Assembly (NCBI RefSeq): GCF_002854065.1 | Contig: NZ_CP024147.1 | Reading direction: 5' to 3' (one strand) | From: Escherichia coli | Lineage (GTDB): Bacteria; Pseudomonadota; Gammaproteobacteria; Enterobacterales; Enterobacteriaceae | DNA: 64,000 bases | Part shown: positions 1 through 64,000 of the stretch, piece after piece | How positions within the stretch are numbered: position 1 is the first letter of the stretch | Layout of the letters: each line of letters begins with the position of its first letter | Program-made: the position numbers and the translations under genes | The notes under the pieces: generated by a model | Told to the model about the DNA's origin: nothing | Databases searched by the model: none | The model's input: the letters and a program-made list of their open reading frames with translations, nothing else

Positions 1-212
1 CTTATCTGGCCTGGCTTGATCTACGTCCATTGAATATTGACGACAACGCGTTGCAAAAAGCGCTTATCGAGCAAGAAAAGGTCGCGATCATGCCGGGGTA
101 TACCTACGGTGAAGAAGGTCGTGGTTTTGTCCGTCTCAATGCCGGCTGCCCACGTTCGAAACTGGAAAAAGGTGTGGCTGGATTAATTAACGCCATCCGC
201 GCTGTTCGTTAA
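1..212 (+). CDS. malY: 3' end of upstream gene (start lies outside window); C-terminal ~60 aa of a PLP-dependent aminotransferase-fold protein, consistent with MalY (cystathionine beta-lyase / Mal regulon modulator)
   Basis: ORF track 30..212 ends ...GFVRLNAGCPRSKLEKGVAGLINAIRAVR; position immediately upstream of add matches K-12 gene order. Confidence 0.7.
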   Translation, partial: YLAWLDLRPLNIDDNALQKALIEQEKVAIMPGYTYGEEGRGFVRLNAGCPRSKLEKGVAGLINAIRAVR

Positions 213-315
213 CCCCAATTGCGCAACGTAAAAAATCGTTGCGCAATCGTGGATTTTTACCCTGCTTTGTTTTTATAATGGTGCGCACTTTTATATCCAG
301 AAAAAGAGTGCGACC

Positions 316-1317
316 ATGATTGATACCACCCTGCCATTAACTGATATCCATCGCCACCTTGATGGCAACATTCGTCCCCAGACCATTCTTGAACTTGGCC
401 GCCAGTATAATATCTCGCTTCCTGCACAATCCCTGGAAACACTGATTCCCCACGTTCAGGTCATTGCCAACGAACCCGATCTGGTGAGCTTTCTGACCAA
501 ACTTGACTGGGGCGTTAAAGTTCTCGCCTCTCTTGATGCTTGTCGCCGCGTGGCATTTGAAAACATTGAAGATGCAGCCCGTCACGGCCTGCACTATGTC
601 GAGCTGCGTTTTTCTCCAGGCTACATGGCAATGGCACATCAGCTGCCTGTTGCAGGTGTTGTTGAAGCGGTGATCGATGGCGTACGTGAAGGTTGCCGCA
701 CCTTTGGTGTGCAGGCGAAGCTTATCGGCATTATGAGCCGAACCTTCGGCGAAGCCGCCTGTCAGCAAGAGCTGGAGGCCTTTTTAGCCCACCGTGACCA
801 GATTACCGCACTTGATTTAGCCGGTGATGAACTTGGTTTCCCGGGAAGTCTGTTTCTTTCTCACTTCAACCGCGCGCGTGATGCGGGCTGGCATATTACC
901 GTCCATGCAGGCGAAGCTGCCGGGCCGGAAAGCATCTGGCAGGCGATTCGTGAACTGGGTGCGGAGCGTATTGGACATGGCGTAAAAGCCATTGAAGATC
1001 GGGCGCTGATGGATTTTCTCGCCGAGCAACAAATTGGTATTGAATCCTGTCTGACCTCCAATATTCAGACCAGCACCGTGGCTGAGCTGGCTGCACATCC
1101 GCTGAAAACGTTCCTTGAGCATGGCATTCGTGCCAGCATTAACACTGACGATCCCGGCGTACAGGGAGTGGATATCATTCACGAATATAACGTTGCCGCG
1201 CCAGCTGCTGGGTTATCCCGCGAGCAAATCCGCCAGGCACAGATTAATGGTCTGGAAATGGCTTTCCTCAGCGCTGAGGAAAAACGCGCACTGCGAGAAA
1301 AAGCCGCAGCGAAGTAA
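316..1317 (+). CDS. add: adenosine deaminase
   Basis: 333-aa ORF; recognised sequence ([21 protein letters not shown]..., metal-binding HxH motif near N-terminus). Confidence 0.95.
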
Positions 1318-1352
1318 CAAAAATGGATGGTGCAAATTGCACCATCCATTTT

Positions 1353-2393
1353 TCATGCAAGGCACAAAGTCGCGCGATGTTTGGCGGATTCAATGCCCAG
1401 CTCAATCAACTCCATTACCTGGATTGCCTGGCTTGCCGGAACCGGATTTTCACCATCGCCATTTAACGCATCACGAATCGCCGCATAGTAAGCCGGATAA
1501 TTCCCAGGCACCGTCAACAGCGTTTCTTCGACACGTTCCTCACCTACCACGCGGGTAAGTACGCCATCACGCATATCGTAGCCCCAGTCTTCCTGCGGCA
1601 GACGCTCGCCACTTTTCAGACGTTCTTCCTGTGGATCGAGGCCATATTTCACATAACTGCCTCGGGATCCATGCACGATATACCGTGCTGACTCAGCGGC
1701 TGCCAGCATGGTACCGTGTAAAATGACTCGCCGCTGTGGATAGGACAAGATGGCGTGGAAATAATCGGTCGACTGCGCTCCGGGCCGTAACTGTGCCAAA
1801 TCTACCGTCATGCTGACCGGTAAACCAAATAGCGTAATGGCCTGATCAAGAAGATGTGGTGCTAAATCGTACCAGATACCGCTGCCTGGGCCGCCCTGTT
1901 CACGCCAACGATCGCGCACCTGCGGACGGAAGCGGTCAAAATGAGACTCAAAGTAAGCAACTTCACCCAGCACGCCTTCCGCGAGCAAACCTTTTAGCGT
2001 CAAGAAATCGCTATCCCAACGACGGTTATGGAATACAGACAGCACACGCCCCAGGCTTTTTGCCAGCGCATCCAGCTCTCGCGCTTGTGACAGTGTCACG
2101 GTAAAGGGTTTATCAACGACCACATGTTTACCCGCCTCAAGCGCCGCTTTGGCTAACAGGAAATGGGTATCGTTGGGTGTAGGAATGACAATCAGGTCTA
2201 TGTTGGGATCGTTAAACAGATGCTTCGGCTCAGAGACAACCGTAACCGTTGGCCAGTCGGCTTTTACTTTTGTTTCATCACTGCTGGAGATTACCGCCAG
2301 TTCCAGCCCGGGCGTGCCCGCAATCAGGGGCGCATGGAAGGTTTTGCTCGCATAACCATACCCAATCAACCCAACACGGATGTTGTCGCTCAT
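1353..2393 (-). CDS. ydgJ: Gfo/Idh/MocA-family NAD(P)-dependent oxidoreductase
   Basis: ORF track 1353..2432; start trimmed to ATG at 2391-2393 (MSDNIRVGLIGYGYASK Rossmann motif) preceded by GAGAGG-like RBS; 346 aa. Confidence 0.9.
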   Translation of the reverse strand: MSDNIRVGLIGYGYASKTFHAPLIAGTPGLELAVISSSDETKVKADWPTVTVVSEPKHLFNDPNIDLIVIPTPNDTHFLLAKAALEAGKHVVVDKPFTVTLSQARELDALAKSLGRVLSVFHNRRWDSDFLTLKGLLAEGVLGEVAYFESHFDRFRPQVRDRWREQGGPGSGIWYDLAPHLLDQAITLFGLPVSMTVDLAQLRPGAQSTDYFHAILSYPQRRVILHGTMLAAAESARYIVHGSRGSYVKYGLDPQEERLKSGERLPQEDWGYDMRDGVLTRVVGEERVEETLLTVPGNYPAYYAAIRDALNGDGENPVPASQAIQVMELIELGIESAKHRATLCLA

Positions 2394-2635
2394 GTCATTG
2401 CCTCTCATTGAAGTATGATGGCTATTTGACACTATCCTTTACCCTCGCTCAACAGTTTAATAACCTGCCAGCAATAAGGGATGTTGTTTAACTTAAGTCA
2501 AAAAAATAGCGATTTTTCCAACGACAAAAGCTAAATATCGCAAAAACCTCAGTAAAAATCTTGCTGGAGCTATTATTGCTAAGTAACATTTACCCCCTGA
2601 AGTTAATGGATCAATCAACAGAGATGTGAGTTGTA

Positions 2636-2761
2636 ATGAATCGTCTTATTGAATTAACAGGTTGGATCGTTCTTGTCGTTTCAGTCATTCTTCTTGGCGT
2701 GGCGAGTCACATTGACAACTATCAGCCACCTGAACAGAGTACTACGGTACAACACAAGTAA
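2636..2761 (+). CDS. blr: 41-aa small membrane protein Blr (beta-lactam resistance / divisome-associated)
   Basis: Hand-translated: MNRLIELTGWIVLVVSVILLGVASHIDNYQPPEQSTTVQHK, stop TAA; below the 60-aa ORF-track cutoff; single hydrophobic helix. Confidence 0.85.
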   Translation: MNRLIELTGWIVLVVSVILLGVASHIDNYQPPEQSTTVQHK

Positions 2762-3033
2762 GCTCTGCGCTTGTAGAGCGACATGCTGCCCGTCCGGGTG
2801 CATGTTTTCACTTGTCGGATATTAAACCAGGAATTTATTATCTTGTTCGGTGTTGTTGGTGATTGTCAGGGATAGTAAAGCGCGTTACTCTTTTCATAGC
2901 AGTTTTTCATCCCTGAATATTTGCCATCAGCGCATTCTTATTATTGTAATAACACAAGCGTTCACTTTTGGTGAAATTTTATCATCACTAATAATACCTA
3001 CCCCTTTGGTATTAATTATTTTATGGACCTTTT

Positions 3034-3249
3034 ATGACTGTTCAGGACTACTTATTAAAATTTCGCAAAATCAGTTCACTCGAAAGTCTGGAAAAACTCT
3101 ACGACCATCTTAATTACACCCTGACGGACGATCAGGAACTGATCAATATGTATCGTGCTGCCGATCACCGTCGCGCAGAGCTGGTTTCTGGCGGGCGTTT
3201 GTTTGACCTTGGCCAGGTACCGAAGTCCGTCTGGCACTATGTCCAATAA
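3034..3249 (+). CDS. cnu: Hha/YmoA-family nucleoid-associated protein Cnu (OriC-binding nucleoid-associated protein)
   Basis: 71-aa [31 protein letters not shown]... recognised. Confidence 0.93.
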
Positions 3250-3334
3250 AGAAAGTAGCGATCGGTTATAAAAGCCTTATAATAACGCCCCTAAAATTAG
3301 ATTTGCCTGTTTGCGTCGCTATTCTGGAGAACCT

Positions 3335-3775
3335 ATGACCACCACAACGCCACAACGTATTGGAGGCTGGTTGCTTGGCCCGTTGGCCTGGCTTTTAGTC
3401 GCTCTGTTAAGTACGACGCTGGCGTTGTTGCTGTATACCGCTGCGTTATCTTCTCCGCAAACATTTCAAACGCTCGGCGCACAAGCACTGACGACACAAA
3501 TCTTATGGGGCGTTTCTTTTATTACCGCTATCGCCATGTGGTATTACACACTGTGGTTGACCATCGCTTTCTTTAAACGTCGGCGTTGTGTTCCTAAACA
3601 CTATATTATCTGGCTGCTTATTTCCGTATTGCTGGCAGTAAAAGCGTTCGCTTTTTCACCCGTGGAAGATGGCATAGCCGTTCGCCAGTTGCTGTTTACT
3701 TTGTTGGCAACCGCATTGATCGTCCCCTATTTCAAACGCTCGTCGCGGGTGAAAGCGACGTTTGTGAATCCGTAA
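3335..3775 (+). CDS. ydgK: inner membrane protein YdgK (DUF2569)
   Basis: ORF track 3311..3775; start trimmed to internal ATG (MTTTTPQRIGGWLLG...) giving 146 aa; multiple hydrophobic helices. Confidence 0.85.
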   Translation: MTTTTPQRIGGWLLGPLAWLLVALLSTTLALLLYTAALSSPQTFQTLGAQALTTQILWGVSFITAIAMWYYTLWLTIAFFKRRRCVPKHYIIWLLISVLLAVKAFAFSPVEDGIAVRQLLFTLLATALIVPYFKRSSRVKATFVNP

Positions 3776-3851
3776 TAACCTTACAGTTAACCTGTTGTCG
3801 CCTGCTCTGGATTAACGGATAATAGGCGGCTTTTTTATTTCAGGCCGAAAA

Positions 3852-4432
3852 ATGACTGACTACCTGTTACTGTTTGTTGGAACTGTACTGGTCAATAACT
3901 TTGTACTGGTCAAGTTTCTCGGTCTCTGTCCGTTTATGGGAGTTTCCAAAAAGCTGGAAACCGCGATGGGCATGGGGCTGGCAACAACGTTTGTGATGAC
4001 GCTGGCGTCTATTTGCGCCTGGCTTATCGATACGTGGATTTTGATCCCACTTAATCTGATTTACCTGCGCACCCTGGCATTTATTCTGGTGATTGCTGTG
4101 GTCGTGCAGTTCACCGAGATGGTGGTGCGCAAAACCAGCCCGGTGCTTTACCGTTTGCTGGGGATTTTTTTGCCGCTTATCACCACCAACTGTGCCGTGC
4201 TCGGCGTGGCGTTGCTGAATATCAATCTCGGGCACAATTTCTTGCAGTCGGCGCTGTACGGTTTTTCCGCCGCTGTCGGTTTTTCGCTGGTGATGGTTCT
4301 CTTCGCAGCCATCCGCGAACGCCTTGCTGTGGCTGATGTCCCGGCACCTTTTCGCGGTAATGCCATTGCGTTAATTACCGCAGGTCTTATGTCTCTGGCC
4401 TTTATGGGCTTTAGTGGTTTGGTGAAGTTGTA

Positions 4433-4433
<1 letters not shown>
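3852..4433 (+). CDS. rsxA: Rsx/Rnf ion-translocating oxidoreductase complex subunit A
   Basis: 193-aa polytopic membrane ORF; recognised; first gene of rsxABCDGE-nth cluster. Confidence 0.95.
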
Positions 4434-7322
<2,889 letters not shown>

Positions 7323-8381
7323 ATGGTATTCAGAATAGCTAGCTCCCCTTATACCCATAACCAGCGCCAGACATCGCGCATTATGCTGTTGGCGTTGCTC
7401 GCAGCCGTGCCAGGAATCGCAGCGCAACTGTGGTTTTTTGGTTGGGGTACTCTCGTTCAGATCCTGTTGGCGTCGGTCAGTGCTCTGTTAGCCGAAGCTC
7501 TCGTACTCAAACTACGCAAGCAGTCGGTAGCCGCAACGTTGAAAGATAACTCAGCATTGCTGACAGGCTTATTGCTGGCGGTAAGTATTCCCCCCCTCGC
7601 GCCATGGTGGATGGTCGTGCTGGGTACGGTGTTTGCGGTGATCATCGCTAAACAGTTATATGGCGGTCTGGGACAAAACCCGTTTAATCCGGCAATGATT
7701 GGTTATGTGGTCTTACTGATCTCCTTCCCGGTGCAGATGACCAGCTGGTTACCGCCACATGAAATTGCGGTCAACATCCCTGGTTTTATCGACGCCATAC
7801 AGGTTATTTTCAGCGGGCATACCGCCAGTGGTGGTGATATGAACACACTACGCTTAGGTATTGATGGCATTAGTCAGGCGACACCGCTGGATACATTTAA
7901 AACCTCTGTCCGTGCCGGTCATTCGGTTGAACAGATTATGCAATATCCTATCTACAGCGGTATGCTGGCGGGCGCTGGTTGGCAATGGGTAAATCTCGCC
8001 TGGCTGGCTGGCGGCGTGTGGTTGCTATGGCAGAAAGCGATTCGCTGGCATATTCCCCTCAGCTTCTTAGTAACGCTGACGTTATGCGCAACGTTGGGCT
8101 GGTTGTTCTCACCAGAAACACTGGCAGCACCGCAAATTCATCTGCTGTCTGGAGCGACCATGCTCGGCGCATTCTTTATTTTGACTGACCCGGTTACCGC
8201 TTCTACGACCAATCGTGGTCGTCTTATTTTCGGCGCGCTTGCGGGCTTATTAGTCTGGTTGATCCGCAGTTTCGGCGGCTATCCTGACGGCGTGGCTTTT
8301 GCCGTCCTGCTGGCGAACATCACGGTTCCTCTGATCGATTACTACACCCGTCCGCGCGTCTACGGCCATCGCAAAGGGTAA
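7323..8381 (+). CDS. rsxD: Rsx/Rnf complex subunit D (membrane, FMN-binding)
   Basis: 352-aa polytopic membrane ORF; recognised. Confidence 0.95.
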
Positions 8382-8384
8382 ACC

Positions 8385-9005
8385 ATGCTGAAAACTATCC
8401 GAAAACACGGCATTACGTTAGCGCTATTTGCAGCGGGTTCAACAGGGTTAACTGCGGCCATCAACCAGATGACCAAAACGACGATTGCTGAACAGGCCAG
8501 TCTGCAACAAAAGGCATTATTTGATCAGGTGCTGCCAGCCGAACGCTATAACAATGCGCTGGCACAGAGTTGCTATCTGGTAACTGCGCCAGAGTTAGGT
8601 AAAGGTGAGCATCGGGTTTACATCGCCAAACAGGATGACAAACCGGTAGCCGCCGTTCTGGAAGCAACCGCACCAGATGGCTATTCCGGTGCGATTCAGC
8701 TGCTGGTGGGAGCCGATTTTAACGGCACGGTACTTGGCACGCGCGTGACAGAGCACCACGAAACGCCAGGTCTTGGCGATAAAATCGAACTGCGCCTTTC
8801 TGACTGGATCACCCATTTTGCGGGTAAAAAAATCAGTGGTGCGGATGATGCGCACTGGGCGGTGAAGAAAGATGGTGGTGATTTCGACCAGTTCACCGGC
8901 GCGACGATTACTCCCCGCGCGGTGGTTAATGCGGTAAAACGCGCCGGATTGTACGCTCAGACGTTACCGGCACAACTTTCTCAACTTCCTGCCTGTGGAG
9001 AATAA
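8385..9005 (+). CDS. rsxG: Rsx/Rnf complex subunit G (periplasmic FMN-binding)
   Basis: 206-aa ORF; recognised. Confidence 0.95.
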
Positions 9006-9008
9006 AGC

Positions 9009-9704
9009 GTGAGCGAAATTAAAGACGTTATTGTTCAGGGGTTGTGGAAAAACAACTCTGCGCTGGTCCAGTTGCTCGGCCTTTGTCCTCTGTTGGCGGT
9101 CACGTCCACTGCCACTAACGCTCTGGGTTTAGGACTTGCGACTACGCTGGTACTGACGCTGACCAACCTGACCATTTCGACGCTGCGTCACTGGACGCCA
9201 GCCGAGATCCGCATTCCCATTTACGTGATGATCATCGCCTCGGTGGTCAGCGCTGTACAGATGCTGATCAACGCCTACGCCTTTGGCCTGTATCAATCAT
9301 TAGGGATTTTTATTCCGCTGATTGTCACTAACTGTATCGTTGTGGGCCGCGCTGAAGCCTTCGCCGCCAAAAAAGGTCCGGCGCTTTCGGCACTGGACGG
9401 CTTTTCAATTGGTATGGGCGCAACCTGCGCCATGTTCGTGCTGGGTTCACTACGCGAAATTATCGGCAATGGCACATTGTTTGACGGTGCAGATGCGCTG
9501 TTAGGTAGCTGGGCAAAAGTATTACGCGTGGAGATTTTCCACACCGACTCCCCTTTCCTGCTGGCGATGCTGCCACCAGGTGCATTTATTGGCCTGGGAC
9601 TGATGCTGGCAGGAAAATACCTGATTGATGAAAGAATGAAAAAGCGCCGTACTGAAGCAGCTGCCGAACGTGCATTGCCAAACGGTGAAACAGGGAATGT
9701 CTGA
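9009..9704 (+). CDS. rsxE: Rsx/Rnf complex subunit E
   Basis: 231-aa membrane ORF, GTG start; recognised ([27 protein letters not shown]...). Confidence 0.93.
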
Positions 9705-10339
9705 TGAACAAAGCAAAACGCCTGGAGATCCTCACTCGCCTGCGTGAGAACAATCCTCATCCCACCACCGAGCTTAATTTCAGTTCGCCTTTTGAATTGC
9801 TGATTGCCGTACTGCTTTCCGCTCAGGCGACCGATGTCAGTGTTAATAAGGCGACGGCGAAACTCTACCCGGTGGCGAATACGCCTGCAGCGATGCTTGA
9901 ACTGGGCGTTGAAGGGGTGAAAACCTATATCAAAACGATTGGGCTTTATAACAGCAAAGCAGAAAATATCATCAAAACCTGCCGTATCTTACTGGAGCAG
10001 CATAATGGCGAGGTTCCGGAAGATCGTGCTGCGCTTGAAGCCCTGCCCGGCGTAGGTCGTAAAACAGCCAACGTCGTATTAAACACTGCATTCGGCTGGC
10101 CGACTATTGCTGTCGACACGCACATTTTCCGCGTTTGTAATCGTACTCAATTTGCGCCGGGGAAAAACGTCGAACAGGTAGAAGAAAAGCTACTGAAAGT
10201 GGTTCCGGCAGAGTTTAAAGTCGACTGCCACCATTGGTTGATCCTGCACGGGCGTTATACCTGCATTGCCCGCAAGCCCCGCTGTGGCTCTTGTATTATT
10301 GAAGATCTTTGTGAATACAAAGAGAAAGTTGACATCTGA
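9704..10339 (+). CDS. nth: endonuclease III (DNA glycosylase / AP lyase)
   Basis: 211-aa ORF; helix-hairpin-helix region and C-terminal 4Fe-4S motif CIARKPRCGSCIIEDLC; start overlaps rsxE stop. Confidence 0.95.
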   Translation: MNKAKRLEILTRLRENNPHPTTELNFSSPFELLIAVLLSAQATDVSVNKATAKLYPVANTPAAMLELGVEGVKTYIKTIGLYNSKAENIIKTCRILLEQHNGEVPEDRAALEALPGVGRKTANVVLNTAFGWPTIAVDTHIFRVCNRTQFAPGKNVEQVEEKLLKVVPAEFKVDCHHWLILHGRYTCIARKPRCGSCIIEDLCEYKEKVDI

Positions 10340-10949
10340 AGAAAAGGGGTAACACCGATTACCCCATTGATAACCTTTCTTTATCCTCTTTTAAAACATC
10401 TTTTTAACGTCAATGATGCCATTGCTTAGCGTTATCATCAGGTAATCCGTTTGCGAATAACCAAAAATGCAGGTTAATTGTTTTTTTAATAGCGAAATTT
10501 TCTATTCATTCGTGATCAAGATCACGATGCTGTGGCAATGTAAAAACATTGCAAGAATCAGGTTAAAATCATTTAAATTTACATACGCAACAAATATTGA
10601 CCTACAAAACATTACACTGGCTATTTTTCAGAAACTGGACTATCTCACTAGGAAAAACGCTAAATAGCAGAACATATCGCCGTCAAGCCATCATCCCCCT
10701 CTCAATGCAGTGAAAAAATCTGCCGTTACGTTTTTTGAAAAATTTAACGCTGGATAACATTTCCCGGAATGGTTGAATTCCCCGCCTCAGTTATATGTAA
10801 CAGATTATTACAAAGGACTTGTCTGAAAGTGCAAGATAGTGAACATTACCTGCCGTTTCCCCTCCCACTATAACAATTGCGCGTATGTTTTTTAGACATA
10901 ACGCGAGAAAGCACCCCCGTTAATATGGGATGTAAAAAAAGAGGTAAAA

Positions 10950-12452
10950 GTGTCCACTGCAAACCAAAAACCAACTGAAAGCGTCAGTTTGAACGCTTTC
11001 AAACAACCGAAGGCGTTCTATCTCATTTTCTCGATTGAGTTATGGGAACGTTTTGGTTATTACGGCCTACAAGGAATTATGGCTGTTTACCTGGTTAAAC
11101 AACTGGGTATGTCTGAAGCGGATTCAATCACCCTTTTCTCTTCCTTTAGTGCCCTGGTTTATGGTCTGGTCGCTATCGGCGGCTGGTTAGGTGACAAGGT
11201 ACTGGGTACTAAACGCGTAATTATGCTTGGCGCTATTGTGCTGGCGATTGGTTATGCTCTGGTTGCCTGGTCTGGTCACGACGCCGGTATCGTTTATATG
11301 GGTATGGCGGCTATTGCGGTCGGTAACGGCCTGTTTAAGGCTAACCCGTCTTCTCTGCTTTCTACATGCTATGAGAAAAACGACCCGCGTCTGGACGGTG
11401 CATTCACCATGTACTACATGTCCGTCAACATCGGCTCTTTCTTCTCTATGATTGCTACGCCGTGGCTGGCCGCGAAATACGGCTGGAGCGTTGCGTTTGC
11501 ATTGAGCGTTGTAGGCCTGCTGATCACTATCGTTAACTTCGCCTTCTGCCAACGCTGGGTTAAACAGTACGGTTCAAAACCAGACTTCGAGCCTATCAAC
11601 TACCGTAACCTGCTGCTGACCATTATTGGTGTTGTGGCACTGATCGCTATCGCCACCTGGCTGCTGCACAATCAGGAAGTTGCGCGTATGGCGCTGGGCG
11701 TTGTTGCCTTTGGTATCGTGGTTATCTTCGGTAAAGAAGCCTTCGCGATGAAAGGTGCTGCGCGTCGTAAAATGATCGTTGCCTTCATCCTGATGCTCGA
11801 AGCCATTATCTTCTTCGTGCTGTACAGCCAGATGCCAACGTCACTGAACTTCTTTGCGATTCGTAACGTTGAACACACCATTCTGGGCCTGGCCGTAGAA
11901 CCTGAGCAGTATCAGGCACTGAACCCGTTCTGGATCATCATTGGTAGCCCGATTCTGGCCGCTATCTATAACAAGATGGGCGATACTCTGCCGATGCCAA
12001 CTAAGTTTGCAATCGGTATGGTGATGTGTTCTGGTGCGTTCCTGATTCTGCCGCTGGGTGCAAAATTCGCGTCTGACGCAGGTATCGTGTCTGTAAGCTG
12101 GCTGGTCGCAAGCTATGGCCTGCAGAGTATCGGGGAACTGATGATCTCTGGTCTGGGTCTGGCAATGGTTGCACAACTCGTTCCGCAGCGTCTGATGGGC
12201 TTCATTATGGGTAGCTGGTTCCTGACCACTGCCGGTGCAAACCTGATTGGTGGTTATGTTGCGGGTATGATGGCTGTGCCGGATAACGTTACCGATCCGC
12301 TGATGTCACTGGAAGTCTATGGTCGCGTATTCTTGCAGATTGGTGTCGCTACTGCCGTTATTGCAGTACTGATGCTGTTTACCGCGCCGAAACTGCACCG
12401 CATGACGCAGGATGACGCTGCTGACAAAGCGGCGAAAGCTGCTGTAGCGTAA
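10950..12452 (+). CDS. dtpA: proton-dependent di/tripeptide permease (POT/PTR2 family)
   Basis: 500-aa polytopic membrane ORF with GTG start; recognised (formerly tppB/ydgR). Confidence 0.93.
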
Positions 12453-12473
12453 AATTCAGGGAAACTCTTTTAC

Positions 12474-12508
12474 AAGCCGCTAACTTTTCGTTAGCGGCTT
12501 TTTTTTTG
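12474..12508 (+). terminator. rho-independent terminator after dtpA
   Basis: GC-rich hairpin agccgctaac/ttttcg/ttagcggct followed by T9 run. Confidence 0.8.
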
Positions 12509-12557
12509 TTCAGCAACGCACTACCATACTTTAAACCACAGACAAAAGGAGTTACCG

Positions 12558-13163
12558 ATGAAATTGTTCTACAAACCGGGCGCCTGCTCTCTCGCTTCCC
12601 ATATCACCCTGCGTGAGAGCGGAAAGGATTTTACGCTCGTCAGTGTGGATTTAATGAAAAAACGTCTCGAAAACGGTGACGATTACTTTGCCGTTAACCC
12701 TAAGGGACAGGTACCTGCATTGCTGCTGGATGACGGTACTTTGCTGACGGAAGGTGTAGCGATTATGCAGTATCTTGCCGACAGCGTCCCCGACCGCCAG
12801 TTGCTGGCACCGGTAAACAGTATTTCCCGCTATAAAACCATCGAATGGCTGAATTACATCGCCACCGAGCTGCATAAAGGTTTCACACCTCTGTTTCGCC
12901 CTGATACACCGGAAGAGTACAAACCGACAGTTCGCGCGCAACTGGAGAAGAAGCTGCAATATGTGAACGAGGCACTGAAGGATGAGCACTGGATCTGCGG
13001 GCAAAGATTTACAATTGCTGATGCCTATCTGTTTACGGTTCTGCGCTGGGCATACGCGGTGAAACTGAATCTGGAAGGGTTAGAGCACATTGCGGCATTT
13101 ATGCAACGTATGGCTGAACGTCCGGAAGTACAAGACGCGCTGTCAGCGGAAAGCTTAAAGTAA
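12558..13163 (+). CDS. gstA: glutathione S-transferase
   Basis: 201-aa ORF; recognised ([22 protein letters not shown]...). Confidence 0.95.
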
Positions 13164-13170
13164 TAGCCAT

Positions 13171-13193
13171 CGGCCCACAGGTCGTTGTGGGCC
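13171..13193. terminator. hairpin between convergent gstA and pdxY (probable bidirectional terminator)
   Basis: cggcccaca-ggtcgt-tgtgggccg inverted repeat, 9-bp GC-rich stem. Confidence 0.5.
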
Positions 13194-13206
13194 GAAATGA
13201 GATATT

Positions 13207-14070
13207 TCAGAGCTTTGTTGCGCTGAAGTAATGTTCTGGTTTGGCAATACGATCCTGAGCAGCCACCACTTGCAGCTCATATTCCTGCATTGCTTTGGTG
13301 GTCACCATGATTTCGTAGACTGCAGCGGTCACATGTTCCAGGGCCTCCTGCAGCGTTGCCCCCTGAAGCAGTTTCACCAGCAGTAAACCGCTCGTCACAT
13401 CACCAACACCTACCGGCTGGCGCATACCAAAATCCACCAGTGGACGGCTGATATGCCAGGCTTCATCGGCGGTGACCAGCAACATTTCAAAACGGTCACG
13501 GCTGTAGCCAGCTCGCGCCAGGTGTTTAACCAATACAATTTGTGGCCCTTGCGCAATGAGTTCGCGCGCTGCCAGAACCGCTTCTTCGACGTTATTTACC
13601 GGATGCTCACAGAGTATTTCCAGCTCAACAAGATTCGGCGCAATGATATCGCTGGCAGGCAAACCGTGCCGCACATGAAACTCTGCGACACCCGGTGCAA
13701 CGATACAGCCTTTTTCCGGATGACCCATTACCGGATCGCAAAAATATTTCGCCTGCGGATTCGCTGCTTTCACCTGACGGACGATACCGAGGATATGTTC
13801 ACCCTGCTCCGCCGATCCCAGATAGCCACTTAATACGGCATCACAGGTGTGTAATTTATCAATGGCGGCAATGCCTTGCACAATTTCGGTTAAATGGCTG
13901 GGCGGCATCACGCAGCCAGTCCATTTGCCGTATTGGGTGTGATTAGAAAATTGAACGGTGTTCAGCGGCCAGACGTTCGCGCCCAGGCGGCGCATCGGAA
14001 ACTCTGCCGCACTGTTACCCGCATGACCATAAACAACGTGAGACTGGATAGCGAGAATATTTTTCATCAT
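13207..14070 (-). CDS. pdxY: pyridoxal kinase 2 (pyridoxamine kinase)
   Basis: 287-aa ORF; recognised; ribokinase-like fold. Confidence 0.93.
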
Positions 14071-14128
14071 GTTCCCTGTATAAAAACCAGGGGGAGTGAT
14101 TTCTCACTCCCCCTTTCCACTTAATGCA

Positions 14129-15403
14129 TTATTTCCAGCAAATCAGACAGTAATTCTTTTTGCCGCGACGCAGTAAGGTAAAACGACCAAACAGACGATC
14201 TTCTTCTTTAAAGAAGTATTCAGGATCGGACTGTTTTTCACCGTTAATGGTGATGGCATTGGAGGCGATAGTTTTACGCGCCTGACCACGGGAAGGTTGC
14301 AGTTCAGAATCGACCAGCGCCTGCATCAGGTCTGCGCCCTTTTCCATCTCAACCATCGGTACGCCGTCCTGCGCCAGCTGTTCGAAGTCCGCTTCAGTCA
14401 GCGCACTCAAGGAACCGCTGAACAGGCATTCGGTAATACGTTTTGCCGCCTGCAAACCTTCTTCACCGTGAACCAGACGAGTCACCTGCTCCGCCAGTAC
14501 ATACTGGGCGCGCGGTGCTTTACCGCTATTTTTATCTTCTTCTTCCAGGGCGTTGATCTCTTCAATGCTCATAAAGGTGAAGAACTTCAGGAAGCGGTAA
14601 ACGTCGGCATCCGCAGTGTTGATCCAGAACTGGTAGAATTTGTACGGGCTGGTTTTCTTCGGATCCAACCAGACTGCGCCGCCTTCAGTTTTACCAAATT
14701 TGGTGCCGTCTGCTTTGGTGATCAGCGGAACGGTCAGGCCAAACACCTGATTCTGATGCAGACGACGGGTCAGGTCGATACCAGAAGTGATGTTACCCCA
14801 CTGGTCAGAACCACCAATTTGCAGCACCACACCGTACTGTTTGTTCAGACAGGCGAAGTCATAACCCTGCAACAGGTTGTAGGAAAACTCAGTGAACGAA
14901 ATCCCCTGATCTTCACGGTTGAGACGCTGCTTAACCGCTTCTTTGTTGATCATCTGGTTAACGGAGAAGTGTTTGCCAATATCGCGCAGGAAGGTCAGCA
15001 CATTCATATTGCCGAACCAGTCATAGTTGTTCGCCGCGATAGCAGAGTTTTCTCCACAGTCGAAATCGAGGAACGGGGCAACCTGCTTGCGGATTTTGTC
15101 CACCCACTCCTGAACAGTTTCTTCGGTGTTCAGCTTACGCTCGGCAGCTTTGAAGCTCGGGTCGCCAATCAGACCCGTCGCGCCGCCTACCAGCGCAACC
15201 GGCTTGTGGCCCGCCTGCTGGAAGCGTTTCAGGCATAACAATGGAACAAGATGCCCCAAATGCAAGCTGTCAGCGGTAGGATCGAAGCCGCAATAGAGCG
15301 CGATCGGGCCTTGCGCCAGTCGCTCTGCTAACGCTTCCTCGTCCGTCACCTGGGCTACCAGCCCCCGCTCTTGCAATTGTTTAATCAAGTTACTGCTTGC
15401 CAT
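14129..15403 (-). CDS. tyrS: tyrosine--tRNA ligase
   Basis: ORF track 14129..15415; start trimmed to [14 protein letters not shown] (424 aa); class I HIGH motif (HLGH) and KMSKS-like KFGKT present. Confidence 0.95.
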
Positions 15404-15531
15404 CAAAATCTCCATGTATATAACGACTGCACCTTTGCCGGTACACGACTTTTCGCCAGATGCGAAAGAGACATAGAATAAAGTGCCAGAATCAGGAGTA
15501 CCAGCGATTAAAGCAAGATTTTTGCATCTTT

Positions 15532-16188
15532 TCAGGGTGCAAGACGATCAATCTTCCACGCATCATTTTCACGCTGGTACAAAAAGCGGTCATGCAGGCG
15601 ATGCTCACCACCCTGCCAGAACTCAATCTGTTCAAGGCTGACGCGAAAACCGCCCCAAAAGCTCGGCAATGGCACTTCGCCCTGTTGAAACTTCTGCTTC
15701 AGCTCCAGGAATTTACTTTCAAGGATACCGCGGGCAGAAATGCGACTGGACTGCTTCGAAACCCATGCACCAATCTGGCTATCACGCGGGCGGCTATGAA
15801 AATATTTCATCACTTCGAGAGTCGAAAGTCGTTCCGCTTTACCGATCACCATCACCTGGCGCTCAAGGGTATGCCACGGGAACAGCAGGCTAACGCGCGG
15901 ATTATTTTCGATTTGATGTGCTTTACGGCTGCCGAGGTTGGTGTAAAACACCATGCCTTTTTCGTCGTAATGTTTGAGTAAAACGATGCGCTGATAAGGC
16001 TGACCATGTTCATCCACGGTAGCGACCACCATCGCGGTAGGGTCCGCCAGTTTGGCTTCACAAGCCTGAGAGAGCCAACGTTCAAAAAGGGTTAATGGAT
16101 CGGCGGGAAGATCGCGGCGGCGTAACCCGCCTTTGGTGTATTCACGGCGCAGATGCGCGATTTGCTGCAATTCGTCGTTATCAGACAT
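15532..16188 (-). CDS. pdxH: pyridoxine/pyridoxamine 5'-phosphate oxidase
   Basis: 218-aa ORF; recognised. Confidence 0.95.
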
Positions 16189-16246
16189 GGTTTTCTTTAC
16201 GGATTGTCAGTGGGTGACGCTATTGTGCGCCGCCCCTGGAAAAATC

Positions 16247-16576
16247 TCAACGCTGTGAATTTTGTAACTGACAGTTATTCAAGACGATGCGGTCGCGTTT
16301 ATAGACAGTCGCTTCCTCGCCTTTCGACCAGAAAACATAGATTCCGTCAGTGTAACGTGCACCAGAGGCTGAAATGCCCTGTTTGAGATGCAGTAGTTGA
16401 TTATCGTAAACAAAACTGACTTCCTGGCGCGGATTATTCAGTTTGACCGTCAACGGTTTTTCATCACACTGGTATTCCAGCGTATCGGTTTGCATGCGCT
16501 CAACCAGTTGATTGAACGCGCTACAGCCGGTGAGAAGCACCGGCAAACAGATCAGTAACAGTTTTTTCATAGACAT
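16247..16576 (-). CDS. mliC: membrane-bound lysozyme inhibitor of C-type lysozyme (lipoprotein)
   Basis: 109-aa ORF with lipoprotein signal [18 protein letters not shown]; recognised (ydhA). Confidence 0.9.
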
Positions 16577-16673
16577 TTCCCGAAGACTTTCCTGGTCTGG
16601 AGGGCAATACGCCCTCCCTAACGTTCCAAGTGTAACGGCAGACGCGGTAAGAAAAATTCAGTTAACTCTGATA

Positions 16674-17783
16674 TCACGGGTTAGCGGGGAAAATAGCCCC
16701 CAGTACCGTCTCCTGGCTTGCGCCAGTGACGGAAGGCAGATTTCCTGGTAATCCCGCCAGCGTCCGCCAGGCAAGCCAGGCGAAAGCCAATGCTTCCATG
16801 TCATCGCCACTAATGCCAACGGCATCGGTGGTGGTGACTTCTGTGCCTGGCAGTAATGCCGCCAGACGCGCCATGAGTAGCGGATTACGACTACCTCCAC
16901 CACATACCATCAATCGTTCGCAGCCACCGCTCAACAAAACTTGTTCAGAAATGGTCACGGCGGTGAGTTCTGCCAGTGTGGCCTGCACATCACGGGGATC
17001 AACACCCGGAAAATGGCGTAAATGGCGCTCCAGCCAGCCGTAGTTAAAGTATTCGCGTCCGGTGCTTTTCGGTGCAGGTTGCGAGAAATATGGGTCGCTG
17101 AGCATATTTTGCAGCAGTGGGAGAATAACTTTACCCGCCCGTGCCCACTCGGCATCTTTATCGTAAGGTTTACCGGCCTGACGCCAGATCCAGGCATCCA
17201 TCAGCATGTTACCAGGACCGGTATCGTAGCCGCCAACCGGCTGCCCAGGAATGAGCAGTGACAGATTGGCGATGCCGCCAATATTGAGCACCATTCGTCG
17301 CTCGGTTGGGTGAGCCAGAAAGGCATGATGGAACGCAGGTGCCAGCGGTGCGCCTTGTCCTCCCAAGGCAATATCGCGACGGCGAAAATCACCGACAACC
17401 GTAATTCCGGTGCGTGCCACAATTTGATTGTTATCGCCAATCTGTAAAGTGTGTGGTGCCACGCCCGTCGGTTCATGCCAGACGGTTTGACCGTGACAGC
17501 CGATCGCAACTATATCTCTCGCCTGCAGGTTTTGTTCCTTAAGCAAGGCATTGACCGCATCAGCAAAAAGTCGCCCGAGTTGAGTATCAAGCTGTCCAAA
17601 CTGCGAAAGTGTAAGCTGCTGGCCCTGGCAAATATCCAGTACAGCCTGTTTCAGAGACACCGGGATCGGCCAGCTCAAACTTGCCAGCTGTGCGACCCGG
17701 TGTTCATCAATTGTCGCCAACACAACATCAACACCATCAAGGCTGGTGCCTGACATAACGCCAATAAAGCGGCCCGATTTCAT
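16674..17783 (-). CDS. anmK: anhydro-N-acetylmuramic acid kinase
   Basis: 369-aa ORF; recognised ([19 protein letters not shown]...). Confidence 0.95.
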
Positions 17784-17916
17784 AGTTCATCCTTTTTCAA
17801 TCTGACGTTTGCGCACCACTCAAACATAAACTTTTCGTGAATACCATGCGGAATGACCGATTTTTACCGTTGGTAGTAAAACATTATCTTCAAATCAATA
17901 ATCATCATGAATGTTT

Positions 17917-17933
17917 TGTTTATAATTGGTTGA
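17917..17933 (+). promoter_or_regulatory. putative PhoP box upstream of slyB
   Basis: tgttta-taatt-ggttga approximates (T/G)GTTTA-N5-(T/G)GTTTA direct repeat; slyB is a known PhoPQ regulon member. Confidence 0.3.
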
Positions 17934-18056
17934 TCCTACTTTCATTATGATTTGCTCATATTTGGTAGAACATATAACCATGGATTCACATATGCCATAT
18001 ACTTTGACCATGAGGGATGCTTGCGTGGCGTTTCATGGTGAACAGGAGATTTTTCA

Positions 18057-18524
18057 ATGATTAAACGCGTATTGGTTGTTTCAATGGTAGGTCTGTCTCT
18101 TGTCGGTTGTGTTAATAACGACACCCTGTCAGGGGATGTTTATACCGCTTCTGAAGCGAAACAAGTACAGAATGTCAGCTATGGAACCATCGTTAACGTA
18201 CGTCCGGTACAGATTCAGGGCGGTGATGATTCCAACGTTATCGGTGCAATTGGCGGTGCTGTTCTTGGTGGTTTCCTGGGAAATACTGTTGGTGGCGGAA
18301 CCGGGCGTTCTCTGGCTACTGCAGCAGGCGCTGTTGCAGGTGGCGTAGCTGGTCAGGGCGTACAGAGTGCAATGAACAAAACGCAAGGTGTCGAGCTGGA
18401 AATTCGTAAAGACGATGGTAATACCATCATGGTGGTACAGAAACAAGGCAACACTCGTTTCTCTCCGGGCCAACGTGTCGTACTGGCCAGCAATGGCAGT
18501 CAGGTGACCGTTTCTCCGCGCTAA
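18057..18524 (+). CDS. slyB: outer membrane lipoprotein SlyB (glycine-zipper)
   Basis: 155-aa ORF; lipoprotein signal ...LVGCVNN; Gly-rich GxxxG zipper region; recognised. Confidence 0.95.
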   Translation: MIKRVLVVSMVGLSLVGCVNNDTLSGDVYTASEAKQVQNVSYGTIVNVRPVQIQGGDDSNVIGAIGGAVLGGFLGNTVGGGTGRSLATAAGAVAGGVAGQGVQSAMNKTQGVELEIRKDDGNTIMVVQKQGNTRFSPGQRVVLASNGSQVTVSPR

Positions 18525-18532
18525 ATAAGTTT

Positions 18533-18560
18533 GCGTGTGGTCAGGTTACTGACCACACGC
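18533..18560. terminator. bidirectional terminator hairpin between slyB and slyA
   Basis: gcgtgtggtcag-gtta-ctgaccacacgc perfect 12-bp stem. Confidence 0.7.
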
Positions 18561-18570
18561 CCCCTTCATT

Positions 18571-19005
18571 TCACCCTTTGGCCTGTAACTCAATGATATT
18601 ATGCTCAAGTTTTGCGATGAGCGTAATCAGTTGTTCCAGTTCCTCTGCGGAGATGCCATGTAAGATTTCCGCGCGGGTTTTGTTAATAACAGCTTCCATT
18701 TCGCTGATCAGTGGCTCTGCCTTTTCCGTCAGTTTAATACGTTTAGCCCGACGATCGCTGGCACAAGTTTGACGCGAAATTAACCCTTTTTCTTCCAGTT
18801 GGTCCAGAGTACGGACCAGTGAGGGCTGCTCGATGCCAATCGCTTTTGCCAGTTGAATTTGCGACTGGTCTGGAGGTAACTGATGGATATTGTGTAACGT
18901 AACCCAATGGGTTTGTGTTAACTCCAGCGGTTTCAGGCGATGGTCTATCAGAGCACGCCATATGCGCACCAACCGTGCCAGATCAGAACCTAGTGGCGAT
19001 TCCAA
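18571..19005 (-). CDS. slyA: MarR-family transcriptional regulator SlyA
   Basis: Recognised; track ORF extends to ATG at 19011, but AGGAG (complement of 19012-19016) is spaced correctly for the TTG at 19003-19005 ([13 protein letters not shown]..., 144 aa). Confidence 0.88.
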
Positions 19006-19021
19006 TTTCATCTCCTTATAA

Positions 19022-19033
19022 TTAGCTTGCTAA
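19022..19033. promoter_or_regulatory. SlyA-box-like palindrome in slyA leader (autoregulatory site candidate)
   Basis: ttagcttgctaa is close to the reported SlyA consensus TTAGCAAGCTAA. Confidence 0.45.
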
Positions 19034-19205
19034 GATATTATGCGGCTTTTAGAATAGTGTGCAGCAATTGTATTGCTAAAACAAATGTATTGCTGCATTT
19101 GGTTACCGTCAGACATATTTTTCAGAAATTGCGCGTAAATTTTTCGCACTTAAAGAATATTTATTAATCTAACGCAATATATTCGGTCGTAAAGGAATCT
19201 ACTTT

Positions 19206-19442
19206 GTGAAGTTTATGCTCAATGCAACAGGATTGCCCTTACAAGATCTGGTGTTCGGTGCGTCCGTCTATTTTCCTCCGTTTTTCAAAGCCTTCGCGTT
19301 TGGATTCGTCATCTGGCTTGTCGTACACCGCCTGCTTCGTGGCTGGATCTACGCCGGTGACATCTGGCATCCCTTGTTAATGGATTTATCGCTGTTTGCG
19401 ATTTGCGTTTGCCTTGCTCTGGCAATACTGATTGCGTGGTAA
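19206..19442 (+). CDS. ydhI: small inner-membrane protein YdhI (DUF1656)
   Basis: 78-aa hydrophobic ORF; divergent from slyA; first gene of ydhIJK. Confidence 0.85.
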
Positions 19443-19444
19443 CT

Positions 19445-20302
19445 ATGTCAATTAAAACAATTAAGTATTTCTCAACAATCATTGTAGCGGTAGTTGCGGT
19501 TCTTGCCGGATGGTGGCTGTGGAATTATTACATGCAATCTCCGTGGACACGCGACGGGAAAATACGCGCAGAACAGGTTTCTATCACCCCACAGGTGTCG
19601 GGACGTATTGTTGAGCTGAATATAAAAGACAACCAGCTGGTTAATGCGGGGGATCTTATGCTCACGATCGATAAAACGCCCTTTCAGATCGCCGAGCTGA
19701 ACGCACAGGCTCAGCTGGCGAAAGCGCAATCTGACCTCGCAAAAGCCAATAACGAAGCGAATCGTCGTCGTCATCTCTCACAAAATTTTATTTCTGCCGA
19801 AGAACTCGATACCGCTAACCTCAATGTTAAAGCGATGCAGGCCAGTGTTAATGCCGCACAGGCGACGCTGAAACAGGCACAATGGCAACTGGCGCAAACG
19901 GAAATTCGCGCCCCGGTGAGTGGATGGGTGACTAACCTTACTACCCGCATCGGCGATTACGCTGATACCGGGAAACCGCTGTTTGCCCTTGTCGACAGCA
20001 ACTCGTTTTACGTCATTGGTTATTTTGAAGAAACCAAGTTGCGCCATATCCGCGAAGGTGCACCAGCACAAATTACCCTCTATAGTGATAACAAAACGTT
20101 ACAGGGTCACGTTTCCAGTATCGGTCGGGCGATTTATGATCAGAGCGTTGAAAGTGACTCAAGCCTTATTCCGGATGTGAAACCTAACGTCCCCTGGGTT
20201 CGACTCGCCCAACGCGTTCCCGTCCGCTTTGCGCTGGATAAAGTCCCAGGCGATGTCACGCTGGTGTCGGGCACCACCTGTAGCATTGCCGTAGGTCAAT
20301 AA
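19445..20302 (+). CDS. ydhJ: HlyD/AaeA-like membrane fusion protein
   Basis: ORF track 19403..20302; start trimmed to MSIKTIKYF (285 aa), 2 nt after ydhI stop; coiled-coil region. Confidence 0.88.
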
Positions 20303-22314
20303 TGAACGCATCGTCATGGTCCTTGCGCAATTTGCCCTGGTTCAGGGCCACGCTGGCGCAATGGCGTTATGCGTTACGCAATACCATTGCCATGTGTCTG
20401 GCGCTGACGGTTGCCTATTATTTAAATCTGGATGAACCCTATTGGGCGATGACCTCGGCTGCAGTGGTTAGCTTTCCCACCGTTGGCGGTGTTATCAGCA
20501 AAAGCCTCGGACGCATCGCTGGCAGTTTGCTCGGAGCCATTGCGGCACTGCTTCTTGCCGGACATACACTTAATGAGCCGTGGTTTTTTCTATTGAGCAT
20601 GGCGGCGTGGCTTGGCTTTTGTACCTGGGCCTGTGCGCACTTCACGAATAATGTCGCGTATGCATTTCAACTGGCGGGCTACACGGCTGCCATCATCGCC
20701 TTTCCGATGGTTAATATTACTGAGGCCAGCCAGCTGTGGGATATCGCTCAGGCGCGCGTTTGCGAGGTGATTGTCGGTATTTTGTGCGGCGGCATGATGA
20801 TGATGATCCTGCCTAGCAGTTCCGATGCTACAGCCCTTTTAACCGCATTGAAAAACATGCACGCCCGACTACTTGAACATGCCAGTTTACTCTGGCAGCC
20901 TGAAACAACCGATGCCATTCGTGCAGCACATGAAGGGGTGATTGGGCAGATACTGACCATGAATTTGCTGCGTATCCAGGCTTTCTGGAGCCACTATCGT
21001 TTTCGCCAGCAAAACGCGCGCCTTAATGCGCTGCTCCACCAGCAATTACGTATGACCAGTGTCATCTCCAGCCTGCGACGTATGTTGCTCAACTGGCCCT
21101 CACCGCCAGGTGCCACACGAGAAATTCTCGAACAGTTGCTGACGGCGCTCGCCAGTTCGCAAACAGATGTTTACACCGTCGCACGTATTATCGCCCCGCT
21201 ACGCCCGACCAACGTCGCCGACTATCGGCACGTCGCCTTCTGGCAGCGACTACGTTATTTTTGCCGCCTTTATCTGCAAAGTAGTCAGGAATTACATCGT
21301 CTGCAAAGCGGTGTAGATGATCATACCAGACTCCCACGGACATCCGGCCTGGCTCGTCATACCGATAACGCCGAAGCTATGTGGAGCGGGCTGCGTACAT
21401 TTTGTACGTTGATGATGATTGGCGCATGGAGTATTGCTTCGCAATGGGATGCCGGTGCCAATGCATTAACGCTGGCAGCAATTAGCTGCGTACTCTACTC
21501 CGCCGTCGCAGCACCGTTTAAGTCGTTGTCACTGCTGATGCGCACGCTGGTGTTACTTTCGCTATTCAGCTTTGTGGTCAAATTTGGTCTGATGGTCCAG
21601 ATTAGCGATCTGTGGCAATTTTTACTGTTTCTCTTTCCACTGCTGGCGACAATGCAGCTTCTTAAATTGCAGATGCCCAAATTTGCCGCATTGTGGGGGC
21701 AACTGATTGTTTTTATGGGTTCTTTTATCGCTGTCACTAATCCCCCGGTGTATGATTTTGCTGATTTTCTTAACGATAATCTGGCAAAAATCGTTGGCGT
21801 CGCGTTGGCGTGGTTAGCGTTCGCGATTCTGCGTCCAGGATCGGATGCTCGCAAAAGCCGCCGCCATATTCGCGCGCTGCGCCGGGATTTTGTCGATCAA
21901 CTAAGCCGCCATCCAACACTGAGTGAAAGCGAATTTGAATCGCTCACTTATCATCACGTCAGTCAGTTGAGTAACAGCCAGGATGCGCTGGCTCGCCGTT
22001 GGTTATTACGCTGGGGTGTAGTGCTGCTGAACTGTTCTCATGTTGTCTGGCAATTACGCGACTGGGAATCGCGTTCCGATCCGTTATCGCGAGTACGGGA
22101 TAACTGTATTTCACTGTTGCGGGGAGTGATGAGTGAGCGTGGCGTTCAGCAAAAATCACTGGCGGCCACACTTGAAGAATTACAGCGGATTTGCGACAGC
22201 CTTGCCCGTCATCATCAACCTGCCGCCCGTGAGCTGGCGGCAATTGTCTGGCGGCTGTACTGCTCGCTTTCGCAACTTGAGCAAGCACCACCGCAAGGTA
22301 CGCTGGCCTCTTAA
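20302..22314 (+). CDS. ydhK: AaeB/fusaric-acid-resistance family efflux protein
   Basis: 670-aa ORF with two hydrophobic membrane blocks; start overlaps ydhJ stop. Confidence 0.88.
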
Positions 22315-22836
22315 TTACTTAATTACACCACAGGCATAGCGTTCACCGCCACCGCCCAGCGGTTTAGGTTGATCGGACATATTATCGCCGCCAACGTGGA
22401 CCATCAGCGCTTTGTCTTTGATTTCATCCAGTGATTTCAGACGAGGCGCGATGACGGCATTGGTAGCTTTGCCGTCATTATTGACGACCAGTGCAGGCAG
22501 ATCGCCTAAATGCCCGGCACCTTCTGGCCCTTCATGTTTACCGGTATTTTGTGGATCAAGATGCCCGCCTGCGGATTCCGCGGCGCTGGCTTTGCCATCT
22601 TTGGTGGCTGGCTGGCAGCTTCCTTTGGCATGAATATGGAAGCCATGTTCACCGGGGGGTAATGCTTTCAGATCGGGCGAAAACTCCAGACCTTTATCGG
22701 TTTCAGTAATGGTGACGCTACCAATTGACTGCCCAACCCCTTGCGACGTGACGAGGTTCATCTCGACTTTTTCACTGGCAGCTTGTGCGCCGGTCGCAAC
22801 AACCAGCGCCAGAATGGCCAGACTAAAACGTTTCAT
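22315..22836 (-). CDS. sodC: periplasmic Cu,Zn superoxide dismutase
   Basis: ORF track 22315..22887; start trimmed to MKRFSLAILALVVATGAQA signal peptide (173 aa); His-rich metal site GFHIHAKGSC. Confidence 0.93.
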   Translation of the reverse strand: MKRFSLAILALVVATGAQAASEKVEMNLVTSQGVGQSIGSVTITETDKGLEFSPDLKALPPGEHGFHIHAKGSCQPATKDGKASAAESAGGHLDPQNTGKHEGPEGAGHLGDLPALVVNNDGKATNAVIAPRLKSLDEIKDKALMVHVGGDNMSDQPKPLGGGGERYACGVIK

Positions 22837-22916
22837 AGGACCTCCGTTCATTGTGCATTCCTGAATAAGTGTAAACCAGTGACACATTTTTGAACGGCGG
22901 CTATTCCTAAAAGTGC

Positions 22917-23813
22917 TTACGGTACGTCGTACCCCAGTGCCGCTTTACGGATACGAAACCATTGTTGACGGGTCATTTTCAGTGTTTCTGCTTCGACAGC
23001 TGCCCGTACGCGCTCAATTTTACCTGAGCCGATAATTGGCAGCGGCTGCGACGGTAAACGTAATACCCAGGCGTAAACCACCTGTTCAATCGAGCCCGCG
23101 TTTAACTCCTCCGCCACCACAGCCAGTTCATCACGCAGCGGCTGGAAATAATCATCATTAAACAGACGACCACCACCAAGGCAGGACCACGCCATCGGAC
23201 GAACACGCAGTTGTTGCAGTTGGTCGAGCGTGCCATCCAGCAGTAACGGCTGATGTACCGGGGATATTTCCACCTGATTAGTGGCAAGGGTAAACGGCAG
23301 ACGTGATTGCAACAGGGCAAATTGCGCAGGCGTAAAGTTCGATACGCCAAAATGACGCACTTTGCCGCTCTGATGCAGATGTTTGAACGCGTCCGCCACT
23401 TCATCGGCATCCATTAACGGGTCCGGGCGGTGGATTAACAGCAGATCCAGATGATCGGTCGCAAGATTAATTAGCGACTGTTCGGCGCTCTTAATGATGT
23501 GATCGCGGTCAGTGATGTAATGACCAATGACGTTTTCTTCACGCGCGGTCGTCGCGATACCGCATTTACTGACGATTTCCATCCGCTCACGCAGGTGAGG
23601 TGCCAGTTTCAGCGCCTCGCCAAACGCCGCTTCGCACTGATAGCCACCATAAATATCAGCATGGTCCACGGTGGTCACGCCGAGATCCAGATGCTCTTCA
23701 ATAAAACTGACCAGCTGGCGGGCGGACATATTCCAGTCCATCAATCGCCAGTAGCCCATCACAAAACGGGAAAACTCCGGGCCTTGCGGCGCAATAGTAA
23801 TACGCTGAACCAT
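22917..23813 (-). CDS. ydhF: aldo/keto reductase family oxidoreductase
   Basis: 298-aa ORF; recognised. Confidence 0.9.
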   Translation of the reverse strand: MVQRITIAPQGPEFSRFVMGYWRLMDWNMSARQLVSFIEEHLDLGVTTVDHADIYGGYQCEAAFGEALKLAPHLRERMEIVSKCGIATTAREENVIGHYITDRDHIIKSAEQSLINLATDHLDLLLIHRPDPLMDADEVADAFKHLHQSGKVRHFGVSNFTPAQFALLQSRLPFTLATNQVEISPVHQPLLLDGTLDQLQQLRVRPMAWSCLGGGRLFNDDYFQPLRDELAVVAEELNAGSIEQVVYAWVLRLPSQPLPIIGSGKIERVRAAVEAETLKMTRQQWFRIRKAALGYDVP

Positions 23814-23861
23814 ATTCGCTTCCTCTTATCAGATATGAGAGGAGTATACGCAAGATTAGGC

Positions 23862-24101
23862 TCAAAAGAGTGATGGTTGCTCCGGTTCGTCTGATGACGC
23901 TGGCTTATTTGCACGTAATTTGCGCATTAATCGCTGCCGACAAAGGCGCAGCACCTCTTGTTTTTCGCCATCGCTCATTTTATTCCAGTTAAAACGCTCA
24001 TCCCGGCTTCGAAAACAGCCGCGACAAAACCCGCGTTCGTCAGACTGGCAAATTCCCCGGCACGGGCTCTGGACGGGAAAGAACTCTAATTGCTCCGCCA
24101 C
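23862..24101 (-). CDS. ydhL: DUF1289 Cys-rich small protein
   Basis: 79-aa ORF with CRGIC...CRGC motifs. Confidence 0.85.
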   Translation of the reverse strand: MAEQLEFFPVQSPCRGICQSDERGFCRGCFRSRDERFNWNKMSDGEKQEVLRLCRQRLMRKLRANKPASSDEPEQPSLF

Positions 24102-24173
24102 TTAGCCCTCCTCAGATAAGATTATTACCATTATTGAAGCTGTTAATGTCCAAAGTAGCAACTTTGCTTGCAC

Positions 24174-24189
24174 TAGACCGACTGGTCTA
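24174..24189. promoter_or_regulatory. NemR operator (perfect palindrome) in nemR promoter
   Basis: tagaccgactggtcta, perfect 6-4-6 inverted repeat 15 bp upstream of nemR start; matches the NemR box as I recall it. Confidence 0.7.
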
Positions 24190-24203
24190 CTACACTCCAA
24201 CAC

Positions 24204-24803
24204 ATGAACAAACACACCGAACATGATACTCGCGAACATCTCCTGGCGACGGGCGAGCAACTTTGCCTGCAACGTGGATTCACCGGGATGGGGCTAAGCG
24301 AATTACTAAAAACCGCTGAAGTGCCGAAAGGGTCCTTCTATCACTACTTTCGCTCTAAAGAGGCGTTTGGCGTTGCCATGCTTGAGCGCCATTATGCCGC
24401 ATATCACCAGCGACTGACTGAGTTGCTGCAATCCGGCGAAGGTAACTACCGCGACCGCATACTGGCTTATTACCAGCAAACACTGAACCAGTTTTGCCAA
24501 CATGGAACCATCAGTGGTTGCCTGACAGTAAAACTCTCTGCCGAAGTGTGCGATCTTTCAGAAGATATGCGTAGCGCGATGGATAAAGGCGCTCGCGGCG
24601 TGATCGCCCTGCTCTCGCAGGCTCTGGAAAATGGCCGTGAGAACCACTGTTTAACCTTTTGTGGCGAACCGCTGCAACAGGCACAAGTGCTTTACGCACT
24701 ATGGCTGGGTGCGAATCTGCAGGCCAAAATTTCGCGCAGTTTCGAGCCGCTGGAAAACGCGCTGGCACATGTAAAAAACATTATTGCGACGCCTGCCGTT
24801 TAG
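24204..24803 (+). CDS. nemR: TetR-family electrophile-sensing repressor NemR
   Basis: 199-aa ORF; N-terminal TetR HTH; recognised. Confidence 0.93.
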   Translation: MNKHTEHDTREHLLATGEQLCLQRGFTGMGLSELLKTAEVPKGSFYHYFRSKEAFGVAMLERHYAAYHQRLTELLQSGEGNYRDRILAYYQQTLNQFCQHGTISGCLTVKLSAEVCDLSEDMRSAMDKGARGVIALLSQALENGRENHCLTFCGEPLQQAQVLYALWLGANLQAKISRSFEPLENALAHVKNIIATPAV

Positions 24804-24839
24804 CAGGCATTTTTTATCACCAGACGACCGGGAGCCTTT

Positions 24840-25937
24840 ATGTCATCTGAAAAACTGTATTCCCCACTGAAAGTGGGCGCAATAACTGCGGCAAACCGTA
24901 TTTTTATGGCACCGCTGACGCGTCTGCGCAGTATTGAACCGGGTGACATCCCTACCCCGTTGATGGCGGAATACTATCGCCAACGTGCCAGTGCCGGTTT
25001 GATTATTAGCGAAGCCACGCAAATTTCTGCCCAGGCAAAAGGGTATGCTGGTGCACCTGGCATCCATAGTCCGGAACAAATTGCCGCATGGAAAAAAATT
25101 ACCGCTGGCGTTCATGCTGAAAATGGACATATGGCCGTACAGCTGTGGCACACCGGACGCATTTCTCACGCCAGCCTGCAACCTGGCGGTCAGGCACCGG
25201 TAGCGCCTTCAGCACTTAGCGCGGGAACACGTACTTCTCTGCGCGATGAAAATGGTCAGGCGATCCGTGTTGAAACATCCATGCCGCGTGCGCTTGAACT
25301 GGAAGAGATTCCAGGTATCGTCAATGATTTCCGTCAGGCCATTGCTAACGCGCGTGAAGCCGGTTTTGATCTGGTAGAGCTCCACTCTGCTCACGGTTAT
25401 TTGCTGCATCAGTTCCTTTCCCCTTCTTCAAACCATCGTACCGATCAGTACGGCGGCAGCGTGGAAAATCGCGCACGTTTGGTACTGGAAGTGGTCGATG
25501 CCGGGATTGAAGAATGGGGTGCCGATCGCATTGGCATTCGCGTTTCGCCAATCGGTACTTTCCAGAACACGGATAACGGCCCGAATGAAGAAGCCGATGC
25601 ACTGTATCTGATTGAACAACTGGGTAAACGCGGCATTGCTTATCTGCATATGTCAGAACCAGATTGGGCGGGGGGTGAACCGTATACTGATGCGTTCCGC
25701 GAAAAAGTACGCGCCCGTTTCCACGGTCCGATTATCGGCGCAGGTGCATACACGGTAGAAAAAGCCGAAACGCTGATTGGCAAAGGGTTAATTGATGCGG
25801 TGGCATTTGGTCGTGACTGGATTGCGAACCCGGATCTGGTCGCCCGCTTGCAGCGCAGAGCTGAGCTTAACCCACAACGTGCCGAAAGTTTCTACGGTGG
25901 CGGCGCGGAAGGCTATACCGATTACCCGACGTTGTAA
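24840..25937 (+). CDS. nemA: N-ethylmaleimide reductase (Old Yellow Enzyme family, FMN)
   Basis: 365-aa ORF; recognised. Confidence 0.95.
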
Positions 25938-26017
25938 TCCAACATTGCGAGCGGCGTAAAGCCGCCGCTATACTAAAACAACATTTTGAATCTGTTAGCC
26001 ATTTTGAGGATAAAAAG

Positions 26018-26425
26018 ATGCGTCTTCTTCATACCATGCTGCGCGTTGGCGATTTGCAACGCTCCATCGATTTTTATACCAAAGTTCTGGGCATGAAACT
26101 GCTGCGTACCAGCGAAAACCCGGAATACAAATACTCACTGGCGTTTGTTGGCTACGGCCCGGAAACCGAAGAAGCGGTGATTGAACTGACCTACAACTGG
26201 GGCGTGGATAAATACGAACTCGGCACTGCTTATGGTCACATCGCGCTTAGCGTAGATAATGCCGCTGAAGCGTGCGAAAAAATCCGTCAAAACGGGGGTA
26301 ACGTGACCCGTGAAGCGGGTCCGGTAAAAGGCGGTACTACGGTTATCGCGTTTGTGGAAGATCCGGACGGTTACAAAATTGAGTTAATCGAAGAGAAAGA
26401 CGCCGGTCGCGGTCTGGGCAACTAA
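26018..26425 (+). CDS. gloA: glyoxalase I (lactoylglutathione lyase)
   Basis: 135-aa [29 protein letters not shown]...; recognised. Confidence 0.95.
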
Positions 26426-26527
26426 TCTCCTGCCGGGCGTGAACTCCTCGCGCCCGCATCTTTACTGCATCGACAAGTAATATTTGTCATAATGCGCGCT
26501 GCAATTTATCCGTATTAAGAGAATCAG

Positions 26528-27175
26528 ATGTCCGATAACGCTCAACTTACCGGTCTGTGCGACCGTTTTCGTGGTTTTTATCCTGTTGTGATCGATGTTG
26601 AAACAGCCGGATTTAACGCCAAAACCGATGCGCTGCTTGAGATTGCCGCCATCACCCTGAAAATGGATGAACAAGGCTGGCTGATGCCGGACACCACATT
26701 ACATTTCCACGTCGAACCATTTGTCGGCGCAAATTTGCAACCAGAAGCCCTTGCCTTCAACGGCATTGACCCGAACGATCCCGATCGCGGCGCGGTCAGC
26801 GAATACGAGGCGCTGCACGAAATTTTTAAAGTTGTACGTAAAGGTATTAAAGCGAGCGGCTGTAACCGCGCCATTATGGTGGCGCACAACGCCAATTTCG
26901 ATCACAGCTTTATGATGGCCGCCGCAGAACGCGCCTCACTGAAACGTAACCCGTTCCACCCTTTCGCCACTTTTGACACTGCTGCACTGGCCGGGCTGGC
27001 ACTCGGACAAACCGTATTGTCAAAGGCTTGCCAGACCGCTGGCATGGACTTCGACAGCACCCAGGCGCACTCCGCGCTGTACGACACCGAACGCACTGCG
27101 GTGCTGTTTTGTGAAATCGTCAACCGCTGGAAACGTCTGGGAGGCTGGCCGCTACCTGCCGCCGAAGAGGTGTAA
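26528..27175 (+). CDS. rnt: ribonuclease T (DEDDh 3'-5' exoribonuclease)
   Basis: 215-aa ORF; recognised ([12 protein letters not shown] motif I). Confidence 0.95.
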
Positions 27176-27267
27176 TCGAGTCGATGCCTGATGACATGCA
27201 ATGATTCAGGCATCTATAGTGAGGCTATTCCACGCATCATGCATGATATTCACGGGGAATAGCGTTA

Positions 27268-30200
27268 ATGGCAGATAATCCAAACCCTTCATCGCCCCTG
27301 CCGGACGTGTTTTCACCGGCGACCCGCGACTGGTTTCTTCGCGCCTTTAAACAGCCGACCGCTGTCCAGTCGCAAACCTGGCATGTGGCGGCGCGAGGCG
27401 AACATGCGCTGGTGATTGCACCGACCGGCTCCGGGAAAACGCTGGCAGCATTTCTCTACGCCCTCGATCGGCTCTTCCGCGAAGGCGGCGAAGATACCCG
27501 CGAGGCGCATAAGCGTAAAACCTCACGCATTCTCTATATTTCACCGATAAAAGCCCTGGGCACCGACGTTCAGCGCAACTTGCAGATCCCGTTACAGGGT
27601 ATTGCCGATGAACGGCGGCGGCGCGGCGAAACGGAAGTCAATCTTCGCGTGGGGATCCGTACTGGCGATACGCCTGCACAGGAACGCAGCAAACTCACCC
27701 GTAATCCGCCGGATATTCTGATCACCACACCCGAATCACTCTATCTGATGCTGACCTCCCGCGCGCGCGAAACGCTACGCGGCGTCGAAACGGTAATTAT
27801 TGATGAAGTCCACGCGGTAGCGGGCAGTAAACGTGGTGCGCATCTGGCGTTAAGTCTGGAGCGGCTCGATGCGCTGCTCCACACCTCAGCACAGCGAATT
27901 GGCCTTTCTGCCACTGTGCGCTCAGCCAGCGATGTGGCAGCATTTCTTGGCGGCGATCGCCCGGTTACGGTAGTCAACCCGCCCGCAATGCGCCATCCGC
28001 AGATACGGATTGTCGTACCGGTCGCCAATATGGATGATGTCTCATCGGTCGCCAGCGGCACTAGCGAAGACAGCCATGCCGGCCGGGAAGGCTCCATCTG
28101 GCCATATATTGAAACGGGTATCCTTGATGAAGTGTTGCGCCATCGCTCGACCATTGTCTTTACTAATTCGCGGGGGCTGGCGGAAAAACTGACGGCACGA
28201 TTAAATGAGCTTTACTCCGCACGCTTACAGCGTTCCCCGTCTATCGCCGTTGATGCGGCCCATTTCGAGTCGACCTCCGGCGCAACCTCTAACCGTGTAC
28301 AAAGTAGCGACATTTTTATTGCCCGCTCACACCACGGCTCCGTCTCTAAAGAACAACGAGCAATAACCGAACAGGCGCTGAAATCGGGTGAATTACGCTG
28401 CGTGGTCGCAACTTCCAGTCTCGAACTGGGGATTGATATGGGCGCTGTGGATCTGGTGATTCAGGTGGCAACGCCGCTTTCTGTTGCCAGTGGGTTACAA
28501 CGCATTGGACGTGCCGGACACCAGGTAGGTGGTATCTCCAAAGGGCTTTTTTTCCCCCGAACCAGGCGTGACTTAGTCGATTCCGCAGTCATTGTAGAGT
28601 GTATGTTCGCAGGCAGGCTGGAAAACCTGATACCACCGCATAATCCACTCGACGTCCTTGCGCAGCAAACCGTTGCCGCCGCGGCGATGGATGCATTACA
28701 GGTAGACGAATGGTACTCCCGCGTACGCCGTGCCGCACCGTGGAAAGATCTGACAAGACGTGTTTTTGACGCCACGCTGGATATGCTTTCCGGGCGCTAT
28801 CCCTCTGGCGATTTTTCTGCTTTTCGCCCCAAACTGGTCTGGAACAGGGAGACCGGGATATTGACCGCCCGACCTGGCGCTCAGCTGTTGGCGGTTACCA
28901 GCGGCGGCACCATTCCGGATCGTGGCATGTATAGCGTGTTATTACCCGAAGGGGAAGAACAGGCCGGTTCGCGACGGGTGGGTGAACTGGATGAGGAGAT
29001 GGTATATGAGTCACGGGTGAACGATATTATCACTCTCGGCGCAACCTCATGGCGGATCCAGCAAATCACCCGCGATCAGGTGATTGTGACTCCTGCTCCG
29101 GGTCGTTCTGCCCGGCTCCCCTTCTGGCGTGGTGAAGGTAACGGACGTCCGGCTGAATTAGGCGAGATGATCGGCGATTTTCTTCATTTACTGGCGGATG
29201 GAGCGTTCTTTTCCGGGACTATTCCCCCGTGGCTGGCTGAAGAAAATACGATCGCCAATATTCAGGGGTTGATTGACGAGCAGCGCAACGCGACGGGCAT
29301 CGTTCCGGGGAGTCGTCATCTGGTCCTCGAACGGTGCCGTGATGAAATTGGCGACTGGCGTATTATTTTGCACTCTCCCTATGGAAGACGGGTGCATGAA
29401 CCCTGGGCGCTGGCGATTGCCGGGCGAATACATGCGCTATGGGGCGCTGATGCATCTGTGGTCGCCAGTGATGACGGCATTGTTGCGCGCATTCCTGACA
29501 CTGATGGTAAATTGCCCGACGCCGCGATTTTTTTGTTTGAACCAGAAAAGTTGCTGCAAATTGTCCGCGAGGCGGTAGGCAGTTCGGCACTTTTCGCCGC
29601 CCGTTTTCGCGAATGCGCCGCGCGGGCATTATTAATGCCGGGCCGCACGCCGGGCCATCGCACCCCGCTCTGGCAACAACGGCTGCGCGCCAGTCAGTTG
29701 CTGGAAATCGCTCAGGGATATCCGGATTTTCCGGTCATTCTCGAAACCCTACGCGAATGTCTGCAAGATGTTTATGATCTTCCCGCACTGGAACGTTTGA
29801 TGCGTCGCCTGAACGGTGGCGAAATTCAAATATCCGATGTAACGACTACTACGCCCTCGCCTTTCGCCACAAGTTTATTGTTCGGCTATGTCGCGGAATT
29901 TATGTACCAGAGCGACGCCCCGCTGGCAGAGCGCCGGGCATCCGTACTGTCGCTGGACAGCGAGTTACTGCGCAATCTACTCGGACAGGTCGATCCGGGG
30001 GAATTACTCGACCCGCAGGTCATTCGCCAGGTGGAAGAAGAGTTGCAACGACTGGCTCCTGGCAGAAGAGCGAAAGGTGAAGAAGGATTGTTCGACCTGC
30101 TGCGCGAACTGGGGCCAATGACCGTCGAAGACCTGGCGCAACGGCATACAGGCAGCAGTGAAGAGATTGCGTCGTATCTGGAAAATCTTCTTACAGTAAA

Positions 30201-31884
30201 ACGCATCTTCCCGACGATGATTAGCGGACAGGAGCGTCTTGCCTGTATGGATGATGCCGCCAGGCTGCGCGATGCCCTCGGCGTACAACTACCAGAGTCT
30301 CTGCCAGAGATTTATTTGCATAGAGTCAGTTACCCGCTTCGCGACCTCTTTCTGCGCTATCTCCGGGCTCATGCTCTGGTCACGGCTGAACAACTGGCTC
30401 ATGAGTTTAGTCTCGGTATTGCCATTGTCGAAGAGCAGCTTCAGCAACTGCGCGAACAGGGTCTGGTGATGAATCTGCAACAAGACATCTGGGTGAGCGA
30501 TGAAGTATTTCGTCGTCTGCGTTTGCGCTCGCTGCAAGCCGCCAGAGAAGCGACGCGTCCCGTTGCAGCCACGACCTATGCGCGATTGCTGCTGGAACGT
30601 CAGGGCGTATTACCCGCCACCGATGGTAGCCCGGCGCTCTTTGCCTCAACATCGCCAGGCGTTTATGAGGGCGTGGATGGCGTGATGCGGGTGATCGAAC
30701 AGCTTGCCGGAGTCGGTTTACCCGCCTCACTCTGGGAAAGCCAGATCCTGCCTGCCCGCGTACGCGACTATTCGCCAGAAATGCTCGATGAATTACTGGC
30801 AACCGGAGTGGTTATCTGGTCGGGACAAAAAAAGCTGGGTGAAGATGACGGCCTGGTGGCACTGCATCTACAGGAATATGCCGCAGAATCGTTCACTCCC
30901 GCCGAAGCGGATCAGGCGAATCGTTCGGCGCTGCAGCAAGCGATAGTCGCTGTTCTGGCTGACGGAGGAGCCTGGTTTGCACAACAAATCAGCCAACGGA
31001 TACGCGACAAAATCGGCGAATCGGTTGATCCCTCGGCACTGCAAGAGGCGTTATGGGCGCTGGTCTGGCAAGGCGTCATCACCAGCGATATTTGGGCACC
31101 GTTACGCGCCCTCACCCGCAGCAGTTCCAACGCACGCACCTCAACTCGCCGCAGTCACCGGGCTCGTCGTGGGCGTCCTGTCTATGCACAACCCGTCTCG
31201 CCGCGGGTATCTTACAACACACCAAATCTGGCTGGACGCTGGTCGTTATTGCAGGTGGAGCCACTAAACGATACCGAAAGGATGCTGGCGCTGGCGGAAA
31301 ATATGCTCGACCGCTACGGCATCATCAGTCGTCAGGCGGTGATAGCCGAAAATATCCCTGGCGGGTTTCCATCGATGCAAACGCTTTGTCGAAGTATGGA
31401 AGATTCCGGGCGAATTATGCGAGGTCGTTTTGTAGAAGGTCTGGGTGGCGCGCAATTCGCTGAACGTCTGACTATTGACCGCTTGCGCGACCTGTCGACA
31501 CAAGCCGCGCAAACGCGCCACTATACACCAGTGGCGCTCTCCGCCAACGATCCGGCTAATGTGTGGGGAAATCTTCTGCCCTGGCCTGCACATCCGGCAA
31601 CGCTGGTACCAACGCGTCGGGCGGGTGCGCTGGTGGTCGTTTCTGGCGGCAAATTGTTACTCTATCTGGCGCAAGGTGGCAAAAAAATGCTGGTCTGGCA
31701 GGAAAAAGAGGAATTACTCGCCCCAGAGGTTTTCCACGCGCTGACTACCGCACTGCGTCGCGAACCACGGCTGCGCTTTACGCTAACAGAAGTGAATGAT
31801 CTACCGGTCCGGCAAACGCCGATGTTTACGCTGCTGCGTGAGGCGGGATTTTCAAGTTCGCCACAAGGGCTGGATTGGGGATAG
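27268..31884 (+). CDS. lhr: large ATP-dependent helicase Lhr (superfamily 2)
   Basis: 1538-aa ORF; Walker A APTGSGKT, DEVH box; recognised. Confidence 0.95.
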   Translation: MADNPNPSSPLPDVFSPATRDWFLRAFKQPTAVQSQTWHVAARGEHALVIAPTGSGKTLAAFLYALDRLFREGGEDTREAHKRKTSRILYISPIKALGTDVQRNLQIPLQGIADERRRRGETEVNLRVGIRTGDTPAQERSKLTRNPPDILITTPESLYLMLTSRARETLRGVETVIIDEVHAVAGSKRGAHLALSLERLDALLHTSAQRIGLSATVRSASDVAAFLGGDRPVTVVNPPAMRHPQIRIVVPVANMDDVSSVASGTSEDSHAGREGSIWPYIETGILDEVLRHRSTIVFTNSRGLAEKLTARLNELYSARLQRSPSIAVDAAHFESTSGATSNRVQSSDIFIARSHHGSVSKEQRAITEQALKSGELRCVVATSSLELGIDMGAVDLVIQVATPLSVASGLQRIGRAGHQVGGISKGLFFPRTRRDLVDSAVIVECMFAGRLENLIPPHNPLDVLAQQTVAAAAMDALQVDEWYSRVRRAAPWKDLTRRVFDATLDMLSGRYPSGDFSAFRPKLVWNRETGILTARPGAQLLAVTSGGTIPDRGMYSVLLPEGEEQAGSRRVGELDEEMVYESRVNDIITLGATSWRIQQITRDQVIVTPAPGRSARLPFWRGEGNGRPAELGEMIGDFLHLLADGAFFSGTIPPWLAEENTIANIQGLIDEQRNATGIVPGSRHLVLERCRDEIGDWRIILHSPYGRRVHEPWALAIAGRIHALWGADASVVASDDGIVARIPDTDGKLPDAAIFLFEPEKLLQIVREAVGSSALFAARFRECAARALLMPGRTPGHRTPLWQQRLRASQLLEIAQGYPDFPVILETLRECLQDVYDLPALERLMRRLNGGEIQISDVTTTTPSPFATSLLFGYVAEFMYQSDAPLAERRASVLSLDSELLRNLLGQVDPGELLDPQVIRQVEEELQRLAPGRRAKGEEGLFDLLRELGPMTVEDLAQRHTGSSEEIASYLENLLTVKRIFPTMISGQERLACMDDAARLRDALGVQLPESLPEIYLHRVSYPLRDLFLRYLRAHALVTAEQLAHEFSLGIAIVEEQLQQLREQGLVMNLQQDIWVSDEVFRRLRLRSLQAAREATRPVAATTYARLLLERQGVLPATDGSPALFASTSPGVYEGVDGVMRVIEQLAGVGLPASLWESQILPARVRDYSPEMLDELLATGVVIWSGQKKLGEDDGLVALHLQEYAAESFTPAEADQANRSALQQAIVAVLADGGAWFAQQISQRIRDKIGESVDPSALQEALWALVWQGVITSDIWAPLRALTRSSSNARTSTRRSHRARRGRPVYAQPVSPRVSYNTPNLAGRWSLLQVEPLNDTERMLALAENMLDRYGIISRQAVIAENIPGGFPSMQTLCRSMEDSGRIMRGRFVEGLGGAQFAERLTIDRLRDLSTQAAQTRHYTPVALSANDPANVWGNLLPWPAHPATLVPTRRAGALVVVSGGKLLLYLAQGGKKMLVWQEKEELLAPEVFHALTTALRREPRLRFTLTEVNDLPVRQTPMFTLLREAGFSSSPQGLDWG

Positions 31885-31891
31885 AGAAAGG

Positions 31892-31921
31892 ACTGACGGA
31901 TGCCCGTTCGCATCCGTCAGT
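31892..31921. terminator. bidirectional terminator hairpin between lhr and grxD
   Basis: actgacggatgc-ccgttc-gcatccgtcagt perfect 12-bp stem. Confidence 0.7.
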
Positions 31922-31934
31922 ATTGCAGGACGGA

Positions 31935-32282
31935 TTATTCCGCGTCCGGCTCTTCAGACTTGTATTTAGCGGCAGTTTCTTTGATCAGCTGCTGCAGTTC
32001 ACCACGCTGATACATTTCGATCACGATATCACAACCGCCTACCAGCTCGCCGTCAACCCACAGTTGCGGGAAGGTCGGCCAGTTAGCATATTTCGGCAGT
32101 TCCGCACGAATGTCCGGATTCTGCAGAATATCAACATAGGCAAAACGTTCGCCACATGCGGCAAGCGCCTGGACTGCCTGGGCAGAGAAACCGCAGCTCG
32201 GCAGTTTCGGTGAACCTTTCATGTACAGCAGGATCGGGTTTTCAGCAATCTGGCGTTGGATTTTTTCGATAGTGGTGCTCAT
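31935..32282 (-). CDS. grxD: monothiol glutaredoxin 4
   Basis: 115-aa ORF with CGFS active site (LPSCGFSAQAV); recognised. Confidence 0.95.
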   Translation of the reverse strand: MSTTIEKIQRQIAENPILLYMKGSPKLPSCGFSAQAVQALAACGERFAYVDILQNPDIRAELPKYANWPTFPQLWVDGELVGGCDIVIEMYQRGELQQLIKETAAKYKSEEPDAE

Positions 32283-32616
32283 TGTCTTGCTTCCTCAAAC
32301 TTCTTTACGGCAGTAATCTGACATTGTAGCGGGTCAGTGCGGCATCGGAAAATAACATTTTCATCACGCTTTTGCTATTTTATCCCTTTGCTCTATTTGT
32401 TGCATTTCAAATGTTCGTTTCTTCCCTGATGCACGGCAAACTGGCGTATTTATGACCATTTTTAGCTTTCACTGCTGCATTTTTTTGCGCTCGCCAACGA
32501 AACGTATTTTTTAACAATAAAAGCTATTAACTTTCTCTTCTTCTATGCATTAGAATCATCAAGTTTTGTAAATCAGACGCAGGCATGATAGACCTGCCTT
32601 AACAGAGGGACGCTCA

Positions 32617-33444
32617 GTGGCGCGGATAAACCGTATTTCGATCACGCTCTGTGCTTTACTTTTTACCACCCTGCCTTTAACGCCTATGGCCCATGCTTCA
32701 AAGCAAGCCAGGGAGAGTTCTGCTACCACTCATATCACCAAAAAAGCAGATAAAAAGAAAAGCACGGCAACCACCAAAAAGACCCAGAAAGCCAGCCAGA
32801 AAACAGCGAAAAAAGCCGCCAGTAAAAGTACGACCAAAAGCAAAACCGCTTCTTCCGTTAAAAAATCTTCCATTACCGCTTCTAAAAACGCCAAAACTCG
32901 CAGCAAACATACCGTCAATAAAACGGCCTCAGCCAGCTTTACCGAAAAGTGTACCAAACGTAAGGGCTATAAATCGCATTGTGTGAAAGTCAAAAATGCA
33001 GCGTCAGGAACCCTTGCCGACGCACACAAAGCGAAGGTGCAAAAAGCCACAAAAGTGGCAATGAATAAACTGATGCAGCAAATTGGTAAGCCATATCGTT
33101 GGGGTGGCAGCTCACCGCGTACCGGTTTTGATTGCAGCGGCCTGGTTTATTACGCTTATAAAGATTTGGTGAAAATTCGTATTCCGCGTACGGCGAATGA
33201 AATGTATCACCTGCGTGATGCAGCGCCAATCGAACGTAGTGAACTGAAAAACGGCGACCTGGTCTTTTTCCGTACTCAGGGACGCGGTACAGCCGATCAT
33301 GTCGGCGTATATGTCGGCAACGGCAAGTTTATTCAGTCACCGCGTACGGGTCAGGAAATTCAAATCACTTCTCTCAGTGAAGACTACTGGCAGCGCCACT
33401 ATGTTGGCGCTCGCCGGGTAATGACCCCAAAAACACTTCGCTAA
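32617..33444 (+). CDS. mepH: NlpC/P60-family peptidoglycan DD-endopeptidase MepH with Lys/Thr/Ser-rich low-complexity linker
   Basis: 275-aa ORF; signal peptide; C-terminal NlpC/P60 domain (GFDCSGLVYYAY... H...); recognised as ydhO. Confidence 0.9.
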   Translation: MARINRISITLCALLFTTLPLTPMAHASKQARESSATTHITKKADKKKSTATTKKTQKASQKTAKKAASKSTTKSKTASSVKKSSITASKNAKTRSKHTVNKTASASFTEKCTKRKGYKSHCVKVKNAASGTLADAHKAKVQKATKVAMNKLMQQIGKPYRWGGSSPRTGFDCSGLVYYAYKDLVKIRIPRTANEMYHLRDAAPIERSELKNGDLVFFRTQGRGTADHVGVYVGNGKFIQSPRTGQEIQITSLSEDYWQRHYVGARRVMTPKTLR

Positions 33445-33571
33445 AACTTTACCCTGTTGTTACGGCAACAGGGTAAGTTCATCTTTTGTCTCACCTTTTA
33501 ATTTGCTACCCTATCCATACGCACAATAAGGCTATTGTACGTATGCAAATTAATAATAAAGGAGAGTAGCA

Positions 33572-34153
33572 ATGTCATTCGAATTACCTGCACTACCATA
33601 TGCTAAAGATGCTCTGGCACCGCACATTTCTGCGGAAACTATCGAGTATCACTACGGCAAGCATCATCAGACTTATGTCACTAACCTGAACAACCTGATT
33701 AAAGGTACCGCGTTTGAAGGTAAATCACTGGAAGAGATTATTCGCAGCTCTGAAGGTGGCGTATTCAACAACGCAGCTCAGGTCTGGAACCATACTTTCT
33801 ACTGGAACTGCCTGGCACCGAACGCCGGTGGCGAACCGACTGGAAAAGTCGCTGAAGCTATCGCCGCATCTTTTGGCAGCTTTGCCGATTTCAAAGCTCA
33901 GTTTACTGATGCAGCGATCAAAAACTTTGGTTCTGGCTGGACCTGGCTGGTGAAAAACAGCGATGGCAAACTGGCTATCGTTTCAACCTCTAACGCGGGT
34001 ACTCCACTGACCACCGATGCGACTCCGCTGCTGACCGTTGATGTCTGGGAACACGCATATTACATCGATTATCGCAATGCACGTCCTGGCTATCTGGAGC
34101 ACTTCTGGGCGCTGGTGAACTGGGAATTCGTAGCGAAAAATCTCGCTGCATAA
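33572..34153 (+). CDS. sodB: iron superoxide dismutase
   Basis: 193-aa [23 protein letters not shown]...; recognised. Confidence 0.97.
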
Positions 34154-34263
34154 TAACTGATGGCAAATGCAGCATTGCCTGATGCGCTTCGCTTACCATG
34201 CCAACGCGGATGAGGCGTTAACAGCGCATTCGGCAAGATAAATCGCACGTTGTCAGCAACTGT

Positions 34264-34295
34264 AACGCAGAAGGTTATCCTTCTGCGTTTTTGTT
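34264..34295 (+). terminator. rho-independent terminator after sodB (abuts convergent ydhP)
   Basis: aacgcagaagg-ttat-ccttctgcgtt hairpin followed by tttgttt. Confidence 0.75.
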
Positions 34296-34298
34296 TAA

Positions 34299-35468
34299 TT
34301 AGCTGTTAGCAACGCAAACTGTTTCAGGTTGTTTTCTGGCTGACATAAACACCAGCAATAATGCCAGTCCCGCGACAATCGCCCCCATCACCGGCACAAA
34401 GCTGTATCCCAGCCCAGCGGAAATTACCGCACCACCAGCGGCTGCTCCCAGCGCATTTCCAAGATTAAAGGCACCAATATTGACTGATGAAGACAGACCT
34501 GGCGCTTCACTGGCGACACGCATCACGCGCATCTGTAACGGCGGTACGACCGCAAAGGTTGCAGCGCCCCACACCACCATGCTAATAGCTGCGCCGAACT
34601 CATTGCGGGCCAGGAACGGGATTGCCAGCATAATCACCATCAGCAGCAACAAAAAGCCTTTCAACGTGCCGTTAACTGAACGATCTGCCAGTTTGCCGCC
34701 GAGATAGTTACCGATAGAGAATCCGACACCAATCAGCACCAGCATTGCCGTGACGAACACCGGTGTTGCGTGGGTAATACTTTGCAGTACCGGAGAGATA
34801 TAGGTGTAGAGAGTAAACATTGCACCAGCTCCCAGTACCGTCGTCAGCAATGCAGACAGCACCTGCGGACGCATTAATACCGCCAGCTCTTTTTTCACTT
34901 CAGGTCGTGCCCCTGCACCACCTTTAGGTAATGAGAAGAACAGACTTACCATTGAAATCACTCCCAGCCCCGCCGTTGCCAGAAATGACATCCGCCAGCC
35001 GATGGTTTCACCCAACCAGGTCGCCGCCGGCACGCCACCGATATTTGCCAGGGTTAACCCCATAAACATAGTGGCAACTGCGCTGGCCTGTTTATGTTTT
35101 GGCACCACGCTTGCAGCCACGACTGAACCCAAACCAAAAAATGCTCCATGATTCAGGCTGGTCAAAATGCGTGAAAGCATCAGGGTCATATAATCCGGCG
35201 CGATGGCGGAAAGTACGTTGCCGAGCGTGAAAATTGCCATCAGGAAAATCAACGCACTGCGGCGGGCACGATGAGAAAGTAGAAGCGTCATCAGCGGCGC
35301 GCCAACCATTACGCCAACTGCATAGGCACTGATTAACATTCCGGCAGCGGGAATCGAGACATCCACACCGCGCGCAATGACGGGCAACAAGCCCATTGGC
35401 GAGAACTCCGTTGTCCCGATACCAAACGCGCCAATCGCCAGCGCCAGCAACGGATAGTTAATTTTCAT
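34299..35468 (-). CDS. ydhP: MFS transporter
   Basis: 389-aa 12-TM-like ORF; recognised. Confidence 0.9.
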   Translation of the reverse strand: MKINYPLLALAIGAFGIGTTEFSPMGLLPVIARGVDVSIPAAGMLISAYAVGVMVGAPLMTLLLSHRARRSALIFLMAIFTLGNVLSAIAPDYMTLMLSRILTSLNHGAFFGLGSVVAASVVPKHKQASAVATMFMGLTLANIGGVPAATWLGETIGWRMSFLATAGLGVISMVSLFFSLPKGGAGARPEVKKELAVLMRPQVLSALLTTVLGAGAMFTLYTYISPVLQSITHATPVFVTAMLVLIGVGFSIGNYLGGKLADRSVNGTLKGFLLLLMVIMLAIPFLARNEFGAAISMVVWGAATFAVVPPLQMRVMRVASEAPGLSSSVNIGAFNLGNALGAAAGGAVISAGLGYSFVPVMGAIVAGLALLLVFMSARKQPETVCVANS

Positions 35469-35632
35469 GCCTTATCTCCACCTCTTCGCGTCATTACGCG
35501 ATATTCATTAAAGTGGCGAAAGCATGCAGCAATCACAAAAAAATGAAAATAACAAAAAGAGAAAACACTTTTGCCATTTTGCTAACAAACAGGAAGGAGA
35601 TGCGAGGGAGAACGCGCTCCCTCGAGAGGAAA

Positions 35633-35722
35633 TCAGTGCAGCGCGGCAGTCAAACCCACGGCTACGATCAAACCGAGGACGATAATCGTTGTTACCAGTG
35701 AAAATTTAAGGTCGGTGCTCAT
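35633..35722 (-). CDS. ynhF: 29-aa small membrane protein YnhF
   Basis: Hand-translated minus strand: MSTDLKFSLVTTIIVLGLIVAVGLTAALH, stop TGA; below ORF-track cutoff. Confidence 0.75.
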   Translation of the reverse strand: MSTDLKFSLVTTIIVLGLIVAVGLTAALH

Positions 35723-35959
35723 CAAGTTTTCTCCTTTTTTATTACCACACAAAAAGTGATATTACGCATTTTTACACACTGTGATGAAAAAATCTCCCGT
35801 CATTTATAATGATAAGTGTTTTTACCACTTCCCCTTTTCGTCAAGATCGGCCAAAATTCCACGCTTACACTATTTGCGTACTGGCCATTGACCCCTTCCT
35901 GACGCTCCGTGTCGTTTTTCCGGCGTACCGCAACACTTTTGTTGTGCGTAAGGTGTGTA

Positions 35960-35975
35960 AAGGCAAACGTTTACC
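35960..35975. promoter_or_regulatory. PUR box (PurR operator O1) in purR leader
   Basis: aaggcaaacgtttacc matches PurR operator core GCAAACGTTT. Confidence 0.6.
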
Positions 35976-36020
35976 TTGCGATTTTGCAGGAGCTGAAGTT
36001 AGGGTCTGGAGTGAAATGGA

Positions 36021-37046
36021 ATGGCAACAATAAAAGATGTAGCGAAACGAGCAAACGTTTCCACTACAACTGTGTCACACGTGATCAACAAAACACGTTT
36101 CGTCGCTGAAGAAACGCGCAACGCCGTGTGGGCAGCGATTAAAGAATTACACTACTCCCCTAGCGCGGTGGCGCGTAGCCTGAAGGTTAACCACACCAAG
36201 TCTATCGGTTTGCTGGCGACCAGCAGCGAAGCGGCCTATTTTGCCGAGATCATTGAAGCAGTTGAAAAAAATTGCTTCCAGAAAGGTTACACCCTGATTC
36301 TGGGCAATGCGTGGAATAATCTTGAGAAACAGCGGGCTTATCTGTCGATGATGGCGCAAAAACGCGTCGATGGTCTGCTGGTAATGTGTTCTGAGTACCC
36401 AGAGCCGTTGCTGGCGATGCTGGAAGAGTATCGCCATATCCCAATGGTGGTGATGGACTGGGGTGAAGCAAAAGCTGACTTCACCGATGCGGTCATTGAT
36501 AACGCGTTCGAAGGCGGCTACATGGCCGGGCGTTATCTGATAGAACGCGGCCATCGCGAAATCGGCGTTATCCCCGGCCCGCTGGAACGTAACACCGGCG
36601 CAGGCCGCCTTGCCGGTTTTATGAAGGCGATGGAAGAAGCGATGATCAAGGTGCCGGAAAGCTGGATTGTGCAGGGTGATTTTGAACCTGAATCCGGTTA
36701 TCGCGCCATGCAGCAAATCCTGTCGCAGCCGCATCGCCCTACTGCCGTCTTCTGTGGTGGCGATATCATGGCAATGGGCGCACTTTGTGCTGCTGATGAA
36801 ATGGGGCTGCGCGTCCCGCAGGATGTTTCGCTGATCGGTTATGATAACGTGCGCAACGCCCGCTATTTTACGCCGGCGCTGACCACGATCCATCAGCCAA
36901 AAGACTCGCTGGGTGAAACAGCGTTCAACATGCTGTTGGATCGTATCGTCAACAAACGTGAAGAACCGCAGTCCATTGAAGTGCATCCGCGCTTGATTGA
37001 ACGCCGCTCCGTGGCTGACGGCCCGTTCCGCGACTATCGTCGTTAA
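36021..37046 (+). CDS. purR: purine repressor PurR (LacI family)
   Basis: 341-aa ORF; N-terminal [26 protein letters not shown]; recognised. Confidence 0.97.
36049..36064. promoter_or_regulatory. second PUR box (operator O2) within the first codons of purR
   Basis: gagcaaacgtttccac; two downstream operators are the known arrangement for purR autoregulation. Confidence 0.55.
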
Positions 37047-37975
37047 TCACCCGTTGCGGGAGTCTCTTCCGGCTCCCGCAGCCACTCCTTATTCAGCGTC
37101 TCACTATCGCCGAGATACTCAAGCAACCAGGTTAACGCAGGCGACATATCATTTTGCTGCCATGTCAGACAACATGCCGAATCCGGAAAGGGGTTTTCCA
37201 GTTCTAATGCTACCCACTTCCCCTCATTAAGCCACGGTTTGGCGAAATGTGTTGGCACCATCCCTATGCATAATCCTGCCGAGATACAGGTTGCCGATGA
37301 TTCCCAGTCAGGCACGACAAGTCTTTTTTGGTTATCCAGCAACCAGGTAATACGCTTAGGTAGCGTTCGCGAGGTGTCTTCGCGCACCAACGACGGCCAG
37401 TTGCGCAACGTATCATCGCTGAACGGGCCATCCATCAACGCCAGCGGGTGATGGCTGGCAACAACGCAACTCCAGCTTAGCATCCCCATATCCCGGAAGG
37501 CATAACGACCGCCTACCGGAATCGCGCGTGTTGCGCCAATCGCCAGTTCCACGCGCCCGTCGGAAAGCGCATCCCAGACACCGTTGAACACTTCCTGAAA
37601 GACAAGAAGTTCGACATCATCAAAATGGCGATAAAAATCAACGATCATCTGCCGTGTACGTTCTGGCCTGACAATATTATCCACTGCAATAGCTAACTGA
37701 CCACGCCAGCCGTTCGCTATCTGCTGACATTGCTGGCGGGTGATCTGCATTTTTTTGACAACAGAGCGACCTTCTTTGAGAAACCACGCCCCGGCAGCGG
37801 TCAGTTCCACATCACGGTGACGTCGTTCAAACAGCGGCACCGCCAGCCACTCTTCCAGCTGACGTACGGTATAGCTGACCGCAGAAGGAACGCGATGCAA
37901 CTCCTGGGCTGCGGCACTAAAACTACCATTACGCGCTACCGCATCAACAACTTCGAGTGAATATTCTGACCACAT
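37043..37975 (-). CDS. punR: LysR-family transcriptional regulator (ydhB/punR)
   Basis: 310-aa ORF; LysR HTH at N-terminus; 4-bp convergent overlap with purR stop. Confidence 0.88.
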
Positions 37976-38087
37976 AGTCTGCCTGCAAAATTTTTGAAAC
38001 CAGTCATCAAATATTACCGTTTCACAACACTAATTTCACTCCCTACACTTTGCGGCGGTGTTTAATTGAGAGATTTAGAGAATATAC

Positions 38088-39299
38088 ATGCAACCTGGGA
38101 AAAGATTTTTAGTCTGGCTGGCGGGTTTGAGCGTACTCGGTTTTCTGGCAACCGATATGTATCTGCCTGCTTTCGCCGCCATACAGGCCGATCTGCAAAC
38201 GCCTGCGTCTGCTGTTAGTGCCAGCCTTAGTCTGTTCCTTGCCGGTTTTGCCGCAGCCCAGCTTCTGTGGGGGCCGCTTTCCGACCGTTATGGTCGTAAA
38301 CCGGTATTATTAATCGGCCTGACAATTTTTGCGTTAGGTAGTCTGGGGATGCTGTGGGTAGAAAACGCCGCTATGCTGCTGGTATTGCGTTTTGTACAAG
38401 CTGTGGGTGTCTGCGCCGCGGCGGTTATCTGGCAAGCGTTAGTGACGGATTATTATCCTTCACAGAAAGTTAACCGAATTTTTGCGACCATCATGCCGCT
38501 GGTGGGTCTATCTCCGGCCCTGGCTCCTCTGTTAGGAAGCTGGCTGCTGGTCCATTTTTCCTGGCAGGCGATTTTCGCCACCCTTTTTGCCATTACCGTG
38601 GTGCTGATTCTGCCTATTTTCTGGCTCAAACCCACGACGAAGGCCCGTAACAATAGTCAGGATGGTCTGACCTTTACCGACCTGCTACGTTCTAAAACCT
38701 ATCGCGGCAACGTGCTGATATACGCGGCCTGTTCAGCCAGTTTTTTTGCATGGCTGACCGGTTCACCGTTCATCCTTAGTGAAATGGGCTACAGCCCGGC
38801 AGTTATTGGTTTAAGTTATGTCCCGCAAACTATCGCGTTTCTGATTGGTGGTTATGGCTGTCGCGCCGCGCTGCAGAAATGGCAAGGCAAGCAGTTATTA
38901 CCGTGGTTGCTGGTGCTGTTTGCTGTCAGCGTCATTGCGACCTGGGCTGCGGGCTTCATTAGCCATGTGTCGCTGGTCGAAATCCTGATCCCATTCTGTG
39001 TGATGGCGATTGCCAATGGCGCGATCTACCCTATTGTTGTCGCCCAGGCGCTGCGTCCCTTCCCACACGCAACTGGTCGCGCCGCAGCGTTGCAGAACAC
39101 TCTACAACTGGGTCTGTGCTTCCTCGCAAGTCTGGTAGTTTCCTGGCTGATCAGTATCAGCACGCCATTGCTCACCACCACCAGCGTGATGTTATCAACA
39201 GTAGTGCTGGTCGCGCTGGGTTACATGATGCAACGTTGTGAAGAAGTTGGCTGCCAGAATCATGGCAATGCCGAAGTCGCTCATAGCGAATCACACTGA
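38088..39299 (+). CDS. punC: MFS transporter (ydhC/punC, purine nucleoside transporter)
   Basis: 403-aa membrane ORF divergent from punR; recognised. Confidence 0.88.
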
Positions 39300-39589
39300 T
39301 CTATATCGATATACTTATACTTAGGCTGCTAACAAAATTTTGTTGTATGATTGAAATTAGCGGCCTATACTAATTTCGAGTTGTTAAAGCTACGATAAAT
39401 ATTATGTTTTTACGGGGACAGGATCGTTCCCGACTCACTATGGATGGTCATTTCGGCAAGGGTTCCTCCTTTCCCTCTGTTCTACGTCGGATTATAGACT
39501 CGCGGTTTTTTCTGCGAGATTTCTCACAAAGCCCAAAAAGCGTCTACGCTGTTTTAAGGTTCTGATCACCGACCAGTGATGGAGAAACT

Positions 39590-40738
39590 ATGAGTTCATC
39601 GTGTATAGAAGAAGTCAGTGTACCGGATGACAACTGGTACCGTATCGCCAACGAATTACTTAGCCGTGCCGGTATAGCCATTAACGGTTCTGCCCCGGCG
39701 GATATTCGTGTGAAAAACCCCGATTTTTTTAAACGCGTTCTGCAAGAAGGCTCTTTGGGGTTAGGCGAAAGTTATATGGATGGCTGGTGGGAATGTGACC
39801 GACTGGATATGTTTTTTAGCAAAGTCTTACGCGCAGGTCTCGAGAACCAACTCCCCCATCATTTCAAAGACACGCTGCGTATTGCCGGCGCTCGTCTCTT
39901 CAATCTGCAGAGTAAAAAACGTGCCTGGATAGTCGGCAAAGAGCATTATGATTTGGGTAATGACTTGTTCAGCCGCATGCTTGATCCCTTCATGCAATAT
40001 TCCTGCGCTTACTGGAAAGATGCCGATAATCTGGAATCTGCCCAGCAGGCGAAGCTCAAAATGATTTGTGAAAAATTGCAGTTAAAACCAGGGATGCGCG
40101 TACTGGATATTGGCTGCGGCTGGGGCGGACTGGCGCACTACATGGCGTCTAATTATGACGTAAGCGTGGTTGGCGTCACCATTTCTGCCGAACAGCAAAA
40201 AATGGCTCAGGAACGCTGTGAAGGCCTGGATGTCACCATTTTGCTGCAAGATTATCGTGACCTGAACGACCAGTTTGATCGTATTGTTTCTGTGGGGATG
40301 TTCGAGCACGTCGGACCGAAAAATTACGATACCTATTTTGCGGTGGTGGATCGTAATTTGAAACCGGAAGGTATATTCCTGCTCCATACTATCGGTTCGA
40401 AAAAAACCGATCTGAATGTTGATCCCTGGATTAACAAATATATTTTTCCGAACGGTTGCCTGCCCTCTGTACGCCAGATTGCTCAATCCAGCGAACCCCA
40501 CTTTGTGATGGAAGACTGGCATAACTTCGGTGCTGATTACGATACTACGTTGATGGCGTGGTATGAACGATTCCTCGCCGCATGGCCAGAAATTGCGGAT
40601 AACTACAGTGAACGCTTTAAACGAATGTTTACCTATTATCTGAATGCCTGCGCAGGTGCTTTCCGCGCCCGTGATATTCAGCTCTGGCAGGTGGTGTTCT
40701 CACGCGGTGTTGAAAACGGCCTTCGAGTCGCTCGCTAA
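39590..40738 (+). CDS. cfa: cyclopropane-fatty-acyl-phospholipid synthase
   Basis: 382-aa ORF; SAM-binding VLDIGCGWGG motif; recognised. Confidence 0.95.
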   Translation: MSSSCIEEVSVPDDNWYRIANELLSRAGIAINGSAPADIRVKNPDFFKRVLQEGSLGLGESYMDGWWECDRLDMFFSKVLRAGLENQLPHHFKDTLRIAGARLFNLQSKKRAWIVGKEHYDLGNDLFSRMLDPFMQYSCAYWKDADNLESAQQAKLKMICEKLQLKPGMRVLDIGCGWGGLAHYMASNYDVSVVGVTISAEQQKMAQERCEGLDVTILLQDYRDLNDQFDRIVSVGMFEHVGPKNYDTYFAVVDRNLKPEGIFLLHTIGSKKTDLNVDPWINKYIFPNGCLPSVRQIAQSSEPHFVMEDWHNFGADYDTTLMAWYERFLAAWPEIADNYSERFKRMFTYYLNACAGAFRARDIQLWQVVFSRGVENGLRVAR

Positions 40739-40749
40739 AGGCTATTCTA

Positions 40750-40770
40750 TCGCCCCCGCTCAGGGGGCGA
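40750..40770. terminator. bidirectional terminator hairpin between cfa and ribC
   Basis: tcgcccc-cgctca-gggggcga stem-loop. Confidence 0.65.
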
Positions 40771-40777
40771 TTTCAGA

Positions 40778-41419
40778 TCAGGCTTCTGTACCTGGTTGAT
40801 TCATGGCATTTTCTCGTGCCGCCAGCACACGTTCTACCGTATCTACCACTGCCTGAGTTTGTGGATCGATTTCAATGTTGACGCGTGCGCCAAGTTTTTT
40901 CTTCCCAAGAGTCGTGCGTTCCAGTGTTTCCGGAATTAAATGGACGCAAAAACGCGTTGGCGTGACTTCGCCGACGGTCAGGCTAATACCGTCGATGCCA
41001 ATAAATCCTTTGTACAGGATATATTTCATCAACTGACTATCCTGGACTTTAAACCAGATCTGGCGATTATTTTCCGAGGTTAATATTTTCGCCACTTCAG
41101 CGGTGGTCATAATATGACCTGACATTAAGTGTCCGCCAATTTCATCACTGAATTTCGCCGCACGCTCAACGTTTACCCAATCCCCCACTTTTAAATCGCC
41201 AAGATTGGTAATGCGTAACGTTTCTTTCATCAGGTCAAAACTGACATGGTTGCCGTTAATTTCCGTCACGGTCAGGCAGCAACCGTTATGCGCCACGGAC
41301 GCACCGGTTTCCAGGCCGTCCAGCATGTGGTCGGGTAACTCCACCACATGCGTACGAAAATTTGGTTTCTCGTCAATCGACACCAGTTTTGCGGTGCCCT
41401 GTACAATCCCCGTAAACAT
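40778..41419 (-). CDS. ribC: riboflavin synthase (alpha subunit)
   Basis: 213-aa [21 protein letters not shown]...; recognised (also called ribE). Confidence 0.93.
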
Positions 41420-41612
41420 ACTTACAACTCCTGAAATCAGTTAAGACATTCTGTTCAGCACAATAGCAGGTGGCAAACGCCCTTACCAGTGAAGGGGTAA
41501 GAATGACTATTTTTTCACTGGAGAATTAATAAATCCTCGCTACAATAGACTGAATTTCCCCTGCTTCTTCTTTTTGCTGCCCATTCAGGCGGCTTTTTAG
41601 TCTCTCATATAA

Positions 41613-43007
<1,395 letters not shown>

Positions 43008-43016
43008 TAAAGACAA

Positions 43017-43047
43017 GGCGCAACCTTCACGGGTTGCGCCTGTATTT
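43017..43047 (+). terminator. terminator after mdtK
   Basis: ggcgcaacc-ttcacg-ggttgcgcc hairpin followed by tgtattttta. Confidence 0.7.
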
Positions 43048-44304
43048 TTACGCAGGCTGGAGCGTTGCGCCAATCCCGTCTTCGTCTGGCTGTAGTTTCA
43101 GTGCATTACACAGAGTTTGCCGACTGGCATCTGTTATCTCAACGCGTATATCCCCGGTAACTTCCCCTTTCACATTGATGAAGTCAGGTGAAATTTCTTT
43201 CGCACTGGTTTGCAGGCAAATCGCTCCCTCTCCGCGCAGGCGTTTCACTTTCAGTTGCACATGCGTTGCCGCACCAGTGATCAGCCACAGTTTTCCGCCA
43301 TTCAGATTGATGTTACCAATACTGAAAGTGACACTGTCACCTTTTACCGTACTGCCGTCGAGAATCAATACACCGCCCTGCTGTACAGTAATCGTTGATT
43401 GTTGCAGATCTGCGCCATAGCCAATAATCATTGAAGCGCCGTCCAGTAATGCAACACTCCCGGTCAGTTCAACCGGTGCGCGATCTTCCTCTACGACAAA
43501 ATTTTCGTCCGCGCTGGTGGGTGACAACAGGATCACTGTTCCACCTTGTATTACCGCATTTTCCAGCGTACCGGCATGCACTTCAGCCCGACCACCCACA
43601 TTAACGGACAGGTTTTGCGTCTTACCGGAACTGTAGAGCTGAAGACCATCCGTCCCCAGACGATAGATGGCTCCATTCTCAACAATAGTGTCAGAGTCTT
43701 CACCACCGAGATTATTCATGGTGCCACCAGCAAGCAACGTATCATTGGCTTTCCCCGCCAGCATAAAAACGCCGCCCTGATTAATCTCACAATTGCTGGC
43801 TTCCCCACCTGGATACACCAACAATTCACCACCTTCATCTACCACGACCGCTGAGGTTGTCCCATTGACCAACAGGCCGCCCTCTTGATCGAGAATAATT
43901 TTTTCCGCGCGATGGCCTTCCAGTACACGCAGGTTGCCGCCATTTTCCAGCAACAAACCGCAGGCATAACCTTTATCAACGCTGAATTCACCTTCGGGAT
44001 GGCGGCCATTAACCGTAGCGAGCGTAGAGAGACTAATTGCGCCTCCCTCGGACTGAACAATATCTGTGGCAATGGCACCGTCGCTGACCGATAGCGTGCC
44101 ATTGTTATCGTACTGTGTGCATTTGGCGATCCCACCGGTTGCCACTTTCAACCAGCCAGCCCCCGTGACCACGGTATTTTCGGCTCTTCCGCCAGCTTCA
44201 ACAATCAACTCGCCTTCAGTAAGTTGCGTCGCGCCAATGACCTCGCCGGTCTTAACAATTTGCACATTCCCGTCGCTCATCAAGTTTTTCGCATCAGATC
44301 CCAT
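43048..44304 (-). CDS. ydhQ: autotransporter-passenger-like beta-helix repeat protein with no recognisable translocator domain
   Basis: 418-aa ORF, Gly/Thr/Asn-rich degenerate repeats typical of pertactin/AIDA-like beta-helix; no N-terminal signal peptide evident. Confidence 0.85.
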   Translation of the reverse strand: MGSDAKNLMSDGNVQIVKTGEVIGATQLTEGELIVEAGGRAENTVVTGAGWLKVATGGIAKCTQYDNNGTLSVSDGAIATDIVQSEGGAISLSTLATVNGRHPEGEFSVDKGYACGLLLENGGNLRVLEGHRAEKIILDQEGGLLVNGTTSAVVVDEGGELLVYPGGEASNCEINQGGVFMLAGKANDTLLAGGTMNNLGGEDSDTIVENGAIYRLGTDGLQLYSSGKTQNLSVNVGGRAEVHAGTLENAVIQGGTVILLSPTSADENFVVEEDRAPVELTGSVALLDGASMIIGYGADLQQSTITVQQGGVLILDGSTVKGDSVTFSIGNINLNGGKLWLITGAATHVQLKVKRLRGEGAICLQTSAKEISPDFINVKGEVTGDIRVEITDASRQTLCNALKLQPDEDGIGATLQPA

Positions 44305-44611
44305 GATTTATTCCTTTGCTGCATCTGTGTGCCTTTATTGCTACCTAAGTGTAAAGGCTACGGAGGATTTATCCACGACAGATTTGAGATGGTGGCAAAC
44401 AACTCTGTTTAAACTCTGATACACGAATTATTGGGTTGTATCAGATGTAAATGCGATCCTGAATAAAAATCGCCCTTGCAAATCAACAAAATATAGCCAA
44501 TTTGCTTAAAAGCTCTGCAAACGGTCGAAATAGCGCAGAAAATTACGTTTTGCCTCTTGCCACCTTCCCACTCTGCCGCTAATATTCGTCCCCGTTGTCA
44601 CCTACAACGTT

Positions 44612-44688
44612 GCGTTCATAGCTCAGTTGGTTAGAGCACCACCTTGACATGGTGGGGGTCGTTGGTTCGAGTCCAATTGAACGCACCA
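44612..44688 (+). tRNA. valV: tRNA-Val (anticodon GAC)
   Basis: gcgttcatagctcagttggttagagcacc...cttGACat...ggttcgagtcc...acgcacca; cloverleaf with encoded CCA. Confidence 0.95.
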
Positions 44689-44692
44689 TCCT

Positions 44693-44769
44693 GCGTCCGT
44701 AGCTCAGTTGGTTAGAGCACCACCTTGACATGGTGGGGGTCGGTGGTTCGAGTCCACTCGGACGCACCA
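44693..44769 (+). tRNA. valW: tRNA-Val (anticodon GAC), second copy
   Basis: Near-identical copy 4 nt downstream of valV; differs in acceptor/T-arm bases. Confidence 0.95.
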
Positions 44770-44876
44770 GATTTTCTTAATCTGGTCTTCTCCTTTTTCC
44801 CTCTGCTTCTTCTCTGTATCCAATACGTTAAAAGATTTACACTGTCTTCGTATGCGTTATCAGAAGGAGAATCGCT

Positions 44877-45182
44877 ATGGCAACTTTGTTACAACTTCAT
44901 TTTGCTTTTAATGGCCCATTTGGCGACGCAATGGCTGAGCAGCTTAAACCACTTGCTGAGTCGATTAATCAGGAACCTGGTTTTCTGTGGAAGGTATGGA
45001 CAGAAAGTGAAAAGAACCACGAAGCCGGCGGGATCTACCTTTTCACTGATGAAAAAAGCGCCCTTGCCTATCTGGAAAAACACACTGCCCGACTGAAAAA
45101 TCTCGGCGTTGAGGAAGTTGTCGCCAAAGTTTTCGATGTCAATGAGCCACTGAGTCAAATCAATCAGGCAAAACTCGCCTGA
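44877..45182 (+). CDS. ydhR: putative monooxygenase YdhR (dimeric alpha/beta barrel)
   Basis: 101-aa [27 protein letters not shown]...; recognised. Confidence 0.9.
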
Positions 45183-45196
45183 CAGAATTTAATCAA

Positions 45197-45218
45197 GGGC
45201 GGTTAGCGCCCTTTTCAT
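45197..45218 (+). terminator. small terminator hairpin after ydhR
   Basis: agggcg-gtta-gcgccct followed by tttc. Confidence 0.5.
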
Positions 45219-45307
45219 CCCTGTCTGAAATTTCTCAAATTCTAAAAATCTCAACCAAACTTATCTGATAACACTAAATTCGAAAGAATGCGTACAGGTA
45301 AGTAACA

Positions 45308-46912
45308 ATGAAAAAAATTGCTATTGTGGGTGCCGGGCCTACGGGGATCTACACCTTATTCTCGCTTCTACAGCAACAAACTCCACTTTCTATTTCTATC
45401 TTCGAGCAGGCTGGCGAGGCCGGTGTCGGGATGCCATACAGTGATGAGGAAAACTCAAAAATGATGCTGGCAAATATTGCCAGTATTGAAATACCACCGA
45501 TTTATTGTACGTATCTCGAATGGCTACAAAAGCAAGAAGCCAGCCATCTCCAGCGTTATGGCGTTAAAAAAGAAACCTTGCACGATCGTCATTTTTTACC
45601 GCGAATTCTGCTGGGCGAATATTTCCGCGATCAATTTTTACGATTAGTAGACCAGGCACGAAAGCAAAAATTTGCAGTGGCTGTTTATGAATCATGCCAG
45701 GTTACCGATCTGCAAATTACAAATGCTGGCGTCATGCTCGCTACAAATCAGGATTTACCCAGCGAGACGTTTGATTTAGCGGTGATTGCCACGGGTCACG
45801 TCTGGCCTGATGAAGAAGAAGCAACCCGAACGAATTTTCCCAGCCCGTGGTCAGGCCTGCTGGAAGCAAAGGTCGATGCGTGTAACGTGGGTATTATGGG
45901 AACATCCTTGAGCGGACTGGATGCGGCAATGGCAGTGGCTATTCAGCATGGTTCGTTCATTGAAGATGATAAACAACACGTCGTTTTTCACCGCGATAAC
46001 GCAAGTGAAAAGCTAAATATCACGTTGATGTCGCGCACGGGTATTTTACCCGAAGCCGATTTCTATTGCCCTATTCCCTACGAGCCCTTACACATCGTCA
46101 CCGATCAGGCATTAAATGCTGAGATTCAAAAAGGCGAATATGGCCTTTTGGATCGGGTATTTAGATTGATAGTAGAGGAAATCAAGTTTGCTGATCCAGA
46201 CTGGAGCCAACGCATAGCCTTAGAGAGCCTGAATGTCGATTCCTTTGCTCAAGCCTGGTTTGCCGAGCGCAAACAACGCGACCCATTTGACTGGGCAGAA
46301 AAAAATCTCCAAGAAGTCGAACACAATAAACGAGAAAAACATACTGTTCCCTGGCGTTATGTCATTCTGCGCCTGCATGAAGCAGTACAGGAAATTGTTC
46401 CACATCTGAATGAACACGACCATAAACGGTTCAGTAAAGGCCTTGCCCGGGTTTTCATAGATAATTATGCCGCAATCCCTTCAGAGTCTATTCGTCGGCT
46501 GCTGGCCTTACGTGAAGCGGGAATCATTCATATTCTCGCTCTCGGTGAAGACTACAAAATGGAAATTAACGAGTCGCGCACCGTCCTGAAAACGGAAGAC
46601 AACAGCTACTCGTTTGACGTTTTTATTGATGCCCGCGGGCAGCGTCCGCTTAAAGTGAAAGATATTCCTTTCCCTGGACTACGCGAACAATTACAGAAAA
46701 CAGGGGATGAAATCCCTGATGTTGGTGAAGATTATACGTTACAGCAACCCGAAGATATTCGTGGGCGCGTAGCGTTCGGCGCGTTGCCCTGGTTAATGCA
46801 CGACCAGCCTTTCGTTCAGGGACTTACGGCATGTGCAGAAATTGGTGAGGCGATGGCTCGGGCGGTCGTAAAACCTGCATCCCGTGCTCGTCGGCGTCTT
46901 TCGTTTGATTAA
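45308..46912 (+). CDS. ydhS: FAD/NAD(P)-binding protein YdhS
   Basis: 534-aa ORF with N-terminal Rossmann motif IAIVGAGPTG. Confidence 0.9.
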   Translation: MKKIAIVGAGPTGIYTLFSLLQQQTPLSISIFEQAGEAGVGMPYSDEENSKMMLANIASIEIPPIYCTYLEWLQKQEASHLQRYGVKKETLHDRHFLPRILLGEYFRDQFLRLVDQARKQKFAVAVYESCQVTDLQITNAGVMLATNQDLPSETFDLAVIATGHVWPDEEEATRTNFPSPWSGLLEAKVDACNVGIMGTSLSGLDAAMAVAIQHGSFIEDDKQHVVFHRDNASEKLNITLMSRTGILPEADFYCPIPYEPLHIVTDQALNAEIQKGEYGLLDRVFRLIVEEIKFADPDWSQRIALESLNVDSFAQAWFAERKQRDPFDWAEKNLQEVEHNKREKHTVPWRYVILRLHEAVQEIVPHLNEHDHKRFSKGLARVFIDNYAAIPSESIRRLLALREAGIIHILALGEDYKMEINESRTVLKTEDNSYSFDVFIDARGQRPLKVKDIPFPGLREQLQKTGDEIPDVGEDYTLQQPEDIRGRVAFGALPWLMHDQPFVQGLTACAEIGEAMARAVVKPASRARRRLSFD

Positions 46913-46923
46913 AGGTAAAGCTA

Positions 46924-47736
46924 TCAGCACTCAACAAACTGATGCTGTTCATTAAGACGATAGCGGACTCCGGCTCGAATATTGTTTTCACCTTCAATGG
47001 CGACGGCGAAACGAACTCTTTCGCCGTCATGATATGCCAGTGCGGCGCTTCCTCCTGGCCCGAGAATAATTGAGTCGACCACGCCCGTGCTCACTACCGT
47101 TGAATTTTCACCGCTGGCAATGATGTGTACATTGTCGCCGCTGTTGACAATTTTGGCGTTTGCGCCAAAGCTGGCGATTTGCACCAGGTCACCATTACTG
47201 GCGACATGACATCGTTCACCCAATGTACAAACGCGTACTCGCATTCCGGTATTCGCAATCCGACTGCTATCTCCAGCGCTGCTTATCCGCGAAGAATTGC
47301 CGGTTACAGCAACCCGTGCGCGCTCACCGGAGCTGCCAATGTGACTGTTAAAGCCGACACTTCCAATCCGCACGCTATAACCCATACTGGCAATTTGTAC
47401 AGCATACCCAGCGGTTGCGATTCTGGCGTTATCCTCACAACAGCCGATGCGAGCATGATCGTCGCTGCGGGCAAACTGACTGCAAAATGCTCTCTCTCCG
47501 GGATCTGTGGCCAGTTTTTGCATAGAGGAAACTTCCTGATGCGCGAAGTTTTCATCCGCCAGCCATTTTTTCCACGCATACTCAACAAGACTCTCCGCCC
47601 AGTCCGTATATCCTTCCTCAATCAGTGCATGATGAATATCAGCATAACTACCGCCGCGCGGGAAATGGCGCAGGAACCAGCGATACATCACCGCTCCGAT
47701 ACGCCATTCTCGCAGGTCTGCTCGTGTAATGATCAT
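46924..47736 (-). CDS. ydhT: YdhT (FhuF-like / unknown function), last gene of ydhYVWXUT
   Basis: 270-aa ORF; recognised by position and sequence. Confidence 0.85.
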   Translation of the reverse strand: MIITRADLREWRIGAVMYRWFLRHFPRGGSYADIHHALIEEGYTDWAESLVEYAWKKWLADENFAHQEVSSMQKLATDPGERAFCSQFARSDDHARIGCCEDNARIATAGYAVQIASMGYSVRIGSVGFNSHIGSSGERARVAVTGNSSRISSAGDSSRIANTGMRVRVCTLGERCHVASNGDLVQIASFGANAKIVNSGDNVHIIASGENSTVVSTGVVDSIILGPGGSAALAYHDGERVRFAVAIEGENNIRAGVRYRLNEQHQFVEC

Positions 47737-47739
47737 TCG

Positions 47740-48525
47740 TTAGTGCCGGTGATAGCCATCGACCATGCTTTTAAAGGTTTCGTGTGGCGTACGCCCCGTG
47801 GTGCAAAGATAAAGATGACCGAAGATAAAAAAGAGGCTTATAAATGCCAGAGCAAAATGCGCCTGCAATAACCAGTATCTTACGCCAGGAAACACATCTC
47901 CCACGGCTTGCGGATAGAGACACAGCAGCCCCGTCAATAGTAACAACGGCAGCAATCCATACATGACACCAACATAGGCAACCTGCTGTAAGGGATTAAA
48001 TTTAGACTGGGTTGTTGCCGGGAAAGGATGTTCTTCCCCCTGCATAATGCCAAACAAATAAAATCGCGTTTGTTTTGCCGCCCGCTCCAGCCAACCCTGA
48101 CGACGAATGCGATAGTGGTGGCCATTACCCCCAACGGCATTGATCAGAACAAAGCCGTGCCAGCATGCCAGTAACAAAAATCCGCAAACTTCATGCACCG
48201 CAACCAGACTTTTAACCGCAGTTGCGCCCACCAGCGCAAAGTGATTTATCAGCCCACTTGCCAGCAACAATACAAAGAGTAACGCATTCGACCAGTGCCA
48301 TAATCTGACCGCTTTGCTGTAAAGATAAATCTTCTCACCATGATCGGTGGCTGATTTCTTCACGCCACGAGCACGAAGCAAGGCGTGCAGCCCCAGCACC
48401 AACCACATCCCAACCAGCAATACTCCGGCAATGATCAACCACACCGGCCAAAATTCGGGAGTGAACTGTGGCACATAGTTCGCTAACTGGCTCTGAAACT
48501 GTTCAGCATGTTGCGACGGGTTCAT
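47740..48525 (-). CDS. ydhU: PhsC/NrfD-like membrane cytochrome b subunit
   Basis: 261-aa polytopic membrane ORF. Confidence 0.88.
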   Translation of the reverse strand: MNPSQHAEQFQSQLANYVPQFTPEFWPVWLIIAGVLLVGMWLVLGLHALLRARGVKKSATDHGEKIYLYSKAVRLWHWSNALLFVLLLASGLINHFALVGATAVKSLVAVHEVCGFLLLACWHGFVLINAVGGNGHHYRIRRQGWLERAAKQTRFYLFGIMQGEEHPFPATTQSKFNPLQQVAYVGVMYGLLPLLLLTGLLCLYPQAVGDVFPGVRYWLLQAHFALAFISLFFIFGHLYLCTTGRTPHETFKSMVDGYHRH

Positions 48526-49190
48526 ACATTTTCCTTTTTAATCAAATGTTGACCGAACCGGCGATACAGATGCGGTTTCCCGGCACCAGGTAGCTGATAT
48601 TGATAGTATTTATTATCCTGCAACCACACCTGAATTTCTGGGCTATCTTCGCGACCAAAGATCAATGCGTGTTCCGGGCAGGCGCTGACGCAAATGGGCG
48701 GAAAGCCTTTTGCCAGTCGGGACTCAGCGCAGAAATCACATTTATCTGCCACTTTAGTGACAGGGTTAAGGTAGCGAACCTGGTACGGACAAGCGCCAAT
48801 GCAATAACTGCAGCCGATGCACTGCGATTTTTCTACCCGCACGATCCCCTGCTCATCACGCCACGACGCCCCTGTCGGGCATACGTCGATGCACGGAGCA
48901 TCTTCGCAGTGCTGACATGACTGGCGAAAAAAGTGATACTGCGTTTCGTTGTCGTTATCGGTGACTGGAATGTGTGCTATCGATAAACGGCTTCCCTGAG
49001 CGGGGACGTGGTTAGTTTTACGGCATGCGCGGGCGCAAATATTACAGCCATTGCACCGTGACTCGTCATGAATCATGGCATACCGAACTTCCTTTTCTTG
49101 CCTCGTGTTCGCTAACAGAGAAGACGCAGAACCAGTAAAAAAGATTACTGTTCCCATCCCCAGAACAAATTTGCGTCGAGTGAAGGACAT
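48522..49190 (-). CDS. ydhX: Tat-exported 4Fe-4S ferredoxin-like protein
   Basis: ORF track 48522..49241; start trimmed to MSFTRRKFVLG twin-arginine signal (222 aa); multiple CxxCxxCxxxCP motifs. Confidence 0.88.
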   Translation of the reverse strand: MSFTRRKFVLGMGTVIFFTGSASSLLANTRQEKEVRYAMIHDESRCNGCNICARACRKTNHVPAQGSRLSIAHIPVTDNDNETQYHFFRQSCQHCEDAPCIDVCPTGASWRDEQGIVRVEKSQCIGCSYCIGACPYQVRYLNPVTKVADKCDFCAESRLAKGFPPICVSACPEHALIFGREDSPEIQVWLQDNKYYQYQLPGAGKPHLYRRFGQHLIKKENV

Positions 49191-49253
49191 CTGATTATCC
49201 CCTAATGCAGTGGCTGCAACTGTCCACCCTATCCATGACATCTCCCTGAAATT

Positions 49254-49901
49254 TCAGGGGTTCTGAAACTGCTCTACCTCGAACCATTCGCATAAGCCAT
49301 AAGCCTTGCCATAGGTCATAAATCGCTCGCTAAACAAGTACAACACCGCCGTCGATGACTCCACCTGCCGTATATCGGCATATTCAGGTGCAACATCCAT
49401 CGCGGCGATCGCGGCTTCAATCTGCGCTTCCTGGAAGTAATATGGCGCTTGCATCAGCATGGCGACTTTGTAAGGACGAGGATACGTCTGGCACTCAAAA
49501 CGAACGGCGTGTGCAATGGCGCGACAAATGTCCTGCTCCACAACTTGCAAAGACATCGCCGCGTAGTTTTCACTCATGGCCTGCGTTGAGTAATAGTAAT
49601 CATCCTGACTTCCCGTCATACAAGCGATATCCGCGTAGTCTCCGTTCTGCTTAATGCTTTCCAGCAAAACTGACAGTTCCTCTTCTGCAACTGAATAGGG
49701 TGGCGAGAGAAACACGGCGCGCGCCACCAGCTGCCCAGCCACAGAATGCTGGCGAATGAACTCTGCCAGGATTTCAGCCGGTTCTGGTTCGGTTACCGTA
49801 TCAACGGGGTGACGCATCCCCTGCAACCATTGCCGCTTCGCCTCGTCAACTTCGCTGACTTTCGCTAACGGCAATTCATCCTGATGGTTCATCTTACCCA
49901 T
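49254..49901 (-). CDS. ydhW: YdhW (unknown function; possible maturation factor for YdhV)
   Basis: 215-aa ORF. Confidence 0.85.
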   Translation of the reverse strand: MGKMNHQDELPLAKVSEVDEAKRQWLQGMRHPVDTVTEPEPAEILAEFIRQHSVAGQLVARAVFLSPPYSVAEEELSVLLESIKQNGDYADIACMTGSQDDYYYSTQAMSENYAAMSLQVVEQDICRAIAHAVRFECQTYPRPYKVAMLMQAPYYFQEAQIEAAIAAMDVAPEYADIRQVESSTAVLYLFSERFMTYGKAYGLCEWFEVEQFQNP

Positions 49902-49904
49902 TCC

Positions 49905-52091
<2,187 letters not shown>

Positions 52092-52504
52092 TCACCGCAT
52101 AACACACATTTCGAGGATTTTTTACTTTCGGTATTTACGGTGGCCATCATCCACGGGCATGCCGTAGTACAGGCGCTACAGCCAATACAACGTTTATGAT
52201 CGACGGTAATACAGCCTTCTTTCTGCTGCCAGGTAATCGCACCAATCGGGCAGACGTTCATGCATTGCGGCTCTTTGCATTGACGGCAGGTGTCCGCGGT
52301 ATAGTTGAGATCGCCATACAGGCCGCCGCCAGAGCCAACCCCGTTGTCGCCAAAGAAATAATTGCGATGGATTTTGATACGGGAGAAGAATGTCCCTACT
52401 GAGCCATCGTTGAAGTTGGTACAAGAGATTTCACAGCGGTGGCAACCCGTGCATCGCGCTCGCTGGGTCACCAGCTCCCCTTTGGGTGTATTTATCAACC
52501 CTAC

Positions 52505-52512
52505 TGTGCCGC
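52505..52512. repeat. left copy of the target-site duplication flanking IS1
   Basis: tgtgccgc immediately 5' of the IS1 left end. Confidence 0.85.
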
Positions 52513-52567
52513 GGTGATGCTGCCAACTTACTGATTTAGTGTATGATGGTGTTTTTGAGGTGCTCCA

Positions 52568-52843
52568 GTGGCTTCTGTTTCTATCAGCTGTCCCTCCTGT
52601 TCAGCTACTGACGGGGTGGTGCGTAACGGCAAAAGCACTGCCGGACATCAGCGCTATCTCTGCTCTCACTGCCGTAAAACATGGCAACTGCAGTTCACTT
52701 ACACCGCTTCTCAACCCGGTACGCACCAGAAAATCATTGATATGGCCATGAATGGCGTTGGATGCCGGGCAACCGCCCGCATTATGGGCGTTGGCCTCAA
52801 CACGATTTTCCGCCATTTAAAAAACTCAGGCCGCAGTCGGTAA
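52568..52843 (+). CDS. insA: IS1 InsA (transposition inhibitor / N-terminal part of transposase)
   Basis: 91-aa [43 protein letters not shown]... Confidence 0.95.
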
Positions 52844-53265
52844 CCTCGCGCATACAGCCGGGCAGTGACGTCATCGTCTGCGCGGAAATGGACGAACAGT
52901 GGGGATACGTCGGGGCTAAATCGCGCCAGCGCTGGCTGTTTTACGCGTATGACAGGCTCCGGAAGACGGTTGTTGCGCACGTATTCGGTGAACGCACTAT
53001 GGCGACGCTGGGGCGTCTTATGAGCCTGCTGTCACCCTTTGACGTGGTGATATGGATGACGGATGGCTGGCCGCTGTATGAATCCCGCCTGAAGGGAAAG
53101 CTGCACGTAATCAGCAAGCGATATACGCAGCGAATTGAGCGGCATAACCTGAATCTGAGGCAGCACCTGGCACGGCTGGGACGGAAGTCGCTGTCGTTCT
53201 CAAAATCGGTGGAGCTGCATGACAAAGTCATCGGGCATTATCTGAACATAAAACACTATCAATAA
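52762..53265 (+). CDS. insB: IS1 InsB (expressed as InsAB' transposase by -1 frameshift at A6C, 52819-52825)
   Basis: 167-aa ORF in -1 frame relative to insA; ttaaaaaac slippery run present. Confidence 0.9.
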
Positions 53266-53280
53266 GTTGGAGTCATTACC

Positions 53281-53288
53281 TGTGCCGC
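53281..53288. repeat. right copy of the target-site duplication flanking IS1
   Basis: tgtgccgc immediately 3' of the IS1 right end. Confidence 0.85.
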
Positions 53289-53631
53289 TATCAATATCTT
53301 CCTGTTTGCAACCCAAAAGTGACAGTAACGCAGGGGCAATTGTTAGACCAGCAAGGCCTTTTCCTGATATACGCAAGAATTCTAATCGCGTTAAGCCAAT
53401 ATCTAATAGTGGACGATCAACCGGGTTCATTTATTTCGCATCCTCTTCGCAAACACAGTGCTGACAATTCAGCAGCCTGATATTAAGCATTCAACTAATA
53501 CGCTGCTGACTCTGTCCTCAACACCAGATATTTTCCCTAACCCGATAGTGTATGAGAAAAGATTTAACGCCGATAAACTAATCCTTTATGGTTAGGAGAA
53601 AAAATAATGTGGTTATTCTGGGCTCTTAACA

Positions 53632-53645
53632 TTGATCATTATCAA
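53632..53645. promoter_or_regulatory. FNR box (TTGAT-N4-ATCAA) upstream of ydhY
   Basis: ttgatcattatcaa is a perfect FNR consensus, ~200 bp upstream of the ydhY start in an AT-rich intergenic region. Confidence 0.65.
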
Positions 53646-53885
53646 TTAAAATTACAAAGCAAGAAATTATAAGTGAACTGATATTTATTATCATTTGAAA
53701 TGAATTTAACTTAAGCGACAATTATTTGTGACGGTCATTGCAGAAAATAAAAATAATATTATCGTTATAAATTAAAACACATATCGAAATTCGTATAATT
53801 TCAGCAGTTGTTATTTAGAATGATTAACTGGACCGCAACTGAAGCAAGAATATCAGGATGAAGCTTATCGCCTCATCCTGAATGG

Positions 53886-54095
53886 TCATTTTACCAGTGC
53901 GTTAATGACGGTTTCCATCGCCTGCTTTTCCAGCTCACTGCGCTGAATGCGTTTATTGGCTAATGCTGTACGTAATACGCCTGCGATAACAATATGCTTT
54001 GGTTCCTGCCCCAGATCGCGCATTTCCAGCACAACTTTACCGACAACTCTGCACATTTCTCGGTACAGTTCATCCTCTTTTGTCCGATTTCCCAT
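53886..54095 (-). CDS. fumD: fumarase D (YdhZ)
   Basis: 69-aa ORF MGNRTKEDELYREMCRVVGKVVLEMRDLGQEPK... Confidence 0.85.
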   Translation of the reverse strand: MGNRTKEDELYREMCRVVGKVVLEMRDLGQEPKHIVIAGVLRTALANKRIQRSELEKQAMETVINALVK

Positions 54096-54409
54096 TCTTT
54101 ATACCTATTTATCATGCCAACTATCAGCATATATCAATCTAACCAATTAAACAAAAATCAAACAAAATCAGACAAATAACGCGATAAATTATTTTAACTG
54201 TAGCAATTGAGCGATGATGTATTTATACACCGGATGAACTTTCGCTTATCCTCACAGTGACAACCCCGGCACCAGACGTTGCGCAAACAGCGAAGTTTTT
54301 GCGTAACCTTTTCCCTGGAACGTTAAATCTTTGATAACAATTTATTGTCTAACAAGTTGTATATTTTTTGAAACGCTGTTTTTGTTTTCCTTTTGGATTA
54401 ATTTCAGCG

Positions 54410-54444
54410 TATAATGCGCGCCAATTGACTCTTGAATGGTTTCA
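54410..54444 (+). promoter_or_regulatory. pykF promoter -10 (tataat, 54410-54415) with Cra/FruR-like operator (tgaatggtttca, 54433-54444)
   Basis: Consensus -10 hexamer; immediately downstream palindrome resembling the Cra half-sites TGAA-N4-TTCA; pykF is a known Cra-repressed gene. Confidence 0.4.
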
Positions 54445-54651
54445 GCACTTTGGACTGTAGAACTCAACGACTCAAAAACAGGCACTCACGTTGGGCTGAG
54501 ACACAAGCACACATTCCTCTGCACGCTTTTTCGATGTCACCTATCCTTAGAGCGAGGCACCACCACTTTCGTAATACCGGATTCGCTTTCCGGCAGTGCG
54601 CCCAGAAAGCAAGTTTCTCCCATCCTTCTCAACTTAAAGACTAAGACTGTC

Positions 54652-56064
54652 ATGAAAAAGACCAAAATTGTTTGCACCATCGGACCGAAAACCGAATCTG
54701 AAGAGATGTTAGCTAAAATGCTGGACGCTGGCATGAACGTTATGCGTCTGAACTTCTCTCATGGTGACTATGCAGAACACGGTCAGCGCATTCAGAATCT
54801 GCGCAACGTGATGAGCAAAACTGGTAAAACCGCCGCTATCCTGCTTGATACCAAAGGTCCGGAAATCCGCACCATGAAACTGGAAGGCGGTAACGACGTT
54901 TCTCTGAAAGCTGGTCAGACCTTTACTTTCACCACTGATAAATCTGTTATCGGCAACAGCGAAATGGTTGCGGTAACGTATGAAGGTTTCACTACTGACC
55001 TGTCTGTTGGCAACACCGTACTGGTTGACGATGGTCTGATCGGTATGGAAGTTACTGCCATTGAAGGTAACAAAGTTATCTGTAAAGTGCTGAACAACGG
55101 CGACCTGGGTGAAAACAAAGGTGTGAACCTGCCTGGCGTTTCCATTGCCCTGCCAGCACTGGCTGAAAAAGACAAACAGGACCTGATCTTTGGTTGCGAA
55201 CAAGGCGTAGACTTTGTTGCTGCTTCCTTTATTCGTAAGCGTTCTGACGTTATCGAAATCCGTGAGCACCTGAAAGCGCACGGCGGCGAAAACATCCACA
55301 TCATCTCCAAAATCGAAAACCAGGAAGGCCTCAACAACTTCGACGAAATCCTCGAAGCCTCTGACGGCATCATGGTTGCGCGTGGCGACCTGGGTGTAGA
55401 AATCCCGGTAGAAGAAGTTATCTTCGCCCAGAAGATGATGATCGAAAAATGTATCCGTGCACGTAAAGTCGTTATCACTGCGACCCAGATGCTGGATTCC
55501 ATGATCAAAAACCCACGCCCGACTCGCGCAGAAGCCGGTGACGTTGCAAACGCCATCCTCGACGGTACTGACGCAGTGATGCTGTCTGGTGAATCCGCAA
55601 AAGGTAAATACCCGCTGGAAGCGGTTTCTATCATGGCGACCATCTGCGAACGTACCGACCGCGTGATGAACAGCCGTCTCGAGTTCAACAATGACAACCG
55701 TAAACTACGCATTACCGAAGCGGTATGCCGTGGTGCCGTTGAAACTGCTGAAAAACTGGATGCTCCGCTGATCGTGGTTGCTACCCAGGGCGGTAAATCT
55801 GCTCGCGCAGTACGTAAATACTTCCCGGATGCCACCATCCTGGCACTGACCACTAACGAAAAAACGGCTCATCAGTTGGTACTGAGCAAAGGCGTTGTGC
55901 CGCAGCTGGTTAAAGAGATCACTTCTACTGATGATTTCTACCGTCTGGGTAAAGAACTGGCTCTGCAGAGCGGTCTGGCACACAAAGGTGACGTTGTAGT
56001 TATGGTTTCTGGTGCACTGGTACCGAGCGGCACTACTAACACCGCATCTGTTCACGTCCTGTAA
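54652..56064 (+). CDS. pykF: pyruvate kinase I (FBP-activated)
   Basis: ORF track 54436..56064; start trimmed to [23 protein letters not shown] (470 aa); recognised. Confidence 0.95.
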
Positions 56065-56094
56065 TATTGCTTTTGTGAATTAATTTGTATATCG

Positions 56095-56120
56095 AAGCGC
56101 CCTGATGGGCGCTTTTTTTA
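56095..56120 (+). terminator. rho-independent terminator after pykF
   Basis: aagcgccc-tgat-gggcgctt hairpin followed by T7. Confidence 0.85.
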
Positions 56121-56362
56121 TTTAATCGATAACCAGAAGCAATAAAAAATCAAATCGGATTTCACTATATAATCTCACTTTATCTAAGATGAATCCGATG
56201 GAAGCATCCTGTTTTCTCTCAATTTTTTTATCTAAAACCCAGCGTTCGATGCTTCTTTGAGCGAACGATCAAAAATAAGTGCCTTCCCATCAAAAAAATA
56301 TTCTCAACATAAAAAACTTTGTGTAATACTTGTAACGCTACATGGAGATTAACTCAATCTAG

Positions 56363-56611
<249 letters not shown>

Positions 56612-56625
56612 TAGTACCTGTGAAG

Positions 56626-56657
56626 TGAAAAATGGCGCACATTGTGCGCCATTTTTT
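56626..56657 (+). terminator. lpp rho-independent terminator
   Basis: aaaaatggcgcac-attg-tgcgccattttttt. Confidence 0.9.
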
Positions 56658-56673
56658 TGTCTGCTATTTACCA

Positions 56674-57678
56674 CTACTGCGTCGCGCGTAACATATTCCC
56701 TTGCTCTGGTTCGCCATTCTGCGCTGACTCTACTGAAGGCGCATTGCTGGCTGTGGGAGTTGCTCCACTGCTCACCGCAACCGGATACCCTGCCCGACGA
56801 TACAACGCTTTATCGACTAACTTCTGATCTACAGCCTTATTGTCTTTAAATTGCGTAAAGCCTGCTGGCAGTGTGTATGGCATTGTCTGAACGTTCTGCT
56901 GTTCTTCTGCCGATAGTGGTCGATGTACTTCAACATAACGCATCCCGTTAGGCTCCACGGAATATTTCACCGGTTCGTTGATCACTTTCACCGGCGTTCC
57001 CGTCCGCACGCTGGAGAACAAGGCTTTAATATCCGGTGCATTCATGCGAATACACCCTGAACTAACGCGCAAACCGACGCTGTCCGGCGCACTGGTGCCA
57101 TGAATGAGGTATTCGCCATTACCATGCGCGAGGCGCAGTGCGTAACGTCCTAGTGGATTATTTGGCCCGGCAGGGACGACTGGCGGTAATTTAATGCCAC
57201 GCTCCAGCGAACGCTGACGAATGCCTGCCGTAGGCGTCCAGGTTGGGTTAGGGATTTTCTGCCCAACACGCGTTTCCATCACCGGCGTTTCCAGCCCCTG
57301 CAAACCAATACCAATCGGATAAACCTGCACGATATTTTCTCCCGGCGGATAATAATAAAGGCGCAGCTCTGCAAGGTTAACGATAATCCCCTGACGCGGC
57401 GCATCAGGTAATAACAGTTGCGAAGGAATAGTTATCGTCGTACCGGGTTTTGGCACCGGGGCGATAGTGTTATTGGCTTCAAGGATCAACATTGCCGCAG
57501 TATCAAAACGTCGGGCGATGGCCTGAAGGTTTTTATCCCCTTCCTGCACCGTATACGTTTGATTTTGCCCAACCAGTCGGCTTCCGGTTGGTGGTAGCGG
57601 ATAATCAACTGCCCAGGCAGCCTGGATGGCGCTAAAAGCGCCGATAAGCGTGAGTGTAAGCAAAGACGCGCGTTTCAT
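56674..57678 (-). CDS. ldtE: L,D-transpeptidase (YkuD domain, LysM) LdtE
   Basis: 334-aa ORF with signal peptide; catalytic SSGCIRM motif; recognised as ynhG. Confidence 0.92.
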
Positions 57679-57826
57679 TGTAAACCTCCTGTATTTGCCG
57701 GAGACTCACGCTGAAACGTCGGATGGCGCTTATGTTCACCTGAAACCGAAACACTCCTGTGCAGGTCAGTGTAAACATTGACCATCCGGCAATGTGAGCC
57801 AACCGGATGAAAGCTGTCCCTTTAGT

Positions 57827-58243
57827 TTAGCTAAGTGCAGCGGCTTTGGCGCGAATTGCGCGAATCATCGCTTCCAGACCTTGTGAACGAGATGGGGTGA
57901 GATGTTGGGTGAGCGCCATTTTTTCAAACCACGGACGCACATCGAAATTGACAATATCCTGCGGCATCATCTGATCGTAGAGAATAAAGACGACCGCAAT
58001 AAGCCCTTTCACAATCGCCGCATCGCTGTCGCCCTGCAATTCAATAATTCCCTGCGCATTCTGGCGCATGACAATCCACACCTGACTCTGGCAGCCCTGA
58101 ATGCTATTTTGTGGGCTTCTGTCTTCGTCGCGTAATTCTGGCAGACGCTGGCCCAGCTCAATAATGTAGAGATATTTCTCTTCCCAGTTGGCGCAGCGTA
58201 AAAAATTACGCAGCAATTTTTCTTTATCCGGCAATACAGCCAT
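57827..58243 (-). CDS. sufE: cysteine desulfuration sulfur acceptor SufE
   Basis: 138-aa ORF; recognised. Confidence 0.95.
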
Positions 58244-58255
58244 AGTGCCTCCCTG

Positions 58256-59476
58256 TTATCCCAGCAGACGGTGAATACGTTGTAATCCGGTCACCAGACG
58301 ATCCACTTCTTCATGGGTGTTATACATGGCCAGCGACGCCCGACACATCGCAGGGACGTTGTAATAGGCCATTAATGGCATAGCGCAGTGATGTCCGGTA
58401 CGCACAGCAATGCCGTAATTATCGAGAAAACTGCCAACATCATAGGCGTGGTGTTTACCGAGATTAAAAGCAATAACGCCAAGCCTGTTTTGTGGGCCAT
58501 AGAGAGTGAGATCCGGTACAGATTCCAGCTGTGATAGCGCGTAATGCATCAGATTCTGTTCATACTCGGCTATGTTATTAAGCCCCAGCGCCGAAACATA
58601 CTCCAGCGCCGCGCCAAGACCAATGATGCCCCCGGTATTGGGTGTACCGGCTTCAAACCGCCATGGTGCTTTGGTCCAGGTAGTGCCTTCACTCAGGCTG
58701 ACGGTGGCGATCATAGAACCGCCCCCTTCCCACGGCGGCATCTCCTGCAACAAGGCTTCTTTCACATAAAGAATGCCAATTCCGGTGGGGCCATACAGTT
58801 TATGCCCGGAGAACACGTAAAAGTCGCAATCCAGCGCCTGAACATCCACCGGATGATGCATCACCGCCTGAGCGCCATCCACCAGCACTTTTGCGCCATG
58901 CTGGTGCGCAAGCGTGATCATTTCCGCCAGTGGATTTTCTGTGCCAAGCACGTTGGAGACATGAGTAATTGCCAGCAGGCGAGTTTTCTCATCAAACAGC
59001 GTAGGCAGCGTCTCCAGTTGCAACGTACCGTCGGGATTGAGCGGGATCACACGCAGCTCTGCGCCAACGCGTGCGCAAAGCATCTGCCAGGGAACAATGT
59101 TAGCGTGGTGCTCCATCTGACTTATGATGATGTTATCGCCCGCCCGCACGTTGCTGTTGCCCCAGCTATTGGCGACCAGATTGATCCCTTCCGTCGTGCC
59201 GCGGACGAACACCAGCTCTTCTGCCGAACGGGCATTAATCAACAGCGATGCCCGCTTGCGCACGTTCTCCATTTTCTCGGTCGCCTGGGCGCTTAAGGTA
59301 TGAATACCACGATGCACCGCCGCGTAGCCATGACGATAAAACTCGGCCTCGGCGTCAATCACCTGGCTCGGTTTCTGCGCACTGGCGGCGCTGTCGAGAT
59401 AAGCCAGCGGCAAACCGTTTACCTCACGCGAAAGCACCGGAAAGTCGGCCCGCACTTTGTCGACGGAAAAAGTCAT
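58256..59476 (-). CDS. sufS: cysteine desulfurase SufS (PLP-dependent)
   Basis: 406-aa ORF; recognised. Confidence 0.95.
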
Positions 59477-60744
59477 CTTGCACCTCCTGGCAGCCGTTGA
59501 CCGATTCGGGCCAGCACCTGCTGTTTAAGCCCCTCATCACGCAGTGCTTCCGTCAGTTCGGCAGCAAAGGCGTAAATGATCATCTGCTGGGCATCCTGCT
59601 GATTGATCCCGCGCGAGCGCAGATAGAACATCTGTTCATCATCAATACGCCCCACCGTCGCGCCGTGGCTGCATTTCACATCATCTGCATAGATTTCCAG
59701 CTGCGGTTTCGTATCCACTTCCGCCAGTTTGCCCATCAGCAGATTATTGTTGGTCATCTGACCATCCGTTTTGATGGCGTGCTGCGCGACGTTGATCAAA
59801 CCGTTAAATACCGCGCGGCCTTTGTCGCTGACGATAGTTTTGTGCAACTGTCGGCTGTTACAAAAACCTTTATTGTGTTCCAGCCAGGTACGGGTATCAC
59901 ACACCTCGTTTTTCACCGGCATCGCCAGGCTATTGATCCGCAACATGCTGTTTTCGCCATTGAGTTGCGTACTGGTGTTGTGTCGTAACACTGCGCCACC
60001 CAGCAGGAAACTGTGGCTAAATGCGGTGGCATCGTCAGCCAGCAACAAATCGTTATGGGCAAAGTGGTGACTGAGCGGGTTTTCAAACGCCAGCTTGATA
60101 TGCTGCAAGTGGGCATTCGCTGCGACGTTGATAGTGAACCGTGCCCCGGTAAAATGACGAGCATCATTAAGGCTGACAAAATGTTCGATCACCGTTGCTT
60201 CGGCACCTTCCGCCAGATCCAGATGATGTCGGTAATGGGCAGTGTTCACCTCTTCACCTGCCACGCCCTGGGTGATATGCATTAACAGCAATGGCTTTGC
60301 CGGCCGTTGACCGCGCTTCACGGCGATATGCGTCACGCTTTGTGCCAGGCTTTCCGTCAAATGCAGAAACACTTCCGCCTGAATAGCGTCGGGTAACCCC
60401 TGACGGTCGTCGTTAATGCTCACTTCATATCCGCTGCCTTCAGTTGCATCGCTCAGCGCAGGCACGTAACGTCCATCGACAAACACCAGCCGCACGGCGT
60501 CTAACGTTAACGCTAAGGCATCACGCTGCTGTGGGGATATCTCCCCCGCAATGCTGACAAACTGGCTATTGGTCAGCCCTTCCAGCGGCGTATATTTCCA
60601 GTTTTCATGTTTACGTGTCGGCAGTCCGGTACGCAGCAATTGTTGTAAATGCTGTTGTGCTTGCGGGGAACGTTTCACCCCTTCAGCTTCAAACAAATGA
60701 TGCCACTGTTGCAGTGCGTTACTGCTGTTCGGTAAGCCAGCCAT
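59473..60744 (-). CDS. sufD: Fe-S cluster assembly scaffold protein SufD
   Basis: 423-aa ORF; recognised; overlaps sufS start and sufC end. Confidence 0.95.
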
Positions 60745-61465
60745 AACCCTGCTCCTCCAGTTGTTTGACCAACGTGAAATCGCCGGATTTCACAATTCGT
60801 CCCTGATATAGCACATGGACGTAATCAGGCTTGATGTAGTCGAGAATGCGTTGGTAGTGCGTAACAATGATGAATGAGCGCTTGCCGTCACGCAGCGAGT
60901 TCACGCCATCGGCAACCACTTTTAATGCGTCAATATCCAGCCCGGAGTCCGATTCATCAAGAATGCATAACCCCGGTTCCAGCACCGCCATTTGCAGAAT
61001 ATCGTTGCGCTTTTTCTCGCCGCCGGAAAAGCCAACGTTTACCGAACGGGTTAATAAATCTTCCGGCATCTTCAGGAGAGCGATTTTCTCTTCCATCAAA
61101 TCCTGAAAATCAAAGCGGTCGAGCGTTTCCTGGCCGCGATAGCTGCGCACCGCATTAAGTGCCGTTTGCAGGAAAAACTGGTTACTGACACCTGGAATCT
61201 CCACCGGATACTGGAAGGCCATAAAGATGCCTTCGCCTGCACGATCTTCCGGCGACAGTGCAAGCAAATCTTTGCCTTTGAACTCAACCGTGCCGCCCGT
61301 CACTTCATAATCTTCTCGCCCGGCAAGCGTTGCCGATAAGGTACTTTTGCCCGAACCGTTTGGCCCCATAATGGCGTGAACTTCGCCGGGACGAACGTCG
61401 AGGCTTAATCCACGCAGGATAGTTTTATCTTCCACGCTGACGTGTAAATCTTTAATACTTAACAT
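60719..61465 (-). CDS. sufC: Fe-S cluster assembly ATPase SufC (ABC-type)
   Basis: 248-aa ORF; Walker A GPNGSGKST; recognised. Confidence 0.97.
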   Translation of the reverse strand: MLSIKDLHVSVEDKTILRGLSLDVRPGEVHAIMGPNGSGKSTLSATLAGREDYEVTGGTVEFKGKDLLALSPEDRAGEGIFMAFQYPVEIPGVSNQFFLQTALNAVRSYRGQETLDRFDFQDLMEEKIALLKMPEDLLTRSVNVGFSGGEKKRNDILQMAVLEPGLCILDESDSGLDIDALKVVADGVNSLRDGKRSFIIVTHYQRILDYIKPDYVHVLYQGRIVKSGDFTLVKQLEEQGYGWLTEQQ

Positions 61466-61474
61466 GTTTATTCC

Positions 61475-62962
61475 TTATCCGACGCTGTGTTCAAGACTGA
61501 TGGCGAGGAGTTTTTGTGCTTCAACGGCAAATTCCAGCGGCAGTTCTGAGAACACGTCTTTGCAGAAACCGTTAACAATCATCGAGATGGCGTCTTCTTC
61601 GCTGATCCCGCGTTGCAGGCAGTAAAACAGTTGATCTTCACCAATACGTGATGTCGTTGCCTCGTGCTCCAGTTGTGCGCTGTTATTGCGACATTCGACA
61701 TACGGGAAGGTATGCGCCCCACAATTAGCGCCAATCAGCATTGAGTCGCACTGAGTGAAATTGCGCGCATTGGTTGCCGTCGGCATGATTTTCACTAAGC
61801 CGCGATAACTGTTCTGACTATGTCCGGCAGAGATCCCTTTCGAGATAATGGTCGATTTGGTGTTTTTACCGATGTGGATCATCTTGGTGCCGGTATCAGC
61901 TTGCTGATGACCGCTGGTCAGCGCCACTGAGTAAAACTCACCAATGGAGTTATCGCCGCGCAAAATGCAGCTGGGATATTTCCACGTAATCGCTGACCCG
62001 GTTTCTGATTGCGTCCATGACATTTTGCTGTTTTTGCCTTCGCACAAAGCACGCTTGGTGACGAAGTTGAGAATACCGCCGGTGTTGTTATCGCCAGGGA
62101 ACCAGTTTTGTACCGTGGAATATTTCACCTCGGCGTTTTTATGGATGATGACTTCCACCACTGCCGCGTGCAACTGATAGCTGTCACGCACCGGAGCGGA
62201 ACAGCCTTCAATGTAGCTGACGTAGCTGTCTTCGTCGGCCACCAGAATGGTGCGCTCAAACTGCCCGGTTTTTTCCGCGTTAATGCGAAAATAGGTGGAA
62301 AGTTCCATCGGGCAGCGCACGCCTTTAGGCACATAAATAAACGTACCGTCAGAGGCTACCGCCGCATTAAGCGCGGCAAAGAAGTTGTCATTCCCCGGCA
62401 CCACGGTGCCGAGATATTTACGCACCAGTTCCGGGTGATCGTGGATCGCCTCACCAAAGGAACAGAAAATAATTCCCTGCTCCGCCAGTTTTTCGCGATA
62501 AGTAGTGGCAACCGAAACTGAGTCGAAAATGGCATCCACCGCCACCTCTTTGCCTTCCCGCACGGGAACGCCCAACTGCTCAAACGCCGCCTCCACCTCT
62601 TTACTTAAAAAGGCGTTCGCGCCAGTTTGCTGCACCGCGCCAGGTTCAGACGCGCAAGTGTCGTCACAATTACCGCACGATGGTGCTGAGTAGTAGCTGT
62701 AATCCTGATAATTCAGCTTGTCGTAGTGCGCTTTCAACCAGTGCGGTTCTTCCATCTCCAGCCATGCGCGATAGGCGTTTAGACGAAACTCCAGCATCCA
62801 CTCCGGCTCATTACGCTTCGCCGAAATTGCGCGCACCACCTCTTCGTTTATCCCCTTTGCCAGCTCATCGGTGGCTAACTGGGTGAAGAATCCTTCTTTA
62901 TAATTCAGCGGGCCGCCGGTCCAGGTTTTGACATCATCAGTTGCTTCAGTATTACGAGACAT
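61475..62962 (-). CDS. sufB: Fe-S cluster assembly scaffold protein SufB
   Basis: ORF track 61475..63001; start trimmed to [14 protein letters not shown] (495 aa); recognised. Confidence 0.95.
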
Positions 62963-62970
62963 AGTACCGC

Positions 62971-63339
62971 CTATACCCCAAAGCTTTCGCCACAGCCACA
63001 TTCATTCTGGGCTTTAGGGTTGTGAAATTTGAATATCTGATTAAGTCCTTCACGAACGAAATCGACTTCCGTGCCATCAATAAACGGCATCGCTTGCAGC
63101 GGGACAAACAGCTTCGCGCCGTCGTGTTCAAACAGCAGATCGTCTTTGTCCGGCTCGCTAACACTGTCGAGCACATAGCCAAAGCCCGCGCAGCCCGTTT
63201 GCTTCACACCTAAGCGCACGCCGACCATACCTGGCTGCTTTGCCACCAGCTCGCGGATGTGGACAGCGGCTGCGGGTGTCAGCGTTAAGCCTTGCCAGGC
63301 GAAATCCTGTGGATTAAAGGTTCCTGAATGCATGTCCAT
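62971..63339 (-). CDS. sufA: Fe-S cluster A-type carrier SufA
   Basis: 122-aa ORF; C-terminal CGCGESF motif; recognised. Confidence 0.95.
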
Positions 63340-63384
63340 CGATTTACCTCACTTCATCGCTTTCAGCGTATAACAGCATGTTAG

Positions 63385-63399
63385 TGATAATGATTATCA
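63385..63399. promoter_or_regulatory. Fur-box-like palindrome in the suf operon promoter region
   Basis: tgataatgattatca approximates the Fur consensus GATAATGATAATCATTATC; ~50 bp upstream of sufA start. Confidence 0.55.
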
Positions 63400-63613
63400 G
63401 TTCAACCCAGCAAACGCAGGGGCTTTACCGTAAAACATGCTTTTTGCCTGCTTTTAATAAGCATAGACCCTGATGTGTGGGTTAACAGGCACGCTAAGAA
63501 TTAGGTATCTCATTGTTAGATAATGATTATTATCTAAGGAGCATTAAGGCTGTGATGAAAAAGAAAAAGTTGTATTGAAAATGACTATTTAAGAGATAGG
63601 TAAAAAAGTGCAG

Positions 63614-64000: not shown

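Follow-up and report, generated by a model that had tools for sequence, protein, structure and literature searches.

Does the short open reading frame between the divergent genes ydgJ and cnu/ydgT of Escherichia coli encode a genuine small protein, or is it one of the many short frames that any stretch of DNA contains? We considered this question for a stretch of 64,000 nucleotides (RefSeq assembly GCF_002854065.1, contig NZ_CP024147.1; hereafter the window), which is a piece of the E. coli chromosome collinear with that of strain K-12 MG1655 from approximately position 1,701,916. An earlier note, made from the sequence of the window, had claimed that an ORF runs cleanly from an ATG at position 2636 to a TAA, that it encodes the single-helix membrane protein Blr of 41 amino acids, and that it had been concealed by the length floor of the ORF track. 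Indeed, an ORF listing with a minimum length of 20 amino acids (min_aa=20) contains this frame on the plus strand, with 41 codons followed by a TAA that ends at 2761 and with the product MNRLIELTGWIVLVVSVILLGVASHIDNYQPPEQSTTVQHK. The ORF track has a default floor of 60 amino acids, and the 41-residue ORF shows once this floor is set to 20 amino acids, so that the concealment can be traced to the floor itself. As set out below, the feature is very likely E. coli blr (b4409), a real and conserved coding gene of 41 codons located between divergent ydgJ and cnu/ydgT. Public genomes already carry it as an annotated gene and it has been studied by experiment, so that the observation, while correct, is ordinary.

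The identification as Blr is supported by family models, by the K-12 annotation and by alignment. The window protein matches the NCBIfam equivalog model NF033231 (small_Blr) with 91.3 bits against a cut-off of 40, covering profile positions 1-40 of 40, and the Pfam family PF24673 (Blr_divisome) with 87.9 bits against a cut-off of 27, covering profile positions 1-41 of 41; both are full-length matches above the curated cut-offs. It also has the length expected of the family, about 41 amino acids, with one hydrophobic predicted transmembrane (TM) helix. Blr of K-12 MG1655 (b4409, YP_025303.1; ‘beta-lactam resistance protein’ or ‘division septum protein Blr’) likewise has 41 residues, 39 of which are identical to those of the window protein, and its gene is found at the identical offset with the same neighbours, ydgJ and cnu. 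The orthologous arrangement, with ydgJ divergent and then blr, cnu/ydgT and ydgK-rsxABC, is present both in the window and in K-12. The RefSeq/PGAP annotation at 2636-2761 is blr. Moreover, a region of 901 bp that includes the gene was matched in 5,424 of 5,426 complete E. coli genomes, and among the matches listed for this region all were annotated as ‘blr: division septum protein Blr’. The description of blr as a missed gene is therefore accurate for the 60-residue track only, since in public genomes it is annotated by PGAP and in the K-12 reference. The coordinates of the gene and of the features discussed below are listed in Table 1.

Table 1. Features of the blr locus and the second small gene of the window, with positions in the window.
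Feature	Position	Strand	Basis
-35-like hexamer TTGCTG	2561..2566	+	CTTGC invariant in 7 sequences from 5 genera
-10-like hexamer TAACAT, 17 nt after the -35-like hexamer	2584..2589	+	GTAA(C/T)ATT in 7/7 sequences, 7/8 columns invariant
Mini-ORF MDQSTEM* (ATG GAT CAA TCA ACA GAG ATG TGA)	2606..2629	+	codon-by-codon comparison
blr CDS	2636..2761	+	ORF, NF033231, PF24673, annotation, dN/dS 0.02-0.08
Predicted TM helix, codons 7-23 (LTGWIVLVVSVILLGVA)	2654..2704	+	highest mean hydropathy, 2.58
Juxtamembrane motif HIDNYQPP, codons 25-32	2708..2731	+	22-orthologue alignment
Allelic differences, codons 36-37 (Thr-Thr; Ala-Ser in K-12)	2741..2746	+	both first-position changes versus K-12
Tandem hairpins 2762-2779 and 2780-2806, then TTTT (2805-2808)	2762..2808	+	fold, pattern scan
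cydH/ynhF, 29 aa	35633-35722	-	annotated, NCBIfam model

The family is well conserved within a limited range of genera. When 5.8 billion proteins were searched, 100 clusters came back, and PF24673 was found in all of them. The named sources of these clusters are Escherichia, Shigella, Salmonella, Citrobacter, Enterobacter, Lelliottia, Leclercia and Intestinirhabdus, with one outlier from the same search, a fragment of 24 amino acids on a contig of 240 bp labelled Pseudomonas aeruginosa. The gene order add-ydgJ-blr-cnu-ydgK-rsxA is kept in Salmonella, Citrobacter koseri, Enterobacter, Lelliottia and Escherichia fergusonii, and cnu is retained at 5 of 5 of these orthologous loci, which span four other genera. 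The sole break in synteny that we saw concerns an ENT03-like Enterobacter (L010:1501-3138), where blr is followed by a gene for a family 1 glycoside hydrolase instead of cnu-ydgK-rsxA. The Blr orthologues (PF24673/NF033231) of Salmonella, Citrobacter, Enterobacter and Lelliottia are annotated at 41-53 amino acids, compared to 41 in the window, and both their TM helix and their HIDNYQPP motif are conserved as in the window protein, with a core that is under purifying selection.

The pattern of nucleotide substitution in this core, taken as codons 2-32, is that of a coding sequence. Among seven sequences, the variable columns are distributed over the first, second and third codon positions as 10/3/27, and the pooled pairwise differences as 99/24/339. 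The dN/dS values versus E. coli in the core lie between 0.02 and 0.08, and of all six reading frames the blr frame alone stays free of stop codons in 7 of 7 sequences. The Blr core is therefore under strong purifying selection.

The same cannot be said of ORF length and ribosome binding. Public annotation was mapped onto the window by BLAST, allowing for the insertion of an IS1 element, after which 7,268 unannotated bases remained. These bases contain 87 ORFs of 15-59 amino acids, 4 of which have at least 41 amino acids, among them one of 41 on the opposite strand close to blr (2493-2618). The Shine-Dalgarno (SD) duplex of blr has a free energy of -2.9 kcal/mol, a value that was matched or beaten at 32% of random positions in the window, and among the 87 background ORFs there are 21 with an SD equal to or better than that of blr. 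ORF length and SD strength do not separate blr from chance, and we did not retain the SD score as a discriminator. The earlier note had proposed to re-scan the intergenic regions with a cut-off of 15 amino acids plus RBS scoring; such a scan would not single out blr, because its SD is weak and these 21 background ORFs score as well.

With respect to translation, Supplementary Table 1 of PMC12350097, which concerns a BW25113-type strain, enters blr under ‘Ribo-ret only’ and gives it as undetected by the proteomics dataset and by the PIRT-Seq reporter screen. The absence of a translation signal in ribosome-profiling data had been named beforehand as the observation that would speak against the gene. 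Since Ribo-RET detects blr, and initiating ribosomes have accordingly been seen on the gene, albeit in a K-12 background and not with the haplotype of the window, this objection falls away. The preprint of Weaver et al. makes no mention of blr. The view that the 41 codons are a chance ORF in noncoding DNA without a functional protein, to which one could count the background of similar ORFs in 7.3 kb of unannotated DNA, an SD no better than at random positions, and a comparison with K-12 that yields 2 non-synonymous and 0 synonymous differences, is effectively refuted already and retains a negligible probability, as the HMM scores exceed twice the curated cut-offs, conservation and synteny reach four other genera, the dN/dS values and the third-position bias are those of a protein, Ribo-RET detects the gene, and both differences from K-12 are located in the variable tail.

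The claim that the window contains genes of less than 60 codons was borne out as well, since blr is accompanied by cydH/ynhF. By contrast, the suggestion that other intergenic stretches may hold unannotated small ORFs found little support, as cydH/ynhF is the sole other gene below 60 amino acids that the curated K-12 annotation and PGAP place in the window, and it is annotated. The 54 other unannotated ORFs of 20-59 amino acids gave no match to any NCBIfam or Pfam model in a search in which Blr and CydH served as controls; NCBIfam matched both of these, and Pfam matched Blr only, with no Pfam match for CydH. The small-ORF scan thus offers no candidate, though the window may still harbour undiscovered small proteins. 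Two ORFs on the opposite strand of the ydgJ-blr intergenic region, at 2488-2589 (33 aa, with a strong SD of -8.8 kcal/mol) and at 2493-2618 (41 aa), match no NCBIfam or Pfam family. Conservation of the DNA beneath them is poor between genera, and they are probably chance ORFs.

CydH/YnhF is an accessory subunit of cytochrome bd-I. Like Blr, it is a small membrane protein with a single helix that falls under the 60-residue floor, but the two proteins are unrelated in sequence and have different partner complexes. The SD of cydH is strong (AAGGAG, -8.7 kcal/mol, versus -2.9 for blr) and, unlike blr, cydH was detected by both Ribo-RET and the PIRT-Seq reporter (PMC12350097). An Rfam ‘sRNA’ family, STnc550, matches the minus strand at 35630-36020 with 396 bits. 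Because this match contains the cydH/ynhF ORF at its 3' end, STnc550 corresponds to the mRNA of the small protein CydH with its long leader. Two further genes are just over the 60-residue floor, namely the recently added ynhH (54450-54644, plus strand; 64 aa), which has a TTG start and a weak SD and is located directly 5' of pykF, and ydiH (62 aa), which is cut by the end of the window. The value of these observations is mainly one of calibration. A floor of 60 amino acids hides genuine and characterised genes, two of them (blr and cydH) in a single window, and a lower floor combined with RBS scoring returns mostly noise in the form of 87 background ORFs. Codon-aware conservation across genera and curated HMMs for small proteins recover exactly the two known genes.

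We next turn to the signals that flank the coding sequence. Among seven sequences from five genera, the intergenic region between ydgJ and blr is poorly conserved except for two blocks, which contain the -35-like and -10-like hexamers of Table 1. From these blocks we infer a promoter of the sigma-70 type with a transcription start near position 2596. A generic promoter scan, which required at least 9 of 12 consensus positions, reported no site directly 5' of blr; it is silent on TTGCTG and TAACAT because only 8 of the 12 positions match. Immediately 3' of the blr stop codon, the tandem hairpins have a minimum free energy of -25.7 to -27.3 kcal/mol (z = -4.1 to -4.6), and a pattern scan independently reports a terminator-like site over the same bases. 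This element looks like an intrinsic terminator and would presumably act as one. In the other genera compared, no structure comparable to the double hairpin was found, and the element is therefore specific to this lineage. Taken together, blr would probably be transcribed as a unit of approximately 215 nt, extending from the conserved promoter to the double-hairpin terminator just past the stop codon.

A short predicted transcript with a very stable 3' double hairpin may also bring to mind a locus that works chiefly through a regulatory RNA, be it an sRNA of dual function or a leader acting in cis on cnu, and in which the ORF would be secondary. Indeed, some Rfam ‘sRNA’ families are mRNAs of small proteins, as exemplified by STnc550 over cydH. 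For blr this explanation is highly improbable. Rfam, at the gathering threshold, returned no family match in the region 2400-3100, conservation of the locus tracks codon structure rather than RNA structure, and the 3' hairpins lack conservation outside E. coli.

One further point concerns the start codon of blr. Three nucleotide differences between the window and K-12 are located just 5' of the blr start, out of five in the whole intergenic region, and one of them converts a TGG of K-12 into a TGA (2627-2629) that closes the upstream frame. The window consequently carries a mini-ORF of 7 codons (Table 1), which is in frame with blr and stops 6 nt 5' of its ATG. In K-12 the upstream frame is open (ATG GAT CAA TCA AGA GAG ATG TGG GCT GTA ATG), and therefore forms of 45 and 51 amino acids are formally possible in that strain. 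In the strain of the window, translation should be able to start solely at the ATG at 2636, because the TGA three codons upstream closes the frame. This allele is not rare. The exact 70-nt haplotype of the window occurs in at least 396 of 5,397 E. coli genomes (at least 7% of the complete ones), including O157:H7 and O145 strains, and an exact match to the open K-12 haplotype occurs in 3,085 of 5,399.

The comparison with other genera gives a varied picture of this upstream stretch. The mini-ORF corresponds to an N-terminal extension that is annotated in other genera; in Enterobacter and Lelliottia this stretch belongs to the protein. An ATG four codons upstream of the blr start is conserved in every sequence compared except that of E. 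fergusonii, which has several stop codons in the upstream stretch, and both ATGs are present in Salmonella, Citrobacter and K-12. In Enterobacter, Lelliottia and the ENT03-like Enterobacter, the codon aligned with Met1 of E. coli is ATT, ATC or TTC, and since this codon is not ATG, their start must be situated at least four codons upstream. Two database entries begin at non-canonical codons, the Blr of an Enterobacter at an ATT (L007:1501-1503; a call of 41 aa) and that of C. koseri at an ATA (L008:1501-1503; a call of 51 aa). These starts look as if they had been forced by the HMM, and the ATG four codons 5' of the Met1 position would be more plausible. Start calls also differ for the neighbouring gene: the longest ORF for ydgJ (1353-2432, minus strand) begins at a GTG at 2432 (359 aa), both annotations begin at an ATG at 2393 (346 aa), and the call in Salmonella is 371 aa.

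It could thus be argued that the true product has 45 or 51-53 residues and begins at an upstream ATG, and that the 41-residue form of the window is a truncated and perhaps impaired TGG-to-TGA allele. The conserved ATG at -4, the upstream starts that the Enterobacter and Lelliottia sequences require, the open frame of K-12 and many database entries of 45-53 amino acids all point in that direction. Nevertheless, we regard this as very unlikely for Escherichia. Within this genus the upstream stretch appears unconstrained, given the stops of E. fergusonii and the wide occurrence of the TGA haplotype, O157:H7 included. Over the 30 upstream nucleotides, the differences from E. coli are flat across codon positions, without periodicity, and the differences from K-12 are concentrated there. 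The family HMMs cover just the 41 residues, the title of the discovery paper of 2000 (Wong et al.) names a 41-residue protein, and the gene that the Ribo-RET comparison scored as detected is the annotated one. We conclude that in Escherichia the 41-residue form would be the functional Blr product. Across the family, the start codon may have been subject to turnover, with the ATG at -4 as the only usable one in Enterobacter and Lelliottia, and the downstream ATG as the only one that can give Blr both in the haplotype of the window and in E. fergusonii. The thought that the mini-ORF serves as a coupling or regulatory uORF, and that the output or the isoform of Blr differs between E. coli lineages for this reason, is speculative and we consider it unlikely. 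The upstream TGA/TGG polymorphism is a minor new point, yet it represents a small natural experiment on the choice of the Blr start codon in E. coli.

The anatomy of the 41-residue protein is simple. The best hydropathy window of 17 residues covers residues 7-23, with a mean Kyte-Doolittle value of 2.58, which is consistent with a single predicted TM helix. In an alignment of 22 representative orthologues, 16 columns are invariant (R3, E6, L7, S16, L19, L20, G21, A23, H25, I26, D27, N28, Y29, Q30, P32 and K41), and the window protein, itself the first sequence of the alignment, has every one of these residues. Six of them (L7, S16, L19, L20, G21 and A23) belong to the TM segment. In the HIDNYQPP motif that follows the helix, seven positions (H25, I26, D27, N28, Y29, Q30 and P32) do not vary among the 22 orthologues, and for P31 conservation is at least 90%. 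This motif is presumed to be periplasmic. Residues 33-40 form the variable part of the family alignment, and the two substitutions relative to K-12 Blr, A36T and S37T, fall inside it. A profile search of the PDB gave nonsignificant hydrophobic matches to OST-beta (E of approximately 0.2) and no solved structure that contains a relative.

Judged from these features, Blr would be a single-pass peptide of the inner membrane, probably oriented N-in/C-out, with a short N-terminus that bears the conserved charged residues R3 and E6, a TM helix at approximately residues 7-23, the HIDNYQPP motif and a variable tail. RseP, an intramembrane protease, cleaves tagged Blr in 4 of 4 assays, both in vivo and in vitro, and tagged Blr has been placed among its class I substrates (PMC10470546). 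RseP substrates are generally type II, with the N-in/C-out orientation, and RseP would contribute to the turnover of Blr.

As to the function of Blr, the title of the paper by Wong et al. (2000) refers to a phenotype of susceptibility to peptidoglycan inhibitors, with susceptibility to inhibitors of peptidoglycan synthesis reported to increase on loss of the gene, and the title of Karimova et al. (2012) describes Blr as a component of the cell-division machinery. Bacterial two-hybrid assays, on which the divisome interaction data largely rest, are regarded in one study as prone to false positives, given that Blr scored with 7 of the 12 divisome proteins tested; the same study found little or no interaction of Blr with DrpB (PMC7648144). 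Two other papers (PMC11188072 and PMC13334617) add nothing on Blr function. In the mechanism that we propose, the TM helix and the invariant HIDNYQPP motif would contact late divisome proteins, and Blr would aid septal peptidoglycan synthesis during envelope stress. A GFP fusion to Blr reportedly localises to the septum, for which late division proteins are required, and blr is reported to interact genetically with ftsQ(ts).

This mechanism has to be weighed against another possibility, namely that Blr is real, that its membership of the divisome is an artefact of promiscuous two-hybrid interactions, and that the beta-lactam effect arises through another envelope target or through a general effect on the membrane. 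Two points of PMC7648144 count in its favour, namely the 7 of 12 partners, which its authors call implausibly many, and the result for DrpB. In addition, the sequence specifies no partner, and the Blr family is taxonomically narrow, whereas the divisome is universal. On the other hand, an invariant juxtamembrane motif argues for a specific protein contact over a bulk effect on the membrane, and the reported septal fusion and ftsQ(ts) interactions count against the artefact, as does the attribution to the division machinery in the title of 2012. On balance the artefact is rather unlikely, and a role of Blr at the division septum would be the better account.

A useful parallel for Blr as a divisome protein is YmgF, an inner-membrane protein of E. 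coli with 72 residues. Like Blr, it is small and non-essential and was assigned to the divisome mainly by two-hybrid assays, by the same laboratory. YmgF is longer than Blr, neither HMM search suggested a relationship in sequence, and the likeness is functional only.

Lastly, several features elsewhere in the window deserve mention. An IS1 element of 768 bp is located at 52513-53280, with InsA at 52568-52843 and InsB at 52762-53265. Its terminal inverted repeats are GGTGATGCTGCCAACTTACTGAT and GGTAATGACTCCAACTTATTGAT, and it is flanked by a target duplication of 8-9 bp (TGTGCCGC). Neither K-12 nor strain 88-3493 (NZ_CP027457.1) has this element, which in the window splits the ferredoxin-like gene ydhY into two parts on the minus strand (52028-52498 and 53200-53430). 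Strain 88-3493 is 100% identical to the window over 2400-3300 and 99.0% identical over the first 52.5 kb. At 44731-44893 on the minus strand, there is a match to the Rfam ‘antisense RNA’ family HPnc0260. Two tRNA-Val genes stand in tandem on the other strand (44612-44685 and 44693-44766), the second of which overlaps this match, and HPnc0260 is probably a family built on sequence antisense to tRNA. In rsxC (5004-7322), a tandem repeat with a unit of 96 bp (32 aa) extends over 6660-7275, with 6.4 copies and 90% identity; RsxC has 772 residues in the window compared to 740 in K-12, which amounts to a single unit of the repeat. Finally, sodC, which is annotated as a frameshifted pseudogene in strain 88-3493, has an intact reading frame in the window.

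Follow-up and report, generated by a model that had tools for sequence, protein, structure and literature searches.

The first of two inverted repeats in the nth-dtpA spacer of Escherichia coli, palindrome 1, is almost certainly an operator for cAMP-CRP. The site as such was already known: it was published in 2011, and base resolution followed in 2026. Our additions are its conservation across the family, its position at -331.5, and a fixed-length, fast-evolving spacer next to it. As an explanation of the region as a whole we favour, by a modest measure, that this known CRP operator provides a distal architectural input to dtpA and that the second repeat, palindrome 2, is lineage-specific. The distal architectural mode taken by itself is a tentative reading, and dtpA is the gene that we infer to be the target of the CRP site.

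The window, i.e., the whole stretch of 64,000 nucleotides that was analysed, stems from an E. coli strain and has the gene order rsxG-rsxE-nth-dtpA-gstA. Across 1,001 bp around the nth-dtpA spacer it showed 10 differences to a K-12 (O16:H48) genome. The spacer lies between the nth stop at 10339 and the dtpA GTG at 10950; it has a length of 610 bp and 36.7% GC, with 32-40% GC in the control region. This length agrees with a preliminary description of the region, which had also placed two repeats about 400 bp upstream of dtpA. Both repeats are present where it had put them, CGTGATCAAGATCACG at 10511-10526 and GCAATGTAAAAACATTGC at 10535-10552, which is 398-439 bp upstream of dtpA. The features of the region are as follows.

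10346-10365, no strand assigned: hairpin right after the nth stop, GGGGTAAC-ACCG-ATTACCCC, from the inverted-repeat and terminator scans.
10458-10506, no strand assigned: highly conserved block in the ortholog alignment, (A)TTAAC-N9-12-GTTAAT, then a T7 run, then AAATTTCTAT(A).
10509-10528, no strand assigned: cAMP-CRP operator, 20-mer TTCGTGATCAAGATCACGAT, with core 10511-10526 and centre between 10518 and 10519, from matrix, literature and conservation.
10535-10552, no strand assigned: palindrome 2, GCAATGT-AAAA-ACATTGC, an inverted repeat of the E. coli lineage on a conserved ATGT core (10538-10541).
10553-10603, no strand assigned: hypervariable fixed-length spacer linking the distal module to the conserved proximal control region, from ortholog identity.
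10688-10708, no strand assigned: GadX ChIP-exo peak, repressor, -151 (published as NC_000913.2 1710534-1710554).
10775-10834, no strand assigned: OmpR ChIP-exo peak, activator, centred at -46.5 (published as NC_000913.2 1710621-1710680).
10835-10850, plus strand: dtpA promoter, -10 read as GATAGT (10835-10840), transcription start site (TSS) at about 10850 with a 100-nt leader, from the SMRT-Cappable-seq TSS.
10950-12452, plus strand: dtpA (tppB/ydgR) coding sequence with GTG start.

The hairpin behind nth has its T-run, TTTTCTTC, on the minus strand and not on the nth strand, and it is not kept across genera.

Palindrome 1 reads cGTGA-tcaaga-TCACg, which is GTGA-N6-TCAC with a near-consensus spacer. 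Its 7-bp arms surround the 2-nt centre AA and can be extended to 8-bp arms (10510-10527). The half-site of CRP is GTGA and that of FNR is TTGA; FNR was rejected as the factor for palindrome 1 on the basis of the general consensus, as the half-sites are GTGA. OmpR and GadX were also rejected as cognate factors of the repeats, since their ChIP-exo peaks are located elsewhere in the spacer. We scored the site with a symmetrised CRP matrix derived from 39 other Footprint-seq sites, leaving out the site of the window. Palindrome 1 reached 20.6 bits (training median 16.9, range 10.0-21.9) and was the top CRP match in the 64-kb window; the runner-up had 11.4 bits, and the maximum over 30 shuffles was 16.6. 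The bare GTGA-N6-TCAC core is found once in 64 kb with 0.79 occurrences expected, which is not significant. The significance of palindrome 1 therefore derives from the full matrix score together with conservation and published binding, and not from its palindromy.

Binding itself has been reported twice. The supplement of the Genomic SELEX study by Shimada et al. 2011 (PMC3105977) contains the entry "nth> >tppB CGTGATCAAGATCACG 1.71036e+06" among the CRP boxes, and in the main text tppB is presented among the newly found targets of CRP. The Footprint-seq preprint of Wang, Stringer and Wade 2026 (PMC12871828) reports ttCGTGAtcaagaTCACGatg, centred at NC_000913.3 1712342 and assigned to dtpA, with an estimated Kd of 2.1 nM, and counts it among those high-affinity sites that have no previously described site within 500 bp. 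Through these published SELEX and Footprint-seq data palindrome 1 is established as a sequence bound by purified cAMP-CRP in vitro. The preliminary description had considered the cognate factor as not obvious. This view did not hold for palindrome 1, a textbook pair of CRP half-sites that is in print as a CRP box. The suggestion that the repeats are sites for dimeric regulators proved right for palindrome 1; palindrome 2 is not conserved as a palindrome outside E. coli.

The chance occurrence of such repeats was estimated from first-order Markov resamples of the spacer, with 7-bp arms and a loop of 0-6. The resampled spacers had a mean of 0.52 repeats, with P = 0.335 for at least one, 0.13 for at least two, and 0.0135 for two distinct repeats within 45 bp. 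Because of these values (0.0135 versus 0.335) the pair is somewhat unusual, and a single repeat is not. Thus, the statement that such palindromes are unlikely by chance can be kept for the pair within 45 bp only. Likewise, "perfect" applies to the 7-bp arms and not to the whole elements, whose centres (AA and AAAA) are non-palindromic, so that both are strictly inverted repeats.

Conservation was analysed in 80 dtpA loci from species representatives of the Enterobacteriaceae, all 80 of which have nth upstream. A CRP match of at least 10 bits at an offset of -425 to -433 from the dtpA start codon was present in 59 of the 80 loci and in 20 of 29 genus-level groups; shuffled spacers gave a match at the same offset in 0.125%. 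Carriers include Escherichia, Salmonella, Citrobacter, the Klebsiella oxytoca group, Enterobacter, Lelliottia, Atlantibacter and Pluralibacter. The site is lost in Kluyvera, Pseudocitrobacter, Superficieibacter and Phytobacter. Among the 59 matches, columns G4, T5, G6, A7, T14, C15 and A16 are nearly invariant (57-59 loci) and C17 is found in 52, all four bases occur at spacer positions 9-11, and the outermost pair drifts (left T in 41 and C in 18, right A in 15, C in 22 and T in 22). Within the E. coli alleles examined the core is invariant, with only the outermost C changed to A in strain 135. Judged from the alignment, half-sites that are kept around a drifting spacer are typical of a protein-binding site and not of a hairpin, and their maintenance at a fixed offset points to purifying selection on binding. 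The preliminary description had named a lack of conservation in related genomes as one possible refutation; palindrome 1 is kept, and palindrome 2, as a palindrome, is not.

In some loci the nth-dtpA spacer is about 1,060-1,185 bp long instead of about 600 bp (L043, L044, L050, L053-L055, L058 and L068 from Kosakonia and relatives, and L080 from Phytobacter), and only some of these long-spacer loci have a CRP match at -428. In V. cholerae a CRP ChIP-seq peak is known from the tppB<>rfaH spacer, which suggests that the link between CRP and tppB is older than the Enterobacteriaceae.

To relate the CRP site to the dtpA promoter, published coordinates were converted by adding 1977 bp (assumed) to NC_000913.2 positions to give NC_000913.3 and then subtracting 1701823 to give window positions. 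In the SMRT-Cappable-seq data (PMC6131387, supplement file 4) b1634 has one TSS only, 1712673, which is position 10850 of the window, and no TSS is given there for 17123xx-17125xx; a Cappable-seq supplement contained no entries for the region. The TSS that follows from the OmpR and GadX tables agrees with this one to within 2 bp, which backs the shift of 1977 bp. The OmpR peak region includes the conserved GTTATATGTAACAGATTATTACAAAGG of the ortholog alignment. Its position, and the fact that both repeats are inverted, bear out the earlier view that the repeats are not OmpR sites. The TSS comes from one study, and a cAMP-dependent upstream promoter may have escaped its sampling.

Besides OmpR and GadX, YdcI also has a ChIP-exo peak upstream of dtpA. 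In the main text of an Lrp Genomic SELEX study neither dtpA nor tppB is mentioned. At 10604-10770, downstream of the hypervariable spacer and upstream of the OmpR region, the alignment contains strongly conserved blocks, including CTATTTTTCAGAAAC, CTATCTCACTA, AAATAGCAGAACATATCGCCG, GCAGTGAAAAAATCTG and AAATTTAACGCTGGATAACATTTCC. The GadX peak is the only one in this segment, and it sits between the conserved blocks and not on them. A dtpA fusion comprising -201 to +15 shows OmpR-dependent activity, so basal promoter function does not require the CRP site. In three out of four cultures kept in long-term stationary phase, an A-to-T exchange adjacent to the -10 of dtpA appeared, which increased dtpA mRNA about 23-fold (PMC7858067). 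This suggests that the native promoter is kept weak, and it is up-regulation of dtpA that was selected in the starving cultures.

CRP acts in class II position near -41.5 and in class I position near -61.5, -71.5, -82.5 or -92.5. With its centre about 331 bp upstream of the only dtpA TSS found (-331.5 relative to window position 10850), palindrome 1 is at none of these distances, and to our knowledge it is further away than any classical CRP activation site. In a CRP-anchored scan of both strands in 60 orthologs, based on general sigma-70 hexamer frequencies, no conserved promoter of this type was present at a class I or class II distance. The best conserved candidate was a weak -10 on the minus strand that would place CRP at -28.5 (median score 4.9). 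It is on the basis of the large distance to the only TSS found and of this lack of a conserved promoter beside the CRP site that a distal architectural role is proposed.

The distance of the CRP site to dtpA is strongly constrained. Measured from the CRP centre, the dtpA start is 427-431 bp away in all 60 site-carrying loci, and the TGTAACA of the OmpR region is 275-277 bp away in 58 of 60; on the other side, the nth stop lies at a distance of anything between 142 and 757 bp. Within the constant distance, the 51 bp at 10553-10603 show only 41-43% identity with 0 gaps between E. coli and E. albertii, E. whittamii and related lineages, and they are free of indels across about 20 genera. In the same Escherichia comparison the third-codon positions of nth and dtpA have 64-79% identity. 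By this comparison the segment appears as a spacer of fixed length whose sequence is fast-evolving or replaced. A hidden small ORF within the length-invariant 430 bp was rejected: a minus-strand frame looked open in at least 70% of the loci, but its translations have stops at other positions in each species, and stops occur in all frames at varying places. An RNA family behind the invariant length was rejected as well, as Rfam gave sub-threshold noise only. One E. coli locus (L083, strain GZ2408C, NZ_CM172481.1) carries an IS66-family insertion (ISCro1-like; tnpA, tnpB, transposase) at about 10559/10560. It lies just downstream of palindrome 2 and splits the CRP module from the dtpA promoter.

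On the other side of the CRP site, the block at 10458-10506 is the best-conserved part of the distal spacer. It ends 8 bp before the CRP site, and in most loci its TTTCTA begins 20 bp ahead of the CRP centre. Kluyvera, which has lost the CRP site, still has the block, and in Huaxiibacter (L060) it includes a perfect repeat with 8-bp arms, CAATTAAC-N10-GTTAATTG. An intrinsic terminator at the T7 run was considered and rejected due to weak, inconsistent energies and the lack of an alifold consensus. We concluded that the block is neither a terminator nor a recognisable promoter.

The alternative that survives best, which we nevertheless hold to be unlikely, is that the CRP site drives an unmapped promoter of its own that is active only at high cAMP. 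This could be an upstream dtpA promoter with a 300-390-nt leader or the promoter of a short non-coding transcript on either strand. In favour of such a promoter, the CRP site has high affinity and is intergenic, and existing TSS data may have skipped high-cAMP growth; the TSS study reportedly used standard minimal and rich media. The best promoter-like matches in the window put CRP at -57.5 (TAAAAT at 10564-10569), -67.5 (TTGCAA-19-TAAATT) and -115.5 (TTGACC-19-TATTTT, predicted TSS 10634); furthermore, an extended -10-like TGcAAGAAT (10550-10558) overlaps the right arm of palindrome 2, and the minus-strand T-run of the hairpin at 10346-10365 would fit a minus-strand transcript. However, no match puts CRP at -41.5, -61.5 or -71.5, none of the matches is conserved across genera, and the absence of a mapped TSS at 17123xx-17125xx also speaks against such a promoter. 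Neither a plus-strand terminator nor an Rfam match nor a conserved ORF was detected, and the region 10340-10457 is only weakly conserved in the ortholog alignment.

Palindrome 2 consists of 7-bp arms around the 4-nt centre AAAA and is separated from the CRP site by 9 bp. Among 60 distinct orthologs, only the window sequence has the 7-bp arms. The column identities are about 10, 30, 30, 70, 90, 97 or more and 97 or more % for the left arm GCAATGT, and about 20, 0, 20, 60, 80, 70 and 0% for the right arm ACATTGC. Thus, the conserved TGT of the left arm pairs with non-conserved bases of the right arm, which is not the pattern of a symmetric operator. In the E. coli alleles examined the arms are intact, with one loop A missing in strain 536. 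In sister Escherichia species there is either CAATAT-GTAAAA-ATATTG, whose register is shifted, or a repeat with arms of just 4-5 bp. Most non-Escherichia genera (loci L005-L079, at 10527-10555) show (C/T)TGATAAC-N3-4-(A/G)TGTT instead; in several genera this forms TAACA-N3-TGTTA at the position of palindrome 2, and the GATAAC half is lost in E. coli. In 30 of the 56 sequences from outside Escherichia (33 of 60 overall) it is followed by TGT(T/A)-N7-TG(T/C), whose period is 11 bp, a pattern that E. coli fits only via the loose TGC alternative (TGTAA / TGCAA). From these alignments palindrome 2 presents itself as an inverted repeat that is specific to the lineage and shares bases with a conserved ATGT element; it is probably not a conserved operator. 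The base directly before it, 10534, is a common G/C polymorphism, with G in the window and C in the K-12 genome examined; a 50-bp query with the G allele found its match in about 2,540 of 5,426 complete genomes of E. coli, a search that missed the K-12-type (C) genomes, as the polymorphism interrupts the 28-nt word of megablast.

That palindrome 2 is all the same a genuine operator for a dimeric regulator of E. coli appears rather improbable to us, still a little more so than an own promoter of the CRP site. Candidates would be YdcI, a CytR-like partner of CRP, or a response regulator on the 11-bp-spaced TGTAA/TGCAA half-sites. All E. coli alleles examined have intact arms, the CRP site is only 9 bp away, and the P value for two repeats within 45 bp is low, all of which is in agreement with an operator; against it stand the loss of the palindrome even in sister Escherichia species, the altered arm spacing in strain 536, OmpR and GadX peaks that lie elsewhere, and the high P value for a single repeat by chance. 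YdcI does bind upstream of dtpA and recognises an AT-rich motif in the form of an inverted repeat, but the 7-nt gap of this motif is incompatible with an even-length palindrome. CytR promoters typically use two CRP sites, and here there is only one, together with a poor match to the GTTGCATT octamer as generally known. The ArcA half-site is TGTTA, and the 11-bp-spaced TGTT repeat of the orthologs has the stated centre-to-centre spacing of the two repeats of an ArcA box. As a direct regulator in K-12, ArcA was not favoured: tppB appears only in the expression table of an ArcA study, and no ArcA peak for tppB was found in those of its other supplementary files that were searched.

It is also conceivable, with a clearly smaller probability, that CRP binds to palindrome 1 as a non-regulatory or chromosome-shaping site with no transcriptional consequence. 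Such binding would be compatible with the great distance from the promoter, with the full OmpR response of the -201 fusion, and with the fact that Footprint-seq saw CRP bind to 1,217 regions in vitro, many more than known regulated promoters (PMC12871828). In the literature we found neither in vivo occupancy of the site by CRP in E. coli nor CRP-dependent expression of dtpA. Half-sites that are kept in about 20 genus-level groups at a fixed offset, around a spacer that drifts, argue for purifying selection on binding, and the authors of the Footprint-seq study (PMC12871828) themselves regard such intergenic high-affinity sites as likely regulatory. Finally, an action of the repeats as hairpins, be it DNA cruciforms or RNA stem-loops of a terminator or processing site, is highly improbable: predicted DNA folding gave -5.6 and -6.6 kcal/mol (z-scores of -2.5 and -3.6 versus shuffles), but the stems are short and AT-rich, no T-run follows either repeat, the terminator scan was empty at 10505-10560, no known transcript or Rfam match covers the repeats, palindrome 1 is conserved in the manner of a protein site (half-sites kept, outermost C-G pair not kept, spacer free), and palindrome 2 is not conserved.

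According to the reading that we prefer, the distal CRP input, a CRP dimer would bind GTGA and TCAC, six base pairs apart, in the nth-dtpA spacer. Most likely this site would feed the carbon-starvation status into the control of the dtpA peptide permease, and it is the maintenance of the site at a fixed distance from dtpA across the Enterobacteriaceae that makes an input of carbon status likely. A direct class I or class II contact of CRP to RNA polymerase seems unlikely. Rather, CRP may bend the DNA as a distal architectural element within an AT-rich upstream complex that is constrained in length and depends on its geometry; the same upstream control region also binds OmpR, GadX and YdcI. Against this explanation it can be held that other, densely packed sites may account for the invariant spacing, and not the geometry of CRP.

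A more far-reaching version, to which we give little weight, would regard the CRP site as one end of a long-range module of fixed geometry, in which a distal unit is held at an invariant distance from the OmpR-dependent promoter. The distal unit would comprise the ATTAAC-N10-GTTAAT/T7/AAATTTCTATA block, the CRP site and the ATGT element. The distance would be constant within 2 bp over about 280-430 bp, and the link would be a spacer of fixed length with a sequence evolving faster than synonymous sites. If this is true, it would imply looping or wrapping assisted by a CRP bend at about -331. DtpA is the main proton-driven importer of di- and tripeptides in E. coli, and with a conserved CRP input the scavenging of peptides would be coupled to carbon status, beside the inputs by OmpR, GadX and YdcI.

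Comparison with known systems reveals partial similarities in each case. The 11-bp spacing found in many orthologs in the sequence aligned to palindrome 2 matches the one stated for the ArcA box and is that of direct repeats of the OmpR/PhoB family, but the repeats are degenerate in E. coli, and the OmpR peak is 240 bp away. In the pap fimbrial region CRP binds about 215 bp upstream of papBA, where it acts with Lrp and against H-NS. The dtpA region resembles pap in having a single far-upstream CRP site, an AT-rich region occupied by several proteins, and GATC sequences. It differs from pap by its larger distance, we found no evidence for Lrp, phase variation or H-NS at dtpA, and its two GATC motifs are simply part of the CRP consensus. 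With the CRP operators of E. coli (TGTGA-N6-TCACA) the dtpA site shares the symmetric GTGA/TCAC half-sites, the 6-bp spacer and a nanomolar affinity in vitro, and its TC...GA spacer is close to the consensus. In contrast to this consensus, the outermost bases of the half-sites are C/G and not T/A, and unlike the usual CRP operators the site is located at -331.5 from the only TSS found, which is neither a class I nor a class II position.

Follow-up and report, generated by a model that had tools for sequence, protein, structure and literature searches.

Positions 24174-26425 of the window, by which we mean the whole 64,000-nt stretch of Escherichia coli DNA analyzed here, almost certainly constitute the E. 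coli nemR-nemA-gloA locus for defence against electrophiles and bleach, with the inverted repeat attributed to the repressor NemR lying within the nemR promoter. The locus and its operator are already known and well studied, and their re-identification offers nothing new; a first-pass annotation of this DNA had itself labelled the unit as known biology, in keeping with the K-12 annotation and with published NemR regulation. The anatomy, by contrast with that earlier description, is corrected here: the palindrome is imperfect, it occupies the promoter spacer, the nemR mRNA is leaderless, and the box is common to NemR and RutR. A second box, between nemR and nemA, is kept by Enterobacterales other than Escherichia and appears not to have been described before.

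nemR, nemA and gloA lie on one strand, separated by intergenic gaps of 36 and 80 nt (Table 1). NemR matches the Pfam families PF00440 (TetR_N, E 6.2e-10) and PF16925 (TetR_C_13, E 3.4e-10), both past their cut-offs, as well as the solved NemR structure (PDB 4yze, E 3.9e-127), and shows no differences from K-12 NemR over 199 aa; its cysteines are Cys21, 98, 106, 116, 149 and 153, and residue 175 is Lys. NemA is recognized over its full length (1-365) by NCBIfam NF007899 (763.5 bits, cut-off 403) and by Pfam PF00724 (Oxidored_FMN, E 7.4e-86), and carries a single substitution relative to K-12, K340R. GloA scores 305.6 bits against NCBIfam NF007629 (cut-off 246) and 183.6 bits against TIGR00068 (cut-off 120), and the protein is identical to K-12 GloA. 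The Pfam, NCBIfam and PDB 4yze matches, together with the K-12 identity, bear out the gene names originally given.

Gene order and all gene and spacer lengths equal those of K-12 nemRA-gloA (b1649-b1651). Compared with K-12 MG1655, nemR, nemA and gloA of the window differ by 14, 20 and 2 nt, nearly all of them silent, and the ydhL-nemR spacer has two differences in 102 nt, neither inside the box, the 16-mer being identical. Judged from the sequence, there is no functional difference between the two loci. Of 5426 complete E. coli genomes, all but one (5425) carry the 2.7-kb region with 95-100% identity and under the annotation ydhL / nemR-nemA-gloA-rnt, and 5205 are identical in a 36-nt core around the box. 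The 43-nt and 36-nt megablast queries used here yield identity bands only, and the 195 genomes with no match to the 36-mer are probably explained by the requirement for a 28-nt exact word and do not point to damaged operators. The description of the unit as well preserved therefore holds within E. coli; it fails at a wider scale in that Escherichia lacks the second box that other Enterobacterales keep.

Table 1. Features of the nemR-nemA-gloA region, in coordinates of the window
Feature	Position	Strand	Remarks
nemR -35 hexamer TTGCAC	24168-24173	+	17 nt upstream of the -10; TTG invariant
Predicted NemR operator O1, TAGACC-GACT-GGTCTA (6+4+6 inverted repeat)	24174-24189	.	Also a RutR target
nemR -10 hexamer TACACT	24191-24196	+	Ends 7 nt before the mapped start
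nemR CDS	24204-24803	+	199 aa; first base is also the transcription start
Terminator-like hairpin GCCTGC-N6-GCAGGC, then ATTTTTTAT	24791-24817	+	nemR stop codon in the loop
O2 remnant CAGACGACCGG	24821-24831	.	Other Enterobacterales have TAGACGACCGGTCTA here
nemA Shine-Dalgarno GGGAG	24830-24834	+	
nemA CDS (N-ethylmaleimide reductase, Old Yellow Enzyme family)	24840-25937	+	365 aa
gloA promoter TTGCGA-18-TATACT, with mapped start at 25981	25945-25981	+	Promoter scan and K-12 TSS
nemA-gloA spacer hairpin without T-run	25947-25968		-15.6 kcal/mol; overlaps the gloA promoter
gloA CDS (glyoxalase I, lactoylglutathione lyase)	26018-26425	+	135 aa
Terminator after gloA, 9-bp stem with 7 G-C pairs, tail CATCTTTACT	26434-26466	+	Hairpin 26434-26456

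The inverted repeat and the nemR promoter

The window contains a single copy of the 16-mer TAGACCGACTGGTCTA, on the + strand at 24174-24189. Reverse-complemented, the 16-mer reads TAGACCAGTCGGTCTA, so that it is not identical to itself on the opposite strand. Positions 1-6 pair with 16-11, and the pairs 7/10 (G/T) and 8/9 (A/C) are unpaired, the central GACT not being self-complementary. What had been described as a perfect 16-bp palindrome is thus a pair of 6-bp arms around an unpaired 4-nt centre, with 12 of 16 positions paired, and because of this imperfection the original observation is only partly confirmed. Its placement 15 bp upstream of nemR was accurate: 14 nt separate the box from the nemR ATG, whose A is the 15th position after the last base of the box. 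No further boxes were found in the window when up to two arm mismatches were allowed. Another inverted repeat, CAAAGTagcaACTTTG (24151-24166), was weighed as a possible further NemR site and rejected, its conservation being confined to Escherichia.

Comparable 16-mers, with three or fewer mismatches, arose in 17 of 100 shuffles, a frequency at which a single window cannot decide between chance and signal, and the orthologous Citrobacter box was flagged by a terminator scan; both results would suit the reading that the repeat arose by chance or forms an RNA hairpin and is not a protein site. Conservation was assessed by retrieving 80 loci encoding NemR relatives, one genome per species. The box alignment contains 37 sequences (given as 36 orthologous loci plus the window), in which NemR is 50-96% identical and nemA lies directly downstream wherever the contig reaches that far; the genera represented include Escherichia, Citrobacter, Enterobacter, Kluyvera, Cedecea, Providencia, Budvicia, Yersinia and Serratia. 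The arms match at 12 of 12 positions in 27 of the 37 loci, at 11 in seven and at 10 in three, and hence at 10 or more in every one. Information content is 1.76 and 1.91 bits per column in the two arms and 1.1 in the centre, for which nine different sequences occur, as compared with 0.13 bits per column in the 24 nt upstream of the conserved block and 0.20 in the 7 nt downstream. The box is more than chance because its arms are conserved across 37 loci while the flanks carry only about 0.1-0.2 bits.

The RNA reading fares no better. The arms are kept as sequence, and not merely as pairs, across hosts whose NemR proteins are as little as 50% identical, and the predicted RNA fold of the box is weak (-7.4 kcal/mol, z -1.7). 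Neither mapped promoter, moreover, transcribes the box, which precedes the mapped nemR start and is also outside the transcript that begins at the divergent ydhL start. We give the chance or hairpin interpretation next to no credence; the pattern of conservation effectively refutes it.

The sole conserved block in the alignment has the form TTGCAy-TAGACC-N4-GGTCTA-y-TAnnnT. The TTG of the -35 hexamer reaches 2.0 bits per column and is invariant in the 37 aligned sequences, the full hexamer being TTGCAy in most loci and TTGACC in Yersinia and Serratia; positions 1, 2 and 6 of the -10 hexamer (T, A and T) are likewise invariant in all 37. An invariant TTG thus adjoins the box on its upstream side and an invariant TA...T follows it after one base, which means that the box takes up the 17-nt spacer between the nemR promoter hexamers. 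On this alignment, the conserved block is a predicted sigma-70 promoter whose -35/-10 spacer is occupied by the box. The nemR promoter was missed by a simple sigma-70 promoter scan of the window, since its two hexamers are weak matches.

The distance from the box to the nemR ATG is mostly 13-15 nt in the aligned loci, and that from the -10 hexamer to the ATG is 6-8 nt in most of them. No Shine-Dalgarno sequence is found in the 14 nt upstream of the nemR ATG of the window (CTACACTCCAACAC), and this finding, with a -10 hexamer that ends 7 nt before the ATG, led to the prediction that the transcript starts at the ATG itself. In K-12, the mapped nemR transcription start site (1724047; 15 reads) coincides with the start codon, giving a 5′UTR of 0 (PMC3415461 Table S1/S4), and the Klebsiella pneumoniae nemR orthologue is also leaderless (20 reads; PMC3415461). 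Both orthologues are included in the leaderless-mRNA table of that study, which contains 18 such mRNAs for E. coli (PMC3415461). The nemR mRNA is leaderless, since its first base is the A of the ATG. This property, predicted from the window, is confirmed by the K-12 and Klebsiella mapping, the start having been mapped in K-12, where position -2 from the nemR ATG is G and not A as in the window. A literature search for leaderless nemR in main text found nothing relevant, the evidence being contained in a supplementary table (PMC3415461).

NemR and RutR at the box

According to a secondary source, NemR represses its own promoter via an inverted-repeat operator (PMC13178969). A point mutation in the operator raises GloA (PMC5297802), and promoter mutations selected at nemR are predicted to abolish repression (PMC3045373). 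Two NemR switches have been described, Cys106-Lys175 and Cys21/Cys116 (PMC5297802). A search of the literature for descriptions of the NemR binding site turned up a single review, a text search pairing NemR with TAGACC returned unrelated matches only, and the 16-mer is printed letter for letter in the searched literature only as a RutR target (PMC2475637). The assignment of the exact 16-mer to NemR is accordingly based on secondary citations and conservation, with binding itself predicted here. Within these terms, the attribution of the operator to NemR in the first-pass annotation is supported by PMC13178969 and PMC5297802 and by the presence of a conserved box in a conserved promoter.

A role for RutR has to be weighed against this attribution. 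The RutR ChIP-chip study lists exactly TAGACCGACTGGTCTA, centred at -22.5 from the start codon of ydhM (nemR), which corresponds to the centre of 24174-24189 (PMC2475637). RutR binds the nemR box both in vivo and in vitro, the 16-mer agrees with 11 of the 14 positions of the RutR consensus, the key positions 4 and 13 among them, and it is absent from the four low-affinity RutR EMSA targets (PMC2475637). The RutR box TTGACCAnnTGGTCAA is likewise 16 bp long, with arms of 6-7 bp, and serves a TetR-family protein. Mutations in nemR suppress the loss of RutE (PMC3045373), and NemA activity therefore bears on the Rut pathway. The 16-mer could, on these grounds, be a functional RutR operator that ties pyrimidine catabolism to nemA, instead of or besides being the site of NemR.

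We regard such a role as unlikely on balance. Positions 2/15 of the box are A/T across Enterobacterales, which is the NemR type, as opposed to T/A in the RutR consensus. An effect of RutR on transcript level was seen only at ves in the same RutR study, none being reported for the nemR promoter (PMC2475637), whereas NemR-dependent repression is documented (PMC5297802, PMC13178969). For these three reasons, namely the identity of positions 2/15, the published repression by NemR and the lack of a RutR transcript effect here, we assign the role of cognate repressor to NemR and regard RutR as a paralogue that cross-binds the box, with uncertain consequence.

With NemR as the cognate repressor, a dimer of this TetR-family protein would bind TAGACC-N4-GGTCTA between the -35 TTGCAC and the -10 TACACT. 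Because the repeat spans the whole promoter spacer, bound NemR would exclude RNA polymerase, and we infer that this exclusion operates by steric overlap. Electrophiles or reactive chlorine would modify NemR cysteines, lowering DNA affinity and thereby leading to induction, as in the cysteine switch of the published work.

Transcription from nemR to gloA and a second box

Once derepressed, the transcript would run from the A of the nemR ATG, through the hairpin and T-run at the nemR stop, into nemA and partly into gloA, with gloA additionally driven by its own constitutive promoter in the nemA-gloA spacer. The hairpin at the nemR stop (24791-24808; -11.4 kcal/mol, z -2.9) is followed by T6 and was flagged by the terminator scan. 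It is kept in 22 other genera, and three of its six pairs show compensatory changes on both sides (23 sequences). The K-12 Term-seq supplement lists no 3′ end at nemR (PMC7815308). The hairpin looks like a putative intrinsic terminator or attenuator, at which termination would be partial.

For gloA, the start expected from the predicted promoter agrees with the mapped K-12 start, 1725824 (14 reads), which corresponds to position 25981 of the window (PMC3415461 Table S1). The terminator after gloA folds at -17.9 kcal/mol (z -4.25) and coincides with a K-12 Term-seq 3′ end at 1728279, or 26460 in the window (PMC7815308). With a promoter-like site of its own and a start mapped 37 nt before the coding sequence, gloA could be an independent transcription unit that is merely downstream and not a member of the operon. 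A second 5′ end inside nemA (31 reads; PMC3415461) points the same way, as does the occurrence of nemRA with no adjacent gloA in Providencia, Budvicia, Yersinia nurmii and one Neisseriaceae genome. Full independence is nonetheless distinctly improbable: RNA polymerase occupancy is continuous from nemRA into gloA, deletion of nemR raises both gloA mRNA and enzyme activity, and the nemA-gloA interval has no marked terminator (PMC3739934), the hairpin at 25947-25968 having no T-run. Readthrough from nemRA into gloA benefits methylglyoxal tolerance (PMC3739934). The three genes had been called an operon, and the published readthrough (PMC3739934) is in keeping with that term, which is qualified by the mapped promoter of gloA itself and by the terminator-like hairpin between nemR and nemA.

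Examination of the nemR-nemA spacer gave a separate observation. All of the non-Escherichia Enterobacterales loci examined (35/35) carry TAGwC-GACyG-GTCTA in this spacer, with the right ten bases invariant and the arms one base closer than in O1, corresponding to the form TAGAC-N5-GTCTA. This second box precedes the nemA ATG by 10-24 nt (mostly 13-17) and is located just ahead of the Shine-Dalgarno sequence; in 23 loci exactly 10 nt, variable in sequence, separate it from the T-tract of the conserved hairpin. The same 15-bp form occurs upstream of distant nemR homologues in Leeia, Vibrio, Burkholderia and Paraburkholderia. The window and a further E. coli locus have CAGACGACCGG-GAGCC at the corresponding place, in which the left half is retained and the right arm is absent, and their spacer measures 36 nt, compared with 51-60 elsewhere. 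Escherichia has thus retained the hairpin and lost the right arm of the second box.

No sigma-70 promoter was found around the second box in the Citrobacter and Kluyvera loci scanned, and by eye there is no conserved -35/-10. An RNA hairpin was considered as an explanation of the second box and rejected, given that the common variant TAGTC breaks pairing without compensation and that the right half is invariant. The second box is probably a real, if putative, protein binding site. A more tentative possibility is a roadblock-terminator mechanism, in which NemR on this box would halt RNA polymerase while the active site of the enzyme is in the T-tract, and the hairpin would become a repressor-conditional terminator; nemA would then be inducible over a wider range than nemR. 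In Escherichia, the right arm would have been lost through small deletions, and with its loss nemA in E. coli would therefore depend on O1 alone; the E. coli unit, as read from these alignments, may derive, by simplification, from a design with two operators. If this is true, the view of nemRA regulation gained from E. coli, the model organism in which the system was defined, is unrepresentative of related bacteria, among them Klebsiella-like and Enterobacter pathogens whose disinfectant tolerance has been linked to NemA, and the second box, as a repressor site at a set distance past a terminator, may be of use to the study of TetR-family regulation and of transcription termination.

Comparison with known systems

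Among described systems other than K-12 itself, acuR-acuI-dddL of Rhodobacter sphaeroides comes closest; in it, as in the nemR unit, the repressor gene is first in the operon and the transcript is leaderless (PMC3017554). AcuR is a TetR-family, acrylate-responsive repressor, and thus shares with NemR an electrophilic inducer (PMC3017554). Its operator, TAATAGAC-n6-GTCTATTA with the core TAGAC-n6-GTCTA, overlaps the -35/-10 promoter like the nemR box (PMC3017554). The arms of the AcuR operator are 8 bp long, in contrast to 6 bp in the nemR box, and the downstream enzymes are AcuI and DddL, as compared with an Old Yellow Enzyme reductase and glyoxalase I here. NemR matches the AcuR family model with E 1.3e-34 and 119 bits, under the cut-off of 247, and because the match falls under the family cut-off, we consider NemR to be a relative of AcuR with the same design and not its orthologue.

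Tn1721 tetR and lambda cI are likewise repressor genes whose mRNA starts at the AUG, an arrangement taken as keeping the repressor low (PMC3017554 discussion). They differ from nemR in being divergent from their targets or part of a switch, whereas nemR leads a co-directional operon.

A second box ahead of nemA

Comparison of 80 loci encoding NemR relatives (one genome per species) shows that a second conserved box, TAGwC-GACyG-GTCTA, precedes nemA in every Enterobacterales locus examined outside Escherichia (35 of 35). The gap from the T-tract of the nemR hairpin to the start of this box is exactly 10 nt in 23 of these loci. E. coli retains the left half only (CAGACGACCGG). The hairpin at the nemR stop is itself kept across 22 further genera, and three of its six pairs show compensatory changes. 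Such a terminator-like structure is oddly placed between a repressor gene and a co-transcribed enzyme gene.

Features of the nemR-nemA-gloA region in window coordinates
Feature	Position	Remark
Inverted repeat CAAAGTagcaACTTTG	24151-24166	6+4+6, perfect arms; 7 bp upstream of NemR box
NemR box	24174-24189	6+4+6 inverted repeat
Terminator-like hairpin, then T6	24791-24817	nemR stop codon within loop
Second box, E. coli counterpart	24821-24831	Full box about 25-55 nt past nemR stop in loci L004-L039 and L068
5′ end within nemA	25336	Mapped in K-12

Box centres and spacings among NemR relatives

In several species (loci L006, L010, L025, L032, L053, and L068), the four central bases of the nemR box read GATC. 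With this centre the 16-mer is a truly perfect palindrome, and the operator contains a site for Dam methylation. Upstream of distant nemR homologs from Leeia, Vibrio, Pseudomonas, Burkholderia, and Paraburkholderia, a 15-bp form, (C)TAGACGACyGGTCTA, lies 14-23 nt ahead of the start codon, and in the Chitinibacter homolog it is reversed in orientation, 12 nt ahead of the start (15-bp loci: L037, L038, L040, L061, L062, and L078). Primary boxes in this family thus occur with both 15-bp and 16-bp spacings. The other inverted repeat near the NemR box, situated at approximately -25 to -40 relative to the divergent ydhL start (24126), is conserved only within Escherichia.

Variation and transcript ends in E. 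coli

At position 24202 (-2 from the nemR start), the window has A and K-12 has G. Only 36 of 5426 complete E. coli genomes match the 43-nt promoter segment of the window exactly, and most differ from it by one base, presumably this one. The search of these genomes with the 2.7-kb nemR-gloA region found one copy on a record classed as plasmid, and no match at all in one of the 5426 genomes. Start-site mapping in K-12 assigned the 5′ end within nemA to gloA, with a 682-nt leader, and recorded more reads for it (31) than for the proximal gloA start (14) (PMC3415461). This end could stem from a promoter inside nemA or from transcript processing.

The NemR box and RutR

The NemR box is a RutR target both in vivo and in vitro, matching 11 of 14 consensus positions (PMC2475637). 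Loss of RutE is suppressed by nemR mutations (PMC3045373), and a link between nemR and pyrimidine catabolism is therefore possible.

What the first reader, a model, noticed from the sequence alone, without database searches (positions are those of the whole stretch)
27183..27267. Stem-loops in the rnt-lhr junction, one overlapping the lhr ribosome-binding region
Two inverted repeats follow rnt: gatgcctga...tcaggcatc (27183-27214) and gctattcc...ggaatagc (27223-27263). The 3' arm of the second sits over the purine-rich stretch just before the lhr ATG at 27268. Neither has a U-tail, so they are not terminators; they could be RNA processing or translational-control elements for the very long lhr message.
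Basis: seen in the sequence. Interest (0 to 1): 0.2.

Follow-up and report, generated by a model that had tools for sequence, protein, structure and literature searches.

The report
Conserved stem-loops in rnt–lhr spacer
The 92-base gap between the E. coli RNase T gene and the Lhr helicase gene holds two real, evolutionarily maintained RNA hairpins, one just after rnt and one covering the lhr ribosome-binding site; this is an ordinary kind of expression control, not a new one.

Summary
Both inverted repeats are present in this E. coli O157:H7 window. SL1 is 27183-27191/27206-27214: 9 perfect pairs, 14-nt loop. SL2 is 27224-27231/27256-27263: 8 perfect pairs plus 2 inner pairs. Each folds at -14.6 kcal/mol (z about -2.6). 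SL2's 3' arm covers the only Shine-Dalgarno-like tract (GGGGAA, 27254-27259).

There is no Rfam match, no U-tail and no Term-seq 3' end at either hairpin.

The stems are conserved. The spacer is at least 99% identical in 4823 of 5425 complete E. coli genomes. In a lineage whose rnt DNA is 15% diverged, 4 of 34 stem bases changed against 27 of 58 non-stem bases (p = 0.0005). Three of those four changes keep pairing. One SL2 pair runs A-U, G-U, G-C across lineages.

In about 70 other Enterobacterales, rnt is followed by a bidirectional terminator and convergent grxD. So lhr and this spacer are a lineage-specific insertion.

Best reading: on the rnt-lhr co-transcript, SL2 occludes the lhr ribosome-binding site and SL1 acts as an intercistronic hairpin. 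A rival is an internal promoter-like site (ATGACA-18-TATAGT) that overlaps SL1. This is an ordinary member of a known kind; function is untested.

The parts
27173..27175 (+). rnt stop codon (TAA); SL1 begins 7 nt downstream
27183..27214 (+). SL1: 9-bp perfect stem (27183-27191/27206-27214) with a 14-nt loop, -14.6 kcal/mol. No U-tail. One copy per genome.
   Evidence: The stem is invariant in close Escherichia. It shows G-C to A-U in the P0016 lineage. A homologous GCCTGAT...ATCAGGC hairpin is present in four Citrobacter-type spacers.
27191..27220 (+). Sigma-70 promoter-like match, ATGACA (27191-27196), 18-nt spacer, TATAGT (27215-27220), 10 of 12 positions. It overlaps the SL1 loop and 3' arm. 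This is the rival reading; no TSS evidence was found.
   Evidence: the SMRT-Cappable-seq operon table has no lhr-only unit
27224..27263 (+). SL2: 8-bp core stem (27224-27231/27256-27263) plus 2 inner pairs (27233-27234/27253-27254), -14.6 kcal/mol. Its 3' arm holds the lhr Shine-Dalgarno tract.
27254..27259 (+). Shine-Dalgarno-like tract GGGGAA for lhr. Predicted unpaired probability is 0.19 in the full spacer.
27268..27270 (+). lhr start codon. The same start is annotated in K-12, and it is conserved in all lhr lineages aligned.

Best explanation
The 92-nt rnt-lhr spacer is the untranslated link of an rnt-lhr co-transcript. That transcript arose when lhr was inserted between rnt and convergent grxD, removing the ancestral rnt/grxD terminator. 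The spacer carries two independent plus-strand RNA hairpins.

**SL2 (27224-27263).** It pairs an upstream pyrimidine-containing segment (GCUAUUCC) with the ribosome-binding tract (GGGGAAUAGC), and it ends 4 nt before the AUG. It most likely acts as a constitutive damper of lhr translation initiation. This would keep Lhr synthesis low and independent of rnt translation.

**SL1 (27183-27214).** It starts 7 nt after the rnt stop codon. It most likely acts as an intercistronic barrier hairpin. In that role it would protect the rnt cistron against 3'-to-5' exonucleases once the long lhr part of the message is cut or prematurely ended. This is the role shown for REP and other intercistronic hairpins.

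**Shown here:** the sequences, the predicted stability, the occlusion of the ribosome-binding tract, and the conservation and covariation of the stems.

**Inferred:** that the hairpins form in vivo and have these effects on translation and mRNA stability.
For: **Anatomy and stability**
- Searches give the coordinates and energies.
- RNAalifold recovers both hairpins as the consensus structure of nine Escherichia-type spacers.

**Ribosome-binding-site occlusion**
- The mean unpaired probability over -15..-5 is 0.17 for lhr.
- That is the 3rd lowest of 48 genes in the surrounding 50 kb of K-12.
- It stays at about 0.19 from 25 to 45 C.

**Conservation**
- The spacer is at least 99% identical in 4823 of 5425 complete E. 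coli genomes.
- Among close Escherichia, 13 spacer columns vary. Only 1 lies in the 34 stem positions, and it is a C-G to U-G wobble (Fisher p = 0.015).
- Against the P0016 lineage (rnt DNA about 85% identical), 4 of 34 stem positions differ, versus 27 of 58 non-stem positions (p = 0.0005).
- Against E. fergusonii the figures are 12 of 34 versus 37 of 58 (p = 0.007).

**Covariation**
- 97.4% of cells are paired, against 36-46% when the 3' partners are slid.
- 3 pairs show changes on both sides.
- The SL2 pair at columns 52/85 runs A-U (7 sequences), G-U (1), G-C (1).
- The SL1 pair at columns 8/39 is G-C (7) or A-U (2).
- The G-U and U-G intermediates pair only on the plus strand.

**Co-transcription and absence of termination**
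- RegulonDB lists an rnt-lhr operon (b1652|b1653), as quoted in the SMRT-Cappable-seq tables.
- PMC8301817 states that the two genes are co-transcribed.
- No terminator-like site is found, and no Term-seq 3' end falls in the spacer.

**Citrobacter-type spacers**
- They keep a homologous first hairpin with plus-strand wobble variants.
- They also show a predicted TTTCCC/GGGA pairing over the ribosome-binding tract.
Against: - No experimental data on lhr translation, or on RNA structure in this spacer, were found.
- The covariation rests on about three independent lineages. There is one two-sided change in SL2 and two in SL1. Control (a) can be exceeded by related sequences without any structure.
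- The SL2 3' arm would be conserved for ribosome binding in any case. Only the 5' arm is independent evidence.
- Truncating the 5' arm raises predicted accessibility only from 0.19 to 0.33, because the GGGG can also pair with CCCC at 27295-27298.
- Term-seq shows no stable 3' end at SL1, so a stabiliser role has no direct support.
- In E. fergusonii the SL1 sequence is replaced by a different hairpin.
- SL1 conservation is mostly at the sequence level. A protein-binding palindrome would give the same pattern.
Confidence: 0.55

Rival explanations
1. DNA-level reading. The spacer holds lhr's own sigma-70 promoter: -35 ATGACA at 27191-27196 and -10 TATAGT at 27215-27220, with a start near 27227. 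The SL1 palindrome (GATGCCTGA-N14-TCAGGCATC) brackets the -35 and fills the spacer, so it would be an operator for a dimeric repressor. SL2 would then be only a 5'-UTR feature.
For: - This is the best promoter-like match in 1.7 kb: 10 of 12 positions, with 5 sites found against 1.3 expected.
- The hexamers are invariant in close Escherichia.
- The P0016 lineage keeps a similar layout, ATAACC-18-TATCAT.
- Citrobacter-type spacers carry an invariant LexA-box-like site at the equivalent place. This suggests lhr can have its own regulated promoter inside this spacer.
- SL1 is conserved mainly in sequence.
Against: - The SMRT-Cappable-seq operon table lists TSSs at 1726022, 1727799 and 1728318 for rnt-containing units. 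It lists none for an lhr unit. A rare 4.6-kb transcript could have been missed.
- RegulonDB and the literature treat rnt-lhr as one operon.
- E. fergusonii has no comparable hexamer pair (read).
- The wobble variants (U-G, G-U) in the stems break DNA symmetry but keep plus-strand RNA pairing.
- No known operator motif was recognised, and the E. coli spacer has no CTG-N10-CAG.
Confidence: 0.2
2. The hairpins are neutral leftovers of the lhr insertion event, or of a decayed REP-type palindrome. On this reading they have no present function, and their conservation reflects shared ancestry only.
For: - The whole spacer has no counterpart in lhr-less Enterobacterales, so it is evolutionarily young.
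- The SL1 outer stem resembles the REP ends, GCCTGAT...CATCAGGCA.
- Strains that have lost lhr still keep the spacer.
- Perfect inverted repeats of this size are common, 29 in 64 kb.
Against: - Stems are far less diverged than the loops and linkers in the same 92 nt: 4 of 34 versus 27 of 58, p = 0.0005.
- Changes in the stems are compensatory or wobble.
- The similarity to REP consensus sequences is not significant (P = 0.17).
- SL1 occurs once per genome.
Confidence: 0.17
3. A 23-codon upstream ORF (27191-27262, MTCNDSGIYSEAIPRIMHDIHGE) is translated. By ending 5 nt before the lhr ATG, it would open SL2 and couple lhr translation to it.
For: - The ORF exists and is open in E. coli and E. albertii.
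- Its stop codon TAG (27260-27262) lies in the SL2 3' arm, just before the lhr AUG.
Against: - There is no Shine-Dalgarno match upstream, and the ATG sits at the edge of the SL1 stem.
- The ATG is ATA in the P0016 lineage. The stop is CAG in E. fergusonii.
- All 10 codon changes among Escherichia are nonsynonymous (worked out).
Confidence: 0.05

Closest known systems
Shine-Dalgarno-sequestering leader hairpins (translational operator or attenuator stem-loops in bacterial 5' leaders and intercistronic regions)
   Same: The ribosome-binding tract is one arm of a stable local hairpin that ends a few bases before the start codon. The anti-SD arm is conserved and covaries with it.
   Different: - No trigger was identified: no ligand, protein, sRNA or temperature effect.
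- Predicted occlusion is flat from 25 to 45 C, so it looks constitutive rather than switch-like.
- Function is untested.
REP (repetitive extragenic palindrome) elements and other intercistronic mRNA-stabilising hairpins, e.g. malE-malF REP and REP325 in yjdMN (bioRxiv 10.64898/2026.03.23.713779)
   Same: - SL1 is a stable hairpin without a U-tail, placed just 3' of a stop codon between two tandem genes of one operon.
- Its outer stem, GCCTGAT...(C)ATCAGGCA, reads like the ends of E. coli REPs as listed in PMC2817692.
- The Citrobacter version, GCCTGATAACGCACGCTTATCAGGC, is closer still.
   Different: - There is no GTAG/CTAC tetranucleotide; the minus strand reads ATAG.
- There is no bulged inner stem.
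- It occurs once per genome.
- Alignment to REP consensus sequences is not significant.
- No 3' end was mapped at it.
Intrinsic (Rho-independent) terminators, including the ancestral rnt/grxD bidirectional terminator AAAAAAAGCGACC...GGTCGCTTTTTT of other Enterobacterales
   Same: SL1 sits where most relatives have the rnt terminator, directly after the rnt stop.
   Different: - It has a 14-nt loop and no T-run.
- It has no sequence similarity to the ancestral terminator.
- It was not called by the terminator scan.
- There is no Term-seq end at it.
LexA (SOS) boxes
   Same: Citrobacter-type rnt-lhr spacers have an invariant TACTGTATATTTGACCAGT (CTG-N10-CAG) between their two hairpins.
   Different: The E. 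coli spacer in this window has no such box. In SL1 the CTG and CAG are 16 nt apart.

Membership tests
Intrinsic terminator | G+C-rich stem with a short (3-8 nt) loop, followed within 0-2 nt by a run of T | tested here: not met
   The SL1 loop is 14 nt and is followed by TATAGTGAG. SL2 is followed by GTTAATGG. The scan finds no terminator-like site in 27176-27267.
Intrinsic terminator | A mapped RNA 3' end at the hairpin | tested here: not met
   The Term-seq supplement of PMC7815308 has no entry at K-12 17289xx-17290xx. It does list the gloA and grxD terminators.
REP / BIME palindromic unit (E. coli Y, Z1, Z2) | Conserved GTAG (CTAC on the other strand) adjoining the palindrome; essential for TnpA-REP recognition (PMC8266576) | tested here: not met
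   The plus strand has CATCTATAG after the stem, and the minus strand has ATAG-A before it. No GTAG or CTAC is present.
REP / BIME palindromic unit (E. coli Y, Z1, Z2) | Sequence match to the REP consensus, including the inner stem with its conserved mismatches | tested here: not met
   The best local alignment to the REP sequences of PMC2817692 is 9 nt (CATCAGGCA), with P = 0.17 against shuffles.
REP / BIME palindromic unit (E. coli Y, Z1, Z2) | Many dispersed copies per genome | tested here: not met
   There is one place per genome in 5425 genomes, with blastn word 11 and E up to 10. Short, diverged copies would escape this search.
SD-sequestering translational hairpin | Shine-Dalgarno tract base-paired in a stable local structure next to the start codon | tested here: met
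   GGGGAA at 27254-27259 lies in the SL2 3' arm. Its unpaired probability is 0.17-0.19, the 3rd lowest of 48 neighbouring genes.
SD-sequestering translational hairpin | Pairing maintained in evolution (covariation of the anti-SD arm) | tested here: met
   One pair runs A-U / G-U / G-C, and another shows C-G to U-G. Of SL2 cells, 98.6% are paired. The sample is small, about three independent lineages.
SD-sequestering translational hairpin | A measured effect on translation of the downstream gene | not testable with these tools
   This needs reporter fusions with arm and compensatory mutations.
RNA thermometer (ROSE / fourU type) | SD occlusion that melts within the physiological temperature range | tested here: not met
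   The predicted unpaired probability of the SD is 0.18-0.20 from 25 to 45 C. There is no Rfam match.
Any curated RNA family (Rfam 15) | Covariance-model match at or near the gathering score | tested here: not met
   Only three chance-level hits (E 3.9-9.2) were found in 25900-28000, and none lies in the spacer.
Sigma-70 promoter | -35 and -10 hexamers at 16-18 nt spacing | tested here: met
   ATGACA-18-TATAGT matches 10 of 12 positions. This is a consensus match only.
Sigma-70 promoter | A mapped transcription start about 7 nt downstream of the -10 | tested here: inconclusive
   No lhr-only unit appears in the SMRT-Cappable-seq tables. The stored Cappable-seq file is cut before this position. 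Other TSS tables were not available.
LexA box | CTG-N10-CAG with an AT-rich centre | tested here: not met
   There is no match in the Escherichia-type spacers. Matches occur in all four Citrobacter-type spacers.
Leader peptide / coupling uORF | Conserved start codon, and codon-level constraint or a conserved stop position | tested here: not met
   The start is absent in the P0016 lineage and the stop is absent in E. fergusonii. All 10 substitutions are nonsynonymous.

The most novel reading that the evidence does not exclude
The spacer could be a small regulatory module that travelled with lhr. In it, the SL1 palindrome would be the operator of an unidentified repressor acting on an internal lhr promoter. 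In Escherichia this would stand in for the LexA box that occupies the same place in Citrobacter-type spacers. Transcripts from that promoter start inside the SL2 5' arm, so they would escape part of the ribosome-binding-site occlusion. Lhr would then be made mainly from a damage- or stress-induced start, while read-through from rnt stays poorly translated.
Probability: 0.08. Interest if true: 0.45.

Novelty: new member of a known kind. Interest (0 to 1): 0.22.

Why it matters
Lhr is a repair helicase and uracil-DNA glycosylase whose cellular context is still unclear (PMC7437997, PMC10953399). How much of it is made, and when, bears on its weak knockout phenotypes.

- **Expression ratio.** A conserved hairpin over its ribosome-binding site, plus an intercistronic hairpin, would explain how one transcript can give different amounts of RNase T and Lhr.
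- **Practical use.** It tells anyone building lhr reporters or expression constructs to keep or deliberately remove 27224-27263.
- **Gene linkage.** The comparative result also qualifies a statement in the literature. In the roughly 90 Enterobacterales loci sampled here, the rnt-lhr linkage is confined to Escherichia, one unnamed lineage and the Citrobacter amalonaticus/farmeri group. There lhr was inserted in place of a conserved rnt/grxD terminator.

None of this changes a general principle.

Tried and rejected
**Readings rejected**
- **Rfam:** no family matched.
- **REP membership:** rejected on the GTAG motif, consensus alignment and copy number. K-12 RefSeq lists no repeat feature here.
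- **Terminator:** rejected.
- **RNA thermometer:** rejected.
- **LexA box in E. coli:** rejected.
- **Functional leader peptide:** rejected.
- **Descent of the spacer from the ancestral rnt-grxD spacer:** only chance-level short matches were found. A 9-10-nt match (CAGGACGGAT) that I saw by eye between one Citrobacter spacer and the E. coli lhr-grxD junction was judged coincidental after allowing for the number of comparisons.

**Searches that led nowhere**
- Published start-site data for lhr were sought. The Cappable-seq file was cut before this position. The Thomason, Conway and Grünberger supplements, and the Reuven 1995 paper, were not held.
- One Lhr cluster had no contig on record.

**Searches not run**
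- A metagenome scan was not run. It would mostly return E. coli copies.

Full report
**What the window is.** The region is 100% identical to E. coli O157:H7 chromosomes. The local gene order is nemA, gloA (26018-26425), rnt (26528-27175), lhr (27268-31884) and grxD on the minus strand (31935-32282). This comes and matches the K-12 annotation b1650-b1654.

**The observation.** Both inverted repeats are present.
- SL1 is GATGCCTGA (27183-27191) paired with TCAGGCATC (27206-27214). It has nine perfect pairs and a 14-nt loop.
- SL2 is GCTATTCC (27224-27231) paired with GGAATAGC (27256-27263). It can be extended by C27233-G27254 and G27234-C27253 across an A/G mismatch. A 12-nt palindrome (27236-27247) lies in its loop.
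- The purine tract GGGGAA (27254-27259) is the only Shine-Dalgarno-like sequence before the ATG at 27268, and it lies in the SL2 3' arm.
- As RNA, each hairpin folds at -14.6 kcal/mol with z about -2.6. The two form independently in the whole spacer (-29.4 kcal/mol, z -2.3).
- In a 121-nt context that includes coding flanks, the z-score is only -0.83.
- Perfect inverted repeats of 9 bp or more are about five times more frequent in this window than in shuffles (29 against 5.5). SL1 is real but not rare.

**What they are not.**
- There is no Rfam match.
- No terminator-like site is called, and neither stem is followed by a T-run.
- A published Term-seq table for K-12 (PMC7815308) lists 3' ends after gloA (1728279) and after grxD (1733706/7), but none in the spacer.
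- SL1's outer stem resembles the ends of E. coli REPs as printed in PMC2817692. However, it lacks the GTAG motif that PMC8266576 reports as indispensable.
- Its best alignment to REP consensus sequences is a 9-mer with P = 0.17.
- It occurs once per genome in 5425 genomes.
- Strict REP patterns find nothing in the window.
- I therefore do not file SL1 as a REP, although it may work like one.

**Evolutionary setting.** An RNase T-anchored scan of one genome per species returned 80 loci.
- Only Escherichia has lhr after rnt.
- In about 70 others (Citrobacter, Kluyvera, Enterobacter, Leclercia, Lelliottia, Serratia, Yersinia and so on), the rnt stop is followed within a few bases by a hairpin flanked by A- and T-runs, the form of a bidirectional intrinsic terminator. 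Across many Enterobacteriaceae genera this is AAAAAAAGCGACC...GGTCGCTTTTTT. Convergent grxD follows it.
- lhr has 54-58% G+C, against about 50% in the flanks.
- The E. coli spacer has no significant similarity to the rnt-grxD spacers of lhr-less species.
- Lhr homologues and their contigs show the rnt-lhr-grxD order in four groups:
  - E. coli, E. albertii and related Escherichia;
  - E. fergusonii, whose Lhr is only 73% identical;
  - an unnamed lineage (protein P0016, 77% Lhr identity), whose rnt DNA is about 85% identical to E. coli's;
  - the Citrobacter amalonaticus/farmeri group, with four spacer variants.
- Phytobacter, Brenneria and Pectobacterium have lhr elsewhere.
- So lhr and its upstream spacer are an insertion that replaced the ancestral terminator. 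This explains why rnt has no terminator here, and why the two genes are co-transcribed (PMC8301817; RegulonDB operon b1652|b1653).

**Conservation of the hairpins.**
- Within E. coli, the 112-nt query spanning the spacer is at least 99% identical in 4823 of 5425 genomes.
- Among seven distinct close Escherichia sequences, 13 spacer columns vary. Twelve are in loops or linkers. One is in a stem, and it is C-G to U-G (p = 0.015).
- The informative comparison is with the P0016 lineage. There, 27 of 58 non-stem positions have changed but only 4 of 34 stem positions (p = 0.0005). Three of those four keep pairing: G-C to A-U in SL1, and A-U to G-U in SL2.
- E. fergusonii turns that same SL2 pair into G-C and lengthens the stem. 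Its SL1 sequence is lost, but a different 9-bp hairpin sits at the same place.
- Counting pairs on the nine-sequence alignment gives 97.4% paired cells, against 36-46% for slid partners. Three pairs have two-sided changes.
- RNAalifold returns both hairpins as the consensus.
- The four Citrobacter-type spacers keep a homologous first hairpin (GCCTGATAA...TTATCAGGC) with U-G and G-U variants. They also show a predicted pairing of TTTCCC with the GGGA of the ribosome-binding tract.
- The wobble intermediates pair only on the plus strand. This favours RNA over a DNA palindrome.
- The sample is small, about three independent lineages for SL2, so this is supportive rather than proof.

**Likely mechanism.**
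- The predicted unpaired probability of -15..-5 is 0.17 for lhr. That is third lowest of 48 genes in the surrounding 50 kb of K-12.
- It does not change between 25 and 45 C.
- The tract is a weak Shine-Dalgarno match, with 10 nt between its last G and the AUG. I therefore read SL2 as a constitutive damper of lhr translation initiation.
- SL1 starts 7 nt past the rnt stop. I read it as an intercistronic hairpin of the kind that protects an upstream cistron from 3' exonucleases. REP325 in yjdMN is described this way in bioRxiv 10.64898/2026.03.23.713779.
- From my own knowledge (Liang, Rudd and Deutscher 2015, not held in the library), stable hairpins within 15 nt of a stop codon can also impede terminating ribosomes.
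- SMRT-Cappable-seq found rnt in three units: nemR-nemA-gloA-rnt, gloA-rnt and rnt alone. All end before the end of lhr ('ShorterEnd' relative to RegulonDB). This is compatible with less lhr than rnt RNA. It could equally reflect the length of lhr.

**Rivals.**
- The strongest rival is a promoter-like site, ATGACA-18-TATAGT (27191-27220, 10 of 12 positions). Its -35 lies in the SL1 loop, and its spacer is the SL1 3' arm.
- The hexamers are kept in close Escherichia and approximately in the P0016 lineage. They are not kept in E. fergusonii.
- No lhr start site appears in the tables I could read, and several other datasets were unavailable.
- A start near 27227 would truncate SL2. Predicted accessibility would rise only to 0.33, because GGGG can pair with CCCC at 27295-27298.
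- A neutral-relic reading is disfavoured by the contrast between stems and non-stem positions.
- A 23-codon upstream ORF (27191-27262) lacks a ribosome-binding site. It loses its ATG in the P0016 lineage, and all its substitutions are nonsynonymous.

**Verdict.** The elements are conserved plus-strand hairpins of familiar kinds in a lineage-specific spacer. I found no description of them in the literature searched. They are an ordinary member of a known class, and their function remains inferred. Interest is low to moderate.

Noticed in passing
window 27176-31934; loci L007-L084: lhr is a lineage-specific insertion between rnt and convergent grxD. About 70 other Enterobacterales instead have a conserved hairpin flanked by A- and T-runs, the form of a bidirectional terminator (AAAAAAAGCGACC...GGTCGCTTTTTT). 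lhr is 54-58% G+C, against about 50% in the flanks. Published statements that bacterial lhr is 'often' next to rnt hold here only for Escherichia, one unnamed lineage and the C. amalonaticus/farmeri group.
   Followed up: yes
L086:2409-2424, L091:668-683, L100:619-634, L101:613-628: All four Citrobacter-type rnt-lhr spacers carry an invariant LexA-box-like sequence, TACTGTATATTTGACCAGT (CTG-N10-CAG). It is the most conserved block of the spacer. This suggests SOS-regulated lhr in that lineage. Escherichia-type spacers are about 50 nt shorter and lack it.
   Followed up: partly
L004 (E. coli LF82) 468-696; L096 (SF-088); 'endonuclease' rows: A sizeable minority of E. coli genomes (LF82, SF-088 and others) have lhr reduced to about 240 nt of 5' and 3' remnants, annotated as 'endonuclease' / 'ATP-dependent helicase' pseudogenes. 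The rnt-lhr spacer with both hairpins is retained in them.
   Followed up: partly
L002 (E. coli CFSAN004176) about 1620-1653, equivalent to window 27218-27232: This strain has a 15-bp deletion (GTGAGGCTATTCCAC) that removes the SL2 5' arm. Its lhr is also split into pseudogene fragments.
   Followed up: no
window 31892-31903 / 31910-31921: A 12-bp hairpin (ACTGACGGATGC...GCATCCGTCAGT) lies between lhr and grxD. Term-seq places a very strong minus-strand 3' end here (K-12 1733706/7), so it is the grxD terminator. It has no good T-run on the lhr side.
   Followed up: partly
window 26434-26456: The hairpin after gloA (CGGGCG...CGCCCG plus CATCTTTACT) coincides with a Term-seq 3' end (K-12 1728279). 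Even so, SMRT-Cappable-seq reports gloA-rnt and nemR-nemA-gloA-rnt read-through units, so it is a leaky terminator upstream of rnt.
   Followed up: partly
L085 (E. fergusonii) 2501-7123: E. fergusonii Lhr is only 73% identical to E. coli Lhr, although it sits at the same rnt-grxD locus. E. albertii Lhr is 89% identical. This points to allelic replacement or independent acquisition at this site.
   Followed up: no
L098:1139-1489 (Brenneria), L099:1143-1493 (Pectobacterium): In these genera lhr directly follows a TfoX_N-domain gene, with spacers of 11 nt (Brenneria) and 7 nt (Pectobacterium). In Brenneria a UvrA-like gene lies just upstream. This is a different putative repair operon.
   Followed up: no
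window 27191-27262: A 23-codon ORF (MTCNDSGIYSEAIPRIMHDIHGE) spans both hairpins and stops 5 nt before the lhr ATG. It has no ribosome-binding site, its start is not conserved, and all its substitutions are nonsynonymous.
   Followed up: yes
window 27254-27257 with 27295-27298: The GGGG of the lhr ribosome-binding tract can also pair with CCCC inside the first codons of lhr. Predicted occlusion therefore persists (0.33 unpaired) even without the SL2 5' arm.
   Followed up: partly

Follow-up and report, generated by a model that had tools for sequence, protein, structure and literature searches.

A 12-bp in-frame length polymorphism at a short direct repeat in the low-complexity linker of the Escherichia coli peptidoglycan endopeptidase MepH

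MepH (YdhO) is a soluble periplasmic enzyme (PMC7516022), and its DD-endopeptidase function is redundant with that of MepS and MepM (PMC7516022, PMC11211486). For the K-12 protein, DD-endopeptidase activity on 4-3 cross-links is credited to literature cited in PMC11211486 and PMC11789061. MepH is a substrate of Prc/NlpI, its level being set by Prc together with the NlpI adaptor and BipP (PMC8996183, PMC11789061). MepS (Spr), a paralogous NlpC/P60 DD-endopeptidase, has a disordered segment ahead of its catalytic domain, as MepH very probably does, and Prc degrades the two enzymes alike with NlpI as adaptor (PMC8996183, PMC11789061). The disordered N-terminus of MepS is the NlpI-binding element (PMC11211486). 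This segment, for which NlpI binding has been demonstrated, comprises about 36 residues after the lipobox and is not of lysine-rich low complexity, whereas MepH is soluble and has a polycationic linker of about 80 residues.

Bacillus subtilis LytE and Listeria p60/Iap also place a C-terminal NlpC/P60 domain after a spacer, one rich in Ser/Thr/Lys/Asn, and the HMM alignments of MepH with LytE and with the p60 model continue through its linker. Hydrolases of the LytE/p60 type carry LysM or SH3 wall-binding modules, and p60 has true tandem repeats; MepH has neither. The Thr-Asn repeat region of Listeria p60/Iap is strain-variable. In the literature searched, no study of the MepH linker or of its 271/275-residue polymorphism was found.

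The stretch of E. coli DNA analysed here, referred to as the window, is 64,000 nucleotides long and contains mepH together with its usual neighbours. The features of the gene, its surroundings and its protein are as follows:

31935-32282, minus strand: grxD, from the ORF list, adjoining mepH as in K-12
32527-32556, plus strand: sigma-70-like promoter match upstream of mepH, weak (one site found against 1.9 expected by chance)
32617-33444, plus strand: mepH (ydhO) coding sequence, an 828-bp ORF with a GTG start, 275 aa, the long allele
32617-32697, plus strand: probable Sec signal peptide, residues 1-27 (ending ...PMAHA, followed by SKQ), a hydrophobic core and then an A-x-A motif
32698-32943, plus strand: complete spacer from the signal peptide to the Cys motif, about 80 residues
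32740-32943, plus strand: linker core, residues 42-109, K/T/S/A-rich and polycationic, delimited by composition and entropy
32944-32994, plus strand: conserved Cys-x9-Cys segment, residues 110-126 (EKCTKRKGYKSHCVKVK), a predicted beta-hairpin closing the linker
33013-33084, plus strand: predicted long helix, residues 133-156, N-terminal to the catalytic domain (AF2 models)
33085-33417, plus strand: NlpC/P60 catalytic domain, residues 157-267 (PF00877, 125.8 bits against a cut-off of 23)
33448-33477, plus strand: intrinsic-terminator-like hairpin right after the mepH stop codon, a 13-pair stem and then a T-rich tail
33572-34153, plus strand: sodB, from the ORF list, the other neighbour of mepH, as in K-12

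An earlier note on this DNA had named the gene MepH and given it 275 residues, and the identification holds: the ORF at 32617-33444 is 100% identical to the mepH annotated by RefSeq in eight complete E. coli genomes (WP_000101186.1, 'peptidoglycan DD-endopeptidase MepH'). RefSeq annotates the identical start in identical and related genomes. The 24 kb around the gene are 100% identical to strain CUWW06, mepH is matched at ≥95% identity in 5,425 of 5,426 complete E. coli genomes, and the gene order lhr-grxD-mepH-sodB-ydhP is met in the window, in K-12 and in 13 other genomes.

Both the hydrophobic core and the A-x-A motif at the N-terminus are conserved across orthologues; residues 1-27 are a probable Sec signal peptide, with the cleavage site placed from the sequence. 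At the other end, NlpC/P60 (residues 157-267) is the sole Pfam domain. C173 (FDCSG) and H228 (DHVGVY) align with the catalytic Cys and His of the Spr/MepS structure 2k1g, while the third catalytic position is Gln240 in MepH (FIQSP, window 33334-33336) as against His131 in MepS (FVHAS). C173, H228 and Q240 are invariant among 89 MepH orthologues, and the catalytic arrangement would be Cys-His-Gln rather than Cys-His-His. NCBIfam has no MepH-specific model; the best match, to the MepS equivalog NF008096, scores 85.5 bits, short of its cut-off of 186. Since K-12 MepH likewise falls below this cut-off, the sub-threshold score reflects the library and not the window protein, which on sequence grounds is MepH, a member of the NlpC/P60 (C40) peptidase family.

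C112 and C122 lie within a conserved EKCT-RKG-K--C-K motif, a predicted beta-hairpin between linker and helix, whose description was not found in the literature searched. C122 is invariant and C112 nearly invariant in the 89 orthologues, and strands 108-113 and 121-126 are present in both AF2 models. The segment could form a periplasmic disulfide loop. PDB homologues start aligning only at about residue 127-155.

The region between signal peptide and Cys motif is of very unusual composition. A K/T/S/A low-complexity linker had been noted at about residues 25-115, and the count bears this out: K/T/S/A make up 78% of these residues (32690-32960) and 84% of the core at residues 42-109 (K 29%, S 19%, T 19%, A 16%; net charge +20), against 23% of the catalytic domain. 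Within the linker, the Shannon entropy of 30-aa windows is as low as 2.2 bits, versus 3.5-4.0 bits elsewhere. Searches of Pfam and PDB gave no domain and no homologue covering it. AF2 models were built with alignments of 24 and 89 sequences (mean pLDDT 45 and only 50) and used solely for the relative contrast between linker and domain: with the 89 orthologues, residues 32-107 have neither helix nor strand and a pLDDT of 27-31, followed by the beta-hairpin (108-126), the helix (133-156) and a catalytic domain at pLDDT 55-77.

The evolutionary behaviour of the linker points the same way. In 103 cluster representatives whose anchors could be recognised, 46 to 97 aa separate the signal-peptide site from the Cys motif, and this spacer has low sequence identity but retained composition (K+R fraction 0.22-0.33, median net charge +20). 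From the Cys motif to GKPY there are always 45-48 aa, and 96 of the 103 have a catalytic part of 119 aa. Linker length thus drifts while composition and the lengths of the flanking modules hold, which favours constraint by composition, not by sequence. The linker is very probably intrinsically disordered, a conclusion resting mainly on composition and evolutionary behaviour. Its suspected length variability is also real, both within E. coli and between genera.

Against this background, the difference from K-12 is simple. K-12 mepH shares its start codon with the window allele and is 816 bp long, encoding 271 aa (RefSeq WP_000101193.1), the length given for K-12 in the earlier note; W3110 and RV308 agree. 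K-12 MepH also shares the grxD-mepH-sodB locus, signal peptide, Cys motif and NlpC/P60 domain, but is without Q57-K58-A59-S60. Pairwise alignment of DNA and of protein gives one internal in-frame gap of 12 bp / 4 aa (gene columns 168-179) inside the linker, so that the small in-frame indel thought possible there is present; the reference is a gapped protein of 271 aa, not one of 275 aa with an identical linker. At the protein level, ...KKTQKASQKTAKK... in the window corresponds to ...KKTQKTAKK... in K-12, and this gap and A/T at residue 99 are the only differences. Besides the indel there are 13 nucleotide differences, and DNA identity is 97.0% with the gap counted. The indel and its repeat lie at:

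32784-32795, plus strand: 12 bp absent from K-12 (CCAGAAAGCCAG; codons Q57-K58-A59-S60), located by alignment, with a placement that slides over 7 bp
32784-32790, plus strand: left copy of the 7-bp direct repeat CCAGAAA; no direct repeat in the linker is longer at 12-bp spacing
32796-32802, plus strand: right copy of CCAGAAA, of which a single copy is left in the short allele

Tandem Repeats Finder found no tandem array over mepH at a minimum score of 30, and the adjacent 12-mers CCAGAAAGCCAG and CCAGAAAACAGC agree at just 8 of 12 bases, which together argue for a deletion between short direct repeats and not for a change in the number of repeat units. The idea of a slippage-prone linker therefore stands in part: deletions at short repeats do occur, but tandem-repeat slippage is not borne out by Tandem Repeats Finder and the site is not hypervariable.

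The direction of the change can be read from outgroups. MepH of E. albertii is 275 aa long and aligns ungapped with the window protein (…NKASQKTAQK…), and the orthologues of Citrobacter, Salmonella and Kosakonia have residues at all four indel positions. As the outgroups occupy these positions, the long form is ancestral and the K-12 form a derived deletion. With a probability of roughly 85%, the window carries mepH of ancestral length and K-12 a common derived 12-bp deletion at a direct repeat in the disordered linker. This corrects the earlier note in one respect: the mutation is carried by K-12, not by the window, and the K-12 reference has the derived, not the ancestral, form of mepH.

The proposed course of events is as follows. 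The A/C-rich DNA encoding the linker is dense in short direct repeats. In an ancestor of the K-12-type (A/B1) allele, the 12 bp between the CCAGAAA copies may have been lost by replication slippage or microhomology-mediated deletion. Loss of Q-K-A-S would have given the 271-aa protein, and both lengths are today common and stable.

The frequency of the two alleles was determined in 5,425 complete E. coli genomes with mepH, using junction-specific queries of 42-48 bp that are unable to seed on the other allele; queries of 149-161 bp were dropped for this census, since megablast trimmed at the indel instead of gapping and the identity bands mixed the classes. The long junction is present in at least 1,847 genomes (34%) and the short junction in 3,526 (65%). 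The junction types are:

Window-type long junction: 1,656 genomes
Long junction carrying a G-to-A substitution within the segment (O111/O26-type, WP_000101183.1): 190 genomes
Strain-042 long variant: 1 genome
Short junction: 3,526 genomes

The two lengths make up about 99% of the 5,425 genomes and track haplotype background; other mepH lengths are singletons or near-singletons. The 275/271-aa difference is ordinary natural variation between common, stable alleles, both already catalogued in RefSeq. A contingency (phase- or length-variable) locus was considered and rejected, given the absence of a tandem tract and the two dominant lengths that follow lineage. For biology at large the case has little importance; it is a tidy example of how a short direct repeat can give rise to an in-frame indel polymorphism in a probably disordered linker. 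Its practical meaning for annotators and pan-genome pipelines is that 271 versus 275 aa marks neither an error nor a different gene.

The census also yielded some copy-number and loss variants. In one record a plasmid carries a mepH copy with the long junction, and there are two copies of the short allele in one genome. Assigned to neither junction were 52 of the 5,425 genomes, two of them with a disrupted gene (ST2747 and TUM2805). In ST2747, a 225-bp deletion (L020:460-960; window 32594-32818) removes the mepH RBS, start, signal peptide and half of the linker; in RefSeq this mepH is annotated as a pseudogene. In TUM2805, just the last 116 bp of mepH are left. Loss of mepH in two natural isolates fits the reported redundancy with MepS and MepM.

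Whether the deletion arose once or more often turns on O157:H7. In 15 genomes aligned over about 5 kb around mepH, two backgrounds carry the short allele, namely the K-12-like A/B1 haplotype, whose long counterpart is still extant in O111:H11, and the O157:H7 haplotype. To either side of the indel, the short allele of O157:H7 (strain 155) has derived SNPs in common with the window's long allele (G at -162, TA at 294/295, A384, A408, A435). Across 8.6 kb, the window is the sequence nearest to O157:H7, with 72 differences versus 120 between O157:H7 and K-12. Moreover, all four combinations of indel state with the TA/CG site 115 bp away exist, and the deletion sits at the best microhomology for its spacing. 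A short allele on this background makes recurrence possible, hinting at a hot spot or at selection, and a loss of the same 12 bp at least twice, in an A/B1-type ancestor and in the O157:H7 lineage, falls only slightly short of an even chance.

These data are explained equally well by import of a K-12-like patch no longer than 455 bp. There is no other diagnostic SNP between -162 and +294 of mepH, and the gene's 3' part shows clear mosaicism at positions 693-732, so that short recombination tracts are plausible here. Furthermore, in the 42-bp junction no more than 14 of the 3,526 short-junction genomes carry a SNP, and the matches listed include no short allele of B2 type. For the short allele of O157:H7, a second independent deletion and an imported patch fit equally, and recurrence of the 12-bp deletion is at best rare.

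The linker also tolerates larger deletions: rare E. coli alleles lack 27-102 bp, in most cases between microhomologies. E. coli-labelled MepH protein clusters include proteins of 262, 261, 244, 241, 239 and 210 aa. The DNA of five rare length alleles was retrieved and the deletion endpoints were examined:

30-bp deletion, between copies of the flanking 9-bp repeat ACCGCTTCT, in a rare 261-aa allele (P0010, L021)
32845-32853, plus strand: left copy of the 9-bp direct repeat
32875-32883, plus strand: right copy of the 9-bp direct repeat
27-bp linker deletion: 5-bp microhomology
96-bp linker deletion: 5-bp microhomology
81-bp linker deletion: 3-bp microhomology
102-bp linker deletion: 1-bp microhomology, chance level

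The 12-bp and 30-bp deletions each lie at the longest direct repeat for that spacing anywhere in the linker, and 3-4% of possible linker positions reach their degree of microhomology. Part of the rare length alleles come from draft or metagenome assemblies, and some may be assembly errors.

A different kind of variant is found in GCA_900448615.1 (L026:301-1128). Its 275-aa MepH (P0013) combines a -1 change in an A6 run with a +1 change 153 bp further downstream, in an A4 run; the sites correspond to window 32740-32745 and 32893-32896. Between them the +1 frame is read for 51 linker codons, giving a K/R/P-rich stretch of net charge +26 before the frame is restored. This may be a homopolymer sequencing error or a real compensated frameshift.

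The linker might act by bulk properties, namely length, flexibility and positive charge, as a flexible tether or electrostatic handle. Such a handle would serve for peptidoglycan or envelope partners, perhaps for NlpI/Prc turnover as a recognition or initiation region. If the linker works by bulk properties, altering 4 of its roughly 80 residues would be near-neutral, and functional near-neutrality is what is assumed here. A stronger proposal, that the 12-bp loss is recurrent and linker length is also selected, tuning the presentation of MepH to peptidoglycan or to NlpI-Prc, is improbable; were it true, the 271/275-aa and shorter natural alleles would differ in enzyme stability or reach. The natural series of 275, 271, 262, 261, 244, 241 and 239 aa offers ready variants for probing the role of the linker.

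The polarity of the indel could in principle be the reverse, with the 12 bp an insertion by imperfect tandem duplication in the window lineage and the 271 aa of K-12 ancestral. The adjacent 12-mers do share 8 of 12 bases, but units so diverged are no fresh duplication, and no tandem repeat is reported by Tandem Repeats Finder. The four residues are also present in E. albertii and more distant orthologues, and the E. coli haplotypes that carry the long form are widely different (B2, D, E and O111/O26-type B1). An insertion is very unlikely, and a derived deletion in the K-12 form is the preferred reading.

The linker DNA also gives rise to long alternative open reading frames on both strands:

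32693-32986, plus strand: 97-aa alternative-frame ORF, judged spurious
32698-32910, minus strand: 70-aa antisense ORF, judged spurious
32730-32957, minus strand: 75-aa antisense ORF, judged spurious

These three overlap the linker, and P0013 does read 51 codons of the +1 frame by way of its two compensating 1-bp indels, yet it is highly improbable that they encode real overlapping proteins. The linker coding DNA is 42% A, 29% C and 13.7% T, and because it is T-poor, stops are depleted on both strands, each stop triplet containing a T as written on the sense strand (TAA/TAG/TGA, or TTA/CTA/TCA for antisense frames): in the 271-bp region, two sense frames have no stops and two antisense frames have one or two. 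The 13.7% T on the sense strand suffices to explain the open frames. An Rfam scan of 31800-34300 gave no match, nor was any other signal found for these ORFs, and P0013 is a single assembly with both indels in A-runs. The earlier description of the ORFs on both strands as spurious is thus upheld, and they are compositional by-products of T-poor DNA.

That the 271/275-aa difference is an annotation, start-codon or sequencing artefact is scarcely credible: older database entries with other starts (e.g. the 257-aa cluster P0007) and the error-prone A5-A6 homopolymers of the linker would allow it, but both alleles are annotated with one GTG start, the gap is internal and 12 bp long, and it recurs in thousands of independently finished genomes.

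Some observations concern the neighbouring genes. In four B2-type genomes (SaT040, FEX669, AHB2 and 25POL; L011, L014, L015 and L018), all that is annotated of the 4.6-kb lhr helicase gene next to grxD are two small pseudogene fragments, with rnt immediately upstream. Full lhr is kept in the window, upstream of 31935, and in genomes of A/B1/D/E type. In the grxD-mepH spacer (about 32365-32517, minus strand), a 153-nt 'hypothetical protein' (WP_001299740.1) is annotated in K71-77 and WP2-S18-ESBL-08; the same ORF is left unannotated in other records of near-identical sequence. On the other side, the sodB-ydhP spacer (window about 34160-34300) is length-variable among L005-L018: the near end of ydhP falls at locus coordinate 5671, 5683, 5687 or 5760 at equal mepH offset, pointing to a small variable insertion that may be a REP-like element.

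Follow-up and report, generated by a model that had tools for sequence, protein, structure and literature searches.

The 29-codon frame between ydhP and purR of Escherichia coli is cydH (formerly ynhF), the orphan gene for the fourth subunit of cytochrome bd-I

Introduction

Purified cytochrome bd-I of Escherichia coli carries a fourth subunit, a single helix of ~3 kDa that was identified as YnhF by LC-MS/MS (Thesseling et al. 2019, PMC6853902). The same work placed ynhF outside the cyd operon, in the interval from ydhP to purR, and noted that its product is made at low oxygen (citing Hemm 2008, 2010, Guan 2011 and Fontaine 2011 on its discovery and induction) and retains its formyl-methionine; the subunit was proposed to block the dioxygen channel that is used in the Geobacillus enzyme. 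The protein, now called CydH, has been located in the cleft between TM1 and TM9 of CydA, where it shields heme b595 (PMC8951039; PMC12648545), on the side opposite to CydX (PMC12648545). The CydA-CydB-CydX-CydH heterotetramer was found again in structures at 2.4-2.6 A (bioRxiv 10.1101/2025.10.10.681541), and the 29-aa protein, its initiator methionine formylated, has been recorded intact and at 100% coverage by top-down proteomics (PMC12529367). Proteobacteria whose bd oxidases have a long Q-loop are reported to carry homologues of CydH (PMC8951039), and E. coli bd-II is described as having no CydH-type subunit (PMC8585947).

CydX, AppX and CydS are comparable small subunits of cytochrome bd oxidases; like CydH, they are single-helix membrane proteins of less than 40 aa that bind CydA (PMC12648545; PMC8951039). 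CydX and CydH differ in several respects. The gene for CydX is part of the cydABX operon, whereas cydH is an orphan at another chromosomal site. CydX binds close to heme b558, on the other side of CydA, and assembly and stability depend on it, whereas CydH has been proposed to gate oxygen access. PMC12648545 and PMC8951039 give no sequence relationship between the two proteins.

Results and Discussion

The reading frame, its start codon and its ribosome-binding site

In the stretch of 64,000 nucleotides of E. coli DNA analysed here (the window), a sequence-only reading had claimed a 29-aa single-helix ORF on the minus strand between ydhP and purR. Translation of the window gave exactly the product that had been written: the minus strand encodes MSTDLKFSLVTTIIVLGLIVAVGLTAALH followed by TGA, that is 29 codons and a stop (ATG AGC ACC GAC ... 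CAC TGA), with the ATG at 35722..35720 and the TGA at 35635..35633. A ribosome-binding site 5' of the claimed ATG was also found, the AAGGAG listed in Table 1, and the GGAG ends between 5 and 9 nt 5' of the start codon in all 65 sequences compared (58 of them with a spacing of 8 nt). The default cut-off of the ORF-listing tool is 60 aa and would therefore hide a frame of 29 aa, which makes the claim that an ORF track had missed it plausible; the mechanical ORF listing contains a 39-aa version of the same frame, which starts at TTG 35752. An ORF so short is uninformative by itself: a total of 77 ORFs of 20 aa or longer overlap the 4.5 kb around it, so a 29-codon ORF alone is not above chance, and for this reason the conservation of the frame was tested.

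Conservation as a coding sequence

A degenerate DNA pattern, in which codons 1-2, 4-9 and 29 plus the stop were fixed and codons 3 and 10-28 were free, was run against a single genome of each species. The pattern matched 64 species, all of them Enterobacterales, from Citrobacter, Enterobacter, Salmonella, Leclercia, Lelliottia, Kosakonia, Pluralibacter, Phytobacter, Superficieibacter and Silvania, together with four Erwiniaceae-type loci. An uninterrupted, hydrophobic 29-codon frame preceded by a Shine-Dalgarno sequence was present in 64 of the 64 matched species, and the architecture of the product, a short polar N-terminus (MSTDLK) and then one hydrophobic transmembrane helix, was the same in the 64 orthologues. 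In the 61 distinct DNA sequences, variation in the free codons 10-28 lay mainly at third positions: mean column entropy was 0.52 bits at codon position 1, 0.28 at position 2 and 1.32 at position 3. Furthermore, pooled pN/pS over these codons was 0.26, compared with 2.66 in the +2 frame, and the +1 frame contained stops in every one of the 61 sequences. All these data show that cydH evolves as a protein-coding sequence under purifying selection.

The neighbourhood of the gene was also conserved. At every locus with enough flanking sequence, purR lies divergently, about 280-300 nt from cydH, and at the four Erwiniaceae-type loci cydH is still beside the divergent purR while ydhP is absent, which indicates that the linkage of cydH with purR is older than the neighbourhood with ydhP.

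Identity of the gene

Database evidence identified the frame as the gene already known as cydH. Of 5426 complete E. coli genomes, 5425 contain a 601-nt stretch that includes the ORF, with at least 99% identity in 4949, and the RefSeq features lying under it are cydH ('cytochrome bd-I accessory subunit CydH'), the divergent purR, and ydhP. In E. coli CUWW06, whose DNA matches the query at 100% identity, the annotated cydH CDS is exactly the 90-nt frame, and the gene neighbourhood reads punC, punR, purR, cydH, ydhP, sodB, mepH. The peptide matched the NCBIfam equivalog NF033411 ('small_mem_YnhF') with 50.2 bits against a cut-off of 30 (E = 1.7e-13), residues 1-29 of the protein aligning with positions 1-29 of the 29-position profile, and it is identical at 29 of 29 residues to chain H of PDB 6RKO ('Uncharacterized protein YnhF / CydH'), a chain that is shared by eight PDB entries. 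The exact peptide also occurs in the public protein collection, both as 'stress response protein YnhF' and as 'cytochrome bd-I accessory subunit CydH', and its 90% cluster holds 163 members, mainly single-substitution variants.

The earlier claim of a match to the known small protein YnhF thus agrees with RefSeq, NF033411, chain H of 6RKO and the public collections alike. In sequence, in length and in its position between purR and ydhP the frame is identical to CydH/YnhF/CydY of cytochrome bd-I; it is the same gene, for which the sequence-only reading had used the older name ynhF. The evidence of translation that this reading had asked for already exists, since the peptide was detected by mass spectrometry in purified bd-I (PMC6853902) and as an intact protein by top-down proteomics (PMC12529367), and translation is therefore demonstrated at the protein level. 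The ORF is lifted above chance by its Shine-Dalgarno sequence, the frame kept in 64 species, the pN/pS value, the NF033411 match and the identity over the whole of the structural chain. Our analysis also confirmed that cydH is an orphan, lying between purR and ydhP and not in the cydABX operon; cydAB maps elsewhere on the K-12 chromosome. Nothing contradicts the identification, and we are practically certain that the locus is cydH of E. coli (the former ynhF, also cydY), an orphan 29-codon gene for the fourth subunit of bd-I that is divergent from purR and lies upstream of ydhP.

A few irregularities were seen among the complete E. coli genomes. The 601-nt stretch is absent from one of the 5426, one copy lies on a plasmid, and in E. 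coli PCN061 (NZ_CP006636.1, 1697641..1699019) an IS1A is inserted inside the purR-cydH-ydhP stretch.

Table 1. Coordinates of the features at and around cydH in the window.
Feature	Position	Strand	Basis or remark
ydhP, 389-aa MFS transporter ORF	34299..35468	-	flanks the cydH ORF
G+C-rich hairpin CGAGGGAG-CGCGTT-CTCCCTCG, beginning 8 nt past the cydH stop	35603..35624	-	minimum-free-energy fold of 35560-35640
Match to Rfam RF02081, 'STnc550 enterobacterial sRNA'	35630..36020	-	396.5 bits; gathering score 48
cydH (ynhF) coding sequence, one transmembrane helix	35633..35722	-	translation, RefSeq, NF033411, 6rko_H, conservation in 64 species
Shine-Dalgarno AAGGAG, 8 nt 5' of the cydH ATG	35731..35736	-	sequence and conservation
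TGTAAAAAT element (TGnnAAAAT), candidate extended -10 of cydH	35768..35776	-	conservation
AGATTTTT block, about 12 nt 5' of TGnnAAAAT	35787..35796	-	conserved, Erwiniaceae included
Palindromic PurR-type operator AGGTAAACGTTTGCCT in the purR 5' region	35961..35976		
purR, 341-aa LacI-family repressor ORF	36021..37046	+	flanks the cydH ORF

The purR-cydH spacer and the hairpin 3' of cydH

In an alignment of 14 genera, the Shine-Dalgarno sequence and the cydH ORF were conserved, and two short blocks just 5' of the gene, AGATTTTT and TGTGnAAAAAT, were kept in all genera. The TGnnAAAAT element ends 39-45 nt 5' of the cydH ATG in 65 of 65 sequences, Erwiniaceae included, with a distance of 45 nt in the window, and is a candidate for the extended -10 promoter element of cydH, which would give a leader of roughly 35-40 nt. 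A scan of 35300..36200 with the sigma-70 consensus found no canonical promoter. Both TGnnAAAAT and AGATTTTT may be promoter or regulator sites through which the gene is induced at low oxygen. Regarding the oxygen response, a motif scan allowing up to two mismatches found no FNR-like site upstream of cydH that would explain it; the sole nearby match to the FNR-type site (TTGATnnnnATCAA), at 35712..35725, overlaps the start codon, carries two mismatches and is at chance level, and it was rejected.

On the purR side of the spacer, the 11-nt core of the operator, TAAACGTTTGC, was invariant in 14 of the 14 genera aligned. This operator serves purR autoregulation. The spacer also has a long block whose conservation is confined to Enterobacteriaceae and which probably belongs to the promoter region of purR. 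The operator at ynhF/purR has also been listed as a GalR-bound ChIP site (PMC5110547), and in Salmonella a MarA/RamA ChIP peak has been reported in the purR<>ynhF spacer (PMC10268841).

Downstream of the gene, the GGGAG...CTCCC stem of the hairpin was conserved in almost every genus, the loop varied, and a few compensatory changes lay at the stem base. Compensatory changes were found in just two of the six predicted pairs, the conservation being mainly one of sequence, and for this reason covariation support is not claimed. A terminator scan of 35300..36200 returned three terminator-like matches, none of which coincides with this hairpin, as it is not followed by a T-run. The structure is probably a 3'-end or terminator-like stem-loop and, lacking a U-tract, would not be a textbook intrinsic terminator. 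Its arms (GAGGGAG...CTCCCTC) resemble Shine-Dalgarno and anti-Shine-Dalgarno sequences.

Alternative readings of the locus

The frame overlaps a match to the Rfam family STnc550, whose score is far above the gathering score (Table 1), so that the locus could be taken for a non-coding small RNA in which the 29-codon frame is incidental. All of model positions 1-388 are matched, and positions 296-385, its 3' 90 nt, are the cydH ORF. However, the family ends at the base preceding the purR start codon and 3 nt beyond the cydH stop, boundaries which suggest that it was defined from an intergenic region and not from mapped transcript ends. No structure is annotated over the ORF in the model, and third codon positions are variable in its consensus there. 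At its 5' side the family overlaps the control region of purR, and much of the conservation in that part is accounted for by the PurR operator and the control of purR on the other strand. A full-text literature search returned no mention of STnc550. Against a non-coding locus stand the conserved coding character of the frame, intact in every matched species with the low pN/pS given above, and the CydH peptide itself, seen by mass spectrometry and by cryo-EM; detection of the protein refutes STnc550 as the exclusive explanation, and we give this reading virtually no weight. STnc550 is the same DNA as the cydH locus, catalogued as non-coding, and is most reasonably taken for the purR-cydH spacer together with the cydH mRNA and not for an independent sRNA. 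With similarly negligible probability the real product would be longer, either 39 aa from TTG 35752 or 30 aa from TTG 35725, which adjoins the ATG. The former is the start of the mechanically listed ORF, and one database entry holds a partial form of CydH extended by MCGNKKGENL; the latter is found immediately 5' of the ATG in 60 of 65 sequences. Nevertheless, the Shine-Dalgarno sequence of cydH falls within the proposed N-terminal extension, which is not conserved: 45 of the 65 sequences have an in-frame stop 2-6 codons 5' of the ATG that makes the 39-aa form impossible there, and in Erwiniaceae no TTG adjoins the ATG. In addition, the modelled CydH chain of the PDB entries begins MSTDL, and intact-mass proteomics describes a formylated 29-aa species with full coverage, the published masses fitting the 29-aa form (PMC12529367). 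Both longer forms were therefore rejected, which leaves the 29-codon cydH.

A further possibility accepts cydH as coding and gives its transcript a second role as a regulatory RNA, by a long leader antisense to the purR 5' UTR or by a 3' hairpin fragment. The spacer shows unusually high conservation in Enterobacteriaceae and has been catalogued as an sRNA, and the 3' hairpin is conserved too. Moreover, the ynhF mRNA is one of five transcripts whose start-site 5' end, extended by <200 nt, accumulates when RNase G is inactivated (PMC4191395), which implies that RNase G trims the 5' end of this mRNA. On the other hand, the invariant TGnnAAAAT element is so close to the ATG that it suggests a short leader; in Erwiniaceae the conservation of the spacer is lost apart from the PurR operator, as expected if the upstream conservation serves purR; and the hairpin shows little covariation. 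A literature search found no experimental report of a regulatory-RNA role for cydH. Taken together, the sequence evidence on the cydH transcript points to a short leader, and a dual function appears very unlikely. More specifically, a 388-nt STnc550 leader lying antisense over the purR 5' UTR and operator, or a stable 3'-hairpin fragment, might couple the expression of the purine repressor to the low-oxygen induction of cydH, a coupling that we consider exceedingly unlikely.

Proposed role of CydH in cytochrome bd-I

Taking the locus as cydH, its mRNA is translated from the ATG at 35722 by means of the AAGGAG Shine-Dalgarno sequence, and the product, keeping its formyl-methionine, forms one transmembrane helix in the inner membrane. 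This helix docks between helices 1 and 9 of CydA as the fourth subunit of the CydA-CydB-CydX-CydH bd-I quinol oxidase, where it shields heme b595 from the lipid phase and is proposed to plug the wide lateral oxygen entry known from the Geobacillus enzyme. As a consequence of this plug, O2 would reach heme d via a narrow channel that begins in CydB. CydH levels rise at low oxygen, when bd-I is used. Channel blocking and substrate selectivity by CydH are inferred by the structural papers, and the literature passages searched for YnhF, CydH or CydY contained no cydH deletion phenotype or mutant test of the channel-blocking role.

Other features of the window

Away from the cydH locus, the window contains two tandem tRNA genes on the plus strand (44612..44685 and 44693..44766), the second of which is overlapped on the opposite strand by a match to the Rfam family 'HPnc0260 antisense RNA' (44731..44893). 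A match to the Rfam sRNA rydB lies at 63661..63721 on the minus strand (81.6 bits), and the motif scan found a perfect FNR/CRP-type palindrome, TTGATCATTATCAA, at 53632..53645.

Conclusions

The gene cydH has already been annotated, structurally solved and functionally assigned, and the locus offers no new biology. With respect to the sequence-only reading, three points can be updated: the current name is cydH (also cydY), the function of the product is no longer unknown, and caution is needed with the overlapping Rfam 'sRNA' family, since a match to STnc550 at this locus should not count as evidence for a non-coding gene. The value of the result is in quality control, as it illustrates that the length cut-off of an ORF track can hide genuine genes such as cydH, which encodes a subunit of a respiratory oxidase, and the cytochrome bd oxidase that contains CydH is being pursued as an antibacterial target.

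Follow-up and report, generated by a model that had tools for sequence, protein, structure and literature searches.

What becomes of an autotransporter passenger that has neither leader nor barrel, and where in the cell does it act? The general view is that autotransporter passengers do not fold until they have been exported. The ydhQ gene of Escherichia coli, which we analyzed within a 64,000-nucleotide stretch of genome (the window), encodes a passenger lacking both leader and barrel; neither the gene nor this peculiarity is new. We consider it probable that YdhQ derives from part of an autotransporter passenger and has been domesticated as a cytoplasmic protein, and it most likely works inside the cell rather than as a surface adhesin. 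The architecture, fold class, missing export features, conservation, selection, and insertion described below come from our analysis; the cytosolic fusions, the RpoH listing, and the detection of the protein come from the literature.

The ydhQ reading frame encodes a 418-aa product with N terminus MGSDAKNLMSDGNVQI and lies, as originally predicted, between mdtK (41634..43007, plus strand) and the valV-valW pair (coordinates from the ORF list and ARAGORN). It is on the minus strand, a detail that the original prediction left unstated.

43048..44304, minus strand: ydhQ coding sequence, AIDA-repeat beta-helix protein of 418 aa (ORF list, NF007409, E. coli annotation)
44311..44316, minus strand: Shine-Dalgarno AAGGAA (sequence read directly; invariant in 8 lineages)
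43016..43041, no strand assigned: bidirectional intrinsic terminator common to the convergent mdtK and ydhQ (10-11 bp hairpin, T runs on both strands)
44612..44688 and 44693..44769, plus strand: valV and valW, tRNA-Val(GAC), transcribed away from ydhQ (ARAGORN)

The window protein matches the YdhQ family (NCBIfam NF007409 / PRK09945, "AIDA repeat-containing protein") end to end, with residues 1-418 aligning to positions 1-418 of the equivalog profile at 939.3 bits (cut-off 830), and 5424/5426 complete E. coli genomes carry the annotation "ydhQ: AIDA repeat-containing protein". The gene is that of E. coli K-12, without structural difference; the protein is 97% identical to the main cluster, and the window carries a non-K-12 allele (DNA identity 97.8% to K-12-like records, 99.9% to strain 100416). 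The Shine-Dalgarno sequence stands 7 nt 5′ of the ATG and an in-frame TAA (44308-44310) 6 nt 5′ of it, making a longer N terminus impossible. At the other end of the gene, the stem of the terminator covaries in E. albertii and in the most divergent lineage.

Several lines of evidence identify YdhQ as an autotransporter-type beta-helix with an incomplete C-terminal junction. Its composition is 15.1% G, 10.5% L, 8.9% V, 8.4% A, 7.9% T, and 5.7% N. Residues 1-200 repeat with a period of approximately 18-19 aa, seen most strongly at shifts of 19 and 36 (z of 5.1) and more weakly at 54-55 and 73-74, and the scan gave no clear period across residues 201-418, so that repetition is confined to the N-terminal half.

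43645..44271, minus strand: repetitive N-terminal half, approximately aa 12-220, AIDA / strand-loop-strand rungs of ~19 aa (Pfam AIDA, TIGR04415, periodicity)
43465..43524, minus strand: conserved acidic loop SPTSADENFVVEEDRAPVEL, aa 261-280 (structure model and ortholog alignment)
43096..43317, minus strand: partial pertactin-like (autochaperone-type) junction, aa 330-403 (PF03212 positions 2-78 of 121)
43051..43095, minus strand: conserved C-terminal tail KLQPDEDGIGATLQPA, aa 404-418 plus flank, two capping strands in the model (pLDDT, invariant residues)

Pfam AIDA (PF16168) matches three stretches of the protein (E 3.9e-28) and TIGR04415 reaches 45.1 bits (cut-off 30). Aa 26-214 align to passenger residues 202-393 of the Ag43 crystal chain, and the Ag43 and AIDA-I profiles match over internal passenger positions only. 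Beyond the repeats, PF03212 is detected at 27.5 bits (cut-off 22) and stops at position 78 of 121 in a region modeled as long paired strands (aa 330-403, pLDDT ~90), and the Pfam search returned no match to PF18883 (AC_1). The structure model consists solely of a solenoid and hairpins; it contains neither a long helix nor a barrel, and approximately 90 residues follow the beta-helix. YdhQ is very acidic (net charge -26). Both termini are conserved among orthologs: the model shows residues 1-11 as disordered, although all orthologs keep MGSD.KNL, and at the C terminus two strands (402-406 and 411-417, pLDDT 85-88) accompany the invariant residues K403, L404, Q405, P406, D407, D409, I411, G412, A413, and L415. 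Internally, aa 94-136 form an invariant block, and 17/20 positions of the acidic loop are invariant among 8 orthologs of 72-97% overall identity, with pLDDT below 50 at residues 264-274.

We found no feature that would take this protein across a membrane. Across the first 70 aa, 10-residue hydropathy peaks at 1.19, compared with 2.3-2.9 in the leaders of seven homologous autotransporters, and charged residues occupy positions 4, 6, 11, 18, and 21; neither this hydropathy profile nor the start context reveals a Sec-type signal peptide. No 19-residue window exceeds a hydropathy of 1.28; the sequence contains no twin-arginine motif or early Cys (Tat, lipoprotein); PF03797 gives no match at E<=1 in Pfam; and 0/14 GG-starting hexamers, read directly, fit the RTX motif GGxGxD. 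The adjoining genes are mdtK and the tRNA genes, with no ABC transporter, membrane-fusion, or other exporter gene among them, and because the ydhQ stop abuts the terminator common with mdtK, a barrel gene could not fit downstream. According to PMC13101318, SignalP 6.0 predicts no signal in YdhQ, and leaderless reporter-YdhQ fusions remain in the cytosol and yield no external agarase activity. The reporter in those fusions sits at the YdhQ N terminus, where it would mask an unconventional N-terminal export signal, and the native protein was not fractionated in that study. The original prediction had proposed a degenerate-repeat beta-helix passenger with no translocator and no Sec signal and had called its export uncertain; profiles, the sequence itself, structure prediction, and fold search support this reading. 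An enzyme fold, which it had raised as a counter-check, was sought by structure prediction and fold search, and nothing enzyme-specific was found.

The sequence upstream of the gene includes a candidate heat-shock promoter.

44387..44413, minus strand: sigma-32-like promoter TTTAAA-N13-CACCATCT (11/13 consensus positions)
44345..44375, minus strand: conserved upstream block TGGATAAATCC...AGCCTTTACACTTAG (kept in 8 lineages)

The sigma-32-like site matches the consensus TTGAAA-N13-15-CCCCATNT at 11/13 positions, a score reached in 10/500 shuffles (2%). It is identical in a K-12-like record, and E. coli and close clades retain its -10 element, whereas in E. albertii and in the lineage that diverges most the site is degraded and the -10 element weaker. 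Within the upstream block, 8/8 lineages retain AGCCT.TACACTTAG, the most divergent of them varying at one position; the block may hold a sigma-70 pair (TGGATA-N16-TACACT) or act as a 5′UTR regulatory element with a GGA motif. We take ycjX, ycjF, yciS, and yhdN to be sigma-32 regulon genes. A microarray table places ydhQ beside these four (PMC2868799), and PMC2710865 includes ydhQ in its RpoH regulon set. CsrA sites have been predicted in its 5′UTR (PMC5389547), and the protein has been quantified in whole-cell proteomics (PMC6561319).

Could YdhQ nevertheless still be an adhesin that makes Ag43-like beta-helix contacts outside the cell? It would then have to exit independently of a Sec leader, by flagellar type III secretion, vesicles, lysis, or an exporter recognizing its N terminus or C-terminal tail, and we consider this unlikely. 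The disordered N terminus with its conserved MGSD.KNL and the conserved C-terminal tail are compatible with such a route, as is the masking of the N terminus in the localization test of PMC13101318. Published hints point the same way: a list of extracellular-vesicle proteins compiled at the COG level contains the group to which YdhQ belongs (PMC10458587), and PMC9110714 describes site-level positive selection in YdhQ, a pattern more usual for surface proteins, and repeats from earlier work that YdhQ is needed for early adhesion. An FlhDC SELEX peak was also obtained in vitro in the ydhQ-valV intergenic region (PMC9962212), but that site coincides with the valV promoter (TTGCCA at 44557), approximately 220-250 bp from the ydhQ start, and is therefore unconvincing as evidence for regulation of ydhQ. 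Against export more generally stand the lack of an adjoining exporter gene and of RTX nonapeptides, and the core status of ydhQ in E. coli regardless of a strain's accessory secretion systems. The Cys content of YdhQ (0.7-1.4%) is higher than in its secreted relatives (median 0.53% in 105 long homologs), and the RpoH listing together with co-purification with EF-Tu (PMC2672614) points inward.

It is very improbable that YdhQ is a self-sufficient autotransporter "anchor" that lacks only a leader and carries cargo across the outer membrane once given a signal peptide. PMC13101318 reports higher agarase and pFAST surface signals from signal-peptide-reporter-YdhQ than from scaffold-free constructs, although these could reflect periplasmic leakage, envelope stress, or other machinery, and the paper does not appear to discuss the lack of a barrel. 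At the level of domain content this reading is already contradicted: PF03797 and a modeled barrel are both missing, only approximately 90 residues follow the helix, the pertactin domain breaks off after position 78 of its 121, and the terminator closes off the downstream space. When YdhQ was employed in 2026 for surface display as an "autotransporter anchor", the protein chosen had no translocator, and the display results need a different mechanistic explanation.

Nor is ydhQ likely to be a functionless relic, an autotransporter pseudogene fragment yet to be lost, a reading to which we give very little credence. Both parts needed for the ancestral job, leader and barrel, are gone; no deletion phenotype is reported in published work, where the Keio ydhQ deletion serves as a neutral control (PMC6962156) and as a chromosomal landing pad (GMT preprint). 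Its non-synonymous evolution is also 2-5 times faster than that of its neighbors (dN/dS against E. albertii of 0.099, compared with 0.02-0.06 for neighboring genes). However, dN/dS lies between 0.05 and 0.11 in 21/21 pairs among 7 lineages, including pairs of low divergence (dS 0.18-0.25) and extending up to synonymous saturation, as estimated with the crude Nei-Gojobori method and with dS saturated in the most divergent pairs. The ORF is intact at 418-419 codons in every Escherichia lineage recovered, the gene is all but universal in complete E. coli genomes, conservation extends to the start context, both termini, and the upstream block, and the protein is detected. These patterns of divergence indicate that ydhQ is kept by purifying selection and is not a decaying remnant. 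The idea of a truncated remnant in the original prediction thus holds for the origin of the gene, given its collinearity with YejO and the continuation of P0135 and P0095 into a barrel (below), and it is wrong in the sense of a dead gene because the truncated form is kept genus-wide under purifying selection. Using ydhQ deletions as neutral controls or landing pads assumes that the gene has no function, and the selection data argue otherwise.

The distribution of ydhQ points to an arrival at the level of the genus.

43008..44510, no strand assigned, right boundary approximate: Escherichia-specific segment of ~1.5 kb comprising the terminator, ydhQ, and the 5′ region (missing in sister genera)

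The gene is syntenic in E. albertii, E. whittamii, other Escherichia lineages, and one lineage at 71% identity, and a contig scan with two strict peptide patterns placed it at 5 loci, all in Escherichia. A word-indexed protein search likewise retrieved Escherichia orthologs only, and an exhaustive HMMER search found no relative between 71% and 37% identity. One apparent 55%-identical ortholog with the same N terminus (P0090) was rejected as a frameshift-ridden, read-level artifact of the E. coli gene. PHROG matches of YdhQ are autotransporter-like families of unknown function, and PADLOC gave no match that would link it to defence. Between mdtK and valV, ydhQ is absent from Salmonella, Enterobacter, and Pseudenterobacter (three loci reached through MdtK), and tblastn of these sister-genus loci found no YdhQ-like remnant; absence outside Escherichia is judged from these three loci and the HMMER search. 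The mdtK stop lies approximately 150 bp from valV in Salmonella and Enterobacter, with homology to E. coli resuming only approximately 100 bp upstream of valV. The absence from all three genera therefore indicates an old, Escherichia-specific insertion of 1.5 kb 5′ of the tRNA genes. The original prediction had called the tRNA-Val pair a common landing site for acquired DNA, which fits the locus, where the 3′ side of valW is occupied by immediately adjoining SPI-2 genes in Salmonella and by unrelated genes in Enterobacter, and does not fit ydhQ. That ydhQ is cargo of a recent genomic island integrated at these tRNA genes, as its absence from sister genera and the variable 3′ side of valW might suggest, is largely refuted and retains almost no probability: ydhQ lies 5′ of valV and integrases act at the 3′ end, its GC content (0.50-0.525) resembles that of its surroundings, no integrase ORF or flanking direct repeat accompanies it (the only direct repeat being the tRNA pair), a search for island boundaries found none, and it is syntenic across Escherichia and core in E. 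coli, all of which makes it an ancient genus-level insertion rather than a strain-variable island.

We therefore return to YdhQ as a domesticated cytoplasmic protein: leader and pore were lost, yet the gene was kept intact across Escherichia, so that an intracellular role is likely. The source would be a classical autotransporter gene of the AIDA-I/Ag43/TibA type (YejO-like), from which a piece of ~1.5 kb may have inserted, in an ancestor of the genus, downstream of the mdtK terminator and ahead of the valV promoter. Most of the passenger beta-helix would have come with this piece, together with the pertactin-like junction as far as two thirds of its length; the signal peptide, ~60 aa of initial rungs, the linker, and the barrel of 12 strands would not. 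Its product is predicted to be a very acidic right-handed beta-helix with an ordered C-terminal end, which probably stays in the cytoplasm because it has no Sec, Tat, or lipoprotein signal, membrane segment, barrel, or partner gene. YdhQ may be made from its own promoter region, including the putative sigma-32 (heat-shock)-type promoter; purifying selection would maintain it at 418 aa; and it may act as a stress-linked binding or scaffold surface, with the invariant block (aa 94-136) and the acidic loop (aa 261-280) as candidate contact sites.

EF-Tu is a frequent co-purification contaminant. Its recovery with YdhQ and the listing of YdhQ among the previously unannotated RNA-binding proteins of an RNA-interactome study (bioRxiv 10.1101/2023.07.03.547468) hint at a partner in translation or RNA-protein machinery. 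A net charge as negative as that of YdhQ is poorly compatible with direct RNA binding. Tentatively, YdhQ may be the first documented autotransporter passenger beta-helix to be re-used intracellularly, as a heat-shock-regulated, very acidic solenoid retained since the genus Escherichia arose, whose aa 94-136 and 261-280 bind a cytoplasmic partner, perhaps of that machinery. A passenger-only protein would then fold and persist inside the cell, conserved by selection. If its role is found, it would show a secreted adhesin scaffold recycled for an intracellular job, and one of the conserved E. coli y-genes that remain would gain a function.

Comparison with known autotransporters shows which parts were retained. 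YdhQ has the ~19-residue AIDA-type repeats of the self-associating autotransporters TibA, Ag43, and AIDA-I, but comprises only the middle and end of their passengers, without signal peptide, extended signal peptide region, or beta-domain. Its best collinear paralog among those found is YejO, a small AIDA-type classical E. coli autotransporter (P0095 / P0115 cluster) whose passenger is collinear with YdhQ over YdhQ aa 2-392 at 28% identity. The two share the repeats, a nonrepetitive "NLG.D..Y.LG" stretch, and the beginning of the pertactin domain, whereas YejO alone has a signal peptide, ~60 additional N-terminal passenger residues, a complete pertactin domain (2-120), and a PF03797 barrel. P0135 and P0095, which match the C-terminal half of YdhQ, likewise run through PF03212 positions 2-120 and then into a PF03797 barrel. 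Compared with such junctions (PF03212, PF18883), YdhQ has the last third replaced by its short, specific, conserved tail. Of the components of a classical (type Va) autotransporter, YdhQ thus lacks the leader, the barrel with its linker, and a complete junction, and has the beta-helical passenger.

YdhQ has the fold and family character of an autotransporter passenger, an assignment that is firm because Pfam, NCBIfam, solved-structure matches and an AlphaFold2 model all point to it. Pfam finds three AIDA repeats, a Pertactin match confined to profile positions 2–78 of 121, and no autotransporter beta-domain. Among NCBIfam models, the YdhQ equivalog is matched end to end (939 bits, cut-off 830), the TIGR04415 strand-loop-strand repeat scores over its own cut-off, and the Ag43 and AIDA-I models give internal partial matches only. 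The solved structures matched by sequence are the Ag43 and TibA passengers, with Ag43 chain residues 202–393 aligning with YdhQ residues 26–214. The AlphaFold2 model, built from eight orthologs, is all-beta and of good confidence (pLDDT 84.7, pTM 0.78), and its low-confidence parts are residues 1–11 and 264–274 only. Nothing in the domain, structure-match or model results points to an enzyme, and the original prediction of a beta-helix passenger without a translocator is upheld. Its description of the whole 418-aa product as degenerate repeats applies to one half: residues 1–200 have a period of ~18–19 residues (z 5.1 at shifts 19 and 36) and the same analysis found no period in residues 201–418, so the repeats are confined to the N-terminal half. 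The protein is rich in Gly, Leu, Val, Ala and Thr, with a net charge of −26.

The ORF list and tRNA positions agree with the placement of ydhQ between mdtK and valV-valW:

41634..43007, plus strand: mdtK, convergent with ydhQ
43016..43041, both strands: mdtK/ydhQ bidirectional terminator, a single hairpin with T runs on both strands
43048..44304, minus strand: ydhQ (ORF list), 418 aa, beginning MGSDAKNLMSDGNVQI
44612..44688 and 44693..44769, plus strand: tRNA-Val(GAC) pair valV-valW, divergent from ydhQ

Read directly from the DNA, a Shine-Dalgarno AAGGAA lies 7 nt 5′ of the ydhQ ATG and an in-frame TAA two codons 5′ of it, so the N-terminus cannot be extended. The hairpin occupies the 40-bp gap between the convergent mdtK and ydhQ, leaving no coding space downstream of ydhQ. 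Its stem covaries (GCGCAACC/GGTTGCGC in E. coli versus GCGCAATC/GATTGCGC in E. albertii or the divergent lineage), and the Salmonella and Enterobacter mdtK terminator is a different hairpin.

A hydropathy scan found no hydrophobic core in the first 70 residues of YdhQ, where the best 10-residue value is 1.19; seven homologous autotransporters reach 2.3–2.9 in their leaders. SignalP 6.0 likewise gives no leader, according to PMC13101318 (2026), in keeping with the earlier reading of no evident Sec signal. YdhQ contains no twin-arginine motif, lipobox cysteine or transmembrane-grade segment anywhere, direct reading of its sequence found no RTX nonapeptides, and the window ORF list holds no exporter gene nearby. 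The same paper names YdhQ a “leaderless autotransporter”, reports that reporter-YdhQ without an added leader was cytosolic and fluorescent with nil external agarase activity, describes surface display after a leader was added, and contains no discussion that we found of the missing barrel. Cytoplasmic residence is thus supported by the literature. Those fusions carried the reporter on the YdhQ N-terminus, which puts an unconventional N-terminal signal outside that test's reach. Leaderless export to the surface seems unlikely. A true self-translocating anchor is very improbable and is contradicted by domain content; two defining features of the autotransporter family are absent. Cys content (0.7–1.4% versus a median of 0.53% in long homologs) gives a weak hint that YdhQ lives in a reducing compartment.

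By sequence comparison the truncated form is old and selected, and faster-evolving than its neighbors, because it is conserved across E. coli and the genus and has low dN/dS. ydhQ DNA is present at 95–99.9% identity in 5425/5426 complete E. coli genomes, with at least 80% of it covered in 5424/5426, and is annotated in E. coli genomes as “ydhQ: AIDA repeat-containing protein”. In E. ruysiae, E. marmotae, E. whittamii, E. albertii and further Escherichia lineages the ortholog measures exactly 418 aa; a more divergent lineage has one of 419 aa (71% identity). Both termini are conserved, including MGSD.KNL and KLQPD.D.IGA.L, and synteny is identical wherever the record includes flanking DNA. Against E. 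albertii, ydhQ dN/dS is 0.099, compared with 0.023 for mdtK, 0.017 for ribC, 0.060 for ydhR and 0.046 for ydhT (Nei-Gojobori), and all 21/21 pairs of seven lineages give 0.05–0.11, a range that takes in pairs with unsaturated dS of 0.18–0.25. Reported positively selected sites in ydhQ (PMC9110714) are compatible with this low gene-wide value. Truncated as it is, ydhQ is highly improbable as a dead relic, which such selection contradicts. In one E. coli genome (NZ_CP032204.1) ydhQ is split, with 53% coverage at two places in the record. Rare protein clusters (P0003, P0007–P0009, P0012, P0013, P0016) are length variants of 370–402 aa in a few strains, almost all singletons, whereas the 418-aa cluster numbers 8778 members.

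In Salmonella, Enterobacter and Pseudenterobacter, valV-valW directly follows mdtK (gap ~150 bp in the first two), with no YdhQ-like remnant at the locus. E. coli homology to these sister genera resumes ~100 bp upstream of valV. The Escherichia-specific segment carrying ydhQ is ~1.5 kb, sits 5′ of the tRNA genes, has native GC and showed no flanking repeats. The variable side of the locus is 3′ of valV-valW (coordinates of each locus):

L011 (Salmonella) 8514..15362: SPI-2 type III secretion genes, beginning right behind valV-valW
L012 (Enterobacter) 8528..11758: HSP20, GlgS and two T6SS-related genes

The tRNA pair is therefore a landing site as proposed, on the 3′ side, where SPI-2 sits; ydhQ, 5′ with native GC and no repeats, belongs to a recent island with only the slightest probability. 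At the E. albertii locus (L002 4251..5432, versus window 44877..47736) ydhR directly follows ydhT and ydhS (534 aa, window 45308..46912) is missing; Enterobacter and Pseudenterobacter have a ydhS-like NAD_binding_9 gene near valW. The C-terminal half of YdhT (270 aa, window 46924..47736, minus strand) is a run of ~9–10-aa units (…IGSVGFNSHIGSSGERARVAVTGNSSRISSAGDSSRIANTG…), which suggests a small beta-solenoid; in the E. albertii copy the precomputed Pfam match spans YdhT_N only.

Two elements lie upstream of ydhQ:

44413..44387, minus strand: sigma-32-like promoter TTTAAA-N13-CACCATCT, an in silico match at 11/13 consensus positions
44345..44375, minus strand: block TGGATAAATCC...AGCCTTTACACTTAG, kept in eight of eight Escherichia lineages

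The sigma-32-like score is equalled by 2% of shuffles. A K-12-like record carries the site unchanged; in E. albertii and the most divergent lineage it is weaker. We take ycjX, ycjF, yciS and yhdN to be sigma-32 regulon genes. ydhQ stands beside these four in a microarray table (PMC2868799), and PMC2710865 includes it in the RpoH regulon set that it uses. The block varies at one position, in the most divergent lineage, while the intergenic DNA around it diverges; a sigma-70 promoter and a CsrA/5′UTR element are its possible identities, and CsrA sites are predicted at the block/5′UTR (PMC5389547). YdhQ has been quantified by whole-cell proteomics (PMC6561319), co-purified with EF-Tu (PMC2672614) and placed among previously unannotated RNA-binding proteins by an interactome study (bioRxiv 10.1101/2023.07.03.547468); its deletion has served as a neutral control (PMC6962156) and a chromosomal landing pad (GMT preprint).

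The best-supported reading takes YdhQ for an acidic beta-helix that derives from an adhesin passenger, resides in the cytoplasm and is probably induced by stress. We infer a binding role: this conserved protein without export parts would act via binding surfaces, not catalysis, with a near-invariant block (residues 94–136) and an invariant, flexible acidic loop (residues 261–280) as candidate functional sites. Recycling of an adhesin scaffold for an intracellular role is a real but unproven possibility. The gene, family model, absent leader and cytosolic behavior are already in databases and print; we add the explicit exclusion from the autotransporters at the barrel, purifying selection on the truncated form across the genus, the insertion mapped relative to sister genera and the sigma-32-type promoter match.

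In an exhaustive HMMER search, which covered 1.84 billion representatives, YdhQ relatives show a gap from the Escherichia cluster down to 37% identity; other matches are nearly all autotransporter-like proteins of 1000–6000 aa, aligned via repeats. Two AIDA-repeat proteins from unrelated sources, P0173 (480 aa, starting MMNVVWVEKGETKTG…) and P0158 (1155 aa), seemingly have no signal peptide at the start; if they are complete and not fragments, passenger-like proteins that lack a leader may turn up again beyond Escherichia. Few proteins match the non-repetitive C-terminal half of YdhQ, and the complete ones run on into a full pertactin domain and PF03797 barrel, which favors truncation, the question originally raised; conservation and dN/dS of 0.05–0.11 count against a mere remnant. 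The Escherichia segment may have been captured as a fragment or trimmed from a full gene. Comparison with full-length autotransporters bears out the missing parts: the closest paralog, E. coli YejO, is collinear with YdhQ residues 2–392 (28% identity) but, unlike YdhQ, has a leader, ~60 extra N-terminal residues and a barrel.
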